DNA from: Promethearchaeia archaeon
Lineage (GTDB): Archaea > Asgardarchaeota > Lokiarchaeia > Sigyniarchaeales > SOKP01
DNA: 64,000 nucleotides
Assembly (NCBI GenBank): GCA_046483985.1
Contig: JAWOCD010000004.1
Span: 18,117 to 82,116, forward strand
Direction of reading: 5' to 3'
Shown: piece after piece, positions 1 to 64,000 of the stretch
How the letters are laid out: every line of letters begins with the position of its first letter
Numbering within the stretch: the first letter of the stretch is position 1
Notes under the pieces: generated by a model
Database searches by the model: none
What the model was told of the DNA's origin: nothing
The model's input: only the letters and a program-made list of their open reading frames with translations
Program-made: the position numbers and the translations under genes

Positions 1-361
1 CAGAGATTAAGCAATTGCTCAATATCTAAAGGCTTTTTTAAACTTCTTTAAAGAGTCATTCTTTTATCGAAATCTCATACTCGTGAAGCTCAGAAACGAA
101 GACACAAAACATAACCGAACAGAGAACAGATCTCCCAGATCGAAGAAAAAATGAGATCTTTTGCGAAAGTCTGGTCCACCAAACACTGCAGTCCAGAAAT
201 GGCCGAAAAAATTTTGGAGTTGGCTTTATCCTATCTACTTTAAAATTTCTTCTTTTTTCTTTTAGAAATATTGATTTCAATTGGAATTCCTAACTTTGGG
301 AATTTAGATCACTTCTTAAGTTCTTTTTTATCAGGAAATTTCGCATTTGTGAACATTCAAT

Positions 362-1708
362 TCACCGCTTTTTGGTGATTCTTTCAATATCATCCAAATC
401 ATAGCATTTCACATTTTTTCCCTTATATTCCGTAAGTGTTTGATAAAATGATCGTGCAAATATCATAAAATTTTCTTGTCTCTCCTTAGAATACCAATCA
501 ACATGCTCGGTTTTCTTAATTAAGTTTTTCATAATCCGTTTCGCATTTACATTTTTCTGCCATTTGCACTCAATAAAGGTTACCACCTTGTTTAATTGAT
601 TAAGTGCTAATAAATCTATTTCGTGGTCTTTCCACCACCATCTTCCTATTTTTGTAAATTCCAGCAAATCCGAAGCCCGAATAAGAAGGTTTTTGATGAT
701 ATCTTCGAAAATAGGTCCCAAATAGGCGGGATATTGCTTTTGAATTAATTCAATTTCGAAAACACCTTCCTCAATAGAACTCAGATTAGGATAAATAAAT
801 CGAAACCAGAACTGTAGAAAATGATCCTTAAGGAAATAGCGACCTCGCCTTGAATTTACATTCTCCGTGATTGGAACCTCTCGAGTAATCATGTCAACTT
901 CAATTAGGTTTTTCAAGTAGGGACTAATATCAGTTCGTTTGCTCTTGATATACATTTTAATCTCATTTAATGTGTTATTTCCGAATGCAATTGCCTCTAG
1001 GATTGATTTATAAGTTCCAGGGCGGGTAAATTCATATCGCATTAAAAAATCAATCTCATCAAGGAAAATGGTGCTTTTCTTTTGAAACTCATTCGCAATC
1101 CAGTTCCAAAATGGTAGTTCAATCATGTTTAGGTAATATGGGATTCCATCGGCAAAACTATAGATTTCAATTTGCTCTTTGAGATTTTGGCCCGGAAAAA
1201 ATTGAGCAAAATCGAAAAAATCAAGCGGTTTAAGTTTCAGTGAGGCGGAACGACGCCCATAGAGAGGGCTAGCGTAATCAAGTACCTTGGATGTAATTAT
1301 CGAGACTGAAGAACCGACAAGAAATAGTTTCAAACTTGAGGATTTTAAAATATTATCAGCTATTGATTGGAGAAGATTCAAAATATTGGCATCTTCTTTA
1401 ATCATTTCTTGAAATTCATCAAGTATTATAACCTCTACTTTATTTTTTAGATGATCAAATAAGATCTCATAATCCTCTTTTAACTTGGAAATCTCGGGTA
1501 AATTGGAAAGACTTGCTTTATAAAATCGCTCTAAGTTATTTTCGCCAACGGCAAGATAATAGAGTCTTTTTTTATTCTTAGTTGCTTGCAGTATCAATTC
1601 TGTTTTCCCGACTCTACGACGCCCATAAATAATTACAAGTTGAAACTTATCTCGATCTAGTATTTCCTCAAGTTCATTTAGTTCTTTTTTTCTATTCTGA
1701 AATTTCAT
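362..1708 (-). CDS. Archaeal AAA-family ATPase with C-terminal DUF234/PD-(D/E)xK-like domain
   Basis: Walker A IYGRRRVGKT, Walker B IILDEFQ, SPLYGR motif, C-terminal WW..EIDLLA...FIECKW. Confidence 0.9.
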   Translation of the reverse strand: MKFQNRKKELNELEEILDRDKFQLVIIYGRRRVGKTELILQATKNKKRLYYLAVGENNLERFYKASLSNLPEISKLKEDYEILFDHLKNKVEVIILDEFQEMIKEDANILNLLQSIADNILKSSSLKLFLVGSSVSIITSKVLDYASPLYGRRSASLKLKPLDFFDFAQFFPGQNLKEQIEIYSFADGIPYYLNMIELPFWNWIANEFQKKSTIFLDEIDFLMRYEFTRPGTYKSILEAIAFGNNTLNEIKMYIKSKRTDISPYLKNLIEVDMITREVPITENVNSRRGRYFLKDHFLQFWFRFIYPNLSSIEEGVFEIELIQKQYPAYLGPIFEDIIKNLLIRASDLLEFTKIGRWWWKDHEIDLLALNQLNKVVTFIECKWQKNVNAKRIMKNLIKKTEHVDWYSKERQENFMIFARSFYQTLTEYKGKNVKCYDLDDIERITKKR

Positions 1709-1709
1709 T

Positions 1710-1746
1710 TTGTATAATCGTGATTAGTATAATCTTTATTATACAA
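1710..1746. promoter_or_regulatory. 37-bp nested inverted repeat directly upstream of the ATPase start; putative operator
   Basis: TTGTATAAT-cgt-GATTA-gta-TAATC-ttt-ATTATACAA. Confidence 0.45.
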
Positions 1747-1880
1747 TTATTTTTTTATTTTTTAAATTTTTGTATGAACTCCCTCTACCTTATTTCTATA
1801 TCTCATCAAATAATTAGAATGTTACATTTTAACAAAAAAAAATAGAAAATAAAAAGAGTAATAAATATAAAAAATAGATC

Positions 1881-2903
1881 TTATTGATATCTTTCTAAGA
1901 GTTCTTCAGGCGTAAATACCCCGTCTTCGGTAATAATACCGGCGACTAAATTAAACGGCGTAATATCAAAAGCATAGTTCAAACACTCAACGCCATCGGG
2001 GACGATCTTGACTTTTCCTAAGACGTTACTAACTTCTGAACTATCACGCTGTTCAATCTCTACATCATCAACGGTGTCCTCCAGTGAGAGCGTGGAACTC
2101 GGGGCAGCTACATAAAAAGGAATATCATTATCGTTTGCCGCAAGAGCGACAAGATATGTCCCAATTTTATTAAACACAGCATCTGAACTAACCCGATCTG
2201 TACCCACAATTACCTTATCTATTTTTCCAAGACGCATCAGTAAGCCAGATGAATTATCAACGATCACGTTAACGGGGATCTCGTCGTAATGCAGCTCATA
2301 GGCAGTTAACCGGGCACCTTGGAGGCGAGGTCTGGTTTCATCGGCAATCACGGTAACGTCTTTTCCTTGCGCCACCGCGGAACGTACAGGGGCTAAGGCG
2401 GTCCCGTATTGGACGGTTGCTAAGGATCCCGCATTACAATGCGTAAGGACGGTATCCCCATCCTCTAATAACTCTGCTCCATGCTTCCCGATGCCTTTAT
2501 TCACGTCAATATCTTCTTGGGCCATTCTTTTTGCTTCCTCAATTACGTCCTCCGTAATTGCTCCTGGATCCTTCTCGGATTCTTTGATTATCTTCCAAAT
2601 TCGCCTTACAGCCCAAAAGAGATTGGATGCGGTGGGTCTGGTGCTTTTAATGACCTCAGCAGCCTCTTCCATTTTTTGTAGAAATTCGTCCTTTGGCAAG
2701 GTCTTGTATTCCAAAGCCGCTTGAGCCATTCCCATCGCTGCAGCAACACCAATTGCCGGCGCACCTCGAATATTCATAACTTTTATGGAGTTCGCCACAT
2801 CCCGATAATCATCAAACTCCAAAAATTTCAGCTTGTGCGGTAAGATGGTCTGATCTACCATTTTGACCTTATTATCTTCAGTCCATTCAATTGAGGGGAT
2901 CAT
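1881..2903 (-). CDS. mtnA: S-methyl-5-thioribose-1-phosphate isomerase (eIF-2B alpha/beta/delta family)
   Basis: IRGAPAIG, TRPTASNL, LTHCNAGSLAT, ETRPRLQGARLT, NKIGTY, AFDITP motifs. Confidence 0.9.
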   Translation of the reverse strand: MIPSIEWTEDNKVKMVDQTILPHKLKFLEFDDYRDVANSIKVMNIRGAPAIGVAAAMGMAQAALEYKTLPKDEFLQKMEEAAEVIKSTRPTASNLFWAVRRIWKIIKESEKDPGAITEDVIEEAKRMAQEDIDVNKGIGKHGAELLEDGDTVLTHCNAGSLATVQYGTALAPVRSAVAQGKDVTVIADETRPRLQGARLTAYELHYDEIPVNVIVDNSSGLLMRLGKIDKVIVGTDRVSSDAVFNKIGTYLVALAANDNDIPFYVAAPSSTLSLEDTVDDVEIEQRDSSEVSNVLGKVKIVPDGVECLNYAFDITPFNLVAGIITEDGVFTPEELLERYQ

Positions 2904-3159
2904 TGTACTTAAAAAAATGTTTGAACCTTTAAAATACTTGATTTTGTCCTTCGATTATTATTCATCTGAATGATCATTCAATTTCGTAATACTTTTTTCT
3001 AAAGGAATAATATCCCGCGAGGTGATTTAAGGAAAGGTCCTTTAATTTCTGTTCATACTGGCTCCTAATCTATTCATATTATCCTCTATAAGCCAAGAGT
3101 TTAAATATAATCTTACGTCAATACTATATAATATAATCAAAACAAATTGCTGATCGAAA

Positions 3160-3288
3160 ATGAAAATCAAAAAGAAAGAAAAAACTGTTGTAGCAGCTTG
3201 TAAGTGCGGGGGCGGATGCGTCTCTACCAGTTGTAAATGTGGAGGAGGCTGTGCCTCTACGAGCTGCAAATGCGGTTGCGGCTGTTAG
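3160..3288 (+). CDS. 42-aa Cys-rich metallothionein-like peptide (not in ORF track)
   Basis: Hand translation MKIKKKEKTVVAACKCGGGCVSTSCKCGGGCASTSCKCGCGC*; 10 Cys; repeats differ mainly at synonymous positions; T-rich tract after stop. Confidence 0.75.
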   Translation: MKIKKKEKTVVAACKCGGGCVSTSCKCGGGCASTSCKCGCGC

Positions 3289-3345
3289 GTCGCAAAAATT
3301 TAATAACTCTTTTTTATTCTTTTTTCTATTATTTTTCATTAATAT

Positions 3346-3630
3346 GTGCCCAAGATTATCAAAAAGGAATATGATCGTTATCATAAGATCTTAGGAAAAA
3401 CTAAAATTTTCAAGGAGATTATTAATTGTGTGGAAGATTTAAATGAAACATTTGACTCCATTGAGGCTATAATTTCAGAAGATTTAGAATCCGGAAGATC
3501 ATTTATTAATAAGGTTTTTACCAAGGAACCGCAAGAAACCGTTAGCTTTAACCAAGGAACCATAGAAGAACTGTTTGAACTTTTGAAGTTAGCTCGAAGT
3601 AGTTTAAAAGAGCTCGAGCAAAACCATTAA
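3346..3630 (+). CDS. Hypothetical protein
   Basis: 94-aa ORF, GTG start, protein-like composition; no motif recognised. Confidence 0.5.
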   Translation: MPKIIKKEYDRYHKILGKTKIFKEIINCVEDLNETFDSIEAIISEDLESGRSFINKVFTKEPQETVSFNQGTIEELFELLKLARSSLKELEQNH

Positions 3631-3704
3631 ATAGGACCCTCTTTATATTATATTAACTACATTACACAAAAAGAAAGGTAATAAGGAGGTAAAACCTATA
3701 TTAC

Positions 3705-5210
3705 ATGATTTTCATGGAAAAAAAAACAAAACGAATCGCATTAGGCATCATCTTAACAGTAATAATAACCTTTAGTTCTATCGGTGTCTTTACAATTCTC
3801 TTTTTCTGGAATAATTACAGTATTCCTCTGGATGCACAAGAAAGTGTAAATTCGGTCGATCCTGATTATATATTTGACACGGGAGATCTTACAGAATCCG
3901 GTCAAACAGAGGAATATAAGGCGTACAATGAATGGACAACTTCACTAGAAGGAAAAGTTTTTGCCGTTCAAGGCGGCCATGATCGAGAACATCGAAGAGG
4001 TGACCCATATGGTACCGGATTTTTTACTGAATGTAACTTTGATTCTCCCACCGGTGTGCTAAAAATGGGGAATAATGTATTTATATTGATCTCTGAAGAC
4101 CGATATTATCATCAAGAAGAAAATATATGGATGCATCATATAACTGACCAATTGCATCAATGGATTAGCGAAAAATTGGCAGAATATGCAGTAAATGACA
4201 CCAATATTTTCATTTTCGAGCATTGTCCCATAAAAAATACCGTTGCGTGGTCCGATGGAGAATGGTGGGCAACGGGCAATGATCCTTGGGAAAAAGTGTC
4301 AAATCGCTGGTTGGATCTTATGGGAGAATATGATGACCATATTGTCGCCCATGTTTCTGGACATATACATACTCATTATGCGTGGAAAGATACACCAAAC
4401 GATACGGAAAAATACGGCTATGGAGATGGGGATGACGGCATTGAAGATGTAGGTCATTTTGTGAATGGGAGTGATAAAGAGGGGTTACCTAAGGTTTATT
4501 TTCTTAATCCACAAGCCCTCTGCTATACCCATGGAAGTGCATGGACCGAATTTGAAACTGCGGCTATTTATTATTATGATATGGAGCAGAATAAGGACCA
4601 GTTTACCATCAAGACACGCGATATTCACACGAAAAAGGATGTCGATTCGTATACGGTTAAAACCAATTTTCCTATAGATCTGGGAGACGGACAAATAAAC
4701 TTTATCGAATCTAAGACCACCATTGTCTCAAAAAGTGAGACTAAAATAGGAAAAGAGGATTGGTTATTGGTCTCTAAGGGAAGTATTGTCACTTTTCACA
4801 AAAAGTGGAATCTTCCCGTTGATAATTTCAGTATTGAATTTGATCCAGAAGACGTCCATTATACTATAGAAAGTATTGAAGAAGGAGACAACGAGGTTTT
4901 TATGGAGATCAAGTTTGAAGAGCAAGCAATCATTCGAGACGTGAATATCTTACCCTTCAAAAAGAATACAACCGAAAATAATGCGTCAATAGAGAACAAA
5001 AGAATGGTGTTTCTCACCGACATTCATTTTGATTCTCCCAAGAACGGACATCAATTTGGAGGGGTCCAAGTAGATGTATTGGCTCATTTTGGCATAATTG
5101 GGAAATTTCTTGAAAAGCAAAGTCCCATCGTGTTCATTATAGTAGGAAGTTTCACAGTATTACTGTTGCTTGCGGTCGGAGTCTATATTTGGCAGAAAAA
5201 AAAGAAATAG
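3705..5210 (+). CDS. Membrane-anchored calcineurin-like metallophosphoesterase, apparently circularly permuted
   Basis: TGDLT, GGHD, FEHCP, SGHIH motifs; DxH motif (VFLTDIHF) near C-terminus; TM helix at both ends. Confidence 0.75.
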   Translation: MIFMEKKTKRIALGIILTVIITFSSIGVFTILFFWNNYSIPLDAQESVNSVDPDYIFDTGDLTESGQTEEYKAYNEWTTSLEGKVFAVQGGHDREHRRGDPYGTGFFTECNFDSPTGVLKMGNNVFILISEDRYYHQEENIWMHHITDQLHQWISEKLAEYAVNDTNIFIFEHCPIKNTVAWSDGEWWATGNDPWEKVSNRWLDLMGEYDDHIVAHVSGHIHTHYAWKDTPNDTEKYGYGDGDDGIEDVGHFVNGSDKEGLPKVYFLNPQALCYTHGSAWTEFETAAIYYYDMEQNKDQFTIKTRDIHTKKDVDSYTVKTNFPIDLGDGQINFIESKTTIVSKSETKIGKEDWLLVSKGSIVTFHKKWNLPVDNFSIEFDPEDVHYTIESIEEGDNEVFMEIKFEEQAIIRDVNILPFKKNTTENNASIENKRMVFLTDIHFDSPKNGHQFGGVQVDVLAHFGIIGKFLEKQSPIVFIIVGSFTVLLLLAVGVYIWQKKKK

Positions 5211-5372
5211 ATCAACAAAAAAATCAAGGCAAAGGTTTTTTTCAATCTAAGAGGGCTTAAGTCCTTTTCTAATTATTTGAATCACCATTTATCGATAGAA
5301 ATCATTTCATCGATTTTCGTCGGTCTTAAAATGGCAATTTTCAAAAATAAATTATTCTTATATGAAGTTAAT

Positions 5373-7883
5373 ATGAAAAAAGTTAATTGGGAAGATTTAA
5401 ATGCTTTATATAATGTAATTCCTTTAGTTAAACAATTTACTGATAAAAATCCAATAAAAAAATACTCCGCAAATCTTGATAAAATTGAGAAAAAAATTAA
5501 AAATCTGAGAGAGTCATTAAAAACAGAAAAAAAATCGGATATAATTGAGAAACGATTTAAAAAGATACTGAAAAGATTAAAGAAGATTATACACAAAGAG
5601 GACTTTCCCCCCACCATTTTTATTGTTGGCGCTCACGGCGGTGTCATTGTTAAAGACGTTCCATTTTGTGAGTTTGATTCTCCAGAGTATGCAATGCATT
5701 CTCTTTTTGAAAAGATGAAATTAGCAATAAAAAATGAAATACCTTATAACTTAGAAATAGCAGTATGCTGTTTAGAATGGGTACGAAATAACCATTCTAA
5801 TAACATCTCAACTTTTTTGGACTTATTTCACAAGGGTATGTTTGAAATCATCAATCCCACCTATTCCCAACCATATAATTTACTTATCGGTGCTGAATCA
5901 AATATCAAACAATTTGAATATGGGATCCAAGTTTTGAAGGAATTAGGGCTAAAAGCGAATATCTATTACTGTACCGAAAGCTCTTTACATCCACAAATCC
6001 CCCAAATCCTCAAAGGGTTTGGAATAGAATATGCATCCCTTAGGGTTCGGCTTTTAGGAACAAATCCAACATCTCATTCTGGAAATATCAACTGGAAGGG
6101 TATAGATAACACAAAAATCAATACACTATCCGATCAACCCGGACTTTACAATGGAGAATATTTTCACGGAACCTTTTTTCAAGAGATTCCAAACTTGCTA
6201 TTCCAAGCAGTTTCACGCCCTATCTTGAACAATATTATTTATTCTTCTATAGAAGATTTTGTTATGCCCTTACCGTTTCAAGAGGATATATGGAGAGTCC
6301 ATAAATATGCTGATCTTTTTGGGGAATTTTTTTTAAGTACTAAGGTATTTCAGCAATTAGAGAGGAGTGGTACATATAAATATTCCCGGGACGATTTTTT
6401 CTTGGGAGATAAACTTTTTAAGCTTTCCAATTTACTCCTCCAGAATAAAAAAGCAGAAATCTCTCTTATATCAGCAGAAATTTTTAATGTATTGGCTGGT
6501 TTTTTCGGGTTACAAGCAGAAATTCATCTTTTCGAAAAACTATGGAGAGATTTGCTTTTAGCTCAATCGCATGATGCCTACGCCGTTCCATATATTCGGA
6601 CGGGAGATTATTCTCGGTTTCAATTAAGTAAAGAGGAAATAAAAAAACTTTCCTTAAAGGATTCGGAGATTTCAATATCAGCGCTAAGCATTCAGATTTG
6701 TAAGGAAATTCAAAAGAAATGTAATCAGTTTATTTCTAAAGGGCTTGAAAATATGACATCTAAAGATAATAAGAGAAAAAGGGTAAAAAATCAAGGAATT
6801 GTTATTTTTAATCCAAGTCCTTATTCCAGAAATGATATTGTTGAAATTTCCTTACCAAGACAAAATATCTCCAAAAGAATTTTAACAAGGAAAGAACAAG
6901 AATTATTACATATTAAACAAGGTTCAAAAATCAAGTGTATTGTAGATCTACCGCCTTTTGGGTTTAAATTTTTAAAATTGAGCAATAGAAAGTACGAACA
7001 ATCGAACATTCAAGCTGAATATCTTTATGAAGTAGAGATCTCAAAAAATAAAGAAAGAATCCAATTCAAATATAAGGATAACCATATCTTTAATATAGGA
7101 TTTCGTGCCCCAGAATCTATTAGAATTGAGTCTTACGAAAAAGTAAGTACTGATATCGAAAAAAAAGATGTCATAACAGGTTTTAACCAAGAGGAAAAAG
7201 AAATTTTTTCTATGGAGATAATCCAATATTCCAAAATTAATCGATTAGAATTTATACTGGATAACGGAGACTTGGTTGAACTCCTGATTGAACCAATCAT
7301 AAATATTCAAAAAACGTTGATTAATTATCCTTTCGGCATAGAAGAAACGAAAAGAAACCAAATAAAAACTCTAGATTTTATGTTACTTAAAGGGAAGGAT
7401 AAGGGGCTAATTTTTATTCAAAAAAATTGCCCTAGGTTTAAAATAAATCACCAGAATTACCATATTACAAATCAAGTTGAAAAAGGGAGACAGTTTGAAT
7501 TTTCTATTTCTTTTCTGAAGGATCCAAGTATTAAGACTGCCAGAAGGTATGTCAATTGTTACTTTTATAGATCTTTCGGAGTCTATACCACTTTAGGATT
7601 AAAAGAGTTCCCTAAAAATGATTTTTTCTCAATGGATAATGCAAGTACTTTTGTAAATTTATGGAGGAGAGGAGAAAAAATATATCTCAGGGTGTTTAAC
7701 CCTTCTGATAGAATGACCAAATTAAAAATATGTGGAAAATTGATGAGGGATCAAGTTGAAATTCTCGACTTTAATCATCGTACAATTAAGAACAGTAATC
7801 CGAAAATTCTTGAACTAAAACCATGGAAAATAATGACTCTACGAGTTAATGGAGGAGAGGAGAAAAATGCCTACAGCGAATAA
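5373..7883 (+). CDS. Glycoside hydrolase family 38 (alpha-mannosidase)-like protein
   Basis: YSQP...GAESNIKQFEYG, QIPQILKGFGI, WKGIDNT, LLLAQSHDA, VIFNPS, LKPWKIMTL; start set at ATG 5373. Confidence 0.7.
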   Translation: MKKVNWEDLNALYNVIPLVKQFTDKNPIKKYSANLDKIEKKIKNLRESLKTEKKSDIIEKRFKKILKRLKKIIHKEDFPPTIFIVGAHGGVIVKDVPFCEFDSPEYAMHSLFEKMKLAIKNEIPYNLEIAVCCLEWVRNNHSNNISTFLDLFHKGMFEIINPTYSQPYNLLIGAESNIKQFEYGIQVLKELGLKANIYYCTESSLHPQIPQILKGFGIEYASLRVRLLGTNPTSHSGNINWKGIDNTKINTLSDQPGLYNGEYFHGTFFQEIPNLLFQAVSRPILNNIIYSSIEDFVMPLPFQEDIWRVHKYADLFGEFFLSTKVFQQLERSGTYKYSRDDFFLGDKLFKLSNLLLQNKKAEISLISAEIFNVLAGFFGLQAEIHLFEKLWRDLLLAQSHDAYAVPYIRTGDYSRFQLSKEEIKKLSLKDSEISISALSIQICKEIQKKCNQFISKGLENMTSKDNKRKRVKNQGIVIFNPSPYSRNDIVEISLPRQNISKRILTRKEQELLHIKQGSKIKCIVDLPPFGFKFLKLSNRKYEQSNIQAEYLYEVEISKNKERIQFKYKDNHIFNIGFRAPESIRIESYEKVSTDIEKKDVITGFNQEEKEIFSMEIIQYSKINRLEFILDNGDLVELLIEPIINIQKTLINYPFGIEETKRNQIKTLDFMLLKGKDKGLIFIQKNCPRFKINHQNYHITNQVEKGRQFEFSISFLKDPSIKTARRYVNCYFYRSFGVYTTLGLKEFPKNDFFSMDNASTFVNLWRRGEKIYLRVFNPSDRMTKLKICGKLMRDQVEILDFNHRTIKNSNPKILELKPWKIMTLRVNGGEEKNAYSE

Positions 7884-8238
7884 AATTCATCTTAGTTTTG
7901 AAATTGGTAAACTTAAAAATCAAGTAATTGAAGCGGGAATAACCAAATCCTTTAGGAAAGACCGTATATTTGAAGAGGTAATTAAAGAGATTTTAGAGTT
8001 TTATCACGGAAAGAAGGAGTTCGAAAAGAAAATTGACTTAAACAAAGTAGAAGTATTTGTAAACCGACCCCCCGAAAAATCTCATAAACCTACTGAAGAG
8101 AATTTGGACAAATATTGTCCATTAGCAAGAAAAGTGAGGATTCCCTCCCATAAAAAGATGAAGAATAAGAACTTAGAATTGTCCGTAGAAAAAGTGGTAA
8201 AGACATCTAAAATTGGAGTTTTTACAATTTATTACTAA
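7867..8238 (+). CDS. Hypothetical protein
   Basis: ORF overlapping the end of the GH38-like gene; ATG 7867 follows a purine-rich SD-like tract. Confidence 0.55.
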   Translation: MPTANKIHLSFEIGKLKNQVIEAGITKSFRKDRIFEEVIKEILEFYHGKKEFEKKIDLNKVEVFVNRPPEKSHKPTEENLDKYCPLARKVRIPSHKKMKNKNLELSVEKVVKTSKIGVFTIYY

Positions 8239-8240
8239 AC

Positions 8241-9089
8241 TCATCCTTCAATCCATTTCTCAACCCTTGGAATCACCGGTTGTTTCAGAATTTTTCGCAG
8301 CCATTCACGGCGAGTTTTTATCTTATCAGGGACTATACTCCCAGGATGATCCCCAATGGGTGTAATTAAATGCCCTTCTATCCATCTTCGTTTGAGGATA
8401 CTATTCCAAAAAACCGATTTTAACACCATTTGTAAGGACTGATGAAGGGGCGCATTTGCCGAATATGGGCTACACTTCCCGGTTTTCATGGCAGCGACAA
8501 GATCATCGGGGTCTTCACTATTTACAGCTACTTGCGTGAAGGCGCACCCAAAAGTTTCCGGGCTATGTGCATCAGAACCTGCGATCCTCCTTCCCGTGGG
8601 AAATTGACTATAAACCTTATGAGTCTTAATATTTTGATGATAAATTGTCCCGTTTGTCCATTCAATCCCGTCAATGTCCAATCGCTTTACCACTTCTGGA
8701 ACCCATAAGCCTTGGTGTGGATTTGAATATGGATGAGCAAGGAAAATTGCGCAGCCTTGTTCCCTCAGATATTCAATTGCGATATCTGGATCAATAGTAT
8801 CCCTTCGATAGGGCCATTCATTTACGCCATAGGCAAGAATATGGTTATAATTTGTAGAAACTTCTATTGCAGATATACACGGTAAGTTTGCTTCCTTGGC
8901 CTCTTTTTTGATCCTTCCCGCTCCTTCCACAGTATCGTGTGCCATCGCGCAGACATAGTTAAAACCTTTCTTTTTAGTACATTTTATAAAATCTCGAGGG
9001 GAAAGTAATCCGTCATGCAAATCAAAATAACTGTGAATATGGGCATCAAAAACTGCCCCAAATTCTTCAATACTGTACTTTATAGCCAT
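8241..9089 (-). CDS. PHP-domain metal-dependent phosphoesterase
   Basis: DAHIHS, HD, EV..HILAYG, LAHP, GSDAH motifs. Confidence 0.85.
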   Translation of the reverse strand: MAIKYSIEEFGAVFDAHIHSYFDLHDGLLSPRDFIKCTKKKGFNYVCAMAHDTVEGAGRIKKEAKEANLPCISAIEVSTNYNHILAYGVNEWPYRRDTIDPDIAIEYLREQGCAIFLAHPYSNPHQGLWVPEVVKRLDIDGIEWTNGTIYHQNIKTHKVYSQFPTGRRIAGSDAHSPETFGCAFTQVAVNSEDPDDLVAAMKTGKCSPYSANAPLHQSLQMVLKSVFWNSILKRRWIEGHLITPIGDHPGSIVPDKIKTRREWLRKILKQPVIPRVEKWIEG

Positions 9090-9187
9090 GTAAGTCTGAT
9101 AAAAATAATTATTTCTCTAATATAAATTACGGGAAAAAGTTTCTAAATTGATCTTGAATAGAAAACCAACAATAAAAATATTTGCGT

Positions 9188-9235
9188 ACAAAATTCAACC
9201 CCGATCTAAAAGACGGGGACCTCTTTTGCTATAAG
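9188..9235 (-). mobile_element. Solo IS200/IS605-type left-end hairpin (mini-element)
   Basis: Minus strand TTTAA|cttatagcaaaagaggtCCCCGtcttttagatCGGGGttgaattttg; similar to 60974 and 63845 copies. Confidence 0.65.
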
Positions 9236-9332
9236 TTAAAAAGTATAGTCACTCCTTTTCACCTTAATTCATGCTAAAGTCCTTTTTTATTATTAGCTGA
9301 ACATTTTTATTCCCAGAATTCTATTCTAACAT

Positions 9333-10607
9333 ATGCATAACAAGTTCATCCCCATCATTCCGAACCATATTGTTTTAAGAAGATATGAAAATATAAATAT
9401 TTACGACATAAAGTTGGATGAGTCCTATTTAATTGATGAAGAAGCTTATTCAGTTCTTAAATTAATAAATGGGCGAAACACCGTGGATGAAATTTTAAAA
9501 AAGTACCCCATGGATAAAAAAGAAGAGATTAGAGAAGCTTTAGCAACGTTTTCGGATTTAAAAATCATTTCGTTTTTGCCCGAAAAACCCAAAGATTCCA
9601 AAGAGATTAACACAGAACATTTAAATCTTCCCGAGAAAAATCCTTTAAAACAACCTTATTTAAAAAATTTAATGGTTAATATTACCGAAAGATGCAATTT
9701 AAAATGCAAACATTGCTATATAACAAATAAAGACCCGGTAGATATGGAACTTCAAAAACTAAAAAAGATTATAAAGGATTTTTACGAATTACAGGGAATT
9801 CGCTTAATTTTAACCGGCGGTGAGCCCTTTATTTATAAGCATTTGAAGGAACTCCTTAGTTATTTAAAAGAATTCGCACTTCAAAAGGTACTACTCTCTA
9901 ATGGAACACTTATTACGCAAAATAAAGAATTAATAGATTTATTGAAAGATAATAATGTAGAGATTTTTATAAGCATGGATGGTTTAGAAGAATCACATAA
10001 TGATTTTCGAGACGCTAACTGTTTTCAAGACACAATAGACGGAATAAAATTTCTCCTAAGCAATAGCATAAAAACTTCAATCAATACAATGGTTCATAAG
10101 CAAAATATCGATGAGTTTGAAGAGATGTTTAATTTGATTAATGCATTGGAGGGAAATATAGCAAATTGGTCAATAGATATTCCGACGTTCGAAGAAGACA
10201 TCCCAGAAGGAATAAGAAAAAAGTATGAAGTACCCGGAGAAGAAGGAGGCAAAATCTTAAAACATTATGGGTGGGGCGAAGTATATGAGTCTGAATGTCA
10301 CAATTTTGCATGTGGTCCAAATTTAATGGCTATAGATGTAAAGGGGATTGTTACGAAGTGCGGATTTTTTTATAGTCGGAATGCAGGAAATATATTTAAA
10401 ATCGGGATGGAAAAAGCGTGGAAGCGAATTCAAAAGAACTTGAATTGGACTTTGGATGAATTAAAATGTGAGGATTGTGATTTTATTGAAAATTGTCGGG
10501 GAGGATGTCGTTATAGAGCATTTAAGCAAACTGGGAACATTCAGGGTATTGACAAGTATAAATGTTATCAATTTGGAAAAATCAAAAATAATAATAATGT
10601 AAAATAA
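9333..10607 (+). CDS. Radical SAM/SPASM protein with N-terminal PqqD/RRE-like domain
   Basis: CNLKCKHC, TGGEP, SPASM Cys set (CGP...KCGF...CEDC...CRGGC...C); N-terminal LINGRNTVDEIL winged-helix-like segment. Confidence 0.85.
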   Translation: MHNKFIPIIPNHIVLRRYENINIYDIKLDESYLIDEEAYSVLKLINGRNTVDEILKKYPMDKKEEIREALATFSDLKIISFLPEKPKDSKEINTEHLNLPEKNPLKQPYLKNLMVNITERCNLKCKHCYITNKDPVDMELQKLKKIIKDFYELQGIRLILTGGEPFIYKHLKELLSYLKEFALQKVLLSNGTLITQNKELIDLLKDNNVEIFISMDGLEESHNDFRDANCFQDTIDGIKFLLSNSIKTSINTMVHKQNIDEFEEMFNLINALEGNIANWSIDIPTFEEDIPEGIRKKYEVPGEEGGKILKHYGWGEVYESECHNFACGPNLMAIDVKGIVTKCGFFYSRNAGNIFKIGMEKAWKRIQKNLNWTLDELKCEDCDFIENCRGGCRYRAFKQTGNIQGIDKYKCYQFGKIKNNNNVK

Positions 10608-10638
10608 TATAATTCTAAAAGAAATAGGTTGATCAAAA

Positions 10639-10884
10639 ATGGTTAAAGAACATGAAATAATCAGAACTGAGGAGGATATCACTCCTTTAAACCGTAAATT
10701 AATTAACACTATCTGCCATAAATGTAATTTCTATGCCGAAGATCAAGAATATTGGGAAAAAGAGTATGAATGTGGAGCTTATAAATTAGTTAGGCAAATG
10801 GTAAAAGAGAAAATAATCAATATAGATGAAATCGAAGAATTATTCAAGGCAGTGGATCTAAATCCTTCAAGAGACTTAAGGTAA
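10639..10884 (+). CDS. Small hypothetical protein with CxxC...ECGAY motif
   Basis: 81-aa ORF 31 nt after the radical SAM gene, same strand. Confidence 0.65.
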   Translation: MVKEHEIIRTEEDITPLNRKLINTICHKCNFYAEDQEYWEKEYECGAYKLVRQMVKEKIINIDEIEELFKAVDLNPSRDLR

Positions 10885-11005
10885 GTTTTTAGATTGTATA
10901 TTTATGTATCTCTTTACATATTTTTATAGGTTTAACGAAAGGAAAAGACAAAAATTACATTTGTAGAGACGGGAAAATTTAATTTCGAAAAAGGATTACT
11001 ACAAT

Positions 11006-11899
11006 ATGATGGCTAAGAATTCTGAAAAATCTCTTCCTTTAAGAACCTTTCCGCTTATTTCTTGTTCTCGACGAACAGATATCCCTGCATTTTTAATGGA
11101 GTGGGTAAAAGAAAAAATAGAGCAAGGATTTGTGGATGTAACAAATCCTTTTAATCGAAACCAGATTACTCGCGTCTCTTTAAAACCAGAAGATATAAAA
11201 TGCTGGTGCTGGTGGAGTAAGAATTATGGACCTTGGATCTGGACATATAAAGCAAATCCTAAACTGTTCAATCAATATAAAGGACATTATTTTCAATTTA
11301 CGATTAATAGCCCTTCAAAGCTTGAGCGAAATCTTAAAATCTCTTTACGGGAACGGTTTTCTCAACTCGAGTGGTTAATAGATCAGTTTGGAACTACGGC
11401 GGTAAATTACCGATTTGATCCAGTTATTCTATACAAAAAGAAAGGAGAGAAAAAAATAAGGAGCAATCTCAGCCATTTTGAGCAAATTATTAAAAAAGTG
11501 AGTTCCTTAGGTCTTGAAGAGATGGTATTTTCCTTTGCAACGCTCTACAATAAGGTAAAAAACCGAATGCCGAAAAGAGGGTTTAGTCCTATTAAGATCT
11601 CCTTAGCGAAAAAGAAAGAAATTTTAGAAAAACTCAAAAGCATATGCGAAAAATATGGCATTCAAATGCGTGCCTGCTGCCAGCCAAAATTATTAAAAAT
11701 TGAAGGTATTCAGCAAGCACATTGTATTGACGCACACAAAATCGAAGCAATAATAGGTGAATCTGTTCCGAAAAGAAAAGATACTGGACAAAGAGATGCG
11801 TGCGGTTGCCATAAATCCAAGGATATCGGAGGGTATACGGGAATCTTCAGATGTAAGCACAATTGCGATTACTGTTATGCAAATCCCGCGAGAAAATAA
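11006..11899 (+). CDS. DUF1848 family protein (radical-SAM-like)
   Basis: ISCSRRTDIPAF, VTNPFN, WSKN, YRFDP, QRDACGC..SKDIG.Y..C.H.C.YCYAN. Confidence 0.9.
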   Translation: MMAKNSEKSLPLRTFPLISCSRRTDIPAFLMEWVKEKIEQGFVDVTNPFNRNQITRVSLKPEDIKCWCWWSKNYGPWIWTYKANPKLFNQYKGHYFQFTINSPSKLERNLKISLRERFSQLEWLIDQFGTTAVNYRFDPVILYKKKGEKKIRSNLSHFEQIIKKVSSLGLEEMVFSFATLYNKVKNRMPKRGFSPIKISLAKKKEILEKLKSICEKYGIQMRACCQPKLLKIEGIQQAHCIDAHKIEAIIGESVPKRKDTGQRDACGCHKSKDIGGYTGIFRCKHNCDYCYANPARK

Positions 11900-11904
11900 T
11901 TAAA

Positions 11905-13575
11905 TTAATCCGCTTTTGGTAAAGTGAGAATAAATTTACTTCCTCGGGTATAATCATCTTCAACTTTATTTTCAACCCGGATTAATCCGTTGTAACTATC
12001 GACTATTTTTTTAACCAAGGATAAACCTACCCCATGCTGGGAATCCCCTTTTCCGATTTTTGATTTGAATAAACCATCCTTCTTCTCATCTGGAATCCCA
12101 ACTCCGTTATCTATAAATTCCATTTGAACCATTTGCTTATCATCTTGGCTTATAATAGACACGTTTATTGTAATTTCTATATGTGAAGAATCATTATGAA
12201 TGATGGCGTTCATTATCAGATTTTCAAAAATATCTCGAAGCAGCTCATTCGCTTTCACTTGCAGATCATTAAAATCATAATTGAGGAAAAAAATGATTTT
12301 ATGTGATTTATAACTTTTTACTATAAAGTCCATAGTGGTTTTTAACTGATGATAGAGATCGATATTTTGTAGTTGAAAATCTTTATTAATTTGAGATAAT
12401 TTAGAAACATTTTTTATTATTCGAGCTCCTCTTACAACTTGCTCTTTAAGAATATGATTTATTTCTTTAAACTTATCAGATTTAGGAGGATCTTTCAGAT
12501 AAATCGAATTGAGATCCACAGAAGTGCGAATGTTTTGTAAAATATTATTCATATCATGGGTAAGGAGATTTTGGTATAAATTCACCCTCTGGTAAGCATC
12601 TTTGTATTTTTTCTCTGATTGTCTTAAATTTTTGGTACGTGCTCTTACCTTTGATTCCAATTTTTCATTCAATTCTTTAAGTTTTTCTTTTGATCTTTGG
12701 AGTTCAAAGAGTGCTTTCTTTTTTTTGGTGATATCTTGAACGAGACTTATAACATATTTGGGTTTATCATTAATATCACGGACCAAGGTTGCTGTGAGAT
12801 CCCCCCAGATAATTTTACCGCTTTTATGAATGTATCTTTTTTCGATGTGGTAAAATTCTCGCTTTCCACATACCAATTCACGGAATAAATTTAAGTCGAT
12901 ATCTTTATCCTCTGGATGCGTGAATTCTTGGAAATGGGTATCGTTTAACTCCTCCTCGGAATAACCAAGAAAATTATGGAGATATGTATTCATCTCAAGG
13001 GGGCGCCCTTTCATATCAACTCGGGCAACTCCAATAGAACTACTGGAAACTATAGCGCTGTAGCGTGATTCCCGATCCTTTAATTTTTCTCTAATTCTTT
13101 TTATCTTTCTAATATCATTAATAGTGCAGATCATATTTGTAAACTGATTCTGCTCTTTTAACGGAATTAACCATCCTGATCGGAATCTTTGGGTTTTTCC
13201 AAGAGTTAGAACATTAATACCATCATAAAATATGGGTTTAAGATGTCTTTTTGCTTTATTATAATATTTAATAAACTCTTTAACTGACCCTTCCGGAAAA
13301 TCCGTATAAAGATTCCTTCCAACTATTTTTTCACTTGGGACATCAGCAATTCTCTCTAAACTTTTATTACAGTAAACAATAATATCATTCTCATTTGTAA
13401 TCCAAACACCATTCCGAACAGCATCAAGTATTTTTTGATAAAATTCTTTTTGGTTCTGAAGCTTTTTTTCTAACTGATCTTTATCTGCAGTTAATCGCTC
13501 TATTTTTTCCTTAGATTTTTGTTTGAATGATTTAAACTCATCAAGTAATCTATCATATTTATCTTTCAGATCCAT
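11905..13575 (-). CDS. PAS-domain sensor histidine kinase
   Basis: Two PAS domains (THPED), H-box THDMNNILQ, ENLIMNA, DNGVGI, GVGLSLVK. Confidence 0.9.
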   Translation of the reverse strand: MDLKDKYDRLLDEFKSFKQKSKEKIERLTADKDQLEKKLQNQKEFYQKILDAVRNGVWITNENDIIVYCNKSLERIADVPSEKIVGRNLYTDFPEGSVKEFIKYYNKAKRHLKPIFYDGINVLTLGKTQRFRSGWLIPLKEQNQFTNMICTINDIRKIKRIREKLKDRESRYSAIVSSSSIGVARVDMKGRPLEMNTYLHNFLGYSEEELNDTHFQEFTHPEDKDIDLNLFRELVCGKREFYHIEKRYIHKSGKIIWGDLTATLVRDINDKPKYVISLVQDITKKKKALFELQRSKEKLKELNEKLESKVRARTKNLRQSEKKYKDAYQRVNLYQNLLTHDMNNILQNIRTSVDLNSIYLKDPPKSDKFKEINHILKEQVVRGARIIKNVSKLSQINKDFQLQNIDLYHQLKTTMDFIVKSYKSHKIIFFLNYDFNDLQVKANELLRDIFENLIMNAIIHNDSSHIEITINVSIISQDDKQMVQMEFIDNGVGIPDEKKDGLFKSKIGKGDSQHGVGLSLVKKIVDSYNGLIRVENKVEDDYTRGSKFILTLPKAD

Positions 13576-13598
13576 CAATAAATTAATTATACTATTAC

Positions 13599-13616
13599 TA
13601 TATATATATATATATA
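13599..13616. repeat. (TA)9 microsatellite in the kinase promoter region
   Basis: TATATATATATATATATA, 24-41 nt upstream of ATG 13575 on the minus strand. Confidence 0.8.
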
Positions 13617-13647
13617 TTTTTTTCTTGTATCAAGCCCCCATATTCAA

Positions 13648-13726
13648 GATATTGGAGGAAACACGAGTGTTTTCTAAATGCAGACATAATTGCGGTTATT
13701 GTTATGTAAATCCCCCAAGAAATTAA
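13648..13726 (+). pseudogene. 3' remnant of a DUF1848 paralog
   Basis: DIGGNTSVF(+1 nt)KCRHNCGYCYVNPPRN* versus DIGGYTGIFRCKHNCDYCYANPARK* at the end of 11006-11899. Confidence 0.8.
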
Positions 13727-13768
13727 ATTCCTCTCCCTAAAGGACGGGGTATTCTTTTGCCTTTAATG
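13723..13768 (-). mobile_element. 46-nt IS200/IS605-derived mini-element
   Basis: Minus strand TTTAT|cattaaaggcaaaagaataccccgtcctttagggagaggaatTTAA; near-identical to the left end at 60974. Confidence 0.75.
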
Positions 13769-13835
13769 ATAAAAAGTTTTTTAGAATTATTGACTATTAT
13801 TGATCCTTTATATTTTATTAATTCCTAGATGAATT

Positions 13836-14165
13836 ATGAAGATTAAGATTTCCTCAGAAGCGCATGAATTCTTGAAAGAAAAAGAGAAAGTTACCGGTCT
13901 ATGGATCCTCATAGATCAAATTGACGAAGAATGCACCAGAATTTACAATCCTTCCATAAAACTTCTTAAAAATAATAATCCCCCTCCATCTTCGGAAATC
14001 GAAAGGAAAATTGAGTCAAGAGACTATAGTGTTTTCATTTCTAAAAGGTTTTCAGAAATCTATGGGGAAGCTGACGAAGTTCAAATTGATACGGGAGGGT
14101 TTTTTGAAAAGATATTGCTTATTTCTAATATAGATGCAAAATCGAAGAACATTTGTAAGGTCTAG
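13836..14165 (+). CDS. Hypothetical protein, weakly HesB/IscA-like (CC/Se-motif family-like)
   Basis: MKIKISSEAHEFLK...EECTRIYNPSIK...VFIS pattern. Confidence 0.5.
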   Translation: MKIKISSEAHEFLKEKEKVTGLWILIDQIDEECTRIYNPSIKLLKNNNPPPSSEIERKIESRDYSVFISKRFSEIYGEADEVQIDTGGFFEKILLISNIDAKSKNICKV

Positions 14166-14174
14166 TTAAGTTCC

Positions 14175-15371
14175 CTACGATTTTCGCATTGTTTTGAATT
14201 TTCCCGTTTTCATAACATCACACGGGAGAAAATAGTCTTTTCCTGTTATTTTAGCTATATCCCTTAACCTTTGTGACCATTGTTCATAATTTCGTTTACC
14301 GGGATTAAAGGGGCCTGGAATTCGCATCCCAGCCATCATTGCTTTATCTATTATTCTATATCCGCTCACAATCTCATCGTGTAATAATCGACATCCCTCA
14401 TTGAGGTGAATTGCTAAAAGATCATCTGGCTGAGCCAATCCCGCCCCTTTCTGAGCCTTCTCCGACTCATCAATTTTCTCCCCGTCCCATTTATAAAACC
14501 CTTCTCCAGTTTTTTTGCCCAATTTGCCTTCATTTACTAACGATGTAAGAACTTTTCCAGGACTTATATCTGGATGTAAATTTTCCTCTAAATATTTAAT
14601 CGAATTATAGACCGTTTCTAAGCCTAGATAATCCGCTATCTCGAATGGCGCTCTTCCTTTGATTGCTGTTACATCTTTGTCTAAGTGTGCGGCTTTATAT
14701 CCCAGTTCGTAGGCTTTATCCAACATTGCCATAAGATATGCCATTCCCACGATATTTAATCGATTCACAATAAATCCTGGACTTGCTTTTTGAAGTCGGG
14801 CAATAAATCGTTTTCCAGAGAGGCAAGGCAGGTTCATTCCCAGTTTTGCGGTGATTTCCATAGTCTCTTTGGAAGTGTGAGCCCCCCTTATAACTTCAAT
14901 AAGCGATAATATTGGGATCGGTGTAAAAAAATGCATACCTATCACATTCTCCGGGCAAGATGATGCGGAAGCAATTTCGGTTATATTCATGGTAGAGGTA
15001 TTGGTAGCTAATATTGTCTCTGGAGGGGTTAATGCACCGATCGTTGAAAAAACATCCTTTTTTATCTTCATCACTTCCGGTACTGCCTCAATCACAAAGT
15101 TTGCTTTGGAAACCGCTGATTGAATGTCTGTTGTCAAAAAAAGATGATTTAAGAGGTCCGCTGGGGTTTGGTCTTTCTCCAGTTTTCCCTTTGAGTATAA
15201 TTTCATAAGGGCTTTTTTAATAAAGGCCTGGGCACTATCAAGAGGTGGTTGCTTAATATCGTGCAATATTACTTTAGGAAATCTACCCAAAAGAAGTACT
15301 TGTGCAATTTCTCGTCCCATTGTGCCGGAACCTATAACTGCTACAGTGGTAATCCAATCCATTTCGTTCAT
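14175..15371 (-). CDS. 3-hydroxyacyl-CoA dehydrogenase family protein
   Basis: VIGSGTMG, VIEAVPE, LATNTS, GMHFF, PGFIVNR, GKLGKKTGEGFY. Confidence 0.9.
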   Translation of the reverse strand: MNEMDWITTVAVIGSGTMGREIAQVLLLGRFPKVILHDIKQPPLDSAQAFIKKALMKLYSKGKLEKDQTPADLLNHLFLTTDIQSAVSKANFVIEAVPEVMKIKKDVFSTIGALTPPETILATNTSTMNITEIASASSCPENVIGMHFFTPIPILSLIEVIRGAHTSKETMEITAKLGMNLPCLSGKRFIARLQKASPGFIVNRLNIVGMAYLMAMLDKAYELGYKAAHLDKDVTAIKGRAPFEIADYLGLETVYNSIKYLEENLHPDISPGKVLTSLVNEGKLGKKTGEGFYKWDGEKIDESEKAQKGAGLAQPDDLLAIHLNEGCRLLHDEIVSGYRIIDKAMMAGMRIPGPFNPGKRNYEQWSQRLRDIAKITGKDYFLPCDVMKTGKFKTMRKS

Positions 15372-15416
15372 AATGATAATTTTCTTTTGCTTTTTTGAAA
15401 AAAAGTTGAAAAAAAG

Positions 15417-16520
15417 TTAGAAATCAAAGTGGTATTGATCTAGGCCGAGTTCTTCCTTCATAGTTTTAATATCTTGCTGTAGACTCTTATTTAAGGGAAT
15501 ACCTTGTTTGCTCCTTTTCTTTTCCGCTTCATATTCTTTTTCCCCGGCAGTATAGATCTTATCTTCGCCTGGTATTTTTCGGGCACTTCGCAATCCGCGC
15601 ATTATCTCTCCCGCGGTCTTTTTAAAGGAATTTAATCCGGCAAAATTCTCAATATTGACTGCAAGGAAAAAATGTCCTACCTTAAGGCGTTTTTGCCCGT
15701 CTTCTTCAATTCCTAACGTATCTCTAAGATATATCCCGTCTTGAAGTGCAGCAGATAATAATTCAACTATCGTAGCATAGCCATAGCCTTTATATCCAGA
15801 TTTTTCTTCTCCGGGACCTCCTAAGGGAAGCAAAGCGGCTTTTCTCTCCAGCATCTTATCCAAAATCTTTTGAGGATCTCGCATAGATTTTCCATTTTCA
15901 TCTATGACAACTCCTTCAGGTAGGGGCTTGTTCGTTCTGTTATATAATTCTACTTTCCCCCTTTGTATAATGGAGGTTGCACAATCAAGGCAAAAGGGAA
16001 ATTCCTCATCAGTAGGCGCGCCAACCGTTAAAGGATTGGTGCCCAGCAGCGGTTCCGCTCCGAATGTCGGAGGGATGGAAGGTCGAGCATTAGTCGTGGT
16101 TATACCAATCATTCCTTCTTCAATGGCCATTAGGGAATAATAGCCCGCAATTCCAAAATGTGTCGAGTTTCTTACTGCAACAGCCCCTAAACCGTACTCT
16201 TTTGCCTTTTCAATGGCGGTACTCATTGCTTTATGAGCAATGACATGGCCCATTCCACAATTACCGTCCCATAAGGCAGTCGCTTTCTCATCCTTTAGTA
16301 CATCGATATTAGTCTTAACCTCATAAATCCCTTTTTTAATACGATCATAGTACATTTTACATCGCTGAATGCCGTGAGTATCTATCCCCCGCAAGTCCGA
16401 GGTAATTAAGACCTCCCCGATAATCTCGGCATCTTCTTCAGGAACTCCTAATCCGATAAAAACATCCTTCATAAAATGTTTCAAACGTTTTGCGTCCATA
16501 TAGATGACTTCTTCATTCAT
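15417..16520 (-). CDS. Ldh_2-family (AllD/YbiC-type malate/L-lactate) oxidoreductase
   Basis: DLRGIDTHG, STHFGIAGYY, LGTNP, LDCATS, SGYKGYG. Confidence 0.9.
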   Translation of the reverse strand: MNEEVIYMDAKRLKHFMKDVFIGLGVPEEDAEIIGEVLITSDLRGIDTHGIQRCKMYYDRIKKGIYEVKTNIDVLKDEKATALWDGNCGMGHVIAHKAMSTAIEKAKEYGLGAVAVRNSTHFGIAGYYSLMAIEEGMIGITTTNARPSIPPTFGAEPLLGTNPLTVGAPTDEEFPFCLDCATSIIQRGKVELYNRTNKPLPEGVVIDENGKSMRDPQKILDKMLERKAALLPLGGPGEEKSGYKGYGYATIVELLSAALQDGIYLRDTLGIEEDGQKRLKVGHFFLAVNIENFAGLNSFKKTAGEIMRGLRSARKIPGEDKIYTAGEKEYEAEKKRSKQGIPLNKSLQQDIKTMKEELGLDQYHFDF

Positions 16521-16703
16521 ATTAATTCTCCTATATACTTCTATCTGTTTAAAAATATTTGATTAAATATAGGATTGCAATTCTTTTTATTCTTTCATAT
16601 TCAAATTTCAATCCGATTTTCCGTTACCTCGTTTCTGACCGAAATTTTACATATTACGCAGATATTCTATAGTTTTAAAATCCAAATCAAGATCGTTATA
16701 AGT

Positions 16704-16880
16704 ATGAAGCCTAAACAGAATGATGATAGATTACGAGTTGGATTTTCTCAAGAAATGATAGTTGAAGATACGGGGAAAAATATCACAGTTCAATTTCCAG
16801 ATACCCAAAACTTTATCAGCGAGATTGAAAGAAAGAAAAATAGGCAAAATCTTCATAATATCTTAAAGAGAAAATTATGA
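16704..16880 (+). CDS. Small hypothetical protein (58 aa)
   Basis: ATG 16704 inside a longer low-quality ORF; MKPKQNDDRLRVGFSQEM... Confidence 0.35.
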   Translation: MKPKQNDDRLRVGFSQEMIVEDTGKNITVQFPDTQNFISEIERKKNRQNLHNILKRKL

Positions 16881-17050
16881 ACACACCCCTCCCCCCAAAT
16901 TGATAAAACAATTTTTTTCCTCTCTTCATTCTAAATTGAGTCTCTTCAATCTCGAAATTAAATTTGGGCGATTAATCAGATTTTATGAAAAGACTTTAAG
17001 GAGGATTATGAAGATTCTAATTCTTGAAATAAAAGAAGCAGACTAAAGAG

Positions 17051-17067
17051 GAAAAAGTTTTTAAATA
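17051..17067 (+). promoter_or_regulatory. BRE/TATA promoter of the SRP RNA gene
   Basis: GAAAAAG followed by TTTTTAAATA, about 20-27 nt upstream of the predicted 5' end. Confidence 0.55.
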
Positions 17068-17086
17068 TTCCATACTTATTTAGTTT

Positions 17087-17395
17087 GGGCAACTAGGGCT
17101 CTGCCTGAACCTTCATTGCTAAGGGGAAAGCAAAACGCTCTATAGCTTAAATTGCCCAATCTGAGGCTCCATGAGTCACTAATACCCTATATTGTGTTCC
17201 GTAGAAGCAGCAGTCAAGCAGGTAGATCTCTGGGCAGTATCCCTTGTAGGGGGGGTATAAGCTCATAATAACCAACCCGACCAGGCCCGGGAGGGAGCAG
17301 TCGTCCGTTGAGAGATTTACGTTGTTTGAATTTGGTGCGGAGGAGCACAGTATTCTGGTCGTATTAGTGGGATTGGGGTCGAGGATTGGGCGACC
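17087..17395 (+). ncRNA. ffs: Archaeal signal recognition particle (7S) RNA
   Basis: Helix 8 CCAGG-CCC-GGGA-GGG-AGCAG (SRP54 site, GNRA loop); helix 6 with GUAG loop; helix 5 pairings (TGCCCAATC/GATTGGGCG, CACTAATAC/GTATTAGTG); about 310 nt; followed by a T-run. Confidence 0.9.
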
Positions 17396-17516
17396 TTTTT
17401 TCTTCTTTTCATTTTAATCCCGGCGAATTCATTTTAAATTTATGAGGAAAGAATTTAAAAAATAAGATAGCAATCTTCAACATGAACTCCACGTTAAAAA
17501 GAGGTCAAATAAATAA

Positions 17517-18185
17517 ATGAGCGATCAAATCGATAAATTTGAAAATCGAACTCAAGCTGGAAAAAAATTGGCAGGCGCCTTGAAAGATCATAAAGAATTA
17601 ATCGAACAGAGCATCATCCTTGCAATTCCTAGAGGAGGGGTTCCAGTAGCCTATGAAGTCGCTAACGAATTAAATATCCCTTTCACATTAATAATCACTA
17701 AAAAGCTTACCTCCCCTCAAAATCCCGAAGTAGCAATTGGCGCTATTGCCCCTGATGGCACCTACAAAATAAATGAAAGAACTTACTCGTTTTTGGATAT
17801 TTCTGATGATAGGTTTGAACGAATAAAGAAAGAGGTGCTCACAAACGTAAAACAAAGAGTTGAGAAATATACGGACAGAAAAGAACTAAATCTTGAGGAA
17901 AAAAAAGTAATAATTATCGATGATGGAATAGCCACGGGATTTACATCTCTTCTCGCTGCAAAATATGCAAGAAAAAGAGGTGCTGATAAGGTTGTATTGG
18001 CGGTACCCGTTGCGTTATCATCTAGTATTACAACGGTTAAAAAGGCATATGATGACGTTATTTTCATCATCTCTAAGGGAGCATTTTCAATCGGTGCATA
18101 TTATAATGATTTCCATCAAAATACGGATGAGGAATTATTTGATTATATCGAAAAGGCGAAGAAAAAGGGTCTATATTATGATTAA
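17517..18185 (+). CDS. Phosphoribosyltransferase family protein
   Basis: FENRTQAG, AIPRGGVPV, IIIDDGIATG, VLAVPV. Confidence 0.9.
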   Translation: MSDQIDKFENRTQAGKKLAGALKDHKELIEQSIILAIPRGGVPVAYEVANELNIPFTLIITKKLTSPQNPEVAIGAIAPDGTYKINERTYSFLDISDDRFERIKKEVLTNVKQRVEKYTDRKELNLEEKKVIIIDDGIATGFTSLLAAKYARKRGADKVVLAVPVALSSSITTVKKAYDDVIFIISKGAFSIGAYYNDFHQNTDEELFDYIEKAKKKGLYYD

Positions 18186-18258
18186 ACTACTCACACTTGA
18201 AGGCGTGAGATTCACACTCCCTAATGTATAATACACACACGAGACAATACGGAGTGGT
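18182..18258 (-). mobile_element. IS605/tnpB-type right-end remnant with a second hairpin
   Basis: Minus strand ...gaatCTCACGCcttcaaGTGTGAGtagtTTAA; extra stem CACTCC/GGAGTG at 18215-18256. Confidence 0.5.
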
Positions 18259-18289
18259 TGATTATACTTTTTAAAGTTTTTTATAATTC

Positions 18290-18748
18290 CTATTCTCCGT
18301 TTTTAATATTTTCTCTCTTTTCCAATTTTAAGGTATATGAACAATATTTTTCACTGGAATCTAAGATACAATCATGAACGATATGTTTATACTTATTTTT
18401 TGGATCTAATTCGCTGAGGAAGCCTTGAGAAAAAGGAATGCAGATGCTTTCTTGAATTAACTCAACATTTTCGGGATCGGTAGACCCTCCTATGGGGCAA
18501 AATCCACCTGGATATTTAGTTTTCACTTTAAACGTGTTTTCATCGACTTTTTCGATGGTGGGAATTCCCTCTATCGCTTCATAACTTTTTTTTAATCCCT
18601 CAGTCATATCCGCAATCCCCCTTCTTGTATAAACTTTTGCTAATTTAGCTCCTAAATGAGAGGAAATCGTTTTTGGGAAATTAGGACCCCCTACATTAAT
18701 CATTTCCCGAATATAAGCATGGAAGAATTTTAAGGCTTCGGTATTCAT
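18290..18748 (-). CDS. V4R/methanogen-output-domain-like protein
   Basis: FCPIGG, ICIP, CI......C Cys pattern. Confidence 0.55.
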   Translation of the reverse strand: MNTEALKFFHAYIREMINVGGPNFPKTISSHLGAKLAKVYTRRGIADMTEGLKKSYEAIEGIPTIEKVDENTFKVKTKYPGGFCPIGGSTDPENVELIQESICIPFSQGFLSELDPKNKYKHIVHDCILDSSEKYCSYTLKLEKRENIKNGE

Positions 18749-18824
18749 CAAAATAGACCTTCAATTAATTATTTTTAATATATTTAATTTTGGTTGTTCG
18801 AATATTTATATTTTTAGGATTTGT

Positions 18825-19430
18825 CTAATCTTGATCTAAGGTGAACCGTAGAAGTCTATCTTTATCTTCTTCCGCATAATCGATTCCGACTCGTTTATGA
18901 GCTGAGATTTCCTTTTCCTCTTCCTTTCTTTTACTTCCTTCGCAGAAATAAAGCGCTGCATCTGAAGTACACGCATCTTTTCCGTTAAACAAATCCTTGG
19001 TGATTTGGAATGCCATACAGAGTTTACTCGGTCCATCAATTAAGTTTTTATAATTTTTCCCGATTTTGACATCGCGGTTTTCTTTCATAAGCTCTATTCC
19101 GTTGAGTGGATAGCCTTCCCGGATAAATACGGCACAAGGTTTTCCCGTTTCTTCGGTAATTACATTCAAACAAAAATATATGCCGTAAATGTAATAGACG
19201 TAGAGCGTTCCAGGGGGCATGAACATAATTTTTGTCTTTTCGGTTTTCTTATTGCCATAGGCATGACATGCTTTATCATCAGGACCAACGTAAGCTTCCG
19301 TTTCTGTAATTTTGGCAACCATTTTTCCGTTTGTAGTCTTTCTAACCAAATATTTGCCTAATAAGGCTTTTGCCACTTGTTTTGTATCACGGGCAAAAAA
19401 ATCTTTTTTAATTCGCTGAAGATTATTCAA
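18825..19430 (-). CDS. mpg: DNA-3-methyladenine glycosylase (AAG/MPG family)
   Basis: VAKALLGK, ITETEAY, YVYYIYG..CLNV, DGPSKLC, RVGI. Confidence 0.93.
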   Translation of the reverse strand: MNNLQRIKKDFFARDTKQVAKALLGKYLVRKTTNGKMVAKITETEAYVGPDDKACHAYGNKKTEKTKIMFMPPGTLYVYYIYGIYFCLNVITEETGKPCAVFIREGYPLNGIELMKENRDVKIGKNYKNLIDGPSKLCMAFQITKDLFNGKDACTSDAALYFCEGSKRKEEEKEISAHKRVGIDYAEEDKDRLLRFTLDQD

Positions 19431-19629
19431 ATTCGGTCTCTCTTGTTTTTCAATCTCAATTATCGACTAGTAAGGTTAGGAATGGATAAAATTTTAAAAT
19501 TTGGTATCAAATATTTAATTTCTGAAAGAAGTTACCTAAACAATTTTATAGGACATTAAAAGATATATATATTATTGTATTTAATTAATTGAGAAATTTT
19601 ATATTTAAACAAATTTGGGATATACTAAC

Positions 19630-20352
19630 ATGTTAGGTCAGATTCCAGATACAATGCCAAATGAACATTATCGTCCCATAAATATTCATGGGATTATAAA
19701 TCTATATGCATATATTTTCTTTGCTGTCCTTCTTATCGGATTCGGTATCTATTTTTTCCTCCAAACAAAAAAACAAGAGTTAAAAAGCGTAAAAAGACTT
19801 AAGGTTGGATTGGGGCTATTTGGAATTACCTACGGAATAACCAGAATTCTATTTGTTCTTATGTTTAATATCAATCCCGATGTTTATTATGATATGTTCG
19901 CTTCTTTAGCTTATGCTGTGGGGATGGTCGGATTTACAGCGATGATATGGGCGTTAGAGCAAGTGAAGTATAAAAAACGCTATTTCTTCTTGGTATCTAT
20001 AAGTACTACAATTATAGTGATTATATCCGCGGCGATGGTAATTATTTTGACTCTTTCGGGGATCACAGCAACAGAACTACGAATAAATATTCTATATGTA
20101 ATTTATATCGGGTCTGGAATTGCAATGATATTAATAATCTTTCTGTATATTGGTCTAATTCGATTATCCACTGGTCTTATTAAGAAAAAGGCAATCTATT
20201 CATTTCTTGGGTTGATTATAATGACACTGGGAATCTTGCTGGATAGTCAATTTTTCTTAGGTTTAGAGTTCATACCCCTCTGGATAAAAATGGATCTCGT
20301 ACCCATAATTACTATTATCGGATATTTAATATTTGCAATCAATCAAATATAA
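19630..20352 (+). CDS. Polytopic (about 6 TM) membrane protein
   Basis: Alternating hydrophobic helices; similar layout to 20437-21108. Confidence 0.8.
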   Translation: MLGQIPDTMPNEHYRPINIHGIINLYAYIFFAVLLIGFGIYFFLQTKKQELKSVKRLKVGLGLFGITYGITRILFVLMFNINPDVYYDMFASLAYAVGMVGFTAMIWALEQVKYKKRYFFLVSISTTIIVIISAAMVIILTLSGITATELRINILYVIYIGSGIAMILIIFLYIGLIRLSTGLIKKKAIYSFLGLIIMTLGILLDSQFFLGLEFIPLWIKMDLVPIITIIGYLIFAINQI

Positions 20353-20436
20353 TCCAACGAGTCAAAATTTGAATAAAAAATGTTAAAAGTAAATATTAAA
20401 TATATTGACTTTAAAGAGGAGATGTGTTGAATAAAT

Positions 20437-21108
20437 ATGGGACATTTAAACTACGATCTAGGATTAAAAACCACATTTTGGATCATTGTTATTTGTTACT
20501 TGACAATTTTAGCAACCCTCTTTGTGAGAAAATCATTTAAGTCAGAGGAGATATCATCTCAGAAGAACTTGAACAGAGCAATTGCGATTTTCTTCTATAT
20601 GTATGTCATTGCACGGATTTTATTTATTTTTTCTGATTTTGAAAGAGATCCAAATGGGCAAACGGCCCTTTATTTCCAATTTGTAGCAGCCTCATATGTC
20701 TTTAACGTTGTGGGTTTCTTAGCATTAATAATTGTTGGAGAAAAATACCTATTCAAACCCGGAAAGTTTGTAATGAGTTATATTTTAGGAGGAGCCCTTG
20801 TCTTCAATATTGTCCTACTGATTTTCTTTCCACAGTTGTTTACTATCGCCCGATACATCAATTATGTAATATTTTATACTGAGGTGGGGATATTGATATT
20901 ATTATTTCTCTTCTTAATTAGAAAGACTCCAGGAAAATTAAGAAAGAATTCTATATTTTCACTTATTGGTCTGATAGTAATGTCTGTTGCTTCTATCCTA
21001 GAATCAGATGCGTTGGTTTCGGAAGGGATCGTACAACCCTATTATTCACCATTTTTATTTGCTATAGGGATAACTATATTCGCCTATGGTCAAATGAAAG
21101 GGATATAG
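20437..21108 (+). CDS. Polytopic (about 6 TM) membrane protein, probable paralog of the upstream gene
   Basis: Shared RILF in TM2, E after TM3, G.(I/L)(K/R)K..I.S..GLI.M. Confidence 0.8.
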   Translation: MGHLNYDLGLKTTFWIIVICYLTILATLFVRKSFKSEEISSQKNLNRAIAIFFYMYVIARILFIFSDFERDPNGQTALYFQFVAASYVFNVVGFLALIIVGEKYLFKPGKFVMSYILGGALVFNIVLLIFFPQLFTIARYINYVIFYTEVGILILLFLFLIRKTPGKLRKNSIFSLIGLIVMSVASILESDALVSEGIVQPYYSPFLFAIGITIFAYGQMKGI

Positions 21109-21109
21109 G

Positions 21110-21955
21110 CTACAATTCCCTATTTTTTTTTGCGATTTTTTTCAATTCATTCTTCAAAAATGATTCCAGTTTTTTATTTGAGGCCACCAATGGTATATGT
21201 GCATTGATCGTTAACTTTATATCTAAATCAACCCCAAGGCGAGAATATAAATTCCCCCCCGCTTCCCTTATAATCAAATACCCTGCTGCGATATCCATTA
21301 TCCTGCTGCTTTCTCGAAAATCAATCAATCCATCAAGGCTTCCTTTGGCAATAAGACATAAACTTAATGCACAGCTTCCCATTATTCGGGGACGATAAAT
21401 TTTTTCAATTATAGAACTGTAATCGATTAAATTTTGCTTGATTTCATTGCTCTCAAAGTCAATTTCAAACATAATTGGGTCCTCAACTCCTTTCTCTGAC
21501 ACCGTAATCTTCTCATCATTGAGAAACGAGCCTTTTCCTTTTTCGCTCCAGTAAATATCTTTGGTATTAAGATCAATTATCACCGCCTTAAGAATCTCCT
21601 CTAACGAATCACCCTCCGCATATGCAATAGACACGCAGCAAAATGGAATACCTCGTACTGCATTATTTGATCCATCAATAGGGTCTACAATCAATTTCGC
21701 TTGTTTCTTACTTGCTTCTACTTGGTCTCCAATAAAAACTTCGCCAATTTCCTCGCTGATTAGCAAAACATTTACATCGATTTCTTCCAAAGCGTTTTTA
21801 ATTACGTCTTCTGCGTGCCTATCTATGATCATGGAAATATCGCCTCCTGCTCCTTCTTCCAATTGAATTGCTGCTTTTTTGGTTCCTATCAAATCATGAA
21901 CTTCATCATACACAGAAATTGCCAATTCCTTCAGAAAATCAATCGTAACTTCCAT
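21110..21955 (-). CDS. suhB: Bifunctional inositol monophosphatase/fructose-1,6-bisphosphatase
   Basis: GAGGD, ISEE, VDPIDGSNN, RIMGS, DIAAGYLI..EAGG. Confidence 0.85.
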   Translation of the reverse strand: MEVTIDFLKELAISVYDEVHDLIGTKKAAIQLEEGAGGDISMIIDRHAEDVIKNALEEIDVNVLLISEEIGEVFIGDQVEASKKQAKLIVDPIDGSNNAVRGIPFCCVSIAYAEGDSLEEILKAVIIDLNTKDIYWSEKGKGSFLNDEKITVSEKGVEDPIMFEIDFESNEIKQNLIDYSSIIEKIYRPRIMGSCALSLCLIAKGSLDGLIDFRESSRIMDIAAGYLIIREAGGNLYSRLGVDLDIKLTINAHIPLVASNKKLESFLKNELKKIAKKNREL

Positions 21956-21971
21956 TTGAGGTTATTCTCCT

Positions 21972-23222
21972 TTAAGTATTTTTAGTAAGTTCTCTTTCTT
22001 TATCAACTATTTCTTTTACAGTTTTTTTGTCGGTCACGACCATTTTCGTCATACTATTGGTAAAAACCAAACGCGGTCCTTTATTTAATTCCTTCTGCAC
22101 ATAGATTTTATCGATTTTTTTTCCGGTCAACCAATCTGAAATTAGTATCCCCTTTCTCTTTTCTCTATCGATAAATTTATTTTTTAAAAAGTCTTGATGA
22201 GTTAAATTACCCTCTTCTAGCGTGAATATGGCAAAATACGGGGCTTCCCCGTACTTATCAAAGATTTTGGAATCCAAATCTTCATTTTCTTCTAAGGGCA
22301 CTGCAATTTTGGTCAAAGATTTCTCCTCAGATTCCGTAATTATAATAGTTTTAAAGATTTTGGGAAAATTTTCCTTAATCTCTTCGTTAAGACGTTTTTT
22401 AAGAGTGTCCATATCGGAGCTTGACAATCGGTGGCTTACAACAACTTCAAGTTCCAGAAAGATATATTTTCCGTATGCGCGTAGATCTAAACGCTCAATT
22501 CGTTTTACTCTGGAAAATTCTTCAATTAACTCGTGCAATTCCGTTCTCTTTTCAAAGTCAATTACAGCATCCAAAAGTGTTTTAGTGGAATTGAGAAATA
22601 TCCCATAGCCCCCTCTTATAATGAATAAAGAAATCAGAATTCCAAATATGGAATCCAAGATGTTCAAATTGATAAGAGCTCCAAGAAATCCTATGAGCAC
22701 AGAAAGCGAAATAAAAATGTCAAACCACTTTTCTGAAGCTTCCGATTTGATAATGGGGGATTTAATACGGTTTGCAACAATTCTCATATATATTGCTACA
22801 ATTAAAGAGATTATTAAGGATATAATCAAAAAGATAAATACCGGAAATGAAAGGAGCAGGGGTCTTTCGGTTCCGTTAATAAATTGAATGATATCGACAA
22901 TAGATTGTCTGATAATATTATATGCAGTGTAAAAAATCACAATAGAAATGATTAAACTTATGATATTTTCGATTTTATAATATCCATAAGGAAATTCCTC
23001 GCTCGGTTTTTTATTTGCTAAAATAATGCCGACCAGTGCGGCAAATACTAACACCAAATCAGTTAGGTTATCGAACGCATCAGCTTGTAAGGCCCGGCTA
23101 TTGGTTAAGTAAGAAAATATAATCTTAGAAATAAACAGCCCAAAATTAACAGTAAAAAGAACAAAATTAATAAAAATGGGCTTTTCAAAGAAAGGTTTCT
23201 CATTCGTTTTTTGAGAACTCAT
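21972..23222 (-). CDS. Cation diffusion facilitator transporter with C-terminal NifB/NifX-like domain
   Basis: S.ALQADAFDNLTD, FPYGYYKIE, dimerisation domain, KIAVP...YGEAPYF. Confidence 0.88.
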   Translation of the reverse strand: MSSQKTNEKPFFEKPIFINFVLFTVNFGLFISKIIFSYLTNSRALQADAFDNLTDLVLVFAALVGIILANKKPSEEFPYGYYKIENIISLIISIVIFYTAYNIIRQSIVDIIQFINGTERPLLLSFPVFIFLIISLIISLIVAIYMRIVANRIKSPIIKSEASEKWFDIFISLSVLIGFLGALINLNILDSIFGILISLFIIRGGYGIFLNSTKTLLDAVIDFEKRTELHELIEEFSRVKRIERLDLRAYGKYIFLELEVVVSHRLSSSDMDTLKKRLNEEIKENFPKIFKTIIITESEEKSLTKIAVPLEENEDLDSKIFDKYGEAPYFAIFTLEEGNLTHQDFLKNKFIDREKRKGILISDWLTGKKIDKIYVQKELNKGPRLVFTNSMTKMVVTDKKTVKEIVDKERELTKNT

Positions 23223-23307
23223 ATATAGAATAAAAACATAGTAATCTTTTTTAACGTGACAGTTAAAAAAATTAAAAACCAGTCATAAAAATGGGAAACT
23301 TAGAAAT

Positions 23308-23613
23308 TTACCTAAGCTCGATTTCGACGAGAACTGACTCCGGAATTTGAATCTTCATAATAAGATGCATGCTTCTTTCATTCGCAACTACGTCAATCAA
23401 CCGTTTATGAATTCTCATCTCAAATTTCTGCCAAGTATCGGTACCTTGACCAGAGGGGGCCTTCAATACGGGGACTCTTAAACGATTTGTAGGGAGAGGG
23501 ATTGGACCATGTTTTTTAATGCCCTGCGACTTGCAAACATCTTCTATTTGTTCACAAACTTTTTTTAAGGCAGGTAATTCAGTTGATGATAATCGAATAC
23601 GAGCTTTTTGCAC
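23308..23613 (-). CDS. rpsJ: 30S ribosomal protein uS10
   Basis: QKARIRL, GPIPLPT, AP.G.G..TW..FEMRIHKRLID; GGTGA SD upstream of GTG. Confidence 0.96.
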   Translation of the reverse strand: MQKARIRLSSTELPALKKVCEQIEDVCKSQGIKKHGPIPLPTNRLRVPVLKAPSGQGTDTWQKFEMRIHKRLIDVVANERSMHLIMKIQIPESVLVEIELR

Positions 23614-23948
23614 GGAATTTGTTCACCAATTTATAATATTTAAAGCTTACGGTTTATTTTCCATCTATTCAAAAACTTATGTAAGGACAATAATTATTAT
23701 TATTAAATAAATTTTTTGTATGGCTTAATAAATTTCCCATACTTTATGGATATATTTTCATTGAGAAATTCTCCATTTCCTTTTTCTCCAAATTTATTTT
23801 TAGTTCCACTTCTACCGTTGTTGCTAATTAATATGGCTTTTCCAGCTTTTTTAATCCTTGAAGAAAGCGTTCCCTTAAAGCGTATAAACTCAAGATTGAA
23901 GTTAAAGGTCCTTTAGAAATCCAATAAATAGATATCAAAAGTTAATTA

Positions 23949-25085
23949 TTAGTGTAATAAAAATTCATTCCCTAAATGGACATGTTCAAGGTATGTTTCG
24001 GCAATCTCCAAGCATTTGTATGCTTGTTTTTTAGATGTATAAGGGAGGTCCTTCATCATGTAATCTGGATGAAAGACTAAAAGAGAATAAGGGATTTCGG
24101 GATTGATATTGGCAATAAATTTTGCAATCCGCTCAATTTCTTTAGAATTTGTGTAACCCGGTACCAATAAGGTACAACCACTTAATTCTGGTAAGGTATT
24201 TCTTGTTCCAAAATAATTTTCTCCCAAATATTTGAAATTTTTTAAGGTCCTTTTATTACTTGTGCCACATAAAGCGATATTCAGCTGTTCATGATAAGTT
24301 TTCAAATCGAATTTAATGTTTCCGCCAGTTTTAAGGGCAATCTTCATGCATTGCTCCATGAGATCTTGTCTCCCGCTCCCGTTCCATTCCCAGCAGACTC
24401 TAAACTTTCTATTTTCCTCTCTTGCCTCATCGATTTTTTCCAATACTAATTCAGCTAAATGGACTGTAAAGGGAAGTTGTGGTTCTGGATCGCCTCCAAA
24501 AAAACACATGCAAGTTATATTCTTGTTTTTAAAAATGCGGTCGGCAACGGCTTCTGCCTCCATTAAATCGTCTTTAGTGAAATGTTTATGGGAGGAGTTT
24601 TGGCAAAAGAGACAATCAAAAGAACATCCATAAAGGAAGGCCGCATAACTATATGTTCCAGTTTCATCTCCGTCATATATGGAATATTCCGGGTATCCTC
24701 TAGATGTGCCCGCGGGACAGAACCATGAATTGCAGCAGTTGGTCGGATTAGAATCCAAGTACCCATGCATATATGCTTTGTCCTTCGTGGGGTAAGATAA
24801 ATTACCTTGTTCATTTTTTTGATAATCTCGAAGACCACAGTAACTTTTATCATCCTCTGAAACCTTACATTTATTAATACAGAGATTACAACTAAATCTA
24901 ATATTTTTTTCCTTAGATTTTGGAGGAATAACGGGTAAGTTTTCGCTAAGTCGAACTTTGGAATGCACATTAAGAAGGTGTTCCTTGACTTTATTTTTAT
25001 CTGCATTTATTATACATTCTCGACAAATCTGCAATATTTTGGAAACTAAACTGCTTTCCTTACCACAGAACTTACAAGTTGCCAT
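23949..25085 (-). CDS. Radical SAM protein (PFL-activase-related, archaeal type)
   Basis: GCSFDCLFCQN, FFGGDP, IKFDLK, LLVPGY, FHPDY; N-terminal Cys clusters. Confidence 0.85.
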   Translation of the reverse strand: MATCKFCGKESSLVSKILQICRECIINADKNKVKEHLLNVHSKVRLSENLPVIPPKSKEKNIRFSCNLCINKCKVSEDDKSYCGLRDYQKNEQGNLSYPTKDKAYMHGYLDSNPTNCCNSWFCPAGTSRGYPEYSIYDGDETGTYSYAAFLYGCSFDCLFCQNSSHKHFTKDDLMEAEAVADRIFKNKNITCMCFFGGDPEPQLPFTVHLAELVLEKIDEAREENRKFRVCWEWNGSGRQDLMEQCMKIALKTGGNIKFDLKTYHEQLNIALCGTSNKRTLKNFKYLGENYFGTRNTLPELSGCTLLVPGYTNSKEIERIAKFIANINPEIPYSLLVFHPDYMMKDLPYTSKKQAYKCLEIAETYLEHVHLGNEFLLH

Positions 25086-25103
25086 CTTTAGATAAAATAT
25101 ATA

Positions 25104-25781
25104 TCAATCAATTAAATCTATCTTTTTGTGAGTTGACTTTTTTAAAAGCAAGAATGTTTTTCCTGATTTTTGTTCCTCTTTTTCCTTAATGGAGAAACCA
25201 TCAAATCCTGCTTTTATAAAGGATTTCTTAAAAATCTCCAACATTTTTTCACTTTCCGGATAAAATTCAATGATAAACCGTCCATTTCTTTTCAAAATTT
25301 CATTTATATACTGAGCAGTTGTATTGACAATAGAAAATATCTCTCTTTCAGATTTTGAATCATGAGTGATAAAATTATACGCTGAAATTGAAATTATATG
25401 GTCAATCGAACGAGAGCGAATCGGTAATTTCGTAATATCAGCTAATATCAACTCTAAGTCTTTTGATCTTGGCAACGCTTCCTTCTTTCGTTTACGAGCC
25501 AGAGAGATCATATCGGTTAAAATGTCAATTCCAATTACGTGAAAATCATAATTAATTAAAAATTCAGAAGAAAAACCGCTTCCACAACCTAAATCAAGGA
25601 TAAGCGTCTCTGAGGGCAGCGATACTTCTTCCTTGCCTAATTTTGAATCGTAAAGATATTCAATTACCCTTTCTGTGGTCTTTTTTTGATTTCTTTCCAT
25701 CCATTTCTCATTATCGTATTCTTTTGCCCGTTCTCCGAGATAGCTATCCGGAAATTTGGGAGTTTTATCCTTTCTTGGCAT
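25104..25781 (-). CDS. Class I SAM methyltransferase, Bud23/WBSCR22-like
   Basis: LDLGCGSG, ISISA, EFYPE, KAGFDG, K.FLLL, and N-terminal P..Y...A..Y....Q pattern as in Bud23. Confidence 0.8.
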   Translation of the reverse strand: MPRKDKTPKFPDSYLGERAKEYDNEKWMERNQKKTTERVIEYLYDSKLGKEEVSLPSETLILDLGCGSGFSSEFLINYDFHVIGIDILTDMISLARKRKKEALPRSKDLELILADITKLPIRSRSIDHIISISAYNFITHDSKSEREIFSIVNTTAQYINEILKRNGRFIIEFYPESEKMLEIFKKSFIKAGFDGFSIKEKEEQKSGKTFLLLKKSTHKKIDLID

Positions 25782-25940
25782 TATGACGTATTAGAACAAT
25801 TTATTCATTTTATTTTATATTATAAATTTAAAAATAAATATTAAAAGAGAAGAGAAGAAATATATATTTAGTTAACCTAATAACTTATTTATGGAACTTT
25901 TAATTTAATATAAATAAGCATTTACTAATTATATTAATGG

Positions 25941-26348
25941 ATGAGTAAATTGTCAGTGAAAAATTCAGAAAAAAATACCGTATTAGTAGTTGACGATGAA
26001 GTCGACATCCTAAATCTAACTCAAAAATTTCTTAAATTAGCCGATTTTAATACCATTACTACCAGTAATGGGAAGGAAGCAATGAAAATCCTTGAGAAAA
26101 GATATGATGAGATTGCCCTTGTATTATTAGATATTATGATGCCAGGGTTATCTGGGTACCAATGTTTAGAGGAAATTAAAGAACATGAGAAGTATGAGGA
26201 TATCCCCATAATCCTTTTTACCGTAAAAAGTTTTAACGAAGATATACAAAAGGGGAAAAAGCTCGGAGCCGATGGATACCTTACTAAACCTTTCTCAGGT
26301 AAAGAGTTAGTAAAATATATTGAGGAAAAATTAGAGATTAAACCTTGA
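25941..26348 (+). CDS. Single-domain response regulator (receiver)
   Basis: VLVVDDE, LLDIMMP, GADGYLTKPF. Confidence 0.93.
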   Translation: MSKLSVKNSEKNTVLVVDDEVDILNLTQKFLKLADFNTITTSNGKEAMKILEKRYDEIALVLLDIMMPGLSGYQCLEEIKEHEKYEDIPIILFTVKSFNEDIQKGKKLGADGYLTKPFSGKELVKYIEEKLEIKP

Positions 26349-26391
26349 ACTACCACGCCCTAAAGGGCGGTGTTTTCTTTTGCCGTCTATG
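26345..26391 (-). mobile_element. 47-nt IS200/IS605-derived mini-element, identical to 63911-63957
   Basis: Minus strand TTTAT|catagacggcaaaagaaaacaccgccctttagggcgtggtagtTCAA. Confidence 0.85.
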
Positions 26392-26453
26392 ATAAAATTT
26401 TCTTAATTTCTTTTTCTTATTTACTTCGTTAATTCATTACATCCATTGCTCAA

Positions 26454-27659
26454 CTATAATAAGGGGATCAATAAATTACGGATTAAAAACCAATAGATCA
26501 ATATCAATATTATTCCTATCCCTAACATTTTTCTAAAGATATGAGTCCATGAAATTCCGATGGGATTTCTTTGTTCTTTATCTAATAATTCAGGATAAAG
26601 GGAGTGATCATGGGGTTCTTTTTGATACCAATATGCTGTGGAAGACCAATCATCTGCACGATGATTATCGTGTCCATGTTCAATAGAAACTAAGATTTGT
26701 TTATTAAAGTAGATAGGGTCTTCGATATGGTATCGATAATATGTGATCTTACCCCACCAATTAAAACCGCCAGGTTTTATGGTGCCATGATAGGGCGCCG
26801 AATATTTCGTGCGAGGACAATAAGCTTGATTCACATAATCTTCCGTACCCGTGCCATATAGTGTAGGTGTCTTCTCATCGAGATCGTCATCAATAAAAAT
26901 CATATCGTCTCCCTCCCCCGGCCAGTTTATCCACCATGGCATAAACGTGCGATTATCAATATTAAGATGACATCCCACAAAATGCCCTTTCCCTTTTGCT
27001 TCTAAAATTCGATAATTGTACTTTAAAGGCTCAGTGTTCTCTATACCAAATAGATTAAACCGCTTAGGATTTAATTTTGAGATTTTTTTCCCCTCATTAT
27101 CTCTCTTTTTTGTGGACGGAGGATTTTCTCGACGCCATTGCACATGGAATCTTCCATAGTCTTGTTCATCGTCCAATCCCCCCTCATATTTTTCAAAATC
27201 GATATAATAATAGAGTCGAAAGCGTTTTGAGTTATCGTTTTCTAGGGTAATCTTAAATCCCTCTGAAAAGGGCATGGGCCACCAGCAATTTAAACCTTTT
27301 CCCCCTTGAGGACTCATTTGAAGGGGAAGAGAAACAAATTCTTTATGCTCAGCGTGTCCTTGTCCAAAAAAATCACCCAATGGAGCCTCAACACTGGGTT
27401 TATCTTTCCTTTCTCCATCCCAATACATTCGAATTATAGCATTTCGAAGTGCATATCTGCTTCTACAACTAAAAGTACACCAGATATGGGTAATACACCC
27501 TGCATATTCCCCTTCGCCCAAAATAACGGTTTGCTGTGGGTCAATATCAATCCAATCGTAGTTATCACCGCTCTCATCATAACTTGAAATCCGTTTACGC
27601 TTCACCGAATCTGGCTGTAATTTGGCTATATCATTTAGACTTGATTTTCCTAATTCCAT
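26454..27659 (-). CDS. DUF2961 / glycoside hydrolase family 172-like protein with C-terminal TM anchor
   Basis: RISSYD, GCITHIW, YWDGE..PSVEAPLGDFF, WPMPF, GEGDD, GTGTEDY, EHGH, SSTAYWYQ. Confidence 0.9.
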   Translation of the reverse strand: MELGKSSLNDIAKLQPDSVKRKRISSYDESGDNYDWIDIDPQQTVILGEGEYAGCITHIWCTFSCRSRYALRNAIIRMYWDGERKDKPSVEAPLGDFFGQGHAEHKEFVSLPLQMSPQGGKGLNCWWPMPFSEGFKITLENDNSKRFRLYYYIDFEKYEGGLDDEQDYGRFHVQWRRENPPSTKKRDNEGKKISKLNPKRFNLFGIENTEPLKYNYRILEAKGKGHFVGCHLNIDNRTFMPWWINWPGEGDDMIFIDDDLDEKTPTLYGTGTEDYVNQAYCPRTKYSAPYHGTIKPGGFNWWGKITYYRYHIEDPIYFNKQILVSIEHGHDNHRADDWSSTAYWYQKEPHDHSLYPELLDKEQRNPIGISWTHIFRKMLGIGIILILIYWFLIRNLLIPLL

Positions 27660-27773
27660 TTTATTATATTTATTTTTGAAATTTAAATAAGTTTTTATCA
27701 ATTATCCCTACTTAAATCGGTAAGCAGTATCTTGAAGTACAAGAAATATTAACGAATAAAAGTTAATAACAGA

Positions 27774-29660
27774 TTATTGAAGCGGAAATAGGATAATAAA
27801 CTTACTGCCTTTTGTATAATCATTCGGAACCCTATTCTCAACCCAAATTTTTCCATTGAAAGAATCAATTATTTGTTTTACAAGGGTTAAGCCAAAGCCC
27901 ATATCTTTTTTGGATTTTTTTTTCATTACTTCCTCTTGAAAGATTAATTCTTTATTCTCCCCCTTAATCCCTTTTGCATTGTCAATAAATTGGAACTTCA
28001 CCCAAGATTCTGCATCTTCGATCTCTTTAGTAATCTTTATATCAACCGAAATAGTATCGTGTTCATTATGTTTAACCGCATTTATTAATATATTCTCGAA
28101 AATATCTCGGATTAGATCATTAGCCTTGATTTTAACATGTTCGTCATAGGTCTCTACAGAAATATCAATTGTTTTATTAGGATAACTAGTTTTTACAAAT
28201 TCAATACTTTCTTCGAGCTCGTCAAATACTTCAATTTTCTTGGTTTCAATCGTATGTTCTTTAATTTCAGAAAGGCGTTGAATATTTTTTACCAGCATTT
28301 CACCTCTCGTGACTTGTTCAGATACAATCTCCCAAGATTCTTTCAGTTTTTGCATATCTGTATCATCCGAAAGTATAATAGTCGCTAACTCGGAGGCAGT
28401 TTTTATGGTATGTAAAATATTGTTGATATCGTGGACTAAGAGATCTTTATAGAAATTGGCTCTCTTAAAAGCATCTTTATATTTCTTTCTTGATTTCTTT
28501 AATTTTTGTTTTGCAATTTTCTTTTCAGTTATATTGACTAACGCGGCTAAATCTGCTGGCTTTCCATTATATTTAATTGATTTAGAATATGCGGCTCTCC
28601 ATTCAATTTCTCCTCTTTTATCCAGAATCCGAAAATCATACCCAGATAAAAGGTCTTGGGAATCCCCCTCTTGTTTCTTTTGGAGTTGTTCAGCTACCAA
28701 TTTCCGGTCTTCAGGATGAACAAGTTGGAGAAAGTCTTTTGGGTCCCAATCTTTAATTTTATCTTTTGAATATCCCACATCTCTCCCGAATTGAGGATTC
28801 ATATATTTAAATTCATCATCTTGGATAATTGCTATGCTAAGTAGCGATTGATCTGAGATCATTCGAAACATTTGCTCCGACTCTTTCAATTTACGCTGAG
28901 ATTTTTTCATCTCTGTGATATCTATTAGCGATATAAAATCTGCAGTTCTACCACAATATTGTATGGTCGTGGAATAATTTTTTACCCATATTGGTTTACC
29001 AGATTTCTTAATTGCTTTAAATTCGTAATTTTTTATCTGATTGCCTAATCCCAATTGTTTCTTTTTTGCTTGCTCCTTTACTATGTCGCGATATTCGGGG
29101 TGAATGATCTTTAGAAACCCGCCAGGTTCTAGATTTAGAAGTTCTTCTAAAGAATATCCGCTCATTTCTGTAAACCTTTTATTCGCATAAATCACCTTAT
29201 CATCTTGTACTATCGCAATACCCATTAGAGATTGCTCGATCAACTCCTTAAAAAACTCTTCTGAATGAGAGAAGCTTTCAGATTTATCTCTTTCAGATTT
29301 TGGGTCATAGGATAAAAAATCATCAATAATCTCTAATATTATATAGTTTTCATTAATGTAATCAGCATAAAACCAATATTTCTTTTTTTTCCTTATTCCT
29401 CCTAATGATAATGGTTCTCTGACACCACTTTTGTTTTTATAGGCCCTACGTATTAGGTTTATAATTGGTTTTTCTTGCTCAAAATAATTTGAGATTTTAT
29501 ATTCTCCCCTTTCTTTAGGAAGTCCGCCAAAAAATTCTTCAGCGGATGAATTTAAATCTACTATCATAAAGTTTCCATTATCTTTTTTTAAAATCCATAA
29601 AGGCTCGGTTTTTTGGTTAAGGATATATCGATAAGTATGGGAAGGTAAGGGAGAATTCAT
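27774..29660 (-). CDS. PAS-domain sensor histidine kinase
   Basis: Multiple PAS (IHPE, VHPED), H-box VHDINNIL, ENILINAVKH, GFGLTLVK; paralog of 11905-13575. Confidence 0.9.
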   Translation of the reverse strand: MNSPLPSHTYRYILNQKTEPLWILKKDNGNFMIVDLNSSAEEFFGGLPKERGEYKISNYFEQEKPIINLIRRAYKNKSGVREPLSLGGIRKKKKYWFYADYINENYIILEIIDDFLSYDPKSERDKSESFSHSEEFFKELIEQSLMGIAIVQDDKVIYANKRFTEMSGYSLEELLNLEPGGFLKIIHPEYRDIVKEQAKKKQLGLGNQIKNYEFKAIKKSGKPIWVKNYSTTIQYCGRTADFISLIDITEMKKSQRKLKESEQMFRMISDQSLLSIAIIQDDEFKYMNPQFGRDVGYSKDKIKDWDPKDFLQLVHPEDRKLVAEQLQKKQEGDSQDLLSGYDFRILDKRGEIEWRAAYSKSIKYNGKPADLAALVNITEKKIAKQKLKKSRKKYKDAFKRANFYKDLLVHDINNILHTIKTASELATIILSDDTDMQKLKESWEIVSEQVTRGEMLVKNIQRLSEIKEHTIETKKIEVFDELEESIEFVKTSYPNKTIDISVETYDEHVKIKANDLIRDIFENILINAVKHNEHDTISVDIKITKEIEDAESWVKFQFIDNAKGIKGENKELIFQEEVMKKKSKKDMGFGLTLVKQIIDSFNGKIWVENRVPNDYTKGSKFIILFPLQ

Positions 29661-29827
29661 CCAAACTCGGTTTATCTCTTAAATTTGTTATTACTTAAAT
29701 TAAATTTTAAAATATCTCAATTTTTATAATTATCAAAGATATTTTAAAGTTTTAGCTTTTAGCAAAATAATTATAAAGAATTCCTAAACACTATTAGAAT
29801 CTCTTATGGCTCGATCTTAATTAAGAT

Positions 29828-30136
29828 CTTTTATATACCGTATCATGGAGCCAAATATGTCTCATAAATTAAGGGCAGTGCAATAAAGAAAGCGTTATTT
29901 GCAAAATATACAAAATGTTAAAGCTCTCAGTATCGTTTTTTCCCGAAAGGATAACATATAAGAAAATTCTTAGAGCCACCTTACCTCATGGGGAATTTGC
30001 TGAAGTGCCCGAAGATTATGAGAGTTTTGCATATTGGTATCAACAACATTTAAGCCTACCCTTAAAAATTAAATTTTCAATTCTAAAGTTCAAGGAGATA
30101 ATAGAAAAAAAGAAACATATATCGCAAATAAAATAA
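29828..30136 (+). pseudogene. Degenerate C-terminal fragment of a DUF2961 gene
   Basis: Fragments FYIPYHG, QYRFF, ATLPHGE...DYESFAYWYQ separated by stops and frameshifts, matching YSAPYHG...YRYH...EHGH...SSTAYWYQ. Confidence 0.65.
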
Positions 30137-30201
30137 ATGTTTTAAATTTTCCATCAAGATATTAATTAGATAAAAAAACTTTTATAACGATTGATTTATT
30201 T

Positions 30202-31599
30202 ATGAGTTCGGAAAATAAAACAAAAATTGTTGTTATCGGAATGGGCTATAATTATTAGGGTATCCCTAATAATGGCTAAGTTGGAATTCCGATGGCAGCT
30301 CTCTTAGCTGATGTTCCAGAGTTTTACGTTACTGGGATTCAAAGACGTTCAAAGCGTTCTGGATGGAAAATTGACTGGCTAAATGCTGGAAAGAATCCCT
30401 TTGAAGGGGACGAGCCAGGATTAGATGACCTAATCGAACGAGTTGTTAAAAATGGAAAGTTTTCAGTTACTCCTGAATATGACGCTTGCGATACTGCAGA
30501 TTATATTTTAATAGATGTCCAGACCCCAGTTGATGAAAAACGGGTCCCCAGATATAAATCTTTGAAAGAAGTGTCAAAAAAGGCCTCAAAACATCTTCAT
30601 AAAGGAACCACCCTAATAATCGAATCGACCGTTGCCCCAGGAACTACAAACAATATTGTTGAGCCAATATTAGAAGAGGGAAGCGGATTAACACGCGGAG
30701 ATGATTTTTATTTAGTCTTCTCTTTCGAACGTGTCATGCCTGGTAAATTGATTGAATATATTACGGACTTTCCGAGGGTGATTGGAGGAGGATGTGAAAA
30801 AGCAAATGAAAAAGCAAAATTTCTTTATGGAAAAGTAGTCAAAAAAGACCTACAAGTTACCGACACATTAACAGCGGAATTAACGAAATGCATTGAAAAT
30901 ACTTATCGGGACGTAAATATTGCATTTGCGAATGAAATGGCTTTGGTTGCAGAGGATTTTAAAAGAGATGTATTTGAAATCATTGAACTTATCAATCATC
31001 GACATGACCGAATGATGCATATTCCCGGTTCTGGGGTAGGTGGGCATTGTCTCACGAAAGACCCGTGGTTATTAATGTACGGGCTTGAAACCTACACCGA
31101 TAAACAAAATTGGGACAAAGTTAAAATTCTTCCGTTTTCAAGAAAAATAAACAACTCAATGCCGTCACATTTAGTGGATCTTATGGAAGATGCATTTAAG
31201 GAGGCAGGAAAACCCGTGAATGACTCAAAAATCACCATAATGGGGGTTGCCTATAAACCAAATTGCGATGATACAAGAAATACTCCCGCAGCAGAAGTCT
31301 TCAATATTTTAAATGAACGTTATAATTCTAAAGTCTCTTATATTGCACACGACCCTTATGTCAAGAAAAAATACTTTACATACACGGACTTAACGGAAAG
31401 TCTTCAAGAAGCAATAAGTAATGCTGATGCCTTGTTATTTGTTACGGATCATAGGGAGTATTATAATTTGGATTTGATGGAATTAAAAAATAAAGTAAAT
31501 ACCCCCATTTTAATTGATGGACGAAACATTTTCAATAAACAAAAAGTCTTAAATTTAGGCTTTATTTACCGTAAAATAGGGGAAGGAATAGGAAAATAA
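30202..31599 (+). CDS. Nucleotide-sugar dehydrogenase (UDP-ManNAc/UDP-GlcNAc 6-dehydrogenase type); two exons 30202-30249 and 30280-31599, 455 aa when spliced
   Basis: KIVVIGMGY|VGIP Rossmann motif, ESTVAPGTT, ERVMPG, ENTYRDVNIAFANE, GVGGHCL.KDP, AYKPNCDD.RNTP, DGRN. Confidence 0.88.
30250..30279 (+). other. Candidate 30-nt bulge-helix-bulge (tRNA-type) mRNA intron
   Basis: In-frame insert AAT TAT TAG GGT ATC CCT AAT AAT GGC TAA with two stops; 10-bp stem 30251-60/30264-73; central helix GGCU/GGCU; 3-nt bulges AUA and AAG; 14-bp exon-exon helix. Confidence 0.8.
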
Positions 31600-31647
31600 G
31601 AGATATTGAATAACTAATAATCCATAAATTCCTTTATTCTTTCTTTT

Positions 31648-32160
31648 TCAATTAAAACAGGGATTGTTCCGATCCTTTGGTTCGGTTGGCTTTTTAGAAC
31701 CTGTCCAAGCTAAAAAGAGACATCCCATTCCGCCCCAAACGAGACCGCATTGAAATAACCAGCCATAACCCACCAACGGATTCAAGGGAATACAATTTTC
31801 AGGATAACTCAAACAAAATTCTCCCTTGATCCACGTCATAAACTGACCGTAACCATGAAGACCACCGACGCCAATTCCAAGCGTGATAGCAGCAATCACC
31901 CATCCTGAGCTATAGGGTCTTTTCTTTTTTTCTGAGCTTTCATAAGAAAGAAAATACCATGCCAATGCCCAGCCTATGCCAGAAAACACTGCCCCAGACG
32001 ACCCTCCATATCCTTCAGTGCCCCGTATTACCCAATAAAATGCTCCATAGGTGCTGAAGATCAAAACAGGGATAATCAGTTCATTGATTATGCTTTTCTT
32101 ATCTTTTCGTAATTCTAATTTGAAAAAAGAATCATCTTTTTCCAGTTAAGGTTCACTCAT
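31648..32160 (-). pseudogene. Truncated Gly-rich membrane protein gene with an early nonsense codon
   Basis: ATG 32160 in frame: MSEP*LEKDD...PVLIFST; reading frame ends abruptly after about 4 TM segments. Confidence 0.6.
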
Positions 32161-32295
32161 AAAAGTATTTCAACGTGATTTAATATAAATTTTGAATTAG
32201 AATATTTACTAGATTCTGGATAATTATTCAATAAATTTAATAAGAAAAACTTCTTTTTTATATATAACAAGACTTATAATAAGGTGTATTTTGTT

Positions 32296-32712
32296 ATGAA
32301 ATATGCAATTAGTAGTTCAGAAGGAAAGGTTTTTGGACATTTTGGGCGCGCACCTGAATTTACCTTCATAGAGGTTAAAGATGGAGAAGTGGTAGAAAAA
32401 GAGACTTATCCAAACCCCGGGCATAGTGTGGGTAGTATCCCCAAATTTGTTAATAAAAAGGGAGCTGACTATATGATTGCAGGAGGGATGGGAAGGAGAG
32501 CAATACAATTTTTCCAAAAATACGGAATTGAACCTATACTCGGTATTACTGGCTCTATTGATGATATCATTCAAAAGATTCTTAATGGGACTCTAGAGGG
32601 AAAAGAAAGCATTTGTAAACCGGGTGCAGGTAAACAATCGGGAAGAGGGATACCAAAAGAACTAACTGAGGCAGACTTTAAGAGAAAGAAAGAAGGACAT
32701 CATAACCATTAA
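32296..32712 (+). CDS. NifB/NifX family (dinitrogenase FeMo-cofactor-binding-like) protein
   Basis: HFGRAPEF, NPGH, IAGGMG.RA; His-rich C-terminus. Confidence 0.88.
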   Translation: MKYAISSSEGKVFGHFGRAPEFTFIEVKDGEVVEKETYPNPGHSVGSIPKFVNKKGADYMIAGGMGRRAIQFFQKYGIEPILGITGSIDDIIQKILNGTLEGKESICKPGAGKQSGRGIPKELTEADFKRKKEGHHNH

Positions 32713-32829
32713 AATTTTTCATTTTCTTACCAACTCTTTTTATAAAAAAAGTTGATTTCCTTATCTATTTCTTAGTGGTCATAATTTTTCTGACAGTTGA
32801 GAATTTATTAGTAAAAGCAAAATAATATT

Positions 32830-32876
32830 TGTGAAGTAGTATTTGTGAACATATAACCAACTTTTATTACTTCACA
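32830..32876. repeat. Imperfect inverted repeat upstream of the coiled-coil gene
   Basis: TGTGAAGTAGTA ... TATTACTTCACA (11/12 match). Confidence 0.5.
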
Positions 32877-32890
32877 GAAAAAAATCAAGA

Positions 32891-33253
32891 GTGAACAAAT
32901 TGTTTGGAATTAAAGGGTTAAAAAAGGAAATGGAACAGATGAATAGAGAAATTAAGGAGATGAGCAATAAAATCTCAACTATGTCAAAAAAGATCGACAA
33001 ACTTTCCGATGATATCTCCAACTCCATGGATTCTATGACAAGCGAGCTTCACGACACTAATAAGACAATTCAAGAATCGTTAAAACTCACCTCCGACACA
33101 ATCCAAAAAATGAGTGAAAATTTCTCAGAAACTCTGGAGAAAACACTCACCGAAATGCAGAATATGAAAATTAATATGGATGTAAGAGAGAGCGTATTGA
33201 AGAATCTCGGTTTAGAGGGATTATTGCCCGATCTCTTCAAAAAAAAGAAATAA
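32891..33253 (+). CDS. Coiled-coil hypothetical protein
   Basis: 120 aa with heptad M/I/L pattern. Confidence 0.7.
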   Translation: MNKLFGIKGLKKEMEQMNREIKEMSNKISTMSKKIDKLSDDISNSMDSMTSELHDTNKTIQESLKLTSDTIQKMSENFSETLEKTLTEMQNMKINMDVRESVLKNLGLEGLLPDLFKKKK

Positions 33254-33280
33254 CTGGTAAAGCAAGTTAAAATAAAAGAT

Positions 33281-34198
33281 CTAATCTAAATAGCGATTCA
33301 TTAATTTAAGCATTATTGCCTTTTGGAGATGTAATCTATTCTCTACTTGTTGGAACACAATGGATTTCTCAGAATCAAGAACCTCATCCGTAATTTCTAG
33401 CCCCCGATGAGCTGGTAGACAATGCATAATGTAGGGGTCCTTACCGCTGGATTTAATTAATTTCTTATTCACCTGATAAGGTTTAAAGATTGATAACCGT
33501 TTTTCCTTTTCTTCTTCTTGACCCATAGAAACAAATGTATCTGTATAAATGACATTCGCTTCTTTCACCGCTTCTTCCGGATCCTCAGTCAAGGTAAAAA
33601 TGTGCATTTTTTCTTGCCCTTTTACCCAATCAATAACTTCTTGATGGGGTTGATAACTTTTAGGGGTTGCCACAGCAATAGGAATATCAAGCATCATACA
33701 TCCAAGGATTAAAGAATTACAGACATTATTTCCATCTCCGCTCCAAGAAATCTTAATATCCTCGAAAGACCCGAACTTTTCGCGGATTGTCATGAGATCA
33801 GCAAGAATCTGGCAAGGATGATATAAATCTGACAGACCATTAATAATAGGTATATTAGAAACCCCGCTCATCAGTTCGAGTGTTTTATGTTCATGGACTC
33901 TTGCCATAATCATATCCACATAAGTTGCCATAGATTTAATTTCGTCCCTTAAATCTGCTAAATGAATGTTTGTAGAGCTCCAATCAAGATAGATTGCATC
34001 TCCTCCCAACTGATATATGCCATTTTGAAAAGAAATACGGGTCCGGGTAGACGTTTTTCGGAAAAGTAAGATAATACATTTTTCTTTTAACGTGGTTCTG
34101 AATTCTCGAGGATGTTTTTTTACATTATCCGCTAAATTTAATAAATTTACAATTGAATCTTTATCTTGAAAATCTGTAATGGTAAGCAAATGTTTCAT
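33281..34198 (-). CDS. argF: Ornithine carbamoyltransferase
   Basis: STRTR, HPCQILAD, GDGNNV, SMGQ, HCLPAHRG. Confidence 0.96.
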   Translation of the reverse strand: MKHLLTITDFQDKDSIVNLLNLADNVKKHPREFRTTLKEKCIILLFRKTSTRTRISFQNGIYQLGGDAIYLDWSSTNIHLADLRDEIKSMATYVDMIMARVHEHKTLELMSGVSNIPIINGLSDLYHPCQILADLMTIREKFGSFEDIKISWSGDGNNVCNSLILGCMMLDIPIAVATPKSYQPHQEVIDWVKGQEKMHIFTLTEDPEEAVKEANVIYTDTFVSMGQEEEKEKRLSIFKPYQVNKKLIKSSGKDPYIMHCLPAHRGLEITDEVLDSEKSIVFQQVENRLHLQKAIMLKLMNRYLD

Positions 34199-34291
34199 AA
34201 TTTAAACGTAAGATTTTATAATTTTTATTAATATTTATAATTTGAGAATACAAATAAACTATATTAAAGCACAAATTAATGTGATTCAAAC

Positions 34292-35314
34292 GTGATTAAA
34301 ACAAGAATTACTGAATTGTTTGATCTAAAATATCCCATTATCCAAGCTCCAATGGGACCTTTTTATACAACGGAATTATGTGTGGCCGTATCAGAGGCTG
34401 GTGGATTAGGTGTACTCAGCCATACAAATTTAATGGGAAAAAATTCAATAAAAGAAATGAAGAAAAATATCAATTATGTTATTGAGCATACCGATAAACC
34501 TTTTGGTATTAATATAAGAACCGCGCGAATGCAACCAGATGCAATCCCAATAGCAAGAATGGTTGCAAAAATGATCAATCAAAATCCTAAAGTAAGAGAG
34601 CAATTAGTTTATGGCGTTACATCAGCGGGGTCACCACGAAAAGTTGCACGTATTTGGAAAAAAAAATGCCCTACCTTACAGCATTTCCATGTAGCACCTG
34701 CATTATATTTAGCCCAAAAAGTGATAAATGCTGAATGTGATGGTTTGGTCGTGACTGGAATTGAAGGCGGAGGACATCAAAGTTATGAAAAAATATCCAC
34801 CTTAGTTCTTGAGCAACAAGCAGTAAGAGAGTTCCCTGATGTTCCTTTGGTTGCTTGTGGAGGGTTTGCCAGTCCTGAAGGGGTTGCAATGGGGATTGCG
34901 GGTGGTGCAGATGCAATAGCCATGGGAACCCGATTTATTACAACTAATCAGAGTGAATTTCATCAGAAATATAAGGATTTGATATATCCCGCTTCGGCAC
35001 GAGATACCCTTATAACTACTGGGGCTTTTGGACCTATAAGATTACTCAAAAATAAATATTCCTTAGAGCATGGTCAAGTATTAGCTAAGGAAGAAAAAAT
35101 TGCCCAAGAAGAAAGCTTCAGTGTAGAAGAGTTACAAAAAGAAATGGAACGATATGAATTAGTGTATCGGGGAGATGTCGAAAATGGCGCTGTTTTAGCC
35201 GGGCAAACCGTTGGTCTTATTGAGCATGCAATGGATGTCGATGATATCTTATCAACTTTTACAAAAAAGGCCGAGAAACAACTTAAACGGTCCGTTGGAA
35301 AAATTCATTCCTAA
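34292..35314 (+). CDS. Nitronate monooxygenase / FabK-like FMN oxidoreductase
   Basis: YPIIQAPMG, VSEAGGLG, EGGGH, ACGG, MGTRF, AGQTVGLI. Confidence 0.88.
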   Translation: MIKTRITELFDLKYPIIQAPMGPFYTTELCVAVSEAGGLGVLSHTNLMGKNSIKEMKKNINYVIEHTDKPFGINIRTARMQPDAIPIARMVAKMINQNPKVREQLVYGVTSAGSPRKVARIWKKKCPTLQHFHVAPALYLAQKVINAECDGLVVTGIEGGGHQSYEKISTLVLEQQAVREFPDVPLVACGGFASPEGVAMGIAGGADAIAMGTRFITTNQSEFHQKYKDLIYPASARDTLITTGAFGPIRLLKNKYSLEHGQVLAKEEKIAQEESFSVEELQKEMERYELVYRGDVENGAVLAGQTVGLIEHAMDVDDILSTFTKKAEKQLKRSVGKIHS

Positions 35315-35334
35315 ATTTTAATTCAAATTGAACT

Positions 35335-35565
35335 TTAATCTCTTTTGATTTTCTGTTTTTGTAAATCAGATTTATTGGCTTCCGTTTTTTGCTTTTTTCC
35401 ATACACGAAATACATTACTCCCAAAGAGAGAAAATAGATAATACAAATTGCCAGCCAAAAATAGAAACCAAATGTATTTTCCGCTAGGAAAGAAGATATT
35501 GCTTTGTAAATGAAATAGATTGAGAAGAGTGATAATAACTGTATTCGAGATTTTAATTTATTCAT
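35335..35565 (-). CDS. Small two-TM membrane protein
   Basis: Two hydrophobic segments and a basic tail. Confidence 0.6.
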   Translation of the reverse strand: MNKLKSRIQLLSLFSIYFIYKAISSFLAENTFGFYFWLAICIIYFLSLGVMYFVYGKKQKTEANKSDLQKQKIKRD

Positions 35566-35668
35566 TGTTTTGAGTTGATTTAATAACTATTTTTATATTA
35601 GATAAAGAATAAATAAAATTAAAACTAATTAATTATAAATAAGATAAAGATATAGTGCTAAATTTATT

Positions 35669-35875
35669 ATGCCTAAAGAACCTCCTTTTTGTGTCATATG
35701 TGAGAAGGATTTTACTGAAAAGTTGGATCAACTTCACTACTGCATCTTCGATAAAGCAGTTTGCCGAGATTGCCTTAATTCTGTCAGAAAGAATGACAAA
35801 ATGTGGATTTGTCCAGTTTGCCAAGCTGAAAATGATATAAAATCCACCGAGTTATTTAAGAATGCAGAAAGATAA
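35669..35875 (+). CDS. Stand-alone RING-finger-like zinc protein (68 aa)
   Basis: CVIC-x13-CIFD-x3-CRDC-x12-CPVC. Confidence 0.7.
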   Translation: MPKEPPFCVICEKDFTEKLDQLHYCIFDKAVCRDCLNSVRKNDKMWICPVCQAENDIKSTELFKNAER

Positions 35876-36041
35876 TATTTATGCAATAAGTTTACAAAAG
35901 AAACAAATCATTCAAAATCAATAGATCATTATACCAATATATAGAAACGATGATGAAATAAACTCATAATATGATTTACCATGTAAAGATGATTGATATA
36001 AGAGGAAGTCTGAGTTTCTAGCTATCTTGAGGTGGACCCCA

Positions 36042-36536
36042 ATGAAAAAAATTTCAAAAGTTTTAGAAATAGATAATTGTCCCACAGATGTTCTTTTAAA
36101 AGTAATTTATGAACCCAAGTTCTGGGAAGAAATTAGTCCAGTTAGCGAAATCCATGTAAAAAATACAGCACCTAATGTAATTTTCAGTCAAATTACGGAC
36201 CATATTAAATATATCAATTTCCCTTTAGAGATGGAGGGAGAATTGGTAATGGTAGATAAAGGAAAACAGAAAGGAAAAGGTAATTTAATTGAATTTAATG
36301 TGCGAAATAATAAAGACGTCAAGAAATTAGAAGGAAGACTACGTATTAAAGCATTGGGTCCAGATAAATCTAAAGTAGGGATTTTTATCGTTAATTTCTT
36401 ATTAGAAAATAGTTTTGTGGAATTACTCGGCAGAGATCTAGCAGAAATGATTCTAAGGAGGAAAATTTCCGGCTTGCTAAGAGGAGTCGAGCAATACTGC
36501 AGAAATAGTAATTTAAAAGATTTAAATTATGATTAA
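36042..36536 (+). CDS. Hypothetical protein (possibly SRPBCC/START-like fold)
   Basis: GAGGTG SD before ATG 36042; helix-strands-C-terminal helix pattern. Confidence 0.6.
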   Translation: MKKISKVLEIDNCPTDVLLKVIYEPKFWEEISPVSEIHVKNTAPNVIFSQITDHIKYINFPLEMEGELVMVDKGKQKGKGNLIEFNVRNNKDVKKLEGRLRIKALGPDKSKVGIFIVNFLLENSFVELLGRDLAEMILRRKISGLLRGVEQYCRNSNLKDLNYD

Positions 36537-36619
36537 AAGAATTTTTAAAAGTATAAAATATTATAATAGTATAATTAATCTCATAGATTCTCCATTTATC
36601 CAAGATTTGGTGAAAAACA

Positions 36620-37456
36620 ATAAACATATGGATACTTGATTCAGATTCGGGAGTAACATTGTTATATAAAGCTCATTTAGATATCTCTATAAATGAAGAT
36701 CTTGTTTCGGGGTTATTGACTGCACTAAACCAATTTACGATCGTAGAGTTAAAGCAGCCAATAGAATCAATTGAGATGGGAGGTCTTCGGTGGGTCTATT
36801 TAGGACCTACGGAAAACAAGCTTCTTTTTATCGCCGCCGACACGAAAGATGTTGATGCTAAAATCTTAAAATCTCGATTGGAAGTAATAAAGCAAGCATT
36901 TATTGATAAATATATTGAAAATGGAGCATGGAAAGAAGAATTTGATGGGAATACGGAACGTTTCAAACCATTCAAAGATTTAATCGATGAATATTATAGT
37001 CAATGGTTAGCTGCCGATAAAGTTTCCACGATTGCTGAGTTTTTTGATCTTTTAGGTATTTTCCAACAGATTTTGAATTTAATTCAAAATATATTAGTAA
37101 AAGTAGATGATCCAATGGTGTTTCATAGATTAGATACATTTTTTGAGCATTTTTCAAGGAGACCCGTGATTTTAGAGAACCAAGAACTGCAAAAGATAAA
37201 TTTTGATAAGAATTCAGGGTTTAATATCATAACTATAAACCCAAATAATTGCGATATGATTGTGGTTGAGAAACAATTAGTATATCTTCTCCGTCAAACA
37301 GTAAATATTATAAAATATTCATTAGGTCACGTAGATAGTCTGAATTATTTCTTAGAAGAGAACATTTTTGATTATATTTTAAACAACATCGACTTGCTTA
37401 GTTCCTTAAATTTAGATAAATTTCTATTGCGACTGTTTCTTACTAAATCGGATTAG
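36620..37456 (+). CDS. Asgard-type protein with N-terminal longin/roadblock-like domain; probable ATA start
   Basis: (M)NIWILDSDSGVTLLYK...DLVSGLLTALNQF...IESIEMGG; GGTGA 6 nt before ATA 36620. Confidence 0.7.
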   Translation: MNIWILDSDSGVTLLYKAHLDISINEDLVSGLLTALNQFTIVELKQPIESIEMGGLRWVYLGPTENKLLFIAADTKDVDAKILKSRLEVIKQAFIDKYIENGAWKEEFDGNTERFKPFKDLIDEYYSQWLAADKVSTIAEFFDLLGIFQQILNLIQNILVKVDDPMVFHRLDTFFEHFSRRPVILENQELQKINFDKNSGFNIITINPNNCDMIVVEKQLVYLLRQTVNIIKYSLGHVDSLNYFLEENIFDYILNNIDLLSSLNLDKFLLRLFLTKSD

Positions 37457-37603
37457 GATTTGAAAAAATTTAATCCAGTTAACCAAATATTCCAATGATA
37501 AGTTTATAACGAGGCAAAAGTTAGATTTATTAAATTAATTAAATTATTCATACTTACTAGATTGGATAACTAATACTCCCATGGCTTTCAAGAAGGTTTT
37601 AAA

Positions 37604-38899
37604 ATGAATCCTACTCTCTTGATATTAATTTTCATCATTTTTGCATTTATTATTATCAGTTATATGATAGAAAAATTAGATTTTGTGGCAATTTCCCTTT
37701 TAGGCTGTTTTATCGCAGCAACTATTACTGGGATAAGTCAGAGCTTGCAGATTCAAACGTTTATATCCTTCATCGAATGGGAGGCAATTATAATTATATT
37801 GAGCATGAGTATCATTACAAAAATTGCCCAAGATTCCAACGTGTTGGAATATATTGCGGTTAAAATGTTTAAAGTTTCGAAAGGGAATCAGAGAATCTTC
37901 TTTTATCTGCTCTGTATTCTTTCAACGCTTTTAGCTTCAATTATAAGCGATGTAGTCGTAGTTCTTATTTTAGCTCCAGTCGTTATCAGACTCTGTCATT
38001 TTCTTAAAATTAGAGCGGGAACTTACCTCTTAGGAATGACAGTCTGCATTAATATCGGTTCGATTATCACTCCATTTTCAAGTGGAGAGAATATTATTAT
38101 TTCCACATACTTTAATATAGGTACGAGTTATTTCTTTCAATATTATTGGATTTTTGCATTTTCCCTTCTTTTTCTTACCACTTTTCTCCTTGACGCTAAA
38201 ATGCTAAGTAAAGAACCGAAAATTGAGGCTCAACAAAAATCCTTCGTGTTAGAGTTAGTTGATGCTGATGTTATGATTAAAAACAAATTTATCTTTTATT
38301 TTAACAGCATCGCAATCATAATCACAGTTATTCTTTTTGTGATTTTACCGTATCTTTATCTTACAGCTGCTATTTCCGCACTGATCCTTGTTTTAGTGAA
38401 TCAGCGGTATACGAACAATAAAATGAGTGATATCTTACAGGATATTGAATGGGAAATCATTTTCTTTTTTATCTCTTTATACGTGGTGGTAGGCTGTTTA
38501 CTGGAAGCAGGCTTTCAAGAAATTATTTCAACATTTCCGTTCGCGGATTTTAATCTATTTTTCTTAAGTTTAATTATTTTATTGAGTGTAAGCTTTTTAT
38601 CAGGCGCTGTGGCGAATACTCCTACCGCTTTAATCTTTATTCCTATTGTGGGCACTTTAATTGACTTAGGATTTGCACCCATTCCACTCCTTTTTGCCTT
38701 TATAATTGGTATTAATTTAGGGGGTAATTTCTTACCTCAAGGCGCTGCTTGCGATATGATGACCCTTAAAATCGCCCAAGATAGCGGCGTGGAGAATTTT
38801 GATAAAAAACGATTAATTAAATACGGTGGAGCTTATGCAATATTCCACTTGGTTTCATCTATTGGATATCTTTTATTGTTGGTTTTTTTCTTTGGATAA
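37604..38899 (+). CDS. ArsB/NhaD/SLC13 (ion transporter superfamily) permease
   Basis: About 12 TM; NIGSIITP, IEWE.IFFF, ANTP, NLGGN..P.GA. Confidence 0.85.
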   Translation: MNPTLLILIFIIFAFIIISYMIEKLDFVAISLLGCFIAATITGISQSLQIQTFISFIEWEAIIIILSMSIITKIAQDSNVLEYIAVKMFKVSKGNQRIFFYLLCILSTLLASIISDVVVVLILAPVVIRLCHFLKIRAGTYLLGMTVCINIGSIITPFSSGENIIISTYFNIGTSYFFQYYWIFAFSLLFLTTFLLDAKMLSKEPKIEAQQKSFVLELVDADVMIKNKFIFYFNSIAIIITVILFVILPYLYLTAAISALILVLVNQRYTNNKMSDILQDIEWEIIFFFISLYVVVGCLLEAGFQEIISTFPFADFNLFFLSLIILLSVSFLSGAVANTPTALIFIPIVGTLIDLGFAPIPLLFAFIIGINLGGNFLPQGAACDMMTLKIAQDSGVENFDKKRLIKYGGAYAIFHLVSSIGYLLLLVFFFG

Positions 38900-38929
38900 A
38901 ATAAAGAAAAAAAATACGTTTTCAAAAAT

Positions 38930-40123
38930 TTATTTTTGATATTTCTTCCACTTTTTTTCTAAGTCGGGCTTCTTAAGCATCTCAAGTAAATATTCCGTAA
39001 ACTGGGCACCCGTTGCTCCTGTTGATCTTCCCGTTAATTCGAATCGTTTTTCATAGGAAGAACAGATATCCAGCGCCATATCTAATTTTTTTGCTTTCTT
39101 ATTAAAATTGATATGTTCTAACATTAAGACTACTGCACGGATTAGACTGGAAGGGTCTGCATATTTCGCACGTCCTTCACGGACCATTCGAGGGGCTGAC
39201 CCATGAATAGCCTCAAACATAGCATAGCGCTTTCCAATGTTGGAGCTACCAGCTGTACCTACGCCTCCTTGCATCTGCGCCGCCTCATCAGTAATAATAT
39301 CTCCGTAGAGATTTGGAGCGACAAATACACGAAATTGTGATTGCCGTTTTGGATCAATTAACTTTGCAGTCATAATATCGATATACCAATCGTCCCATTC
39401 CACTTCGGGATAATCTTTTGCTACTTTTTCTGCCATGGCAAGGAATTTTCCATCGGTTGCTTTCACCACATTTGCTTTTGTCACCACCGTCACCCGATTT
39501 ATATCATTTTTATTTGCATAGTCAAAAGCCAGCCGAATAATTCTCTCCGCTCCCTGAGCGGTAATTACCTTAAAATCAACTGCAAGATCATCGGTAACGT
39601 TAATCCCTTGGGAACCTAACACGTACGCACCTTCTGTGTTTTCTCTGAAAAACATCCAATCGATATTTTTTTCCGGTACTTTCACGGGGCGAATATTTGC
39701 AAATAAATCTAGCTCTCGACGCATAGTTACGTTTGCGCTTTCGATATTTGGCCACTTATCGCCTTTTCTCGGCGTCGTGGTGGGCCCTTTCAATATAACA
39801 TGACATTTTTTAATTTCTTTGAGCACCTCATCCGGGATTGCCTTGCCTATCTTTGCCCGATTTTCAATCGTTAACCCCTTTATCTCTCTTAACTCTACCT
39901 TCCCACTCTTAATTTCATCTTCTAACAATAAATCAAGCACTTTTTTGGCATGTTTGCTAATTATCGGTCCGATTCCGTCTCCTCCTACTATTCCAATGAT
40001 TAGTGGTTCCAATTCTTCGTACTTTATCCAATCTTTCTCACTTTTTAGCCTTTCGACTCGGGATAACTGGTCCTTAACCAAGGTTTTAAAATGTTTCACG
40101 GCTTCATTAATCTCTTTTTCCAT
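38930..40123 (-). CDS. Isocitrate/isopropylmalate dehydrogenase family protein
   Basis: GDGIGP, LKGPTTTP, RENTEG.Y, KANV.K.TDG, PNLYGDI.TD, FEAIHGSAP. Confidence 0.92.
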   Translation of the reverse strand: MEKEINEAVKHFKTLVKDQLSRVERLKSEKDWIKYEELEPLIIGIVGGDGIGPIISKHAKKVLDLLLEDEIKSGKVELREIKGLTIENRAKIGKAIPDEVLKEIKKCHVILKGPTTTPRKGDKWPNIESANVTMRRELDLFANIRPVKVPEKNIDWMFFRENTEGAYVLGSQGINVTDDLAVDFKVITAQGAERIIRLAFDYANKNDINRVTVVTKANVVKATDGKFLAMAEKVAKDYPEVEWDDWYIDIMTAKLIDPKRQSQFRVFVAPNLYGDIITDEAAQMQGGVGTAGSSNIGKRYAMFEAIHGSAPRMVREGRAKYADPSSLIRAVVLMLEHINFNKKAKKLDMALDICSSYEKRFELTGRSTGATGAQFTEYLLEMLKKPDLEKKWKKYQK

Positions 40124-40322
40124 AATTGACTCACATAAACTTTATTTTGAATCGTGTTTTGAAAAAATTTGTTCTCCACACTTTTTAATTATATATACAA
40201 AATTCACCTAAAAAGATAAATTTTCAGTCGTCTCTTAATGCTTATAAACAATTTGAATCATTGAGTCTAATTTACTGGGGAAAAAAACAAAAAAGAAAAA
40301 AGCTCAAAAATAGTAGCTAAAG

Positions 40323-41582
40323 TTAGAGCCAACCACGGAGTTTCATAGCATCAATAACTCGTTCAATCGAGATAATGTATGCACCCATCCTGTTATTTGA
40401 TTCATACTCCCTAGCTGCTTCCACTGTACTTTTATAGGCTTTGGTCATAGTGTTATCTAACGCCTCAAACACTTCTTTTTCTGACCAGAAATAATGATAA
40501 TAACCTTGTACCATTTCAAAATAACTTACAGTCACTCCTCCCGCATTACATAAGAAATCGGGGATTACAGAAATTCCCTTTTCAAATAAAGTTTCGTCTG
40601 CTGCCGGAGTAGTTGGACCGTTGGCAAGTTCAGCAACCACTTTTGCCTTAACATTATCGGCATTTTTCTTCGTGATCACATTTTCTAAGGCAGCAGGAAT
40701 TAAGAAATCACACTCTAACTCGAGCAATTCTGCATTAGTTATTTTCTCCGTTCCCAGAGTTCCAACCACGGTGGAGGTGTCTTTTTTGTGTTCAAACGCT
40801 TTATGAGGGTTAAAACCCTCCTTGTTTAAAATCGCGCCTTGGGTATCAGAGGCGGCAATGATATCACATCCATATTTGTCATATAAGATTCGTGCAGCGT
40901 GAGAACCAGCATTTCCATACCCTTGAATTGCAACTTTTGCCCCGTTTAAATTTATACCTAAATCTTTTGCTGCTTCCCGTATACAAAAGGTTCCTCCTTT
41001 TGCTGTTGCGACAGAACGTCCAGCACTACCTCCCAACTCTAAAGGCTTACCAGTGATAACAGAGGGCGTATGAACTCTTTTAATTTTTTCATATTCATCC
41101 ATCATCCATGCCATTATTTGAGGGGTCGTATACACATCGGGAGCCGGAACATCGATATTAGGGCCGATAAAATCCGCTACTTTTTGAATGTACGCACGAG
41201 CTAAGTGTTCCAATTCATTTTTGCTCATTTCCTTTGGATTACAAATAATTCCTCCTTTTGCTCCTCCAAGCGGAATATCGACACACGCACATTTCCATGT
41301 CATCCATGCAGATAATGCTTTTACCAGACTCGCATTTTCATCGGGATGCCATCTAATTCCCCCTTTCATAGGACCTCGGGCTGAGTTATATTGACATCTG
41401 AATCCCTTATAAGTTCTTAAGGTGCCATCATCTAAGCGGGACGTAATTTTAACTTCAATGAATCTCTCCGGTTCACTTAATGCTGCATAATAATATCGGT
41501 CATGACCCATAAGTTTAAGTGCCTTATATAGCTGTTTCTGCGAAATATCGAACGGATCTAGATTTTCCTCTTCTTCCATCAT
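40323..41582 (-). CDS. gdhA: Glutamate dehydrogenase
   Basis: GPMKGGIR, GGAKGG, VPAPDV, ITGKP, QGYGNAG, ELANGP, NAGGVTVSYFE. Confidence 0.95.
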   Translation of the reverse strand: MMEEEENLDPFDISQKQLYKALKLMGHDRYYYAALSEPERFIEVKITSRLDDGTLRTYKGFRCQYNSARGPMKGGIRWHPDENASLVKALSAWMTWKCACVDIPLGGAKGGIICNPKEMSKNELEHLARAYIQKVADFIGPNIDVPAPDVYTTPQIMAWMMDEYEKIKRVHTPSVITGKPLELGGSAGRSVATAKGGTFCIREAAKDLGINLNGAKVAIQGYGNAGSHAARILYDKYGCDIIAASDTQGAILNKEGFNPHKAFEHKKDTSTVVGTLGTEKITNAELLELECDFLIPAALENVITKKNADNVKAKVVAELANGPTTPAADETLFEKGISVIPDFLCNAGGVTVSYFEMVQGYYHYFWSEKEVFEALDNTMTKAYKSTVEAAREYESNNRMGAYIISIERVIDAMKLRGWL

Positions 41583-42044
41583 CTTTATTATGTAAAATTT
41601 TCTAAAGTATAATTTGTTTGAAGAGTATAATTAAAATAACCAATATATACTTGTTCATATTATACAAATATAACTAATATAACCAATATAATAGAAGTCG
41701 AAAAATATCTATTTGATTACTAATCAGCATTTTAATTTATATCCTAAAATCTATATGTTTTAAGGCAAAATGAAACTTCCTCCATAAATAAGTGCAAAAG
41801 TCATATAAAGAGGTATAATCCAGAAAACCAATTTATGGGATGCCGATTCATTTTTTAATCTCTTAGGTAAAATTTTAAAGTAAAATAAAATCTCAATAAA
41901 TAGATTAGATTGAAAGAAGAGAAGTGCCTATTTAAGCCTTGTGTAAGACAAATTGAAAGTGAAGCAAAATATTAAGTATTCGTGCATATATCTAAGCATT
42001 CCCCAATCTACGAAAATGGTTAGTTTTTCACTTGTTCCAAAGAT

Positions 42045-43460
42045 TCATTTGGTTTTTTTTATATCCATATCAATGGCCCTTGCCGCTTTTCTTCCAGCGC
42101 CCATGGCAGAGATTACCGTAGCACCACCAGTGACAATATCGCCTCCCGCATAAATCCCTTCAAGATTGGTCCGTCCCATCTCATCCGTTTCGATATATCC
42201 CCATTTGTTTGTTTTTAATTCGGGATAAGTGGAAGTTAATAGAGGATTGGCATTATTTCCAATTGCCACGATCACCAGATCGGTCTCTATTTTAAACTCA
42301 GAGCCTTCAATCGGTATCGGTCGTGGACGTCCAGATTTGTCGGGTTCTCCCAATCGCATTTTAATCACTTCCATTTGCTCAACGTGTTTGTTCTCATTTC
42401 CAATAAAGCGAACAGGGTTTCTTAGTAGGCGAAAACAAACACCTTCGTCCTCCGCATGATGGATTTCCTCCTCACGGGCAGGCATCTGTTCTCTTCCACG
42501 TCTATAGACAATGGTAACCGAATTAGCCCCAGTTCGAAGGGCCGAACGAGCGGAATCCATGGCAACATTCCCACCGCCAATTACGGTGACATTCCTCCCT
42601 TTCACGAGAGGAGTATGATACTTCGGAAATTTAAATCCTTTCATCAGATTAACCCGTGTGAGGTATTCATTCGCTGATACCACACCACTTAGATTTCTCC
42701 CTGGCAATCTTAAAAATCGAGGGGTGCCCGCACCAATCCCAAGAAAGATGGCTTGATTTCCCATCTCCTTCAAATCATCGATAGTCAAAATTTTGCCTAT
42801 CACCATGTTGTATTTGAACTTGACTCCCATCATTTTTAGTGTTTCCACTTCATCTTCTACAATGGCTTTCGGTAAGCGAAATTCGGGAATACCATACGCT
42901 AACACCCCTCCCGCTTTATGAAATGCTTCATAGACAGTTACGTCATATCCTTTTCGGGCAAGGTCTGCCGCACAAGTTAATCCAGCAGGTCCAGACCCTA
43001 CAACTGCCACCCTAATACCGTTTGGTGGTTGACAGTCGGGACATGACTTTACCATGTGTTCTCGCTCCCAGTCCGCTAAAAATCGTTCCAAATTCCCAAT
43101 TGCAATAGGTTCAAATCGCTTTCCCATAACACATTTCCCTTCACATTGGTCTTCTTGCGGGCATACTCGTCCGCAAATGGCGGGTAAAAGATTGTAATCC
43201 TTGATGCAATTAATTGCTGATACAAAGTCGTGTTCCTTGATTTGTTTTATGAATGTGGGAATATCAATATCTACGGGGCATCCTTCAATACATAAGGGTT
43301 TTCCACATTGTAAACACCGGTTTGCCTCTCTTATAGATGTTTCCTCGCTATAGCCTAAATTTACTTCATGGAAATTCTTGATCCGTAATTTGGGATCTTG
43401 TTCGGGCATTTCTCGGCGCAATTTCTTCACTTTTTTACCATTCTTGGTTTCGTTATTCAT
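42045..43460 (-). CDS. nfnB: NfnB/SudA (GltD-like) NADPH-dependent flavoprotein large subunit
   Basis: EANRCLQC..P.C.EGCPV, CGRVCPQE.QCE, GSGPAG, GIPEFRLP, GGGNVAMD, GGDIVTGGATVI.AMGAG. Confidence 0.88.
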   Translation of the reverse strand: MNNETKNGKKVKKLRREMPEQDPKLRIKNFHEVNLGYSEETSIREANRCLQCGKPLCIEGCPVDIDIPTFIKQIKEHDFVSAINCIKDYNLLPAICGRVCPQEDQCEGKCVMGKRFEPIAIGNLERFLADWEREHMVKSCPDCQPPNGIRVAVVGSGPAGLTCAADLARKGYDVTVYEAFHKAGGVLAYGIPEFRLPKAIVEDEVETLKMMGVKFKYNMVIGKILTIDDLKEMGNQAIFLGIGAGTPRFLRLPGRNLSGVVSANEYLTRVNLMKGFKFPKYHTPLVKGRNVTVIGGGNVAMDSARSALRTGANSVTIVYRRGREQMPAREEEIHHAEDEGVCFRLLRNPVRFIGNENKHVEQMEVIKMRLGEPDKSGRPRPIPIEGSEFKIETDLVIVAIGNNANPLLTSTYPELKTNKWGYIETDEMGRTNLEGIYAGGDIVTGGATVISAMGAGRKAARAIDMDIKKTK

Positions 43461-46400
43461 CAGAATCCCCCCTCTTTAATTCTTCTAATGCTTTACAAGA
43501 ATGTTGCTGGTACACCATTTTTTCTGGCTGAGTAAATTGTTTCGTCCGTTCAATTAATTCGTCCCATTTAATCAAATGACCGTCAAAAGCTGGACCATCA
43601 ACGCATGCAAATTTCGTAACAATTTCCCCTTCTTTTATAAGAGAGAGTCGACATCCACCGCACATTCCAGTTCCGTCAATCATAATGGTATTTAAGCTCA
43701 CAAATGTGGGAACTTTCCCTTGCTTTTTCGTAAATTCAGAGGCATCCCGCATCATATGCTTACAACCGATAAAGTAACAGCAATCAATTTCAGGATGCTC
43801 CTGAAAAATAACATCTAAACCTCGCGTGACTTTTCCTTTTATTCCTTTTGAGCCATCAGCAGTACAATAATAAAGGTCGTCGGCAATTTCTTGGAACTTA
43901 TCTTGTAGGTAAAATAATAATTCATTCTTAGATTCTAATAAAATAAGTATCCGATTTCCCATCGATTTAAGGGCTTTCGCAATCGGATATATACCACCAA
44001 TTCCGTAACACCCTCCGCCCAATAACACAGTTCCGTACTTTTTTATTTCAATTTCCTTGCCCAATGGTCCGACGACACTATAAATCGAACTTCCTTCCTT
44101 TACGTTCTTTAGTTCCTTGGTTGAGAACCCAGCCTCTTGATAATAGACCGTGATTGTTCCTTCTGAGCGATCCCAATCCGAGATAGTGAGCGGTATTCGT
44201 TCGCTTCTTTCTGTAGTCATTATGATTAAAAAGTTCCCGGGTTTTGCCTTATTGGCTATTAACGGAGCCTCGATGGTTAATTTATAAAAATTGGGAACAA
44301 TTTCATAGTTAGTATGGATCTTATATGGATAATCAATGTTTTCCTTAGCAGTTTCTGATTCCTCGGGCTTAGCGCCTTTTTCTGATCGAAATTCAATCAT
44401 CTGCTTAAAATCGGGAACTTCTTCGGTTATTTTTCTGCCTCGGTAATCAAAGTTTTCAAACTTACTCAGAGTGCTGGCAGAATTTGAAAGCATCTCGATT
44501 TTTTTAATATCAGCAGGGACATAAATATTGAAAGATGAATCTAAATCTTCTCGTGAATCAAAGATATTTGAAAAGTTAGGATAATCTTGAGTGATTTGGT
44601 CTAAAACGGCTTCTGGATTCTGGAAAGTTTCTTCAGTTTGAGCCTTCAAGATCTGTTGTCGAAGGTCTTCTAATATGCGCCAGTCCTTTTTCCGTTGATT
44701 ATCTAAGTTTTGAGACGTGTGAATTGCTTGTAACCGCCTTCCGGAGTTTAAAAATGTGCCCTCATCCTCTGCAAACGAATTAGCGGGAATCATAATATCT
44801 GATGATTCTGAAATTTCTGAATCAAAGGGAGTCTGCGTGATTAAAAATTCTACTTTCTCTAATACTTCTGTACGTTGAATTGATTGGAAAGTATAAAGAT
44901 CGGTAATTTTCCCTTTAGTAATTCCGTCAAATATTTGGTTGCGCTCCATTACATCTAAATATTGGGCAAGAATCTGATAAACACCCTCCAAATTTGTTTC
45001 TCTCCACAACGGAAGAAGACCTAACACTGGTACAAAGATGCGAAAATTAGAAATTAATCCGAGCAATGTCTCATAGTACTCTGTGGAGCAGTCAGAGAAA
45101 TGCCCCATAATAGATAAAACTTTTCTATCTGCTTTTTGTGCTCGAAAATGATGTAAAATTGTAGTTAAAATAGCCGTATTCTCTTCACTAAGGTCAAGGT
45201 TCTCGAATTTTGCCTTAAACTCATCAATATTTTCTAAATTACTTATATCTTTATCTTGGATTTCTAGAGAATTCAATAATTCTTTCGTCAGAGCAATAAA
45301 TAATTCTAATAAATCTGATTTATTAAGAATAAACTCATCGGTCAAAAGTCTCTTAAGTTCAACAGATTGGCTAAACGGTTCAAAATTAATCGCGAAGATT
45401 TTCGCGCCGTTATTTTTAGCCCTTTTAAGATGGACTTGTAAAACGGGATGAGTTTCTTGTATATTGGTATTTATTAAAAAGATAGTATCTGAATTTGGTA
45501 TATCTCTAAACCCAAATCTTTGAAGAAGATGAGAGGAAGTGTGAAGGAAATTATAATAAGCTTTAATAAAGTGCAAATTAGCATTAATTGTGATGTTTTT
45601 TATGTTTAACTGAGCAGCAATCTTTTTCAAGAGATATGCGGACTCATTAGTCATAAAAGGTGATGCAACAAAAGCCATAGAGTTTGTTTCGATATTTGCT
45701 AATTTTTGTCCCAACTGCCTAATCACGCTTTCCCAATCTACAGGAATTAAAGTCTCCTTCTTTCTAATCATAGGATAATCTAGCCTCTCTTGGCTGCCGA
45801 TAACTTGTGGAGTACAAAACCTCCCAACTACACACGCTTGTCCTAAAGTTGAGCCATTCTTTTTCGCGGGAATAGACTCCACGAGGGTCCCATCATCATA
45901 ATAATATGTGAAATCACACCCCACGCTGCAAAAACCACACGCACTGGAGATTTGTTCGGTATCCTTGTCGACCCATTTTGTATTTTTTGGAGTTAAAGCG
46001 CCAGTAGGACATACATCAACACATGCTCCACAAAATTGACAACTTGAATTTATATGGAGAACATCTAAAGCTGTTGAGACTTTTATTTCATCTCCTCGAT
46101 TAATAAAATTTATTGCCCCCACGCCTCTTAACTCGTTGCAAGTACGCACACATCTTCCGCATAGTACGCACAAATTATAATCACGATCAAAAAATGGATC
46201 TTCCTTTTTCACTGGATGATCCTTATAATCCAAAGGAAAATCTATCTCCTTTAGGTCCAAATAGTCGACCAATTGGCAAAGTTCACATTCTTCTTTCTTC
46301 GCACAAGAAAAACAGCCAAACATGGTTCCTGCTTTAATCTTATCTCTACGGGTTTCCTCACATTCTTCTTTATTCTCGCAGGTTAAACACGCATAGGGAT

Positions 46401-46692
46401 GTTCACTAAGAATAAGTTTTAATACTTCCCTCCGTAATCCTTGCAATTCTTCATTTTTTGTAATGATCTCCATACCATCTTTAGCTGGAGTCGAGCATGC
46501 TGGGATATATCCTTCCATATCCTTAACCTTCACAATACATAACCTACATGCTCCGAATGGTTCCAACTCCTTCAAGTAACAAAGTCGTGGGATATAAATA
46601 TCTGCTTCTTCGGCAATCTCAAGAATTGTTTGACCAGCTTCAAAGGAGATCTCTTGATGGTCAATAAGGAGGGTATTTTTCCTTTCGGTCAT
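43453..46692 (-). CDS. Fusion of a NuoG/HydA/FdhA-like Fe-S and degenerate molybdopterin-oxidoreductase domain with a C-terminal NfnA/SudB domain
   Basis: IPRLC...GACRLC, H...C..C, CVLCGRCVRTC, CQFCGACVDVCP, CGFCSVGC; C-terminal ERIPLTI, GPLG, MIDGTGMCGGCR, FACVDGP.FDGH. Confidence 0.88.
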   Translation of the reverse strand: MTERKNTLLIDHQEISFEAGQTILEIAEEADIYIPRLCYLKELEPFGACRLCIVKVKDMEGYIPACSTPAKDGMEIITKNEELQGLRREVLKLILSEHPYACLTCENKEECEETRRDKIKAGTMFGCFSCAKKEECELCQLVDYLDLKEIDFPLDYKDHPVKKEDPFFDRDYNLCVLCGRCVRTCNELRGVGAINFINRGDEIKVSTALDVLHINSSCQFCGACVDVCPTGALTPKNTKWVDKDTEQISSACGFCSVGCDFTYYYDDGTLVESIPAKKNGSTLGQACVVGRFCTPQVIGSQERLDYPMIRKKETLIPVDWESVIRQLGQKLANIETNSMAFVASPFMTNESAYLLKKIAAQLNIKNITINANLHFIKAYYNFLHTSSHLLQRFGFRDIPNSDTIFLINTNIQETHPVLQVHLKRAKNNGAKIFAINFEPFSQSVELKRLLTDEFILNKSDLLELFIALTKELLNSLEIQDKDISNLENIDEFKAKFENLDLSEENTAILTTILHHFRAQKADRKVLSIMGHFSDCSTEYYETLLGLISNFRIFVPVLGLLPLWRETNLEGVYQILAQYLDVMERNQIFDGITKGKITDLYTFQSIQRTEVLEKVEFLITQTPFDSEISESSDIMIPANSFAEDEGTFLNSGRRLQAIHTSQNLDNQRKKDWRILEDLRQQILKAQTEETFQNPEAVLDQITQDYPNFSNIFDSREDLDSSFNIYVPADIKKIEMLSNSASTLSKFENFDYRGRKITEEVPDFKQMIEFRSEKGAKPEESETAKENIDYPYKIHTNYEIVPNFYKLTIEAPLIANKAKPGNFLIIMTTERSERIPLTISDWDRSEGTITVYYQEAGFSTKELKNVKEGSSIYSVVGPLGKEIEIKKYGTVLLGGGCYGIGGIYPIAKALKSMGNRILILLESKNELLFYLQDKFQEIADDLYYCTADGSKGIKGKVTRGLDVIFQEHPEIDCCYFIGCKHMMRDASEFTKKQGKVPTFVSLNTIMIDGTGMCGGCRLSLIKEGEIVTKFACVDGPAFDGHLIKWDELIERTKQFTQPEKMVYQQHSCKALEELKRGDSDE

Positions 46693-48515
46693 GCTGAATT
46701 TCCTCCTTCCGTTGAATTCGTGGACTTATAAATTGCATTATTTGGACAAACACTCTTGCATAATCCACATTTTATGCAAGTCTCAGTATCGATTCGATGG
46801 GGGGATTCTGATTCTCCGCTAATCGCTTCCGCGGGACATTCCCTTGCACACAATCCGCAGCCAATACATCGTTCTTCATTAATATGATACACAATTAAAC
46901 TTTTACATACTAACGCGGGACAGGCTTTATCCTTGATATGTGCCTCATATTCGTCATTAAAATATTTAACTGTCGTAAGAACGGGATTGGGGGCCGTCTG
47001 ACCTAAGCCACATAAACTCGTTTTCTTAACAACTTCAGCCGTTTTTTTCAATCTTTCTAGATCCCCCATTGTTCCGTTCCCGTTTTTTATTTGCGTTAAA
47101 ATCTCGAGCATCTTTTTGGTCCCTATTCTACAAGGGGCACATTTTCCACATGATTCTTCTTGGGTAAATGAGATAAAATAATGGGCTAAATCGACCATGC
47201 AAGTATCCTCATCAAGAACAATAAATCCTCCAGATCCCATAATGGAACCCAAGGAGGTAAGGTGTTTATAATCTAAGGGCGTATCCAAATATTCTTTTGG
47301 AATGCATCCTCCTGAAGGTCCACCCGTTTGCACGGCTTTAAATTCCTTTCCATGAGGTATCCCGCCCCCAATATCGTAAATTAATTTTCTAATCGTGGTG
47401 CCCATTGGGACCTCTACAAGACCAGAGTTGTTAATTTTTCCAGTGAGAGCAACCACCATCGTCCCAGATGCATCCTCGGAACCTATGGAGGAGAACCATT
47501 CACATCCTTTTTCGATTATTTTTGGAACAAAGGCAAAAGTTTTAGTATTATTAATATTTGTCGGACATCCCCATAATCCAGAGGTTGCCGGATAAGGAGG
47601 TCGAGGTTTAGGCATCCCACGTTCTCCCATAATGGAGGCCATTAATGCGGTTTCTTCTCCACATACAAAAGCTCCAGCGCCTTTTCTTATTTCCAAGGAA
47701 AAGTCAAATCCTGAATTGAGTATATTTTTACCGAGAAAGCCTCGCTCTTTAGCTTGTGTTATTGCTGTAGAGATTCTTTTGATTGCTAGAGGATATTCGG
47801 CACGAACATAAACATATCCTTGGGTTGCTCCAATTGCATACCCACCAATAATCAATCCTTCAATTACGCTGTGGGGGTCACTTTCCAAAATGGAGCGATC
47901 CATAAAGGCTCCAGGGTCTCCTTCATCTGCATTACAAATAATGTATTTCTTTTTTCCTTCTGCATTGTGACAAAATTGCCACTTTAACCCAGTAGGAAAT
48001 CCTGCTCCACCCCGTCCTCTCAAGCCAGAGTCCAAAATTTCTTGGATAATCTCCTCTGGATCCATATTCGAAAGTGCCATTTTTAGCGCCTCATAACCAT
48101 TACCATTGATATAATCGTCTATTTCCTCAGGGTTTATTTCTCCACAATTTTTAGTGATAATAGGCATTTGTTCATTATAGAAGTAGATTTGTTCTGGACT
48201 TTTGATTCGTTCCGCCGTTTTCGGGTCTTCATATAAAAGTGATTCGACAATTTTACCATTTTGCAAATGACTTGTAACAATCGTTTCTATATTTTTCTTT
48301 TCAAGGTGGACATAAAGTACATCGTCTGGTTGAATGATTAACGTTGGGCCGACTTGACAAAAACCATGACAACCCGTAAGCTTGATTTTTACGGAATCGG
48401 TCAACTTATGGATTTCAATTTGGTTTTTTAATTCTTCATGGAGAATCTCAGCGTTTAACGAATTACACCCCGTACCTCTACATATTAAGATGGTTTTTTC
48501 ATTAGATTGCGTCAT
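46689..48515 (-). CDS. NuoF/HydB(BfuB)-like NADH- and FMN-binding subunit
   Basis: N-terminal thioredoxin-like 2Fe-2S, GRGGAGFPTG, NADEGDPGAFMDR, GEETAL, ESCGKC.PCR, C-terminal 2x[4Fe-4S]. Confidence 0.93.
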   Translation of the reverse strand: MTQSNEKTILICRGTGCNSLNAEILHEELKNQIEIHKLTDSVKIKLTGCHGFCQVGPTLIIQPDDVLYVHLEKKNIETIVTSHLQNGKIVESLLYEDPKTAERIKSPEQIYFYNEQMPIITKNCGEINPEEIDDYINGNGYEALKMALSNMDPEEIIQEILDSGLRGRGGAGFPTGLKWQFCHNAEGKKKYIICNADEGDPGAFMDRSILESDPHSVIEGLIIGGYAIGATQGYVYVRAEYPLAIKRISTAITQAKERGFLGKNILNSGFDFSLEIRKGAGAFVCGEETALMASIMGERGMPKPRPPYPATSGLWGCPTNINNTKTFAFVPKIIEKGCEWFSSIGSEDASGTMVVALTGKINNSGLVEVPMGTTIRKLIYDIGGGIPHGKEFKAVQTGGPSGGCIPKEYLDTPLDYKHLTSLGSIMGSGGFIVLDEDTCMVDLAHYFISFTQEESCGKCAPCRIGTKKMLEILTQIKNGNGTMGDLERLKKTAEVVKKTSLCGLGQTAPNPVLTTVKYFNDEYEAHIKDKACPALVCKSLIVYHINEERCIGCGLCARECPAEAISGESESPHRIDTETCIKCGLCKSVCPNNAIYKSTNSTEGGNSA

Positions 48516-49017
48516 TTTCTTTGGATCCTTTTTTTTTAATCTTTTTAAGCAAGTTTTTTAATTTATTAACCGATAAGTTGCCATATATTTTCCCATTAAT
48601 TACACATACCGGAGAGATTGCACAGCATCCCAAACATGCAACCACATCTAAGCTAAACATTTGATCGTCGGTAGTTTCACCAGGTGAAAGACCAAGAAAG
48701 TTTTCGACAAAATCCAAAATAAGCGGAGATCCTTTGACGTGACACGCAGTTCCATCACAAATCACAATATGATACTTTCCAGGTTGTTCAAACTTAAATT
48801 GGGTATAAAAGGTAGCAACGCCATAGACTTCAGCAAGTGGCATCTTTAATCTCTGTGCTATATATTCTAAGGCAAAACCAGGAAGATATAAATAAATATC
48901 CTGAATCTTTTGTAGAATTGAGATTAAATTACCACGTGTTGCCTCAAAAGACTGAAGGATATGATCAATTTTTTCTTTGTCTGTGTCAGATAACGTCTCT
49001 TCTTCTATTTGCGTCAA
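48502..49017 (-). CDS. NuoE/HydC(BfuC)-like 2Fe-2S subunit
   Basis: VATFY.QF, CDGTACHVKG, ACLGCC. Confidence 0.93.
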   Translation of the reverse strand: MTQIEEETLSDTDKEKIDHILQSFEATRGNLISILQKIQDIYLYLPGFALEYIAQRLKMPLAEVYGVATFYTQFKFEQPGKYHIVICDGTACHVKGSPLILDFVENFLGLSPGETTDDQMFSLDVVACLGCCAISPVCVINGKIYGNLSVNKLKNLLKKIKKKGSKENDAI

Positions 49018-49147
49018 AATTATAGATAAAACGAATTATTTTTCTTACAATTTGAAATTAATTGGATTAATTTAAATTTTTGATTATTAGTTTTAGTTAA
49101 AGAAATTAAAAAACTTATTTAGATAAATAATAACTTAAAATAATAAT

Positions 49148-50707
49148 ATGGATAAAATTATTGTGCTCGATTTTGGCGGTCAATATTGTCATTTAATTGC
49201 ACGACGCGTACGTGATTTAGGTGTCTATTCGGAAATATGTCCTTTTGATATTGAAATGACTGAATTAGAAGACTTAGATCCCAAAGGGATTATCTTATCG
49301 GGAGGTCCTAACAGCGTCTATAAAGAAGGCAGTCCGAAATTATCGAACGAATTTTACTCTTATATCGAGGCAAATGACATTCCAGTTCTTGGAATTTGTT
49401 ATGGGCTACATTTATTGGTACATCAATTAAAGGGAAAAATTGAGCCCCATAAACAGAAGGAATACGGAAAGACAAAATTAACCATTATAAATCCAGACAT
49501 CCTATTAAAGTCCCTTGACAAGAGGGAAATAGTTTGGATGTCCCATGGTGATCAAGTCACGGAGTTACCTCCTGGTTTCAAGGTGCTAGCACGGACCAAG
49601 ACATGTTCCATAGCCGCTTATGGACATCTCCAGAAAAAAATCTATGGTGTCCAATTCCACCCAGAAGTGGTTCACACCCCCCACGGAAATCAAATATTAG
49701 ACAATTTTGTTGCAAGAATTGCAAAGTGCAAAAAAGAGTGGAAACTGGAAGATTGGATCACTAAAAAGGTAAAAGAAATCCGAGACATCGTAGGATCTCA
49801 TAACCGAGTAATATTGGGGCTTAGCGGGGGGATAGATTCTTCCGTGGCGGCAGTTTTACTTCATAAAGCAATTGGGGATCGCTGCCATAGTATCTTTGTT
49901 AACAATGCGGTTTTGCGGAAACATGAGGAAATAGAAGTTCAACGGCAATTCGAGGAAAAGCTTCAATTCAAGAATTTTCATTATGTTGACGCCGAAGATC
50001 TCTTTCTTGACCGTTTGAGTGGGGTTGCAGATCCCGAAAAAAAGCGAGAAATTATTGGACATACGTTCATTGAAATTTTTGAAGAAAAGACCATCGAATT
50101 AGAAAAGAAATTTCCAGGTATCAAATTTTTAGCACAAGGAACAATTTATTCAGACAGAGTAGAAACAGCGACCACCAGCAAAAGCGCAGCTAAAATTAAA
50201 TCACACCATAATTTAACCTTGCCAGAGAATATGAAACTAGAAATAATTGAACCTCTGAAAGACATATATAAGGATGAGGTCCGTAAAATCGGTATAAAGC
50301 TCGGACTGAATGAGGAACTTGTGAAGCGACACCCGTTTCCCGGACCCGGTCTTGCTGTCAGATGCATAGGAAAGATTGATAAAAAAAAACTTGACATTCT
50401 TCGGGAAGCAGATCAAATTTTATTGGAGGAAATCCGGAAGGCAGGGCTTTATGATGAACTATGGCAGATCTTTTGCGTTTTTCTTCCTATAAAAACGGTT
50501 GGAATAATGGGCGACTTCCGAACCTATGAATACATCTGCGCCATACGGGGAGTCGAGTCACATGATGCCATGACCGCGAATTTTGCAAAAATACCTTGGG
50601 ATATTTTGGAACGAATATCCACGAGGATTATCAACGAAGTAAAAGGATTTAACAGAGTTGTCTATGATATCTCCAATAAACCCCCTAGCACAATTGAATT
50701 CGAATAA
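49148..50707 (+). CDS. guaA: GMP synthase (glutamine-hydrolysing), fused GATase and ATPPase
   Basis: LDFGGQY, GICYG, QFHPEV, SGGIDS, IKSHHN, HPFPGPG, KPPSTIEFE. Confidence 0.97.
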   Translation: MDKIIVLDFGGQYCHLIARRVRDLGVYSEICPFDIEMTELEDLDPKGIILSGGPNSVYKEGSPKLSNEFYSYIEANDIPVLGICYGLHLLVHQLKGKIEPHKQKEYGKTKLTIINPDILLKSLDKREIVWMSHGDQVTELPPGFKVLARTKTCSIAAYGHLQKKIYGVQFHPEVVHTPHGNQILDNFVARIAKCKKEWKLEDWITKKVKEIRDIVGSHNRVILGLSGGIDSSVAAVLLHKAIGDRCHSIFVNNAVLRKHEEIEVQRQFEEKLQFKNFHYVDAEDLFLDRLSGVADPEKKREIIGHTFIEIFEEKTIELEKKFPGIKFLAQGTIYSDRVETATTSKSAAKIKSHHNLTLPENMKLEIIEPLKDIYKDEVRKIGIKLGLNEELVKRHPFPGPGLAVRCIGKIDKKKLDILREADQILLEEIRKAGLYDELWQIFCVFLPIKTVGIMGDFRTYEYICAIRGVESHDAMTANFAKIPWDILERISTRIINEVKGFNRVVYDISNKPPSTIEFE

Positions 50708-50766
50708 AATTAATTGAAGCATAGAAATTCTAAACATAAAAATAAGCTATGTTTAAAAAAAAGTAT

Positions 50767-52440
50767 TTAATGGGTTAAATATTGTTCTTTTTTATTGTTA
50801 TAATTTCCAGAGTAGATCTCATTCTTGACTTGCTCCATATCAAGCGATTCTTGGGCTTGAATTCCTAAATTCCAATTTTTACAAACATCAATAGCTCGTT
50901 GAGAAATGCAAGCAATATCCTTTCTGTCCAAAAGATTCAAATTGAATTTACGTGTACCAGCTAAAAGTTGTTTGATCCCAATGCCCAATTTGCTGGCTAA
51001 GTATGTATACACACCGACGGCTGCGGGGGGTATCTTCTTATCGTGTTTTCTGGTCAATTCATCATATTCAACAAATGCTTCACTCAATGCTAACGTCTCT
51101 GGGTCTTTATCGGTTGGAAGGCCCAAATTGTTTAATAGGGCTTTATTAGCGTCATCATTTGCCACCACATCACCCACATATTTTGCTTTCATCGCAGCCG
51201 TTATGGGGGCTCTGGCCATCGCAATGCAATTCACATATGGCGCTCCCATAGCCAAAGCCTTAAACATTTGAGTTTCATTTGCAAATCCACCAGCCATCGC
51301 AATAGTGGGGATATCTGCATTTGGGTTTTTCTTTTTAATCATATCCAAGCAGCCGACCACCAATGCTTCCAAATATGCTGTAGGTATAGAACCTTCGTTC
51401 ATCATACTTACCGGGCTCATTCCCGTTCCCCCACCAGCTCCATCAAAGGTCATCCCATCCACTCCGCCTTCTACGCCCAATCTAATAATCCATGCAGTGG
51501 CAGCTGGACGGTAAGCTCCCGTTTTAATGAAGATATTCTTCGCACCCCCTTCTCGGATCGTATCAATCTCTTCCAACACTTCATTGGTTGTGGAAAGTCC
51601 AACTCTGCTATGGCGCTCAAAATCAGGAATTAGTCCCTTTTTCCACTGATCAATCACCAAGGGATCTGAAGGGTCAGGGATAACTAAATATCCTCTCTTT
51701 TGAAGTAATTGTGCCCTTTCTAAGGTTTTCAAGCGAACCTCTCCTCCAATTGCCTTTGCACCTTGTCCGAACTTGATTTCAAGAGACTCTACATCTAAAT
51801 CTGAAGTCACATAATCAAAAGCTCCCAGGCGTGTATCCTCCACGTTCTTCTGGACGATAATATCTCCGTGTTTCCCATCCCAATATTCTCGATACGTTTC
51901 TACCCGATTTTTCATATCTTCGGTATCAACGACTTGAGGATATGGATCTTTATCTAAAAAGGTTGCATTTTGATCCATGCCTACCACGTTTTCTCCTACA
52001 GTAATTGAAATTCCTGCTAAGGCAGCCCCCTTTGCCAACCCTTCCCAATTTTTCTTTGCAACTTGCGTGCTCCCCAGTCCCGCAATAACCAGAGGATTTT
52101 TTTGATCGATGTTTCCCCATTTAGTACTTACATCAGCATTGGGAAATATCACTTTATCTTCGTGTTCGGGAATTCCTTTGGCACCTCTGACTTCGAACTG
52201 AATCTGGAAATCACCATAACTAAAACCAAAATCTTTTGGAGTGCCAGCTGTTGAGCTTCCAAAATGTTCACGTAAAGGATACAAAACTTCACGTCCTCTT
52301 AGTGCACTCTTACTCACCTCACAAAAAACAGGACAATCTTCCAAGCAAATAGGACAGAGCCCTGACTCACAAGAGTCCTCAGCCCGTGTCCGTGTACCGA
52401 TCATACTGTTCCTGTGAGTAATCATATTGAACTTTGTCAT
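50767..52440 (-). CDS. FMN-binding glutamate synthase family protein (stand-alone)
   Basis: SGLC..C..DC...CE, EIKFGQGAK.IGGE, KTGAY, DGAGGGTGMSP, KALAMGAPY. Confidence 0.9.
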   Translation of the reverse strand: MTKFNMITHRNSMIGTRTRAEDSCESGLCPICLEDCPVFCEVSKSALRGREVLYPLREHFGSSTAGTPKDFGFSYGDFQIQFEVRGAKGIPEHEDKVIFPNADVSTKWGNIDQKNPLVIAGLGSTQVAKKNWEGLAKGAALAGISITVGENVVGMDQNATFLDKDPYPQVVDTEDMKNRVETYREYWDGKHGDIIVQKNVEDTRLGAFDYVTSDLDVESLEIKFGQGAKAIGGEVRLKTLERAQLLQKRGYLVIPDPSDPLVIDQWKKGLIPDFERHSRVGLSTTNEVLEEIDTIREGGAKNIFIKTGAYRPAATAWIIRLGVEGGVDGMTFDGAGGGTGMSPVSMMNEGSIPTAYLEALVVGCLDMIKKKNPNADIPTIAMAGGFANETQMFKALAMGAPYVNCIAMARAPITAAMKAKYVGDVVANDDANKALLNNLGLPTDKDPETLALSEAFVEYDELTRKHDKKIPPAAVGVYTYLASKLGIGIKQLLAGTRKFNLNLLDRKDIACISQRAIDVCKNWNLGIQAQESLDMEQVKNEIYSGNYNNKKEQYLTH

Positions 52441-52877
52441 AATTATAACACAATATTATTTTTTATATGTTTGATTAATTTTTTTATATATAGTAAACAA
52501 TACTTTTTTATATATTCTATTTATAATCTATATATTTATTCTAGATTGGTTATATTAGACTATATTAATTATACTAAACCCCGATAGTTCGTTAAAGAAG
52601 TCTAAATTTATTTATTGGAAACGATTATGGATTCATTATTTCTTAGAATTGAGCTTATCATTACAATTCCATTCATGTCGAATTTTTTTTTTTTTTGAAA
52701 TAAGATCCCAAAGAGCTTTTTCTCTTCTTCACATTCATGGAAGATAGATCGTCCTAAACTAAATCTTTCGCCACAAGAATTATATTATACTATATAACCA
52801 ATATAAATAATTCATTAGAGCTAGGTTTTTAACTATATACAAATTAAATGATACTAAAAATGAGTGGTGAGAATTTA

Positions 52878-53219
52878 ATGGATGACAATATGAAGGAATA
52901 TTTAAATAGCGTAAATAAGACATTTAAAACGTTAGGGAAGAAAAATCCAGAAGCAATTAAAGGTTTCAGAAAATTCATGGATGCGGTGAAGAGAGATGGG
53001 GCCCTTTCAGCAAAAATGAAGGAATTAATTGGGATCGCGCTCTCAGTTCAGAATCATTGCAAACATTGTGTGTCCTTCCACGTTAAAAAGGCATTAGATA
53101 AAGGAGCAACAGAAGATGAGATAATTGAGGCATGCATGACCGCTATTACATTAGGTGGGGGTCCATCGTTGATGTTCACCTCTTATGTTCTAAAAGCAAT
53201 AAAAGATTTTCAGAAATAA
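52878..53219 (+). CDS. Carboxymuconolactone decarboxylase/AhpD family protein
   Basis: GALSAKMKELI, C.HC..FH...A...GAT..EI.EA, GGGP; GGTGA SD before ATG 52878. Confidence 0.88.
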   Translation: MDDNMKEYLNSVNKTFKTLGKKNPEAIKGFRKFMDAVKRDGALSAKMKELIGIALSVQNHCKHCVSFHVKKALDKGATEDEIIEACMTAITLGGGPSLMFTSYVLKAIKDFQK

Positions 53220-53260
53220 AAAGAATAATAAAGCAGTTAAAATATCATGAGGGTTTAAAG

Positions 53261-53656
53261 ATGGTGGATTTCTTAAAAAAAGAGATGGATATGGACTTTG
53301 ACGAGGCTGTAAAGCATGTTGAGAAAGTTGTTCAAGAGGAAGGGTTTACCCTAATGCTTACAAAAGATGTTGATAAGATTTTCAAACAGAAATTAGGGGT
53401 AAAAGAGTACGATAGATATACTTTTATCTTGGCTTGTGCTCCTTCATATGCAAAGGCAGCACTGGATGTTTCGAAGAATGTTGGGCTTCTCTTTCCTTGC
53501 AGTTTCGTTGTATATGAAGATGGGGGAAAAGTTTTTGTCAGTCATGTGTCAATTATGAAAATTGCCCCAGAAGTTGGGTTAGCTCCAGAGGAGAAAATGG
53601 AGACCGTAATCGAGATGACAGGTAAGGGTGTTCATGCAGCGTGGGAACGGTTTTAA
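53261..53656 (+). CDS. DUF302 domain protein
   Basis: FDEAV, EGF, ILACAP, VGLLFPC..VVYE. Confidence 0.85.
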   Translation: MVDFLKKEMDMDFDEAVKHVEKVVQEEGFTLMLTKDVDKIFKQKLGVKEYDRYTFILACAPSYAKAALDVSKNVGLLFPCSFVVYEDGGKVFVSHVSIMKIAPEVGLAPEEKMETVIEMTGKGVHAAWERF

Positions 53657-53691
53657 AATATTTAAGTATCATAGAGGGTTAATATCTTATA

Positions 53692-53826
53692 ATGTCATCG
53701 GAAGAGAACATAAAATGCGATATGTGTGGGAAAGAAATTCCCGAGGATGAAGTACATTGGGTCCGGGGAGATCCTTACTGTAAGGAATGTTACAGGGAAG
53801 CTGAAGTTCTTTATGGAGATTTTTAG
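53692..53826 (+). CDS. 44-aa C4 zinc-finger microprotein (not in ORF track)
   Basis: MSSEENIKCDMCGKEIPEDEVHWVRGDPYCKECYREAEVLYGDF*. Confidence 0.7.
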   Translation: MSSEENIKCDMCGKEIPEDEVHWVRGDPYCKECYREAEVLYGDF

Positions 53827-53886
53827 GTCTCAGATGCTATAACGTGATTCCAGTTAGTAGTTAATTTTTATCTAAAACGTGGGAGT

Positions 53887-54360
53887 TCAATTTTTATTAT
53901 CTTTTTTCTTTTTATATTCTTCATTAGAAAATTCTAATAAATTTTTAGCAACAATTTCCCCTTTCTCTGTAAGTAACCAGTAGATATTAAACCTGCTATC
54001 GCCTCTTGATTTTTTCTTTTTTTTCGTGCCCACCGGTTTTACTAATTTGTATTTTTCTAACTTAGTAAAACTCTCCCGCAATTCCTCATCAGTGAATTTA
54101 AAGGACTCGTGTAAATCGTCCAAATCCATAGGCATACCTAACAGAGCGAACAATAGTTCTCTTTCTAAATCAGTAAACTTAAATTTTCCAATCTTTTTTT
54201 GTTTATACTTTATTCTTTTTCTCCATCTGGTAATCCTTATCTTCGGTGGTTTGAGTTCGTCCCTCTTATATTTTGATTCCTCAGACTCTTCCTTCGTTTC
54301 CTTAAATTCATCTTCCAATAATTTATCTGCTTCTTCTTTATACTTATCAAAATTATCCAT
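53887..54360 (-). CDS. Hypothetical protein with winged helix-turn-helix-like domain
   Basis: LTEKG wing motif, L.KLEKYKLV. Confidence 0.6.
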   Translation of the reverse strand: MDNFDKYKEEADKLLEDEFKETKEESEESKYKRDELKPPKIRITRWRKRIKYKQKKIGKFKFTDLERELLFALLGMPMDLDDLHESFKFTDEELRESFTKLEKYKLVKPVGTKKKKKSRGDSRFNIYWLLTEKGEIVAKNLLEFSNEEYKKKKDNKN

Positions 54361-54940
54361 TTTCTATCTCCTTCTTTAATTGTTTGGCTTTTTTTCTTTC
54401 TTTTCTAGGGAATTTATTTCCACATTCCTTACATCGTTTAACGGAAAAAGGATTGTAGGCGCCACATTCTACACATACAAGTAAAAAATCTTCCTTGGGA
54501 ATATTTGCATTTATTGCATTTATATTAAGATCAATTTTATTCAATAACTTCGATTCCATTTTTTTATTTTCAATTGATTTAATTAATGCATGGGCAATCT
54601 CCGCCCACGCAGAATCTTCTTCTTGGGCTTTAACAATTATATCAAGAGCTTTTTTTTCAAGGGAAACACATTTTCGATATTTCTGAATTTCAAAATAAAG
54701 ATACCCCAACAAGATAAATCCTTGATAATAAGAACTATCGGCAGATAATTGACGATGAAATGCTTCTATAATAAATGCCCTGATAAAGTCCGGAGTAAAA
54801 ATAAGTTCATCAGAATAGTAATCAGTCACTGAAGTATTAGGAGAAACTGAATAAAACAGATTGATTATTGAGTCTAAGATAATATCATTTTCCTTTTTTC
54901 CGAGCTTGATAATATATTTCAAAAGCTCTTGAGCTTTCAT
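54353..54940 (-). CDS. TPR-like protein with C-terminal zinc ribbon
   Basis: LGYLYFE...Y..C...KKAL; CVECG..N.....C.ECG; overlaps the next gene by 8 nt. Confidence 0.65.
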   Translation of the reverse strand: MKAQELLKYIIKLGKKENDIILDSIINLFYSVSPNTSVTDYYSDELIFTPDFIRAFIIEAFHRQLSADSSYYQGFILLGYLYFEIQKYRKCVSLEKKALDIIVKAQEEDSAWAEIAHALIKSIENKKMESKLLNKIDLNINAINANIPKEDFLLVCVECGAYNPFSVKRCKECGNKFPRKERKKAKQLKKEIENG

Positions 54941-55098
54941 ATTTGAATTAATGTCGTGATAATTATATATAAGTATAAAATTTAAAGAAAAAATGTTTGA
55001 ATATTCAAACAGAAAAATTCTTAAAAATTTAGGTTATTTATTTTAAAAAAATAATTTAATATTATATAATATTTCAAAAAAAGTAAGGAAGATCTTTA

Positions 55099-56220
55099 AT
55101 GCCGTTAGGGATTTTTATCGTTGGATGGAATGATAATTATGGAGCATACATAAAGGAAAGCCATCCAGATGATTTATTAAATGAATTCTCTGAAGACGAT
55201 TTATTGGCAATTTTCTCCTCCCATTCATTAGCAGAGTCTAGAGGGATTATTGGTTTAAAACTAGGTGATAATTCAATTTTAAGTTATTCTGCCGGCAGTA
55301 AAAATAAGAATGTTGAAGATCAATATGTAATTGGGCTAATTTTGAAGAATGATGAAAAAGCGAATTTATATGAAAAGATCTTACCAGAAATCAGTACATC
55401 TTTACTTAATAAAATAGATTCCCCGCAGTTAAATGAAACAATATCTCATACTTATCGTCTAACCACTAATATCAATAAATTTACACTAGAACAAAGATTT
55501 GCTCTTCTTTACAAGAACGATATACAGAATTTAATTCTAAATATTTTAAGAGATGGGGCGATTGACGAAGAATCCCTAATTAAGTGGATTTCACGTGAAT
55601 TAAAAATAAAAATAAACGACTTAGATGATGTAATCTCGCCGTTTGAGGATTTTAACTTATTGGTTAGAGAAAAGATAAGCGAAGATAGTAATTCTTCCAA
55701 AACCTATTATTTTCTTTTATATGATATTAGTTTAATGCGATTACCGGCAAAAAAGTGTATAGAAAATTTAAGAAAATTAGATATCAATCGGAAATTAAAA
55801 GAAAGCTATTTTAGTGCCGTTCAAAATTTTTTTAAACATTATGAAATTGGCCCTAAGGATATAAAACTCATTTCGAAATTAATCAGTAAACCTGAAGATT
55901 TCCAAATTATTGAGAAATTAAGAGAGAATTTTATCAGTAAGAAAAAATTAATCGAAACTTTGAATATTGACGAGAAGTATATTAATAAAGCCCTCGCCGA
56001 ATTAAAGCAAGCAAAGATTATACATACCTATCGAGACAGCAAGCAAATAACATGGATTTTTCTTTTAACGGATATACAAGGAAGTAAAGTATTTGCAGAG
56101 TATTTACTCGATAAAATTTATAGGAGCTTGAAAAGTAAGGAAATAAGTAAAAAAGTTGCATTACGACATCTTAAATTACTTAAAAATGAATATACTTCTA
56201 TCATCGAGAATTCAAGTTGA
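55099..56220 (+). CDS. Asgard-type protein with N-terminal longin/uDENN-like domain and wHTH-like repeats
   Basis: MPLGIFIVGWNDNYGAYI...P N-terminus; two HTH-like segments. Confidence 0.6.
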   Translation: MPLGIFIVGWNDNYGAYIKESHPDDLLNEFSEDDLLAIFSSHSLAESRGIIGLKLGDNSILSYSAGSKNKNVEDQYVIGLILKNDEKANLYEKILPEISTSLLNKIDSPQLNETISHTYRLTTNINKFTLEQRFALLYKNDIQNLILNILRDGAIDEESLIKWISRELKIKINDLDDVISPFEDFNLLVREKISEDSNSSKTYYFLLYDISLMRLPAKKCIENLRKLDINRKLKESYFSAVQNFFKHYEIGPKDIKLISKLISKPEDFQIIEKLRENFISKKKLIETLNIDEKYINKALAELKQAKIIHTYRDSKQITWIFLLTDIQGSKVFAEYLLDKIYRSLKSKEISKKVALRHLKLLKNEYTSIIENSS

Positions 56221-56347
56221 AGCACCCCCTAAAGGAAGGGGATTTCTACGAGTGCACTAAGAGTCCGCTGGTGGACATATCTTAGGGCTGTGCGCCATAG
56301 AAAACCCTCTCCATCTATCCAGAAATGATTCCTTCTTTCGCTATAAG
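56217..56347 (-). mobile_element. 131-nt internally deleted IS605-type element (left end plus right-end region)
   Basis: Minus strand TTTAA|cttatagcgaaagaag ... gaaatCCCCTtcctttAGGGGgtgctTCAA. Confidence 0.7.
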
Positions 56348-56447
56348 TTAAAAAAGGTGAATAAAAAGAGACTCTTTTTTAAATATGTTACGAAAATAAA
56401 AAAATAATAAAGAGTATTAGACCTATATTTCTTGGGTTTTTCAATGT

Positions 56448-56840
56448 TTAAAAACTTATCTCTCTTTCACTCTGCCAAAGTCCATGGATATTACAATATG
56501 AAAACGCGATTAATTTGCCCGGTTTTTCGGTCTTAAGGGAAACTACTGTTGCTGGCTCGGTATAGACTGTACTTGTGTCTGGACCTTCTACAGATTCTCC
56601 ATGTGCATTAAATTCAAATCTCCCCAACTCATAAGGGAATTTTTCTCCTTCTGGTAAAAAGAGTGCTTTAATCCATCGGATATGATGTTCTGTAGTATTG
56701 GGATGATGAATTTCCTTTCCAATCATTAATTTAATATCAAATGGATCCCCTTTAACAGGGTTACCTAATATTTCAATCACAGGGCTATGCTTTTCTTCTT
56801 TCCAATCGGCACTTTGATATAATTCGTTTAAATCTGACAT
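56448..56840 (-). CDS. Superoxide reductase (neelaredoxin / class II SORL)
   Basis: EKH.P, HPNTTEHHIRWI, YCNIHGLW. Confidence 0.92.
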   Translation of the reverse strand: MSDLNELYQSADWKEEKHSPVIEILGNPVKGDPFDIKLMIGKEIHHPNTTEHHIRWIKALFLPEGEKFPYELGRFEFNAHGESVEGPDTSTVYTEPATVVSLKTEKPGKLIAFSYCNIHGLWQSEREISF

Positions 56841-57341
56841 TATTTAATCACTTTTCGATTTTTTATTTACCTTTTTTGAATGGATCATATACCTTACAAT
56901 TAGATCCTAACTCCTTTTAAATATGATTTTTATGAATTATGTATTGCGCAAAATTATAAGATATATAAAAAAAAAACCGCATAAAAACTACGGTCCAATT
57001 AAAATTACAAAAATGGACTATAGGGCAATCAATTATTCCATCAAAGCATAGAAAAAACCACGGTTCTTGGAGAAAAGGAAAGAAAAAATAATACCGCCTG
57101 AATATATTGATCAGTTACTTGACTTCGCCCATAAGGGCAGAAGATCCAATAGATTGTCCGTCTTTCCAAATTGAAGATTGGCGAAAAGAAAAAGAGAGGA
57201 TCAAGGGCATTGTCGGCTTGTCCCGATATGTCCAGACATTTTCTGACTATCTTCATAAATAATTCAAATACAATATTTTTATATAATTAGTAAAACTAAG
57301 GAATACATACAATTCAAGAATATCAAACATAAGGAATAAAA

Positions 57342-57629
57342 ATGACATTAGGAAAAATTCCAATTCGCTTGGATAAAATTAGGAAAGAAGATATCGACAA
57401 ACAAATTTTGAGAACTGGCATACTGGCTGAACTTGACGCGATCAACTTATATGAACAAATGGCAAATTTAACGGAAAATACAGATTTAAAACAAGTTTTA
57501 TTGGATATCGCAAAAGAAGAAAAAGAACATGTTGGAGAGTTCGAATACCTGCTTCATAAGCTAGATAAGCAACAAGCTGAAGAGTCTGAAGAGGGTAAAA
57601 AAGAGGTAAAGGAGCTCTTAGGGGAATAA
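57342..57629 (+). CDS. Short ferritin-like (EncFtn/rubrerythrin-type) protein
   Basis: AELDAINLYEQ, DIAKEEKEHVGE. Confidence 0.85.
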   Translation: MTLGKIPIRLDKIRKEDIDKQILRTGILAELDAINLYEQMANLTENTDLKQVLLDIAKEEKEHVGEFEYLLHKLDKQQAEESEEGKKEVKELLGE

Positions 57630-57739
57630 TAAATCTATTTATCAACACCACCTTTTATTTTTTATTTTATTGTATTACACTTCTGAAAGGGGTATTTTCA
57701 TTTACTTTAAATAAAAAGAAAAAAATTATGTAGAAGAGA

Positions 57740-58288
57740 ATGAAGGCTATTTTCTTGGATAGAGACGGTACCTTAAACTATGATCCTGGATATGTGCACA
57801 AAGTCAGCGATTTTAAACTCTTAACTGGGGTAATTGAAGGATTGCGACGTTTAAAAGAACAATTTTCCTTCTTTATAATCACAAATCAATCAGGGATTGG
57901 GAAAGGATTTTATACCTATGATGATTTTAAAAAGTTCAATGATCATTTAGTCAATGTGTTAGAAAAAAAAGGAATAAAAATCCAAGAAACCTTTCATTGT
58001 CCTCATACAAAAGAAGAGAACTGTAATTGTCGGAAACCGAAATTAGGATCTATAGAATATTTAACAGAAAAATTTCCAATTAATTTAGAAAAATCTTGGA
58101 TGATTGGTGATCATCCCTCCGATGTTAAATTAGGTGTGGATGCGGGTTGTAGGACCATTTATCTGTTGACTGGACATGGAAAAAAACATAAACACGAATT
58201 AGGAGAGAATTGTATCCAACCTACCTATATTGCCAAAAATTTTTTGGACGCGGTTCAATTTATCAAAAAATCACTTCAGAAAGCTTAA
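57740..58288 (+). CDS. gmhB: HAD-IIIA phosphatase (GmhB/HisB-like)
   Basis: FLDRDGT, TNQSGIG, CPH....C.CRKP, MIGD...D. Confidence 0.8.
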   Translation: MKAIFLDRDGTLNYDPGYVHKVSDFKLLTGVIEGLRRLKEQFSFFIITNQSGIGKGFYTYDDFKKFNDHLVNVLEKKGIKIQETFHCPHTKEENCNCRKPKLGSIEYLTEKFPINLEKSWMIGDHPSDVKLGVDAGCRTIYLLTGHGKKHKHELGENCIQPTYIAKNFLDAVQFIKKSLQKA

Positions 58289-58505
58289 GTGTTAGCTTGC
58301 GAAAGAGTCTTTATAGAGTTACCAAGCATCCAAGCGGGGGTATCCACAGATAAAGACGTGATCTTTTTATAAATTGGGGGTTTCCGTTATCTCTGAAAAT
58401 GTCTGCAATACCATTTTTTTTGAAGAATAAGAATAATATTCTAATATTAGGTTTACTTGATATATTCACAAAACGTATTAATATAAATTAGGCGGCTGGA
58501 TTATA

Positions 58506-59246
58506 ATGGATTGTAATAATTGTGGAAAATGCTGCATGAATCTTGATGCAATCATGCTCTTACCCTCTGATCTTAGCCAATTGAAAAAGATTGATAATTC
58601 TTTTAAAGAAAAAATAGAGAAAGTTGATGGAATTTTTTATCTTCTTCCCGATGAGGAGCAGACTTGCCCTTACTTTAATAAAAAAACTAAAAAATGCGGA
58701 ATATACAAATGGAGACCGAAAACATGTCGAGCATATCCACTTTCCTATAGAACGCCGGCTATACCCCAAGACCCTTCCGAGGGGTTACAAATCAATCCGC
58801 AGACTCTTTATTTAACCTTATGTGAGTATTTTTGGACACTTAATGACCAAGATTTTAAAGAAGGAGCAAAAGCAATTTACCAGATGAGACAAGAACAATA
58901 TAATTTAGGAATCCTTTCAAACTCCAATCAACCCACAGAAAAAGAGATTAAGATTAGAGAGTTTGAAGAAACATTACAATATGAAAAAAAAGAAAAGAAA
59001 TTTCCCTTTGATTTGTATCTCAAAATGATGGAAAAAAACCAGAATCTTTTTCTTATTTATTTAAAGTTGTTTGATGCATACTTTGATTCGCTTAAAGATC
59101 AGAAACAGGAATATGACGCTTATATTAAGAATTATGTATTAAGATTATATTCTGAACCCGAACTTCTGGAAAAAGCCTTTACAGAACTCAAAAAGAGATG
59201 GAAACAGAATGGGAAAGGAGAACTGGAATTTTCTTTTTCAATATAA
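58506..59246 (+). CDS. YkgJ-family cysteine cluster protein
   Basis: CNNCGKCC, CPYF...C.IY..RP.TCR.YP. Confidence 0.85.
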   Translation: MDCNNCGKCCMNLDAIMLLPSDLSQLKKIDNSFKEKIEKVDGIFYLLPDEEQTCPYFNKKTKKCGIYKWRPKTCRAYPLSYRTPAIPQDPSEGLQINPQTLYLTLCEYFWTLNDQDFKEGAKAIYQMRQEQYNLGILSNSNQPTEKEIKIREFEETLQYEKKEKKFPFDLYLKMMEKNQNLFLIYLKLFDAYFDSLKDQKQEYDAYIKNYVLRLYSEPELLEKAFTELKKRWKQNGKGELEFSFSI

Positions 59247-59256
59247 ATCATTTCTT

Positions 59257-60897
59257 TCAAGAACTATTTCTTCTGGTTTTCCCAGAGTTTTTAAGAGGGA
59301 GTGAAAAAATAAAGGTTGAGCCTTTTTCTTTACCTGCCGATTCTGCCCAAAGTCTACCGCCGTGTGCCTCTATAATTCCCTTGGAAATAAAAAGACTTAA
59401 TCCTGTACCTTTTCCTCGAGGATAACTATCAATATTTAGTCCAAGTTTCTCGAGTTTTTTAAAAATAAATCGTTTTTCTGTTTCGGAAAGACCACGTCCA
59501 TTATCTTTAATTTTAAAAATGAATTTATCTTCCTCCTTTTTTGCAGAAATGATAATGTGCCCTCCTTTTGGAGTAAATTTAATGCTATTGGATAATAAGT
59601 TGGAACAAACTTGAAATATTCGTTCAGAATCAATATTTAATGTCAAATTTTCTTCCAATTGAAGGGTGAGTTCTTGATCTTTTTGAGTTATTAGAATTTG
59701 GAGTTCGTTGATACATGCATTTAATACTTGCTTGAAATTTGTCTTGGTTTTGTTTAATTTGATCGTAGATTCTTCTATTTTCATTACATCTAAAAGTTGA
59801 TTTATAGGTTTTTTTAATCTTTTTACATTTCTCTGAGCAATATGTAAATCATCTATAATCGATTGGTCAATTTTATCCCTATATGCAAGGAGGATATAAT
59901 CGATATATCCATATATTGAGGTAAGAGGTGTTTTTAATTCATGGGCTGTCATGGAGATAAAATTATTCTTAATTTCATCCAGTTTTTTTAATCGAAGGTT
60001 TTTTTCTTCTAAATTTTTCTTGGACTCTTCCAGTTTTTTTGTCCTTTTTTTTACTTTTTCCTCTAATTTTCTATTTAATTCCTGAAGCTCTTTCTTAGAT
60101 TCCATTAATTTTTGTTCTGCCTGTTTTTGTTCTGAGATATCCCGCATAATGCAGTGAAATTTTTTCACTTGACCATTAACCATAACAGGAGATGCAGTCA
60201 CTTCAATGGGAAAGGGTTTTCCCTTTTTAGGTTGATAATAGAGCTCTATCACCCTATGCTGTTTGTCTTTTATAGCTTCCTCAATTATGTTTAAAATTTT
60301 AGTAAGGTCAGATTTTGAGGCAATATACTTTTCTATAGGTTCTCCTATTTCTTGTTCTGGGTCATAACCTCCAAATTCTTTTACTGCCGGACTGCAATAA
60401 AGTAGGGTTCCTTCAAGGGATATAGACATTGTTACATCTTTCTGGTTTTCCGTTAAAAGTTTATACTTTTCCTTTTCTTTTGTCAAACGTTCTTTAATCT
60501 TTTTACGTTCTGTAACATCTCGAATTGAAACAATATATCCAATGAGCTTCCCCTCTTTATCGAAATAATTACTCGCTAGACATTCAACATATATAAATTT
60601 TTTTTCTTTATGGATAAGACGAGTTTCTATCTTTTGTTTTTTGTTTAGATGTTCTTTTTCTATTGCTTTTTGAAACTCATTCTTCCAAAAGGGAATAAGA
60701 CTAGGATGAACAATATTAAAAATATTATCACCTTTCTCAACTTTTACTCCTCCCAATAAGTTAGAAAGTTGAGGAGAAACATATTTAAATTTACCTTCTG
60801 TGCCGATAATAACAATACTATCACGCATATGTTCAATGATGTGCTTAGGTCTTATTAGTTCTTCGTAGTTAGTCATCCGATCCTCATTTCTTTCCAT
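59257..60897 (-). CDS. PAS-domain sensor histidine kinase (HisKA type)
   Basis: Two PAS, HELKTPL, NLLSNSIKFT, DNGRG, GTGLSL. Confidence 0.92.
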   Translation of the reverse strand: MERNEDRMTNYEELIRPKHIIEHMRDSIVIIGTEGKFKYVSPQLSNLLGGVKVEKGDNIFNIVHPSLIPFWKNEFQKAIEKEHLNKKQKIETRLIHKEKKFIYVECLASNYFDKEGKLIGYIVSIRDVTERKKIKERLTKEKEKYKLLTENQKDVTMSISLEGTLLYCSPAVKEFGGYDPEQEIGEPIEKYIASKSDLTKILNIIEEAIKDKQHRVIELYYQPKKGKPFPIEVTASPVMVNGQVKKFHCIMRDISEQKQAEQKLMESKKELQELNRKLEEKVKKRTKKLEESKKNLEEKNLRLKKLDEIKNNFISMTAHELKTPLTSIYGYIDYILLAYRDKIDQSIIDDLHIAQRNVKRLKKPINQLLDVMKIEESTIKLNKTKTNFKQVLNACINELQILITQKDQELTLQLEENLTLNIDSERIFQVCSNLLSNSIKFTPKGGHIIISAKKEEDKFIFKIKDNGRGLSETEKRFIFKKLEKLGLNIDSYPRGKGTGLSLFISKGIIEAHGGRLWAESAGKEKGSTFIFSLPLKNSGKTRRNSS

Positions 60898-60973
60898 ATT
60901 CGATAAATTTTAGATTTCAAAAATATATACAATTAAAAATAAGAGTTTTCAAATAAAAATCTATTTTATTTAT

Positions 60974-61023
60974 CATTAGAGGCAAAGGAATACCCCGTCC
61001 TTTAGGACGTGGATGATTTTGCC
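60974..61023 (+). mobile_element. IS200/IS605 (IS1341-type) left end
   Basis: TTTAT|cattagaGGCAAAggaataccccGTCCtttaGGACgtggatgatTTTGCC, directly upstream of the tnpB remnant. Confidence 0.8.
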
Positions 61024-61085
61024 CTAATCTTAGCCTGAGAACCGCATAAATCAAGAGATTTAAATGATGGAAATACTATATACTA

Positions 61086-61700
61086 TGTATGCTCTGGACT
61101 AATACTAATACTTATGTTGGTCAGAAGTAGTGCAATCTGGAACTTAGCTAATTATTACAGAAGAGAATCTTTTTTCGATAAGGATAAAGAATTTCCATCC
61201 TATATGGAGCAATATCACGACTTAAAACACCACGAACTCTATAAAGAGTTAGTTTCTGCGTATTCTCATTAAATAGTTAGAAAATTGGACAAAATGTGGA
61301 AATCTTTTTGGAACTCGCTCAACTCCAATAATATAAACCACAAGGTATCCATACCGAGTTACTTTAAGAACTACAAGACCGAGTAGCCCTTACCCAAGTT
61401 GTTCATTTATCGAGTCAACTGGTATCGTATTGACAAAGACTACATCTATATTATTCCAAATACTATATAACAGTATTATGAAATTGAATGATGAGCAAAA
61501 GTCTATAGGAATCAGATATATTCCATATATCAAGAACTTCTACATCTATCAAGCTGAGCAAATCAATCCTGCACCGTTTGAAATGGAATTGAATAATATT
61601 TGTTCGATAAATATAGGTATAAAGCGATATCTGAGTGCTAATATCAAGAAAGAACAAGATTTTAACCTTAAATATATAAGGTTACAAAAAAAAAAAGAAT
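61086..61700 (+). pseudogene. tnpB: Degenerate TnpB (IS605 OrfB) N-terminal half
   Basis: SAIWNLANYYRR.SFF...LYKEL...*IVRKLDKMWKSFW...P.YFK with in-frame stops; second frame SINIGIKRY resembles a degenerate RuvC-I (xIDxG). Confidence 0.75.
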
Positions 61701-61710
61701 TAATTATCCA

Positions 61711-63753
61711 TTACCACCCAACTTGAGACCATAACGCCGGATGGTCAGATTGCGGTTCGGTGATGAATCGAGCTTTATTCACTGAAAAGTCTTCTGAGAT
61801 AAATATATGGTCAATACGGTCCGTCATATTTAATCCTAAATCATCAGTGGCATTGGGCCACTTTTCTAACCATGCATCGTCTAGAGTAGAAACTACCTCA
61901 TTATAATAAACGGAATCTTGTCTAAAGTTAAAGTCTCCCAATGCAATAACATTTTCCCTACCTTTAGCGCGTTCTTTGAGAGCATTAACATGAGCTAATT
62001 TGGTTTCTTGACTTCCCGCCGGATGGTTCACAAATACAACACAACTCTTGTCTCCCATTTGAAGCTCCACTTCCGTTGTTCCAATCTCATCCACATCACT
62101 ATATGTAAAGAAGACCTTAGCATCGTTTATTGGATATTTAGAGAGGAGCGCAGTACCGTATGTCCCCGTCACTGTTTTTGGTCCATAATAGGAATAGTAA
62201 AATTCTCCCTCTGCTGATAACTTATTCTGAAAATACCGAACTAAATCCGAATTGCCTCCAGAAATACGAGCTGTATCACATTCTTGTAAGCCAATTATAT
62301 CGGGATCAATTTCTCTTATTAGTTGTAACTGGTTATCGTAGTTCTTTTCCCCAGAGATATTCACTCCTTGTTGAACATTATAGGTAAATACAGTTAAAGT
62401 GTCTGGTGTTTGAGAAGGCGTTTTACTGGGTAATTTCGTTGAGATGAGGACTCCCGTGCTTATTCCTCCAAATAAAATCAAGGAAAAAATAACCATATAA
62501 ATCTTTTTGGTCATTTTAGGAAGCTTTATCTTTAAATTGATGTTCTGCTTTTGGATCACAACAACTGCGCACACAATTATAATTCCAGGACCCAAAAAGG
62601 GAAGCCAAAACAGATTACGAAAGATTAAACTTACCATACCAATATATCCCCAGACATTCGTGAATATTAAGATAAGGGCCATTAAAATAAAAAATAAACC
62701 CCCCAGAGTGAAACTTGTTCCATAAGTAGAGATTTTGGGTCTGAGATTTCTCAATTCTCTAGTAACCAATATGAAATCAACGAAAATGACCGGGGATAAA
62801 ATTAGCATTAAAAACAAGGGAATGGAATAATACCATGGAGAGGGGGAATTAACAAAAACTGGTTCAGCTTCTGGACCAGAAGGAAAAGGGACCGTATGGA
62901 TATAGATTGTGAGAAATAATAAGAAAATAAATGCGGCATTCAACAGTAATAGAGTGATTTTATTAACCTTTTTGAAAAACCCGGTTTTAATTATTAAAAT
63001 TATAAAGCTTACAATTGCGCCAGATAAAATTAATGTAATCGCAATGTAATTCCCTTCTGTCCAACGAGCAATTACCGTAGGACTATTAAGTGCAAAATAA
63101 CTAAGCAATAAAATACCAATTAACCCCAAGATCAAAAGATACACCTTTAATGTCCCTCTGGCAGTTAAATTATTAGGTTTTGTGATTTTTTTTTGTTTTC
63201 TATTACTTTGTAAGGCTCCCAAAAACAGAAGGAAGACTCCCAATCCAGCAAGTCCCCATCCAATTATTTGGAAATTTTTATACATGGAAATATCTACAGT
63301 GGAATTAGAAGCTCGAAATAAAATTAATAACAGTACCGCGAAAGCTAAGGCAACACCAAGGCAAAACGATTTCTCATCACTCCTTTCTTTCTCATTTTGT
63401 CCAGAACTTAAATAAAGGGGAAGAAAAAGCAAAAAGCCAGCAACTCCAATTCCCGAGCTTATGATTTTGTAACTTGGCTTCAATAGTGGGGTTAAAATTC
63501 GGCATATAAATAGAAGCGTGACCAAAATTTCTGGTACTTTTTCAGGTACATCCTTTTTCAAAAAGACAAGTAATATCGGAGAGAAAAAGAATAAGAGGCC
63601 CAAAACCTTTTCATCCAACGCTAAGTTGAGCAAGTCCAACATATAGATGGATTCTACTAGTCTGGTACTCAATTCGATGAAAAATAGAAATGTAATGCTT
63701 AAAACCGCAATTTTTGAATAGATGGATTTGGAAATTTCTATTAAATCAGACAT
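61711..63753 (-). CDS. Multi-TM protein with C-terminal EEP (endonuclease/exonuclease/phosphatase) domain, CWH43/PGAP2IP-like
   Basis: About 13 TM then TYNV, IGLQECDTARI.GGN.D, YGP...TYGTALLSKYPI, GDFN, RIDHIF, SDHP; start set at ATG 63753. Confidence 0.85.
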   Translation of the reverse strand: MSDLIEISKSIYSKIAVLSITFLFFIELSTRLVESIYMLDLLNLALDEKVLGLLFFFSPILLVFLKKDVPEKVPEILVTLLFICRILTPLLKPSYKIISSGIGVAGFLLFLPLYLSSGQNEKERSDEKSFCLGVALAFAVLLLILFRASNSTVDISMYKNFQIIGWGLAGLGVFLLFLGALQSNRKQKKITKPNNLTARGTLKVYLLILGLIGILLLSYFALNSPTVIARWTEGNYIAITLILSGAIVSFIILIIKTGFFKKVNKITLLLLNAAFIFLLFLTIYIHTVPFPSGPEAEPVFVNSPSPWYYSIPLFLMLILSPVIFVDFILVTRELRNLRPKISTYGTSFTLGGLFFILMALILIFTNVWGYIGMVSLIFRNLFWLPFLGPGIIIVCAVVVIQKQNINLKIKLPKMTKKIYMVIFSLILFGGISTGVLISTKLPSKTPSQTPDTLTVFTYNVQQGVNISGEKNYDNQLQLIREIDPDIIGLQECDTARISGGNSDLVRYFQNKLSAEGEFYYSYYGPKTVTGTYGTALLSKYPINDAKVFFTYSDVDEIGTTEVELQMGDKSCVVFVNHPAGSQETKLAHVNALKERAKGRENVIALGDFNFRQDSVYYNEVVSTLDDAWLEKWPNATDDLGLNMTDRIDHIFISEDFSVNKARFITEPQSDHPALWSQVGW

Positions 63754-63844
63754 ATTATAAGAAAGTACAAGCACATATATAACGATTTTTAATATAGGGA
63801 ATGGAATTGAATTCAAACCAAATATAAAAATGTTTGTATAATAT

Positions 63845-63893
63845 ACAAAATTCATCCCCACCCTAAAGGGATGGGGACTTCTTTCGCAGATCG
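63845..63893 (-). mobile_element. Solo IS200/IS605-type left-end hairpin
   Basis: Minus strand TTTAA|cgatctgcgaaagaagtCCCCAtCCCtttaGGGTGGGGatgaattttg. Confidence 0.75.
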
Positions 63894-63910
63894 TTAAAAC
63901 TACAAAATAC

Positions 63911-63957
63911 TTGAACTACCACGCCCTAAAGGGCGGTGTTTTCTTTTGCCGTCTATG
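63911..63957 (-). mobile_element. 47-nt IS200/IS605-derived mini-element, identical to 26345-26391
   Basis: ttgaactaccacgccctaaagggcggtgttttcttttgccgtctatg followed by ATAAA. Confidence 0.85.
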
Positions 63958-64000
63958 ATAAAAATCTACAGATTCCCAAGTACATAAGAAAAAGTTTAAC

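What the first reader, a model, noticed from the sequence alone, without database searches (positions are those of the whole stretch)
30202..30299. Candidate bulge-helix-bulge (tRNA-type) intron in a protein-coding gene of an Asgard-like archaeon
Seen in sequence: the called ORF (30292) lacks its NAD-binding strand, but the same frame upstream reads ATG(30202)-SSENKTKIVVIGMGY, then 30 nt containing TAG and TAA (30250-30279), then VGIPMAALL. As RNA, the region forms a perfect 10-bp stem AUUAUUAGGG/CCCUAAUAAU (30251-60/30264-73) and a 4-bp central helix G30244-U30277, G30245-C30276, C30246-G30275, U30247-G30274. A 3-nt bulge AUA (30248-50) lies on the 5' strand and a 3-nt bulge AAG (30278-80) on the 3' strand, closed by G30243-U30281. 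A 14-bp exon-exon helix follows (30229-42/30286-99, 3 GU pairs) after a 4-nt bulge. Established: archaeal splicing endonuclease EndA cuts after the second nucleotide of each bulge and RtcB ligates the exons; the best-known mRNA substrate is the cbf5 intron of Crenarchaeota. Applying that rule cuts after U30249 and A30279, removes exactly 30 nt, and yields GGC UAU|GUU GGA = G-M-G-Y-V-G-I-P, the canonical family motif, in an otherwise intact 455-aa gene. Inference: this metabolic gene needs endonucleolytic splicing to be expressed. That points to non-spliceosomal mRNA introns in this lineage, conceptually parallel to the short XBP1/HAC1 introns, and invisible to gene callers. The 3' bulge is closed by a single GU pair, so the motif may act as a relaxed bulge-helix-loop.
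Basis: partly seen in the sequence, partly recalled or inferred. Interest (0 to 1): 0.95.

Follow-up and report, generated by a model that had tools for sequence, protein, structure and literature searches.

The report
tRNA-type mini-intron in Asgard sugar-dehydrogenase gene
A nucleotide-sugar dehydrogenase gene of a Loki-type Asgard archaeon is split inside its NAD-binding motif by a 30-base insert shaped like a tRNA intron, and comparison with relatives shows that the gene stays under strong selection, so its message is very probably cut and rejoined by the tRNA-splicing enzymes, which is in print for the coding sequence of only one archaeal gene (cbf5).

Summary
ATG 30202 opens 16 codons ending GMGY. 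A 30-nt insert (30250-30279) carries in-frame TAG and TAA. The frame then resumes with VGIPMAALL and runs to 31599.

The flanks can fold as a bulge-helix-bulge (BHB): a 4-bp helix, two 3-nt bulges and a 10-bp inner hairpin. Cutting after the second base of each bulge gives GMGYVGIP. That is exactly what 77 of 80 uninterrupted Promethearchaeota orthologs encode.

Twelve other distinct sequences, from other MAGs and metagenome contigs, carry a 29-31 nt insert at this site, and one MAG carries one at the catalytic cysteine. I found them without any structural criterion, and all fit the BHB rule. Nine of ten inner-helix pairs covary.

The closest relative (86-89% amino-acid identity, syntenic) has the homologous intron. 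dN/dS between the two genes is 0.05, so this is not a pseudogene.

The same genome has four more genes split in the same way (EF-2, AMP phosphorylase, an HDAC-family gene, dnaG). It encodes one EndA and two RtcB.

I could get no RNA data, so splicing itself is inferred. This is a new member of the cbf5-type pre-mRNA intron class, in a new phylum and gene. The scan has flagged similar introns on other DNA.

The parts
30202..30249 (+). Exon 1: start codon and 16 codons, MSSENKTKIVVIGMGY (first half of the Rossmann GxGxxG motif)
   Evidence: It matches the N-termini of 77 uninterrupted orthologs and of the relative L138.
30250..30279 (+). 30-nt BHB-type intron with in-frame TAG and TAA. Single copy in the genome.
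   Evidence: Homologous inserts lie at the same site in 12 other distinct sequences.
30280..31599 (+). Exon 2: 439 codons plus stop, VGIPMAALL... It holds the rest of the NAD-binding domain, the central domain, the catalytic GGHCLTKD motif and the UDP-binding domain.
   Evidence: It keeps 188 of 197 invariant ortholog columns. dN/dS against L138 is 0.053.
30244..30247 (+). Central 4-bp helix H, 5' strand (GGCU, exon 1)
   Evidence: Pairs with 30274-30277. (helix 3: 88.5% of cells paired, one compensatory pair).
30248..30250 (+). 5' bulge AUA. Predicted cut after U30249.
   Evidence: The cut rule gives the junction TAT|GTT, as in intron-less orthologs.
30251..30273 (+). Inner helix h': 10 bp (30251-60 with 30264-73), loop UAU 30261-63
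   Evidence: Nine of 10 pairs show changes on both sides across 13 sequences.
30274..30277 (+). Central helix H, 3' strand (GGCU, intron)
30278..30280 (+). 3' bulge AAG. Predicted cut after A30279. The intron ends in AA in all 13 site-A alleles.
30229..30242 (+). Exon-exon outer helix, 5' strand (14 nt). G30243 pairs with U30281 as the single closing G.U pair.
   Evidence: in the MFE fold; 12.7 of 14 paired in intron-bearing alleles against 11.5 of 14 in intron-less ones.
30286..30299 (+). Exon-exon outer helix, 3' strand. 30282-30285 is a 4-nt bulge.
   Evidence: Synonymous Ile and Pro third positions covary: ATC..CCG, ATT..CCA, ATA..CCT.

Best explanation
Bases 30250-30279 are a bulge-helix-bulge (tRNA-type) intron in the pre-mRNA of a 455-aa nucleotide-sugar dehydrogenase of a Promethearchaeota (Loki-type Asgard) archaeon.

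In the transcript, exon 1 bases GGCU pair with intron bases GGCU to form the 4-bp central helix. A 10-bp intron hairpin and a 14-bp exon-exon helix flank it. This presents two 3-nt bulges on opposite strands.

The splicing endonuclease EndA cuts after U30249 and after A30279, and RtcB joins the exons. The result is ...GGC UAU|GUU GGA..., which reads GMGYVGIP, an intact Rossmann NAD-binding motif and an active enzyme. The unspliced message gives only an 18-aa peptide, or a 435-aa protein without the NAD-binding strand.

Shown here: the anatomy, exact restoration of the ortholog sequence, covariation, purifying selection, and presence of the enzymes.

Inferred: cleavage and ligation in the cell.
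For: 1. The junction predicted by the BHB rule equals the sequence of 77 of 80 uninterrupted orthologs. The removal cannot be slid by one base.

2. Twelve other distinct sequences carry a 29-31 nt insert at this site: L138, L089 (L145 is an identical second copy), L079, L127-L132, L143, L144, L146. L123 carries one at GGH|CLTKD. They were found by exon-only patterns, short gene calls or homology, never by structure. All fit the BHB rule and all have open exon 2 frames.

3. Covariation: 89.3% of cells paired against 29-45% with slid partners. 14 pairs have changes on both sides, 9 of 10 in the inner helix. 0 of 500 shuffles reach the observed score.

4. In L079 the BHB register is shifted by one base (H is GGUA/UACU; bulges UG|A and AA|U; 29 nt). 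That shift is the only cut that both fits a BHB and restores ...TAT GTC GGA, i.e. GMGYVGIP.

5. The nearest relative, L138, is syntenic and has the homologous intron. Six of 30 bases differ: one compensatory U-A to C-G pair, one G-C to G-U change, the terminal pair and two loop bases. A compensatory synonymous change also sits in the exon helix (ATC..CCG to ATT..CCA). dN/dS between the two genes is 0.053, with pS 0.645 and pN 0.074. Intron divergence is 0.20.

6. The window gene keeps 188 of 197 invariant columns, against 59% of variable ones.

7. The genome encodes EndA (TIGR00324, 112.9 bits) and two RtcB.

8. Four other genes of the same genome are split by 30-38 nt BHB-fitting inserts inside conserved motifs: AHID|HGKTT, DKHST|GG, DLHTG|DG and FGQ|TEGLL. 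Pfam profile continuity confirms three of them; dnaG rests on the motif alone.

9. ARAGORN finds only 19-22 tRNAs in a 97%-complete genome. This agrees with the heavily intron-interrupted tRNA genes reported for Asgard archaea (bioRxiv 10.64898/2026.10.13.758758).
Against: There is no RNA-level evidence.

The BHB conformer is not the MFE structure. It is 0.9 kcal/mol less stable, and its central helix has about 32% ensemble probability.

The outer helix next to the 3' bulge is a single G.U pair followed by a 4-nt bulge. The motif is therefore relaxed.

Only one EndA gene (200 aa) was found, and no second (beta) subunit turned up with the Pfam models or a self-search. By published work, broad specificity for relaxed motifs is tied to (alpha-beta)2 or epsilon2 enzymes (PMC5829648).

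The sequences compared are related, so the shuffle statistics overstate independence.
Confidence: 0.88

Rival explanations
1. The gene is a pseudogene, inactivated by insertion of a small palindromic DNA element, and the BHB fit is coincidental.
For: In-frame TAG and TAA. Orthologs with and without the insert are interleaved on the tree. L075 and L079 share 98% amino-acid identity and differ in presence of the insert.
Against: - dN/dS is 0.053 between the two intron-bearing relatives.
- All intron-bearing alleles have open exon 2 frames.
- The helices covary.
- The insert is single-copy in the genome.
- There is no consistent target-site duplication: GGCTAT/GGCTAA in the window but GGTTAC/GGCCAA in L089.
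- The chance of a BHB with a 10-bp inner helix at the required site is 1.8e-6.
- EF-2 and dnaG in the same genome are split in the same way.
Confidence: 0.04
2. The insert is not removed. The cell makes a 435-aa protein from M30292, perhaps with the 18-aa N-terminal peptide as a separate piece.
For: Gene callers choose ATG 30292, or its equivalent, in this and other intron-bearing alleles (434-437 aa calls).
Against: The product would lack the first beta-strand and the GxGxxG loop. Pfam covers the N-domain only from profile position 35. Exon 1 is conserved in sequence and frame with the intron-less orthologs, and between the window and L138. That would not be expected if exon 1 were untranslated or unjoined. 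The conserved intron structure would have no purpose.
Confidence: 0.03
3. The ribosome bypasses the 30 nt (translational hopping of the phage T4 gene 60 type). A hairpin and a nearby stop codon induce take-off.
For: A strong hairpin and a stop two codons after the break. The window has a near-repeat, GGCUAU...GGCUAA.
Against: Take-off and landing codons do not match in the other alleles: UAC against CAA in L089, UAU against GAA in L130 and L132, UAU against AAA in L128. L079, L143 and L146 have 29-nt gaps and L127 a 31-nt gap, with no matching codon pair. The near-repeat is explained by the self-complementary central helix.
Confidence: 0.02
4. The insert is removed from the RNA by a different nuclease and ligase pair, or at sites other than the BHB-predicted ones.
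For: Only one EndA subunit was found. The BHB fold is not the MFE fold.
Against: The BHB-predicted sites are the only ones that give the ortholog sequence. The one-base register shift in L079 tracks the BHB. No other machinery for introns this small is known in archaea, to my knowledge.
Confidence: 0.03

Closest known systems
BHB intron in the cbf5 (pseudouridine synthase) pre-mRNA of Crenarchaeota (Watanabe 2002; Yoshinari 2006; Yokobori 2009, PMC2738675)
   Same: A short intron inside a coding sequence, next to a catalytic or cofactor motif. It is flanked by a mostly relaxed BHB, with predicted cuts between the 2nd and 3rd bulge bases. It is present or absent among related lineages. It is removed by the tRNA splicing endonuclease.
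   Different: A different phylum (Promethearchaeota, Asgard) and a different gene (a metabolic nucleotide-sugar dehydrogenase). The size is uniform at 29-31 nt. It is one of at least five split protein genes in the same genome. For cbf5, splicing was shown by cDNA and in vitro cleavage. Here it is inferred from comparative evidence.
Non-canonical BHB introns of archaeal tRNA genes, including the heavily interrupted tRNA genes of Asgard archaea (Marck and Grosjean 2003; bioRxiv 10.64898/2026.10.13.758758)
   Same: The same motif geometry (3-nt bulges, 4-bp helix, inner hairpin), similar length, and half of the motif built from exon sequence. Presumably the same EndA and RtcB enzymes.
   Different: The host RNA is an mRNA. 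Exon pairing must be supplied by coding sequence, and synonymous sites appear co-adapted.
BHB intron in the 5' UTR of Haloferax volcanii HVO_1309 (PMC7714728)
   Same: An mRNA substrate of the archaeal splicing endonuclease.
   Different: That intron lies in the untranslated leader and does not interrupt the reading frame. This one splits a codon boundary inside a conserved motif and blocks translation unless removed.
HAC1/XBP1 unconventional mRNA splicing by IRE1 and RtcB/Trl1
   Same: A small non-spliceosomal intron in an mRNA. A protein endonuclease cuts in two loops, and a tRNA ligase rejoins the exons.
   Different: A different nuclease family and a different recognition motif (two stem-loops with a consensus, not a BHB). 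It is a regulated stress response. No homology is implied.

Membership tests
Archaeal BHB intron (EndA substrate) | Two 3-nt bulges on opposite strands, each 3' of its strand of a 4-bp central helix | tested here: met
   GGCU 30244-47 pairs with GGCU 30274-77. The bulges are AUA 30248-50 and AAG 30278-80. 88.5% of helix cells are paired across 13 alleles, with one compensatory pair. The conformer lies 0.9 kcal/mol above the MFE.
Archaeal BHB intron (EndA substrate) | Flanking helices h (exon-exon) and h' (intron) next to the bulges (strict hBHBh') | tested here: inconclusive
   h' is a perfect 10 bp. h next to the 3' bulge is a single G.U pair (30243-30281), then a 4-nt bulge, then a 14-bp helix. 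This is a relaxed HBh'-like form, as in most cbf5 introns (PMC2738675).
Archaeal BHB intron (EndA substrate) | Cutting after the 2nd base of each bulge yields the functional mature sequence | tested here: met
   It gives GMGY|VGIP, identical to 77 intron-less orthologs. The same holds for the other site-A alleles and for the site-B allele.
Archaeal BHB intron (EndA substrate) | The structure is conserved through compensatory change | tested here: met
   14 pairs with changes on both sides, covariation score 0.338 against 0.157 in shuffles (0 of 500 reach it) and 0.05-0.11 with slid partners.
Archaeal BHB intron (EndA substrate) | The host encodes the splicing endonuclease and an RtcB-type ligase | tested here: met
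   EndA at G000:C32:38230-38829 (200 aa; TIGR00324, 112.9 bits against a cut-off of 59.6). Two RtcB. No second EndA subunit was found.
Archaeal BHB intron (EndA substrate) | The intron is actually excised and the exons ligated in RNA | not testable with these tools
No RNA data were examined.
Nucleotide-sugar dehydrogenase (UDP-glucose/GDP-mannose dehydrogenase family, TIGR03026) | Three-domain architecture with a catalytic Cys motif and an N-terminal GxGxxG | tested here: met
   PF03721, PF00984 and PF03720. TIGR03026 scores 330.5 bits against a cut-off of 189.8. GGHCLTKD is present. GMGYVG exists only after removal of the insert.
UDP-N-acetyl-D-mannosamine dehydrogenase (WecC; NF040825 equivalog) | Score above the equivalog cut-off | tested here: not met
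   303.8 bits against a cut-off of 750. It is the best-scoring specific model, but the substrate is not assignable.
Translational bypassing (T4 gene 60 type) | Matched take-off and landing codons flanking the gap | tested here: not met
   No matched pair in L089, L128, L130 or L132.
MITE or IS-type DNA insertion | Multiple copies in the genome and a target-site duplication | tested here: not met
   Single copy with up to 3 mismatches allowed. The flanking near-repeat is not conserved among alleles.

The most novel reading that the evidence does not exclude
This intron belongs to a population of roughly 30-nt BHB mini-introns that spread among tRNA genes and protein-coding genes of Promethearchaeota. 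They settle wherever coding sequence can supply half of the motif. The site here is already 11.5 of 14 bp self-complementary in intron-less genes.

The patchy distribution comes from repeated gain, transfer or loss, including a presence/absence difference at 98% amino-acid identity and a second site in the same gene family. On this reading, the closest archaeal relatives of eukaryotes already had many protein genes whose expression depends on RNA splicing. Because the BHB fold competes with a near-isoenergetic alternative fold, splicing could also be a control point for expression.
Probability: 0.3. Interest if true: 0.9.

Novelty: new member of a known kind. Interest (0 to 1): 0.8.

Why it matters
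In the papers I could search, endonuclease-spliced introns inside archaeal coding sequences are documented for one gene only. That gene is cbf5 of Crenarchaeota, alongside a 5' UTR intron in Haloferax (PMC2738675, PMC7714728). The recent preprint on Asgard tRNA introns does not treat mRNAs.

This case extends the mechanism to a metabolic gene in the archaeal phylum closest to eukaryotes. The comparative support is unusually complete: 13 alleles, covariation, a frame-preserving one-base intron slide, and dN/dS of 0.05. At least five protein genes in one genome are affected.

It bears on three points:
- how introns colonise coding sequence before a spliceosome exists;
- annotation, because callers truncate these genes (434-437 aa calls instead of about 455) or mark them as broken;
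- whether splicing of messages was already routine in the Asgard ancestor.

It can be tested directly with RT-PCR, circular-RNA sequencing or recombinant EndA.

Tried and rejected

2. Genome-wide BHB plus ORF-joining scan of the 4.06-Mb genome. It gave 87,231 hits, with no excess over controls in which the 3' cut was shifted by 1 or 2 bases. Hairpins between adjacent genes dominate it. It cannot give a census. It was useful only to locate junctions that restore known motifs. One strong-looking hit (C96, L = 30) is probably two adjacent genes, because an M sits at the junction.

3. Motif-free pilot census. ORFs from 205 kb of a related genome (G024:C1) were run by tblastn against the genome. 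It found 0 split pairs, so I stopped.

4. A second EndA subunit was not found with PF01974, PF02778 or a self-protein search.

5. A repeated-element origin was rejected because the core is single-copy.

6. Translational hopping, a pseudogene and an assembly artefact were all rejected. The insert occurs in 13 distinct sequences from many independent assemblies and samples.

7. The gene neighbourhood is uninformative (PAS histidine kinase, DUF2961/GH172-like protein, OTCase, NMO and others). There is no glycan cluster, so context does not help to name the substrate.

Full report
**Observation**

An ATG at 30202 opens MSSENKTKIVVIGMGY. Thirty bases follow (30250-30279) and read NY*GIPNNG* in frame. 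The frame then continues VGIPMAALLADV... to the stop at 31597-31599.

The called ORF (30292-31599, 435 aa) carries the three domains of the UDP-glucose/GDP-mannose dehydrogenase family, but the N-domain is covered only from profile position 35. NCBIfam places it in the nucleotide-sugar dehydrogenases (TIGR03026, 330 bits). UDP-ManNAc dehydrogenase is the best specific model but scores far below its cut-off. I therefore call it a nucleotide-sugar dehydrogenase of unassigned substrate.

The 85-nt region folds far better than shuffles (-31.4 kcal/mol, z = -5.8). The fold contains the 10-bp hairpin 30251-60/30264-73 and the 14-bp exon-exon helix 30229-42/30286-99.

The MFE fold pairs GGCU 30244-47 with AGUU 30279-82. 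The BHB conformer pairs it with GGCU 30274-77 instead. That conformer costs only 0.9 kcal/mol more, and its central pairs hold about 32% of the ensemble. The orientation is the canonical one, with each bulge lying 3' of its strand of the 4-bp helix.

**Does the cut rule give the right protein?**

Fifteen orthologs from related genera and 77 of 80 orthologs from public Promethearchaeota MAGs read ...IVVIGMGYVGIPMAALLADV... without interruption. Cutting after U30249 and A30279 gives exactly TAT|GTT. Sliding the removal by one base either way gives a stop or a different residue.

In this genome a given site and length (26-40 nt) meets the BHB rule with an inner helix of at least 2 bp in 0.33% of cases, and of at least 10 bp in 1.8e-6. 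The 23-nt intron core is single-copy in the genome.

**Other alleles**

I found further interrupted alleles in three ways. None of them used RNA structure.

- Among the 80 genome loci, L089 has a 30-nt insert at the same site, L079 has a 29-nt insert one base downstream, and L123 has a 30-nt insert between GGH and CLTKD, the catalytic cysteine motif.
- A metagenome scan specified only the exon codons and a 24-54 nt gap. It returned six contigs, L127-L132, with 30-31 nt inserts.
- Gene calls of 434-437 aa among the homologs led to L143, L144 and L146. L145 is an identical second copy of L089.
- The closest homolog, P0002, led to L138.

Every one fits the BHB rule. L123 does so with H = GGGG/CCCU, bulges AC|A and UU|A, and an inner helix of 1 bp, a U.U mismatch and then 7 bp. 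Every one has an open exon 2 frame: 437-443 aa where complete, otherwise open to the contig end.

**Covariation**

On the 13-sequence alignment A2, the BHB structure has 89.3% of cells paired, against 29-45% when the 3' partners are slid by 1-3 columns. Fourteen pairs show changes on both sides, 9 of 10 in the inner helix. No shuffle out of 500 reaches the observed covariation score. The sequences are related, so the shuffles overstate independence. The slid controls and the number of distinct pair types (up to five per pair) do not depend on that.

The exon-exon helix is largely built into the coding sequence: 11.5 of 14 bp pair in 72 intron-less genes. In intron-bearing genes it is extended through synonymous third positions: 12.7 of 14 bp, 5 of 9 perfect against 1 of 72, Mann-Whitney p = 0.006. 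For example, Ile ATC/ATT/ATA pairs with Pro CCG/CCA/CCT.

**Intron sliding**

L079's insert is recognisably homologous to that of L130 and L089 (AGUCUA.AAA...). It is one base shorter, and its BHB register is shifted by one base: H = GGUA/UACU, bulges UG|A and AA|U. That shifted cut gives TAT G|TC GGA, i.e. GMGYVGIP. It is the only cut that both fits a BHB and keeps the ortholog sequence. This is hard to explain unless the BHB defines the splice sites.

**Not a pseudogene**

L138 comes from a different assembly. It has 86% ungapped amino-acid identity (89% by BLASTP) and the same upstream PAS-kinase neighbour. It carries the homologous 30-nt intron, with six differences:

- one compensatory pair (U-A to C-G);
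- one G-C to G-U change;
- the terminal pair;
- two loop bases.

It also has a compensatory synonymous change in the exon helix. Over 383 codons, dN/dS is 0.053 (pS 0.645, pN 0.074). The intron itself has diverged by only 0.20.

The window gene keeps 188 of 197 columns that are invariant among orthologs, against 59% of variable columns, and the nine changes are conservative. The next relative (84% identity, L139-L142) has no intron.

On the gene tree, the site-A intron needs at least 7 changes among 85 rows. Seven of the eight intron-bearing rows fall within one well-supported clade of 32. L079 and intron-less L075 are 98% identical in protein. The intron is therefore either old with many losses, or mobile.

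**Machinery and genomic setting**

The genome (4.06 Mb, 97% complete, GC 35%) encodes one EndA (200 aa, TIGR00324) and two RtcB. A second EndA subunit was not found.

ARAGORN detects only 19-22 tRNAs, and none for Ala, Asp, Glu, His, Met, Thr or Trp. This fits the heavy interruption of Asgard tRNA genes reported in a 2026 preprint.

Following leads from earlier notes of this scan, I located four further split genes in this genome myself:

| Gene | Insert | Junction restored | Inner helix |
|---|---|---|---|
| EF-2 | 30 nt | AHID\|HGKTT | 9 bp |
| AMP phosphorylase | 30 nt | DKHST\|GG | 10 bp |
| HDAC-family gene | 31 nt | DLHTG\|DG | 3 bp |
| dnaG | 38 nt | FGQ\|TEGLL | 3 bp |

All fit the BHB rule, and in all four the intron ends in AA. 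Pfam shows the halves to be consecutive parts of one domain for HDAC (profile 4-154 and 191-296), AMP phosphorylase and EF-2. The dnaG case rests on the restored motif alone.

**Rivals**

- Pseudogene or DNA-element insertion is excluded by the selection and covariation data.
- A truncated 435-aa product would lack the NAD-binding loop, and would leave the conservation of exon 1 and of the intron structure unexplained.
- Ribosomal hopping lacks matched take-off and landing codons in most alleles.
- An assembly artefact is excluded because 13 distinct sequences from many independent assemblies and samples carry the insert.

**What is not shown**

No RNA evidence could be obtained. Excision by EndA and ligation by RtcB are inferred. 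The motif is relaxed on its outer side, and the EndA subunit composition is unresolved.

**Comparison and novelty**

The mechanism is that of the cbf5 pre-mRNA intron of Crenarchaeota. In the literature I could search, that is the only coding-sequence case. The Haloferax HVO_1309 5' UTR intron is the only other mRNA substrate.

This is a new member of that kind, in a new phylum and a new gene, and it is part of a multi-gene phenomenon in this genome. Earlier notes of this scan report similar introns in other Asgard and DPANN genomes, some said to have RNA support. I did not check those.

Noticed in passing
L123:2669-2698 (JAEOTH010000037.1, Promethearchaeota MAG YT1_053): A second intron site in the same gene family. 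A 30-nt insert with a stop lies between GGH and CLTKD (catalytic cysteine) and fits a BHB (GGGG/CCCU; bulges AC|A and UU|A). Its apical loop is AAUUC. The same locus also holds partial duplicated fragments of the gene just upstream (L123:1437-1800).
   Followed up: partly
G000 contigs C115:48042-48071 (EF-2), C32:149428-149457 (AMP phosphorylase, minus strand), C23:2444-2474 (HDAC family), C13:29821-29858 (dnaG): Four other protein genes of the same genome are split inside conserved motifs by 30-38 nt inserts that fit the BHB rule. In all four the intron ends in AA. Pfam shows the halves to be parts of one domain for three of them.
   Followed up: partly
whole genome G000: ARAGORN finds only 19-22 tRNA genes in a 97%-complete genome, and none for Ala, Asp, Glu, His, Met, Thr or Trp. 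This is consistent with many tRNA genes being interrupted at non-canonical positions.
   Followed up: partly
G000:C32:38230-38829; C37:24400-25707; C66:103302-104609: Only one EndA gene (200 aa) could be detected, but there are two full-length RtcB genes. Published work assigns (alpha-beta)2 EndA to Asgard archaea, so a second subunit may be too divergent to detect, unassembled, or itself interrupted.
   Followed up: partly
L079:1432-1513 against L075 (same region): Two genes with 98% amino-acid identity differ in presence of the intron. About seven synonymous differences cluster within roughly 35 nt of the exon flanks around the site, while the rest of the gene is 95% identical in DNA. Several of them strengthen BHB pairing in the intron-bearing allele. 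Co-conversion during intron gain or loss is possible.
   Followed up: partly
This hints at a shared origin of mRNA and tRNA introns.
   Followed up: no
window 30229-30299 and the orthologous sites: The coding sequence for IGMGYVGIP is intrinsically self-complementary (GGAAU...AUUCC), with 11.5 of 14 bp paired even in intron-less genes. The site therefore already supplies the exon half of a BHB, which may explain why an intron sits here.
   Followed up: yes
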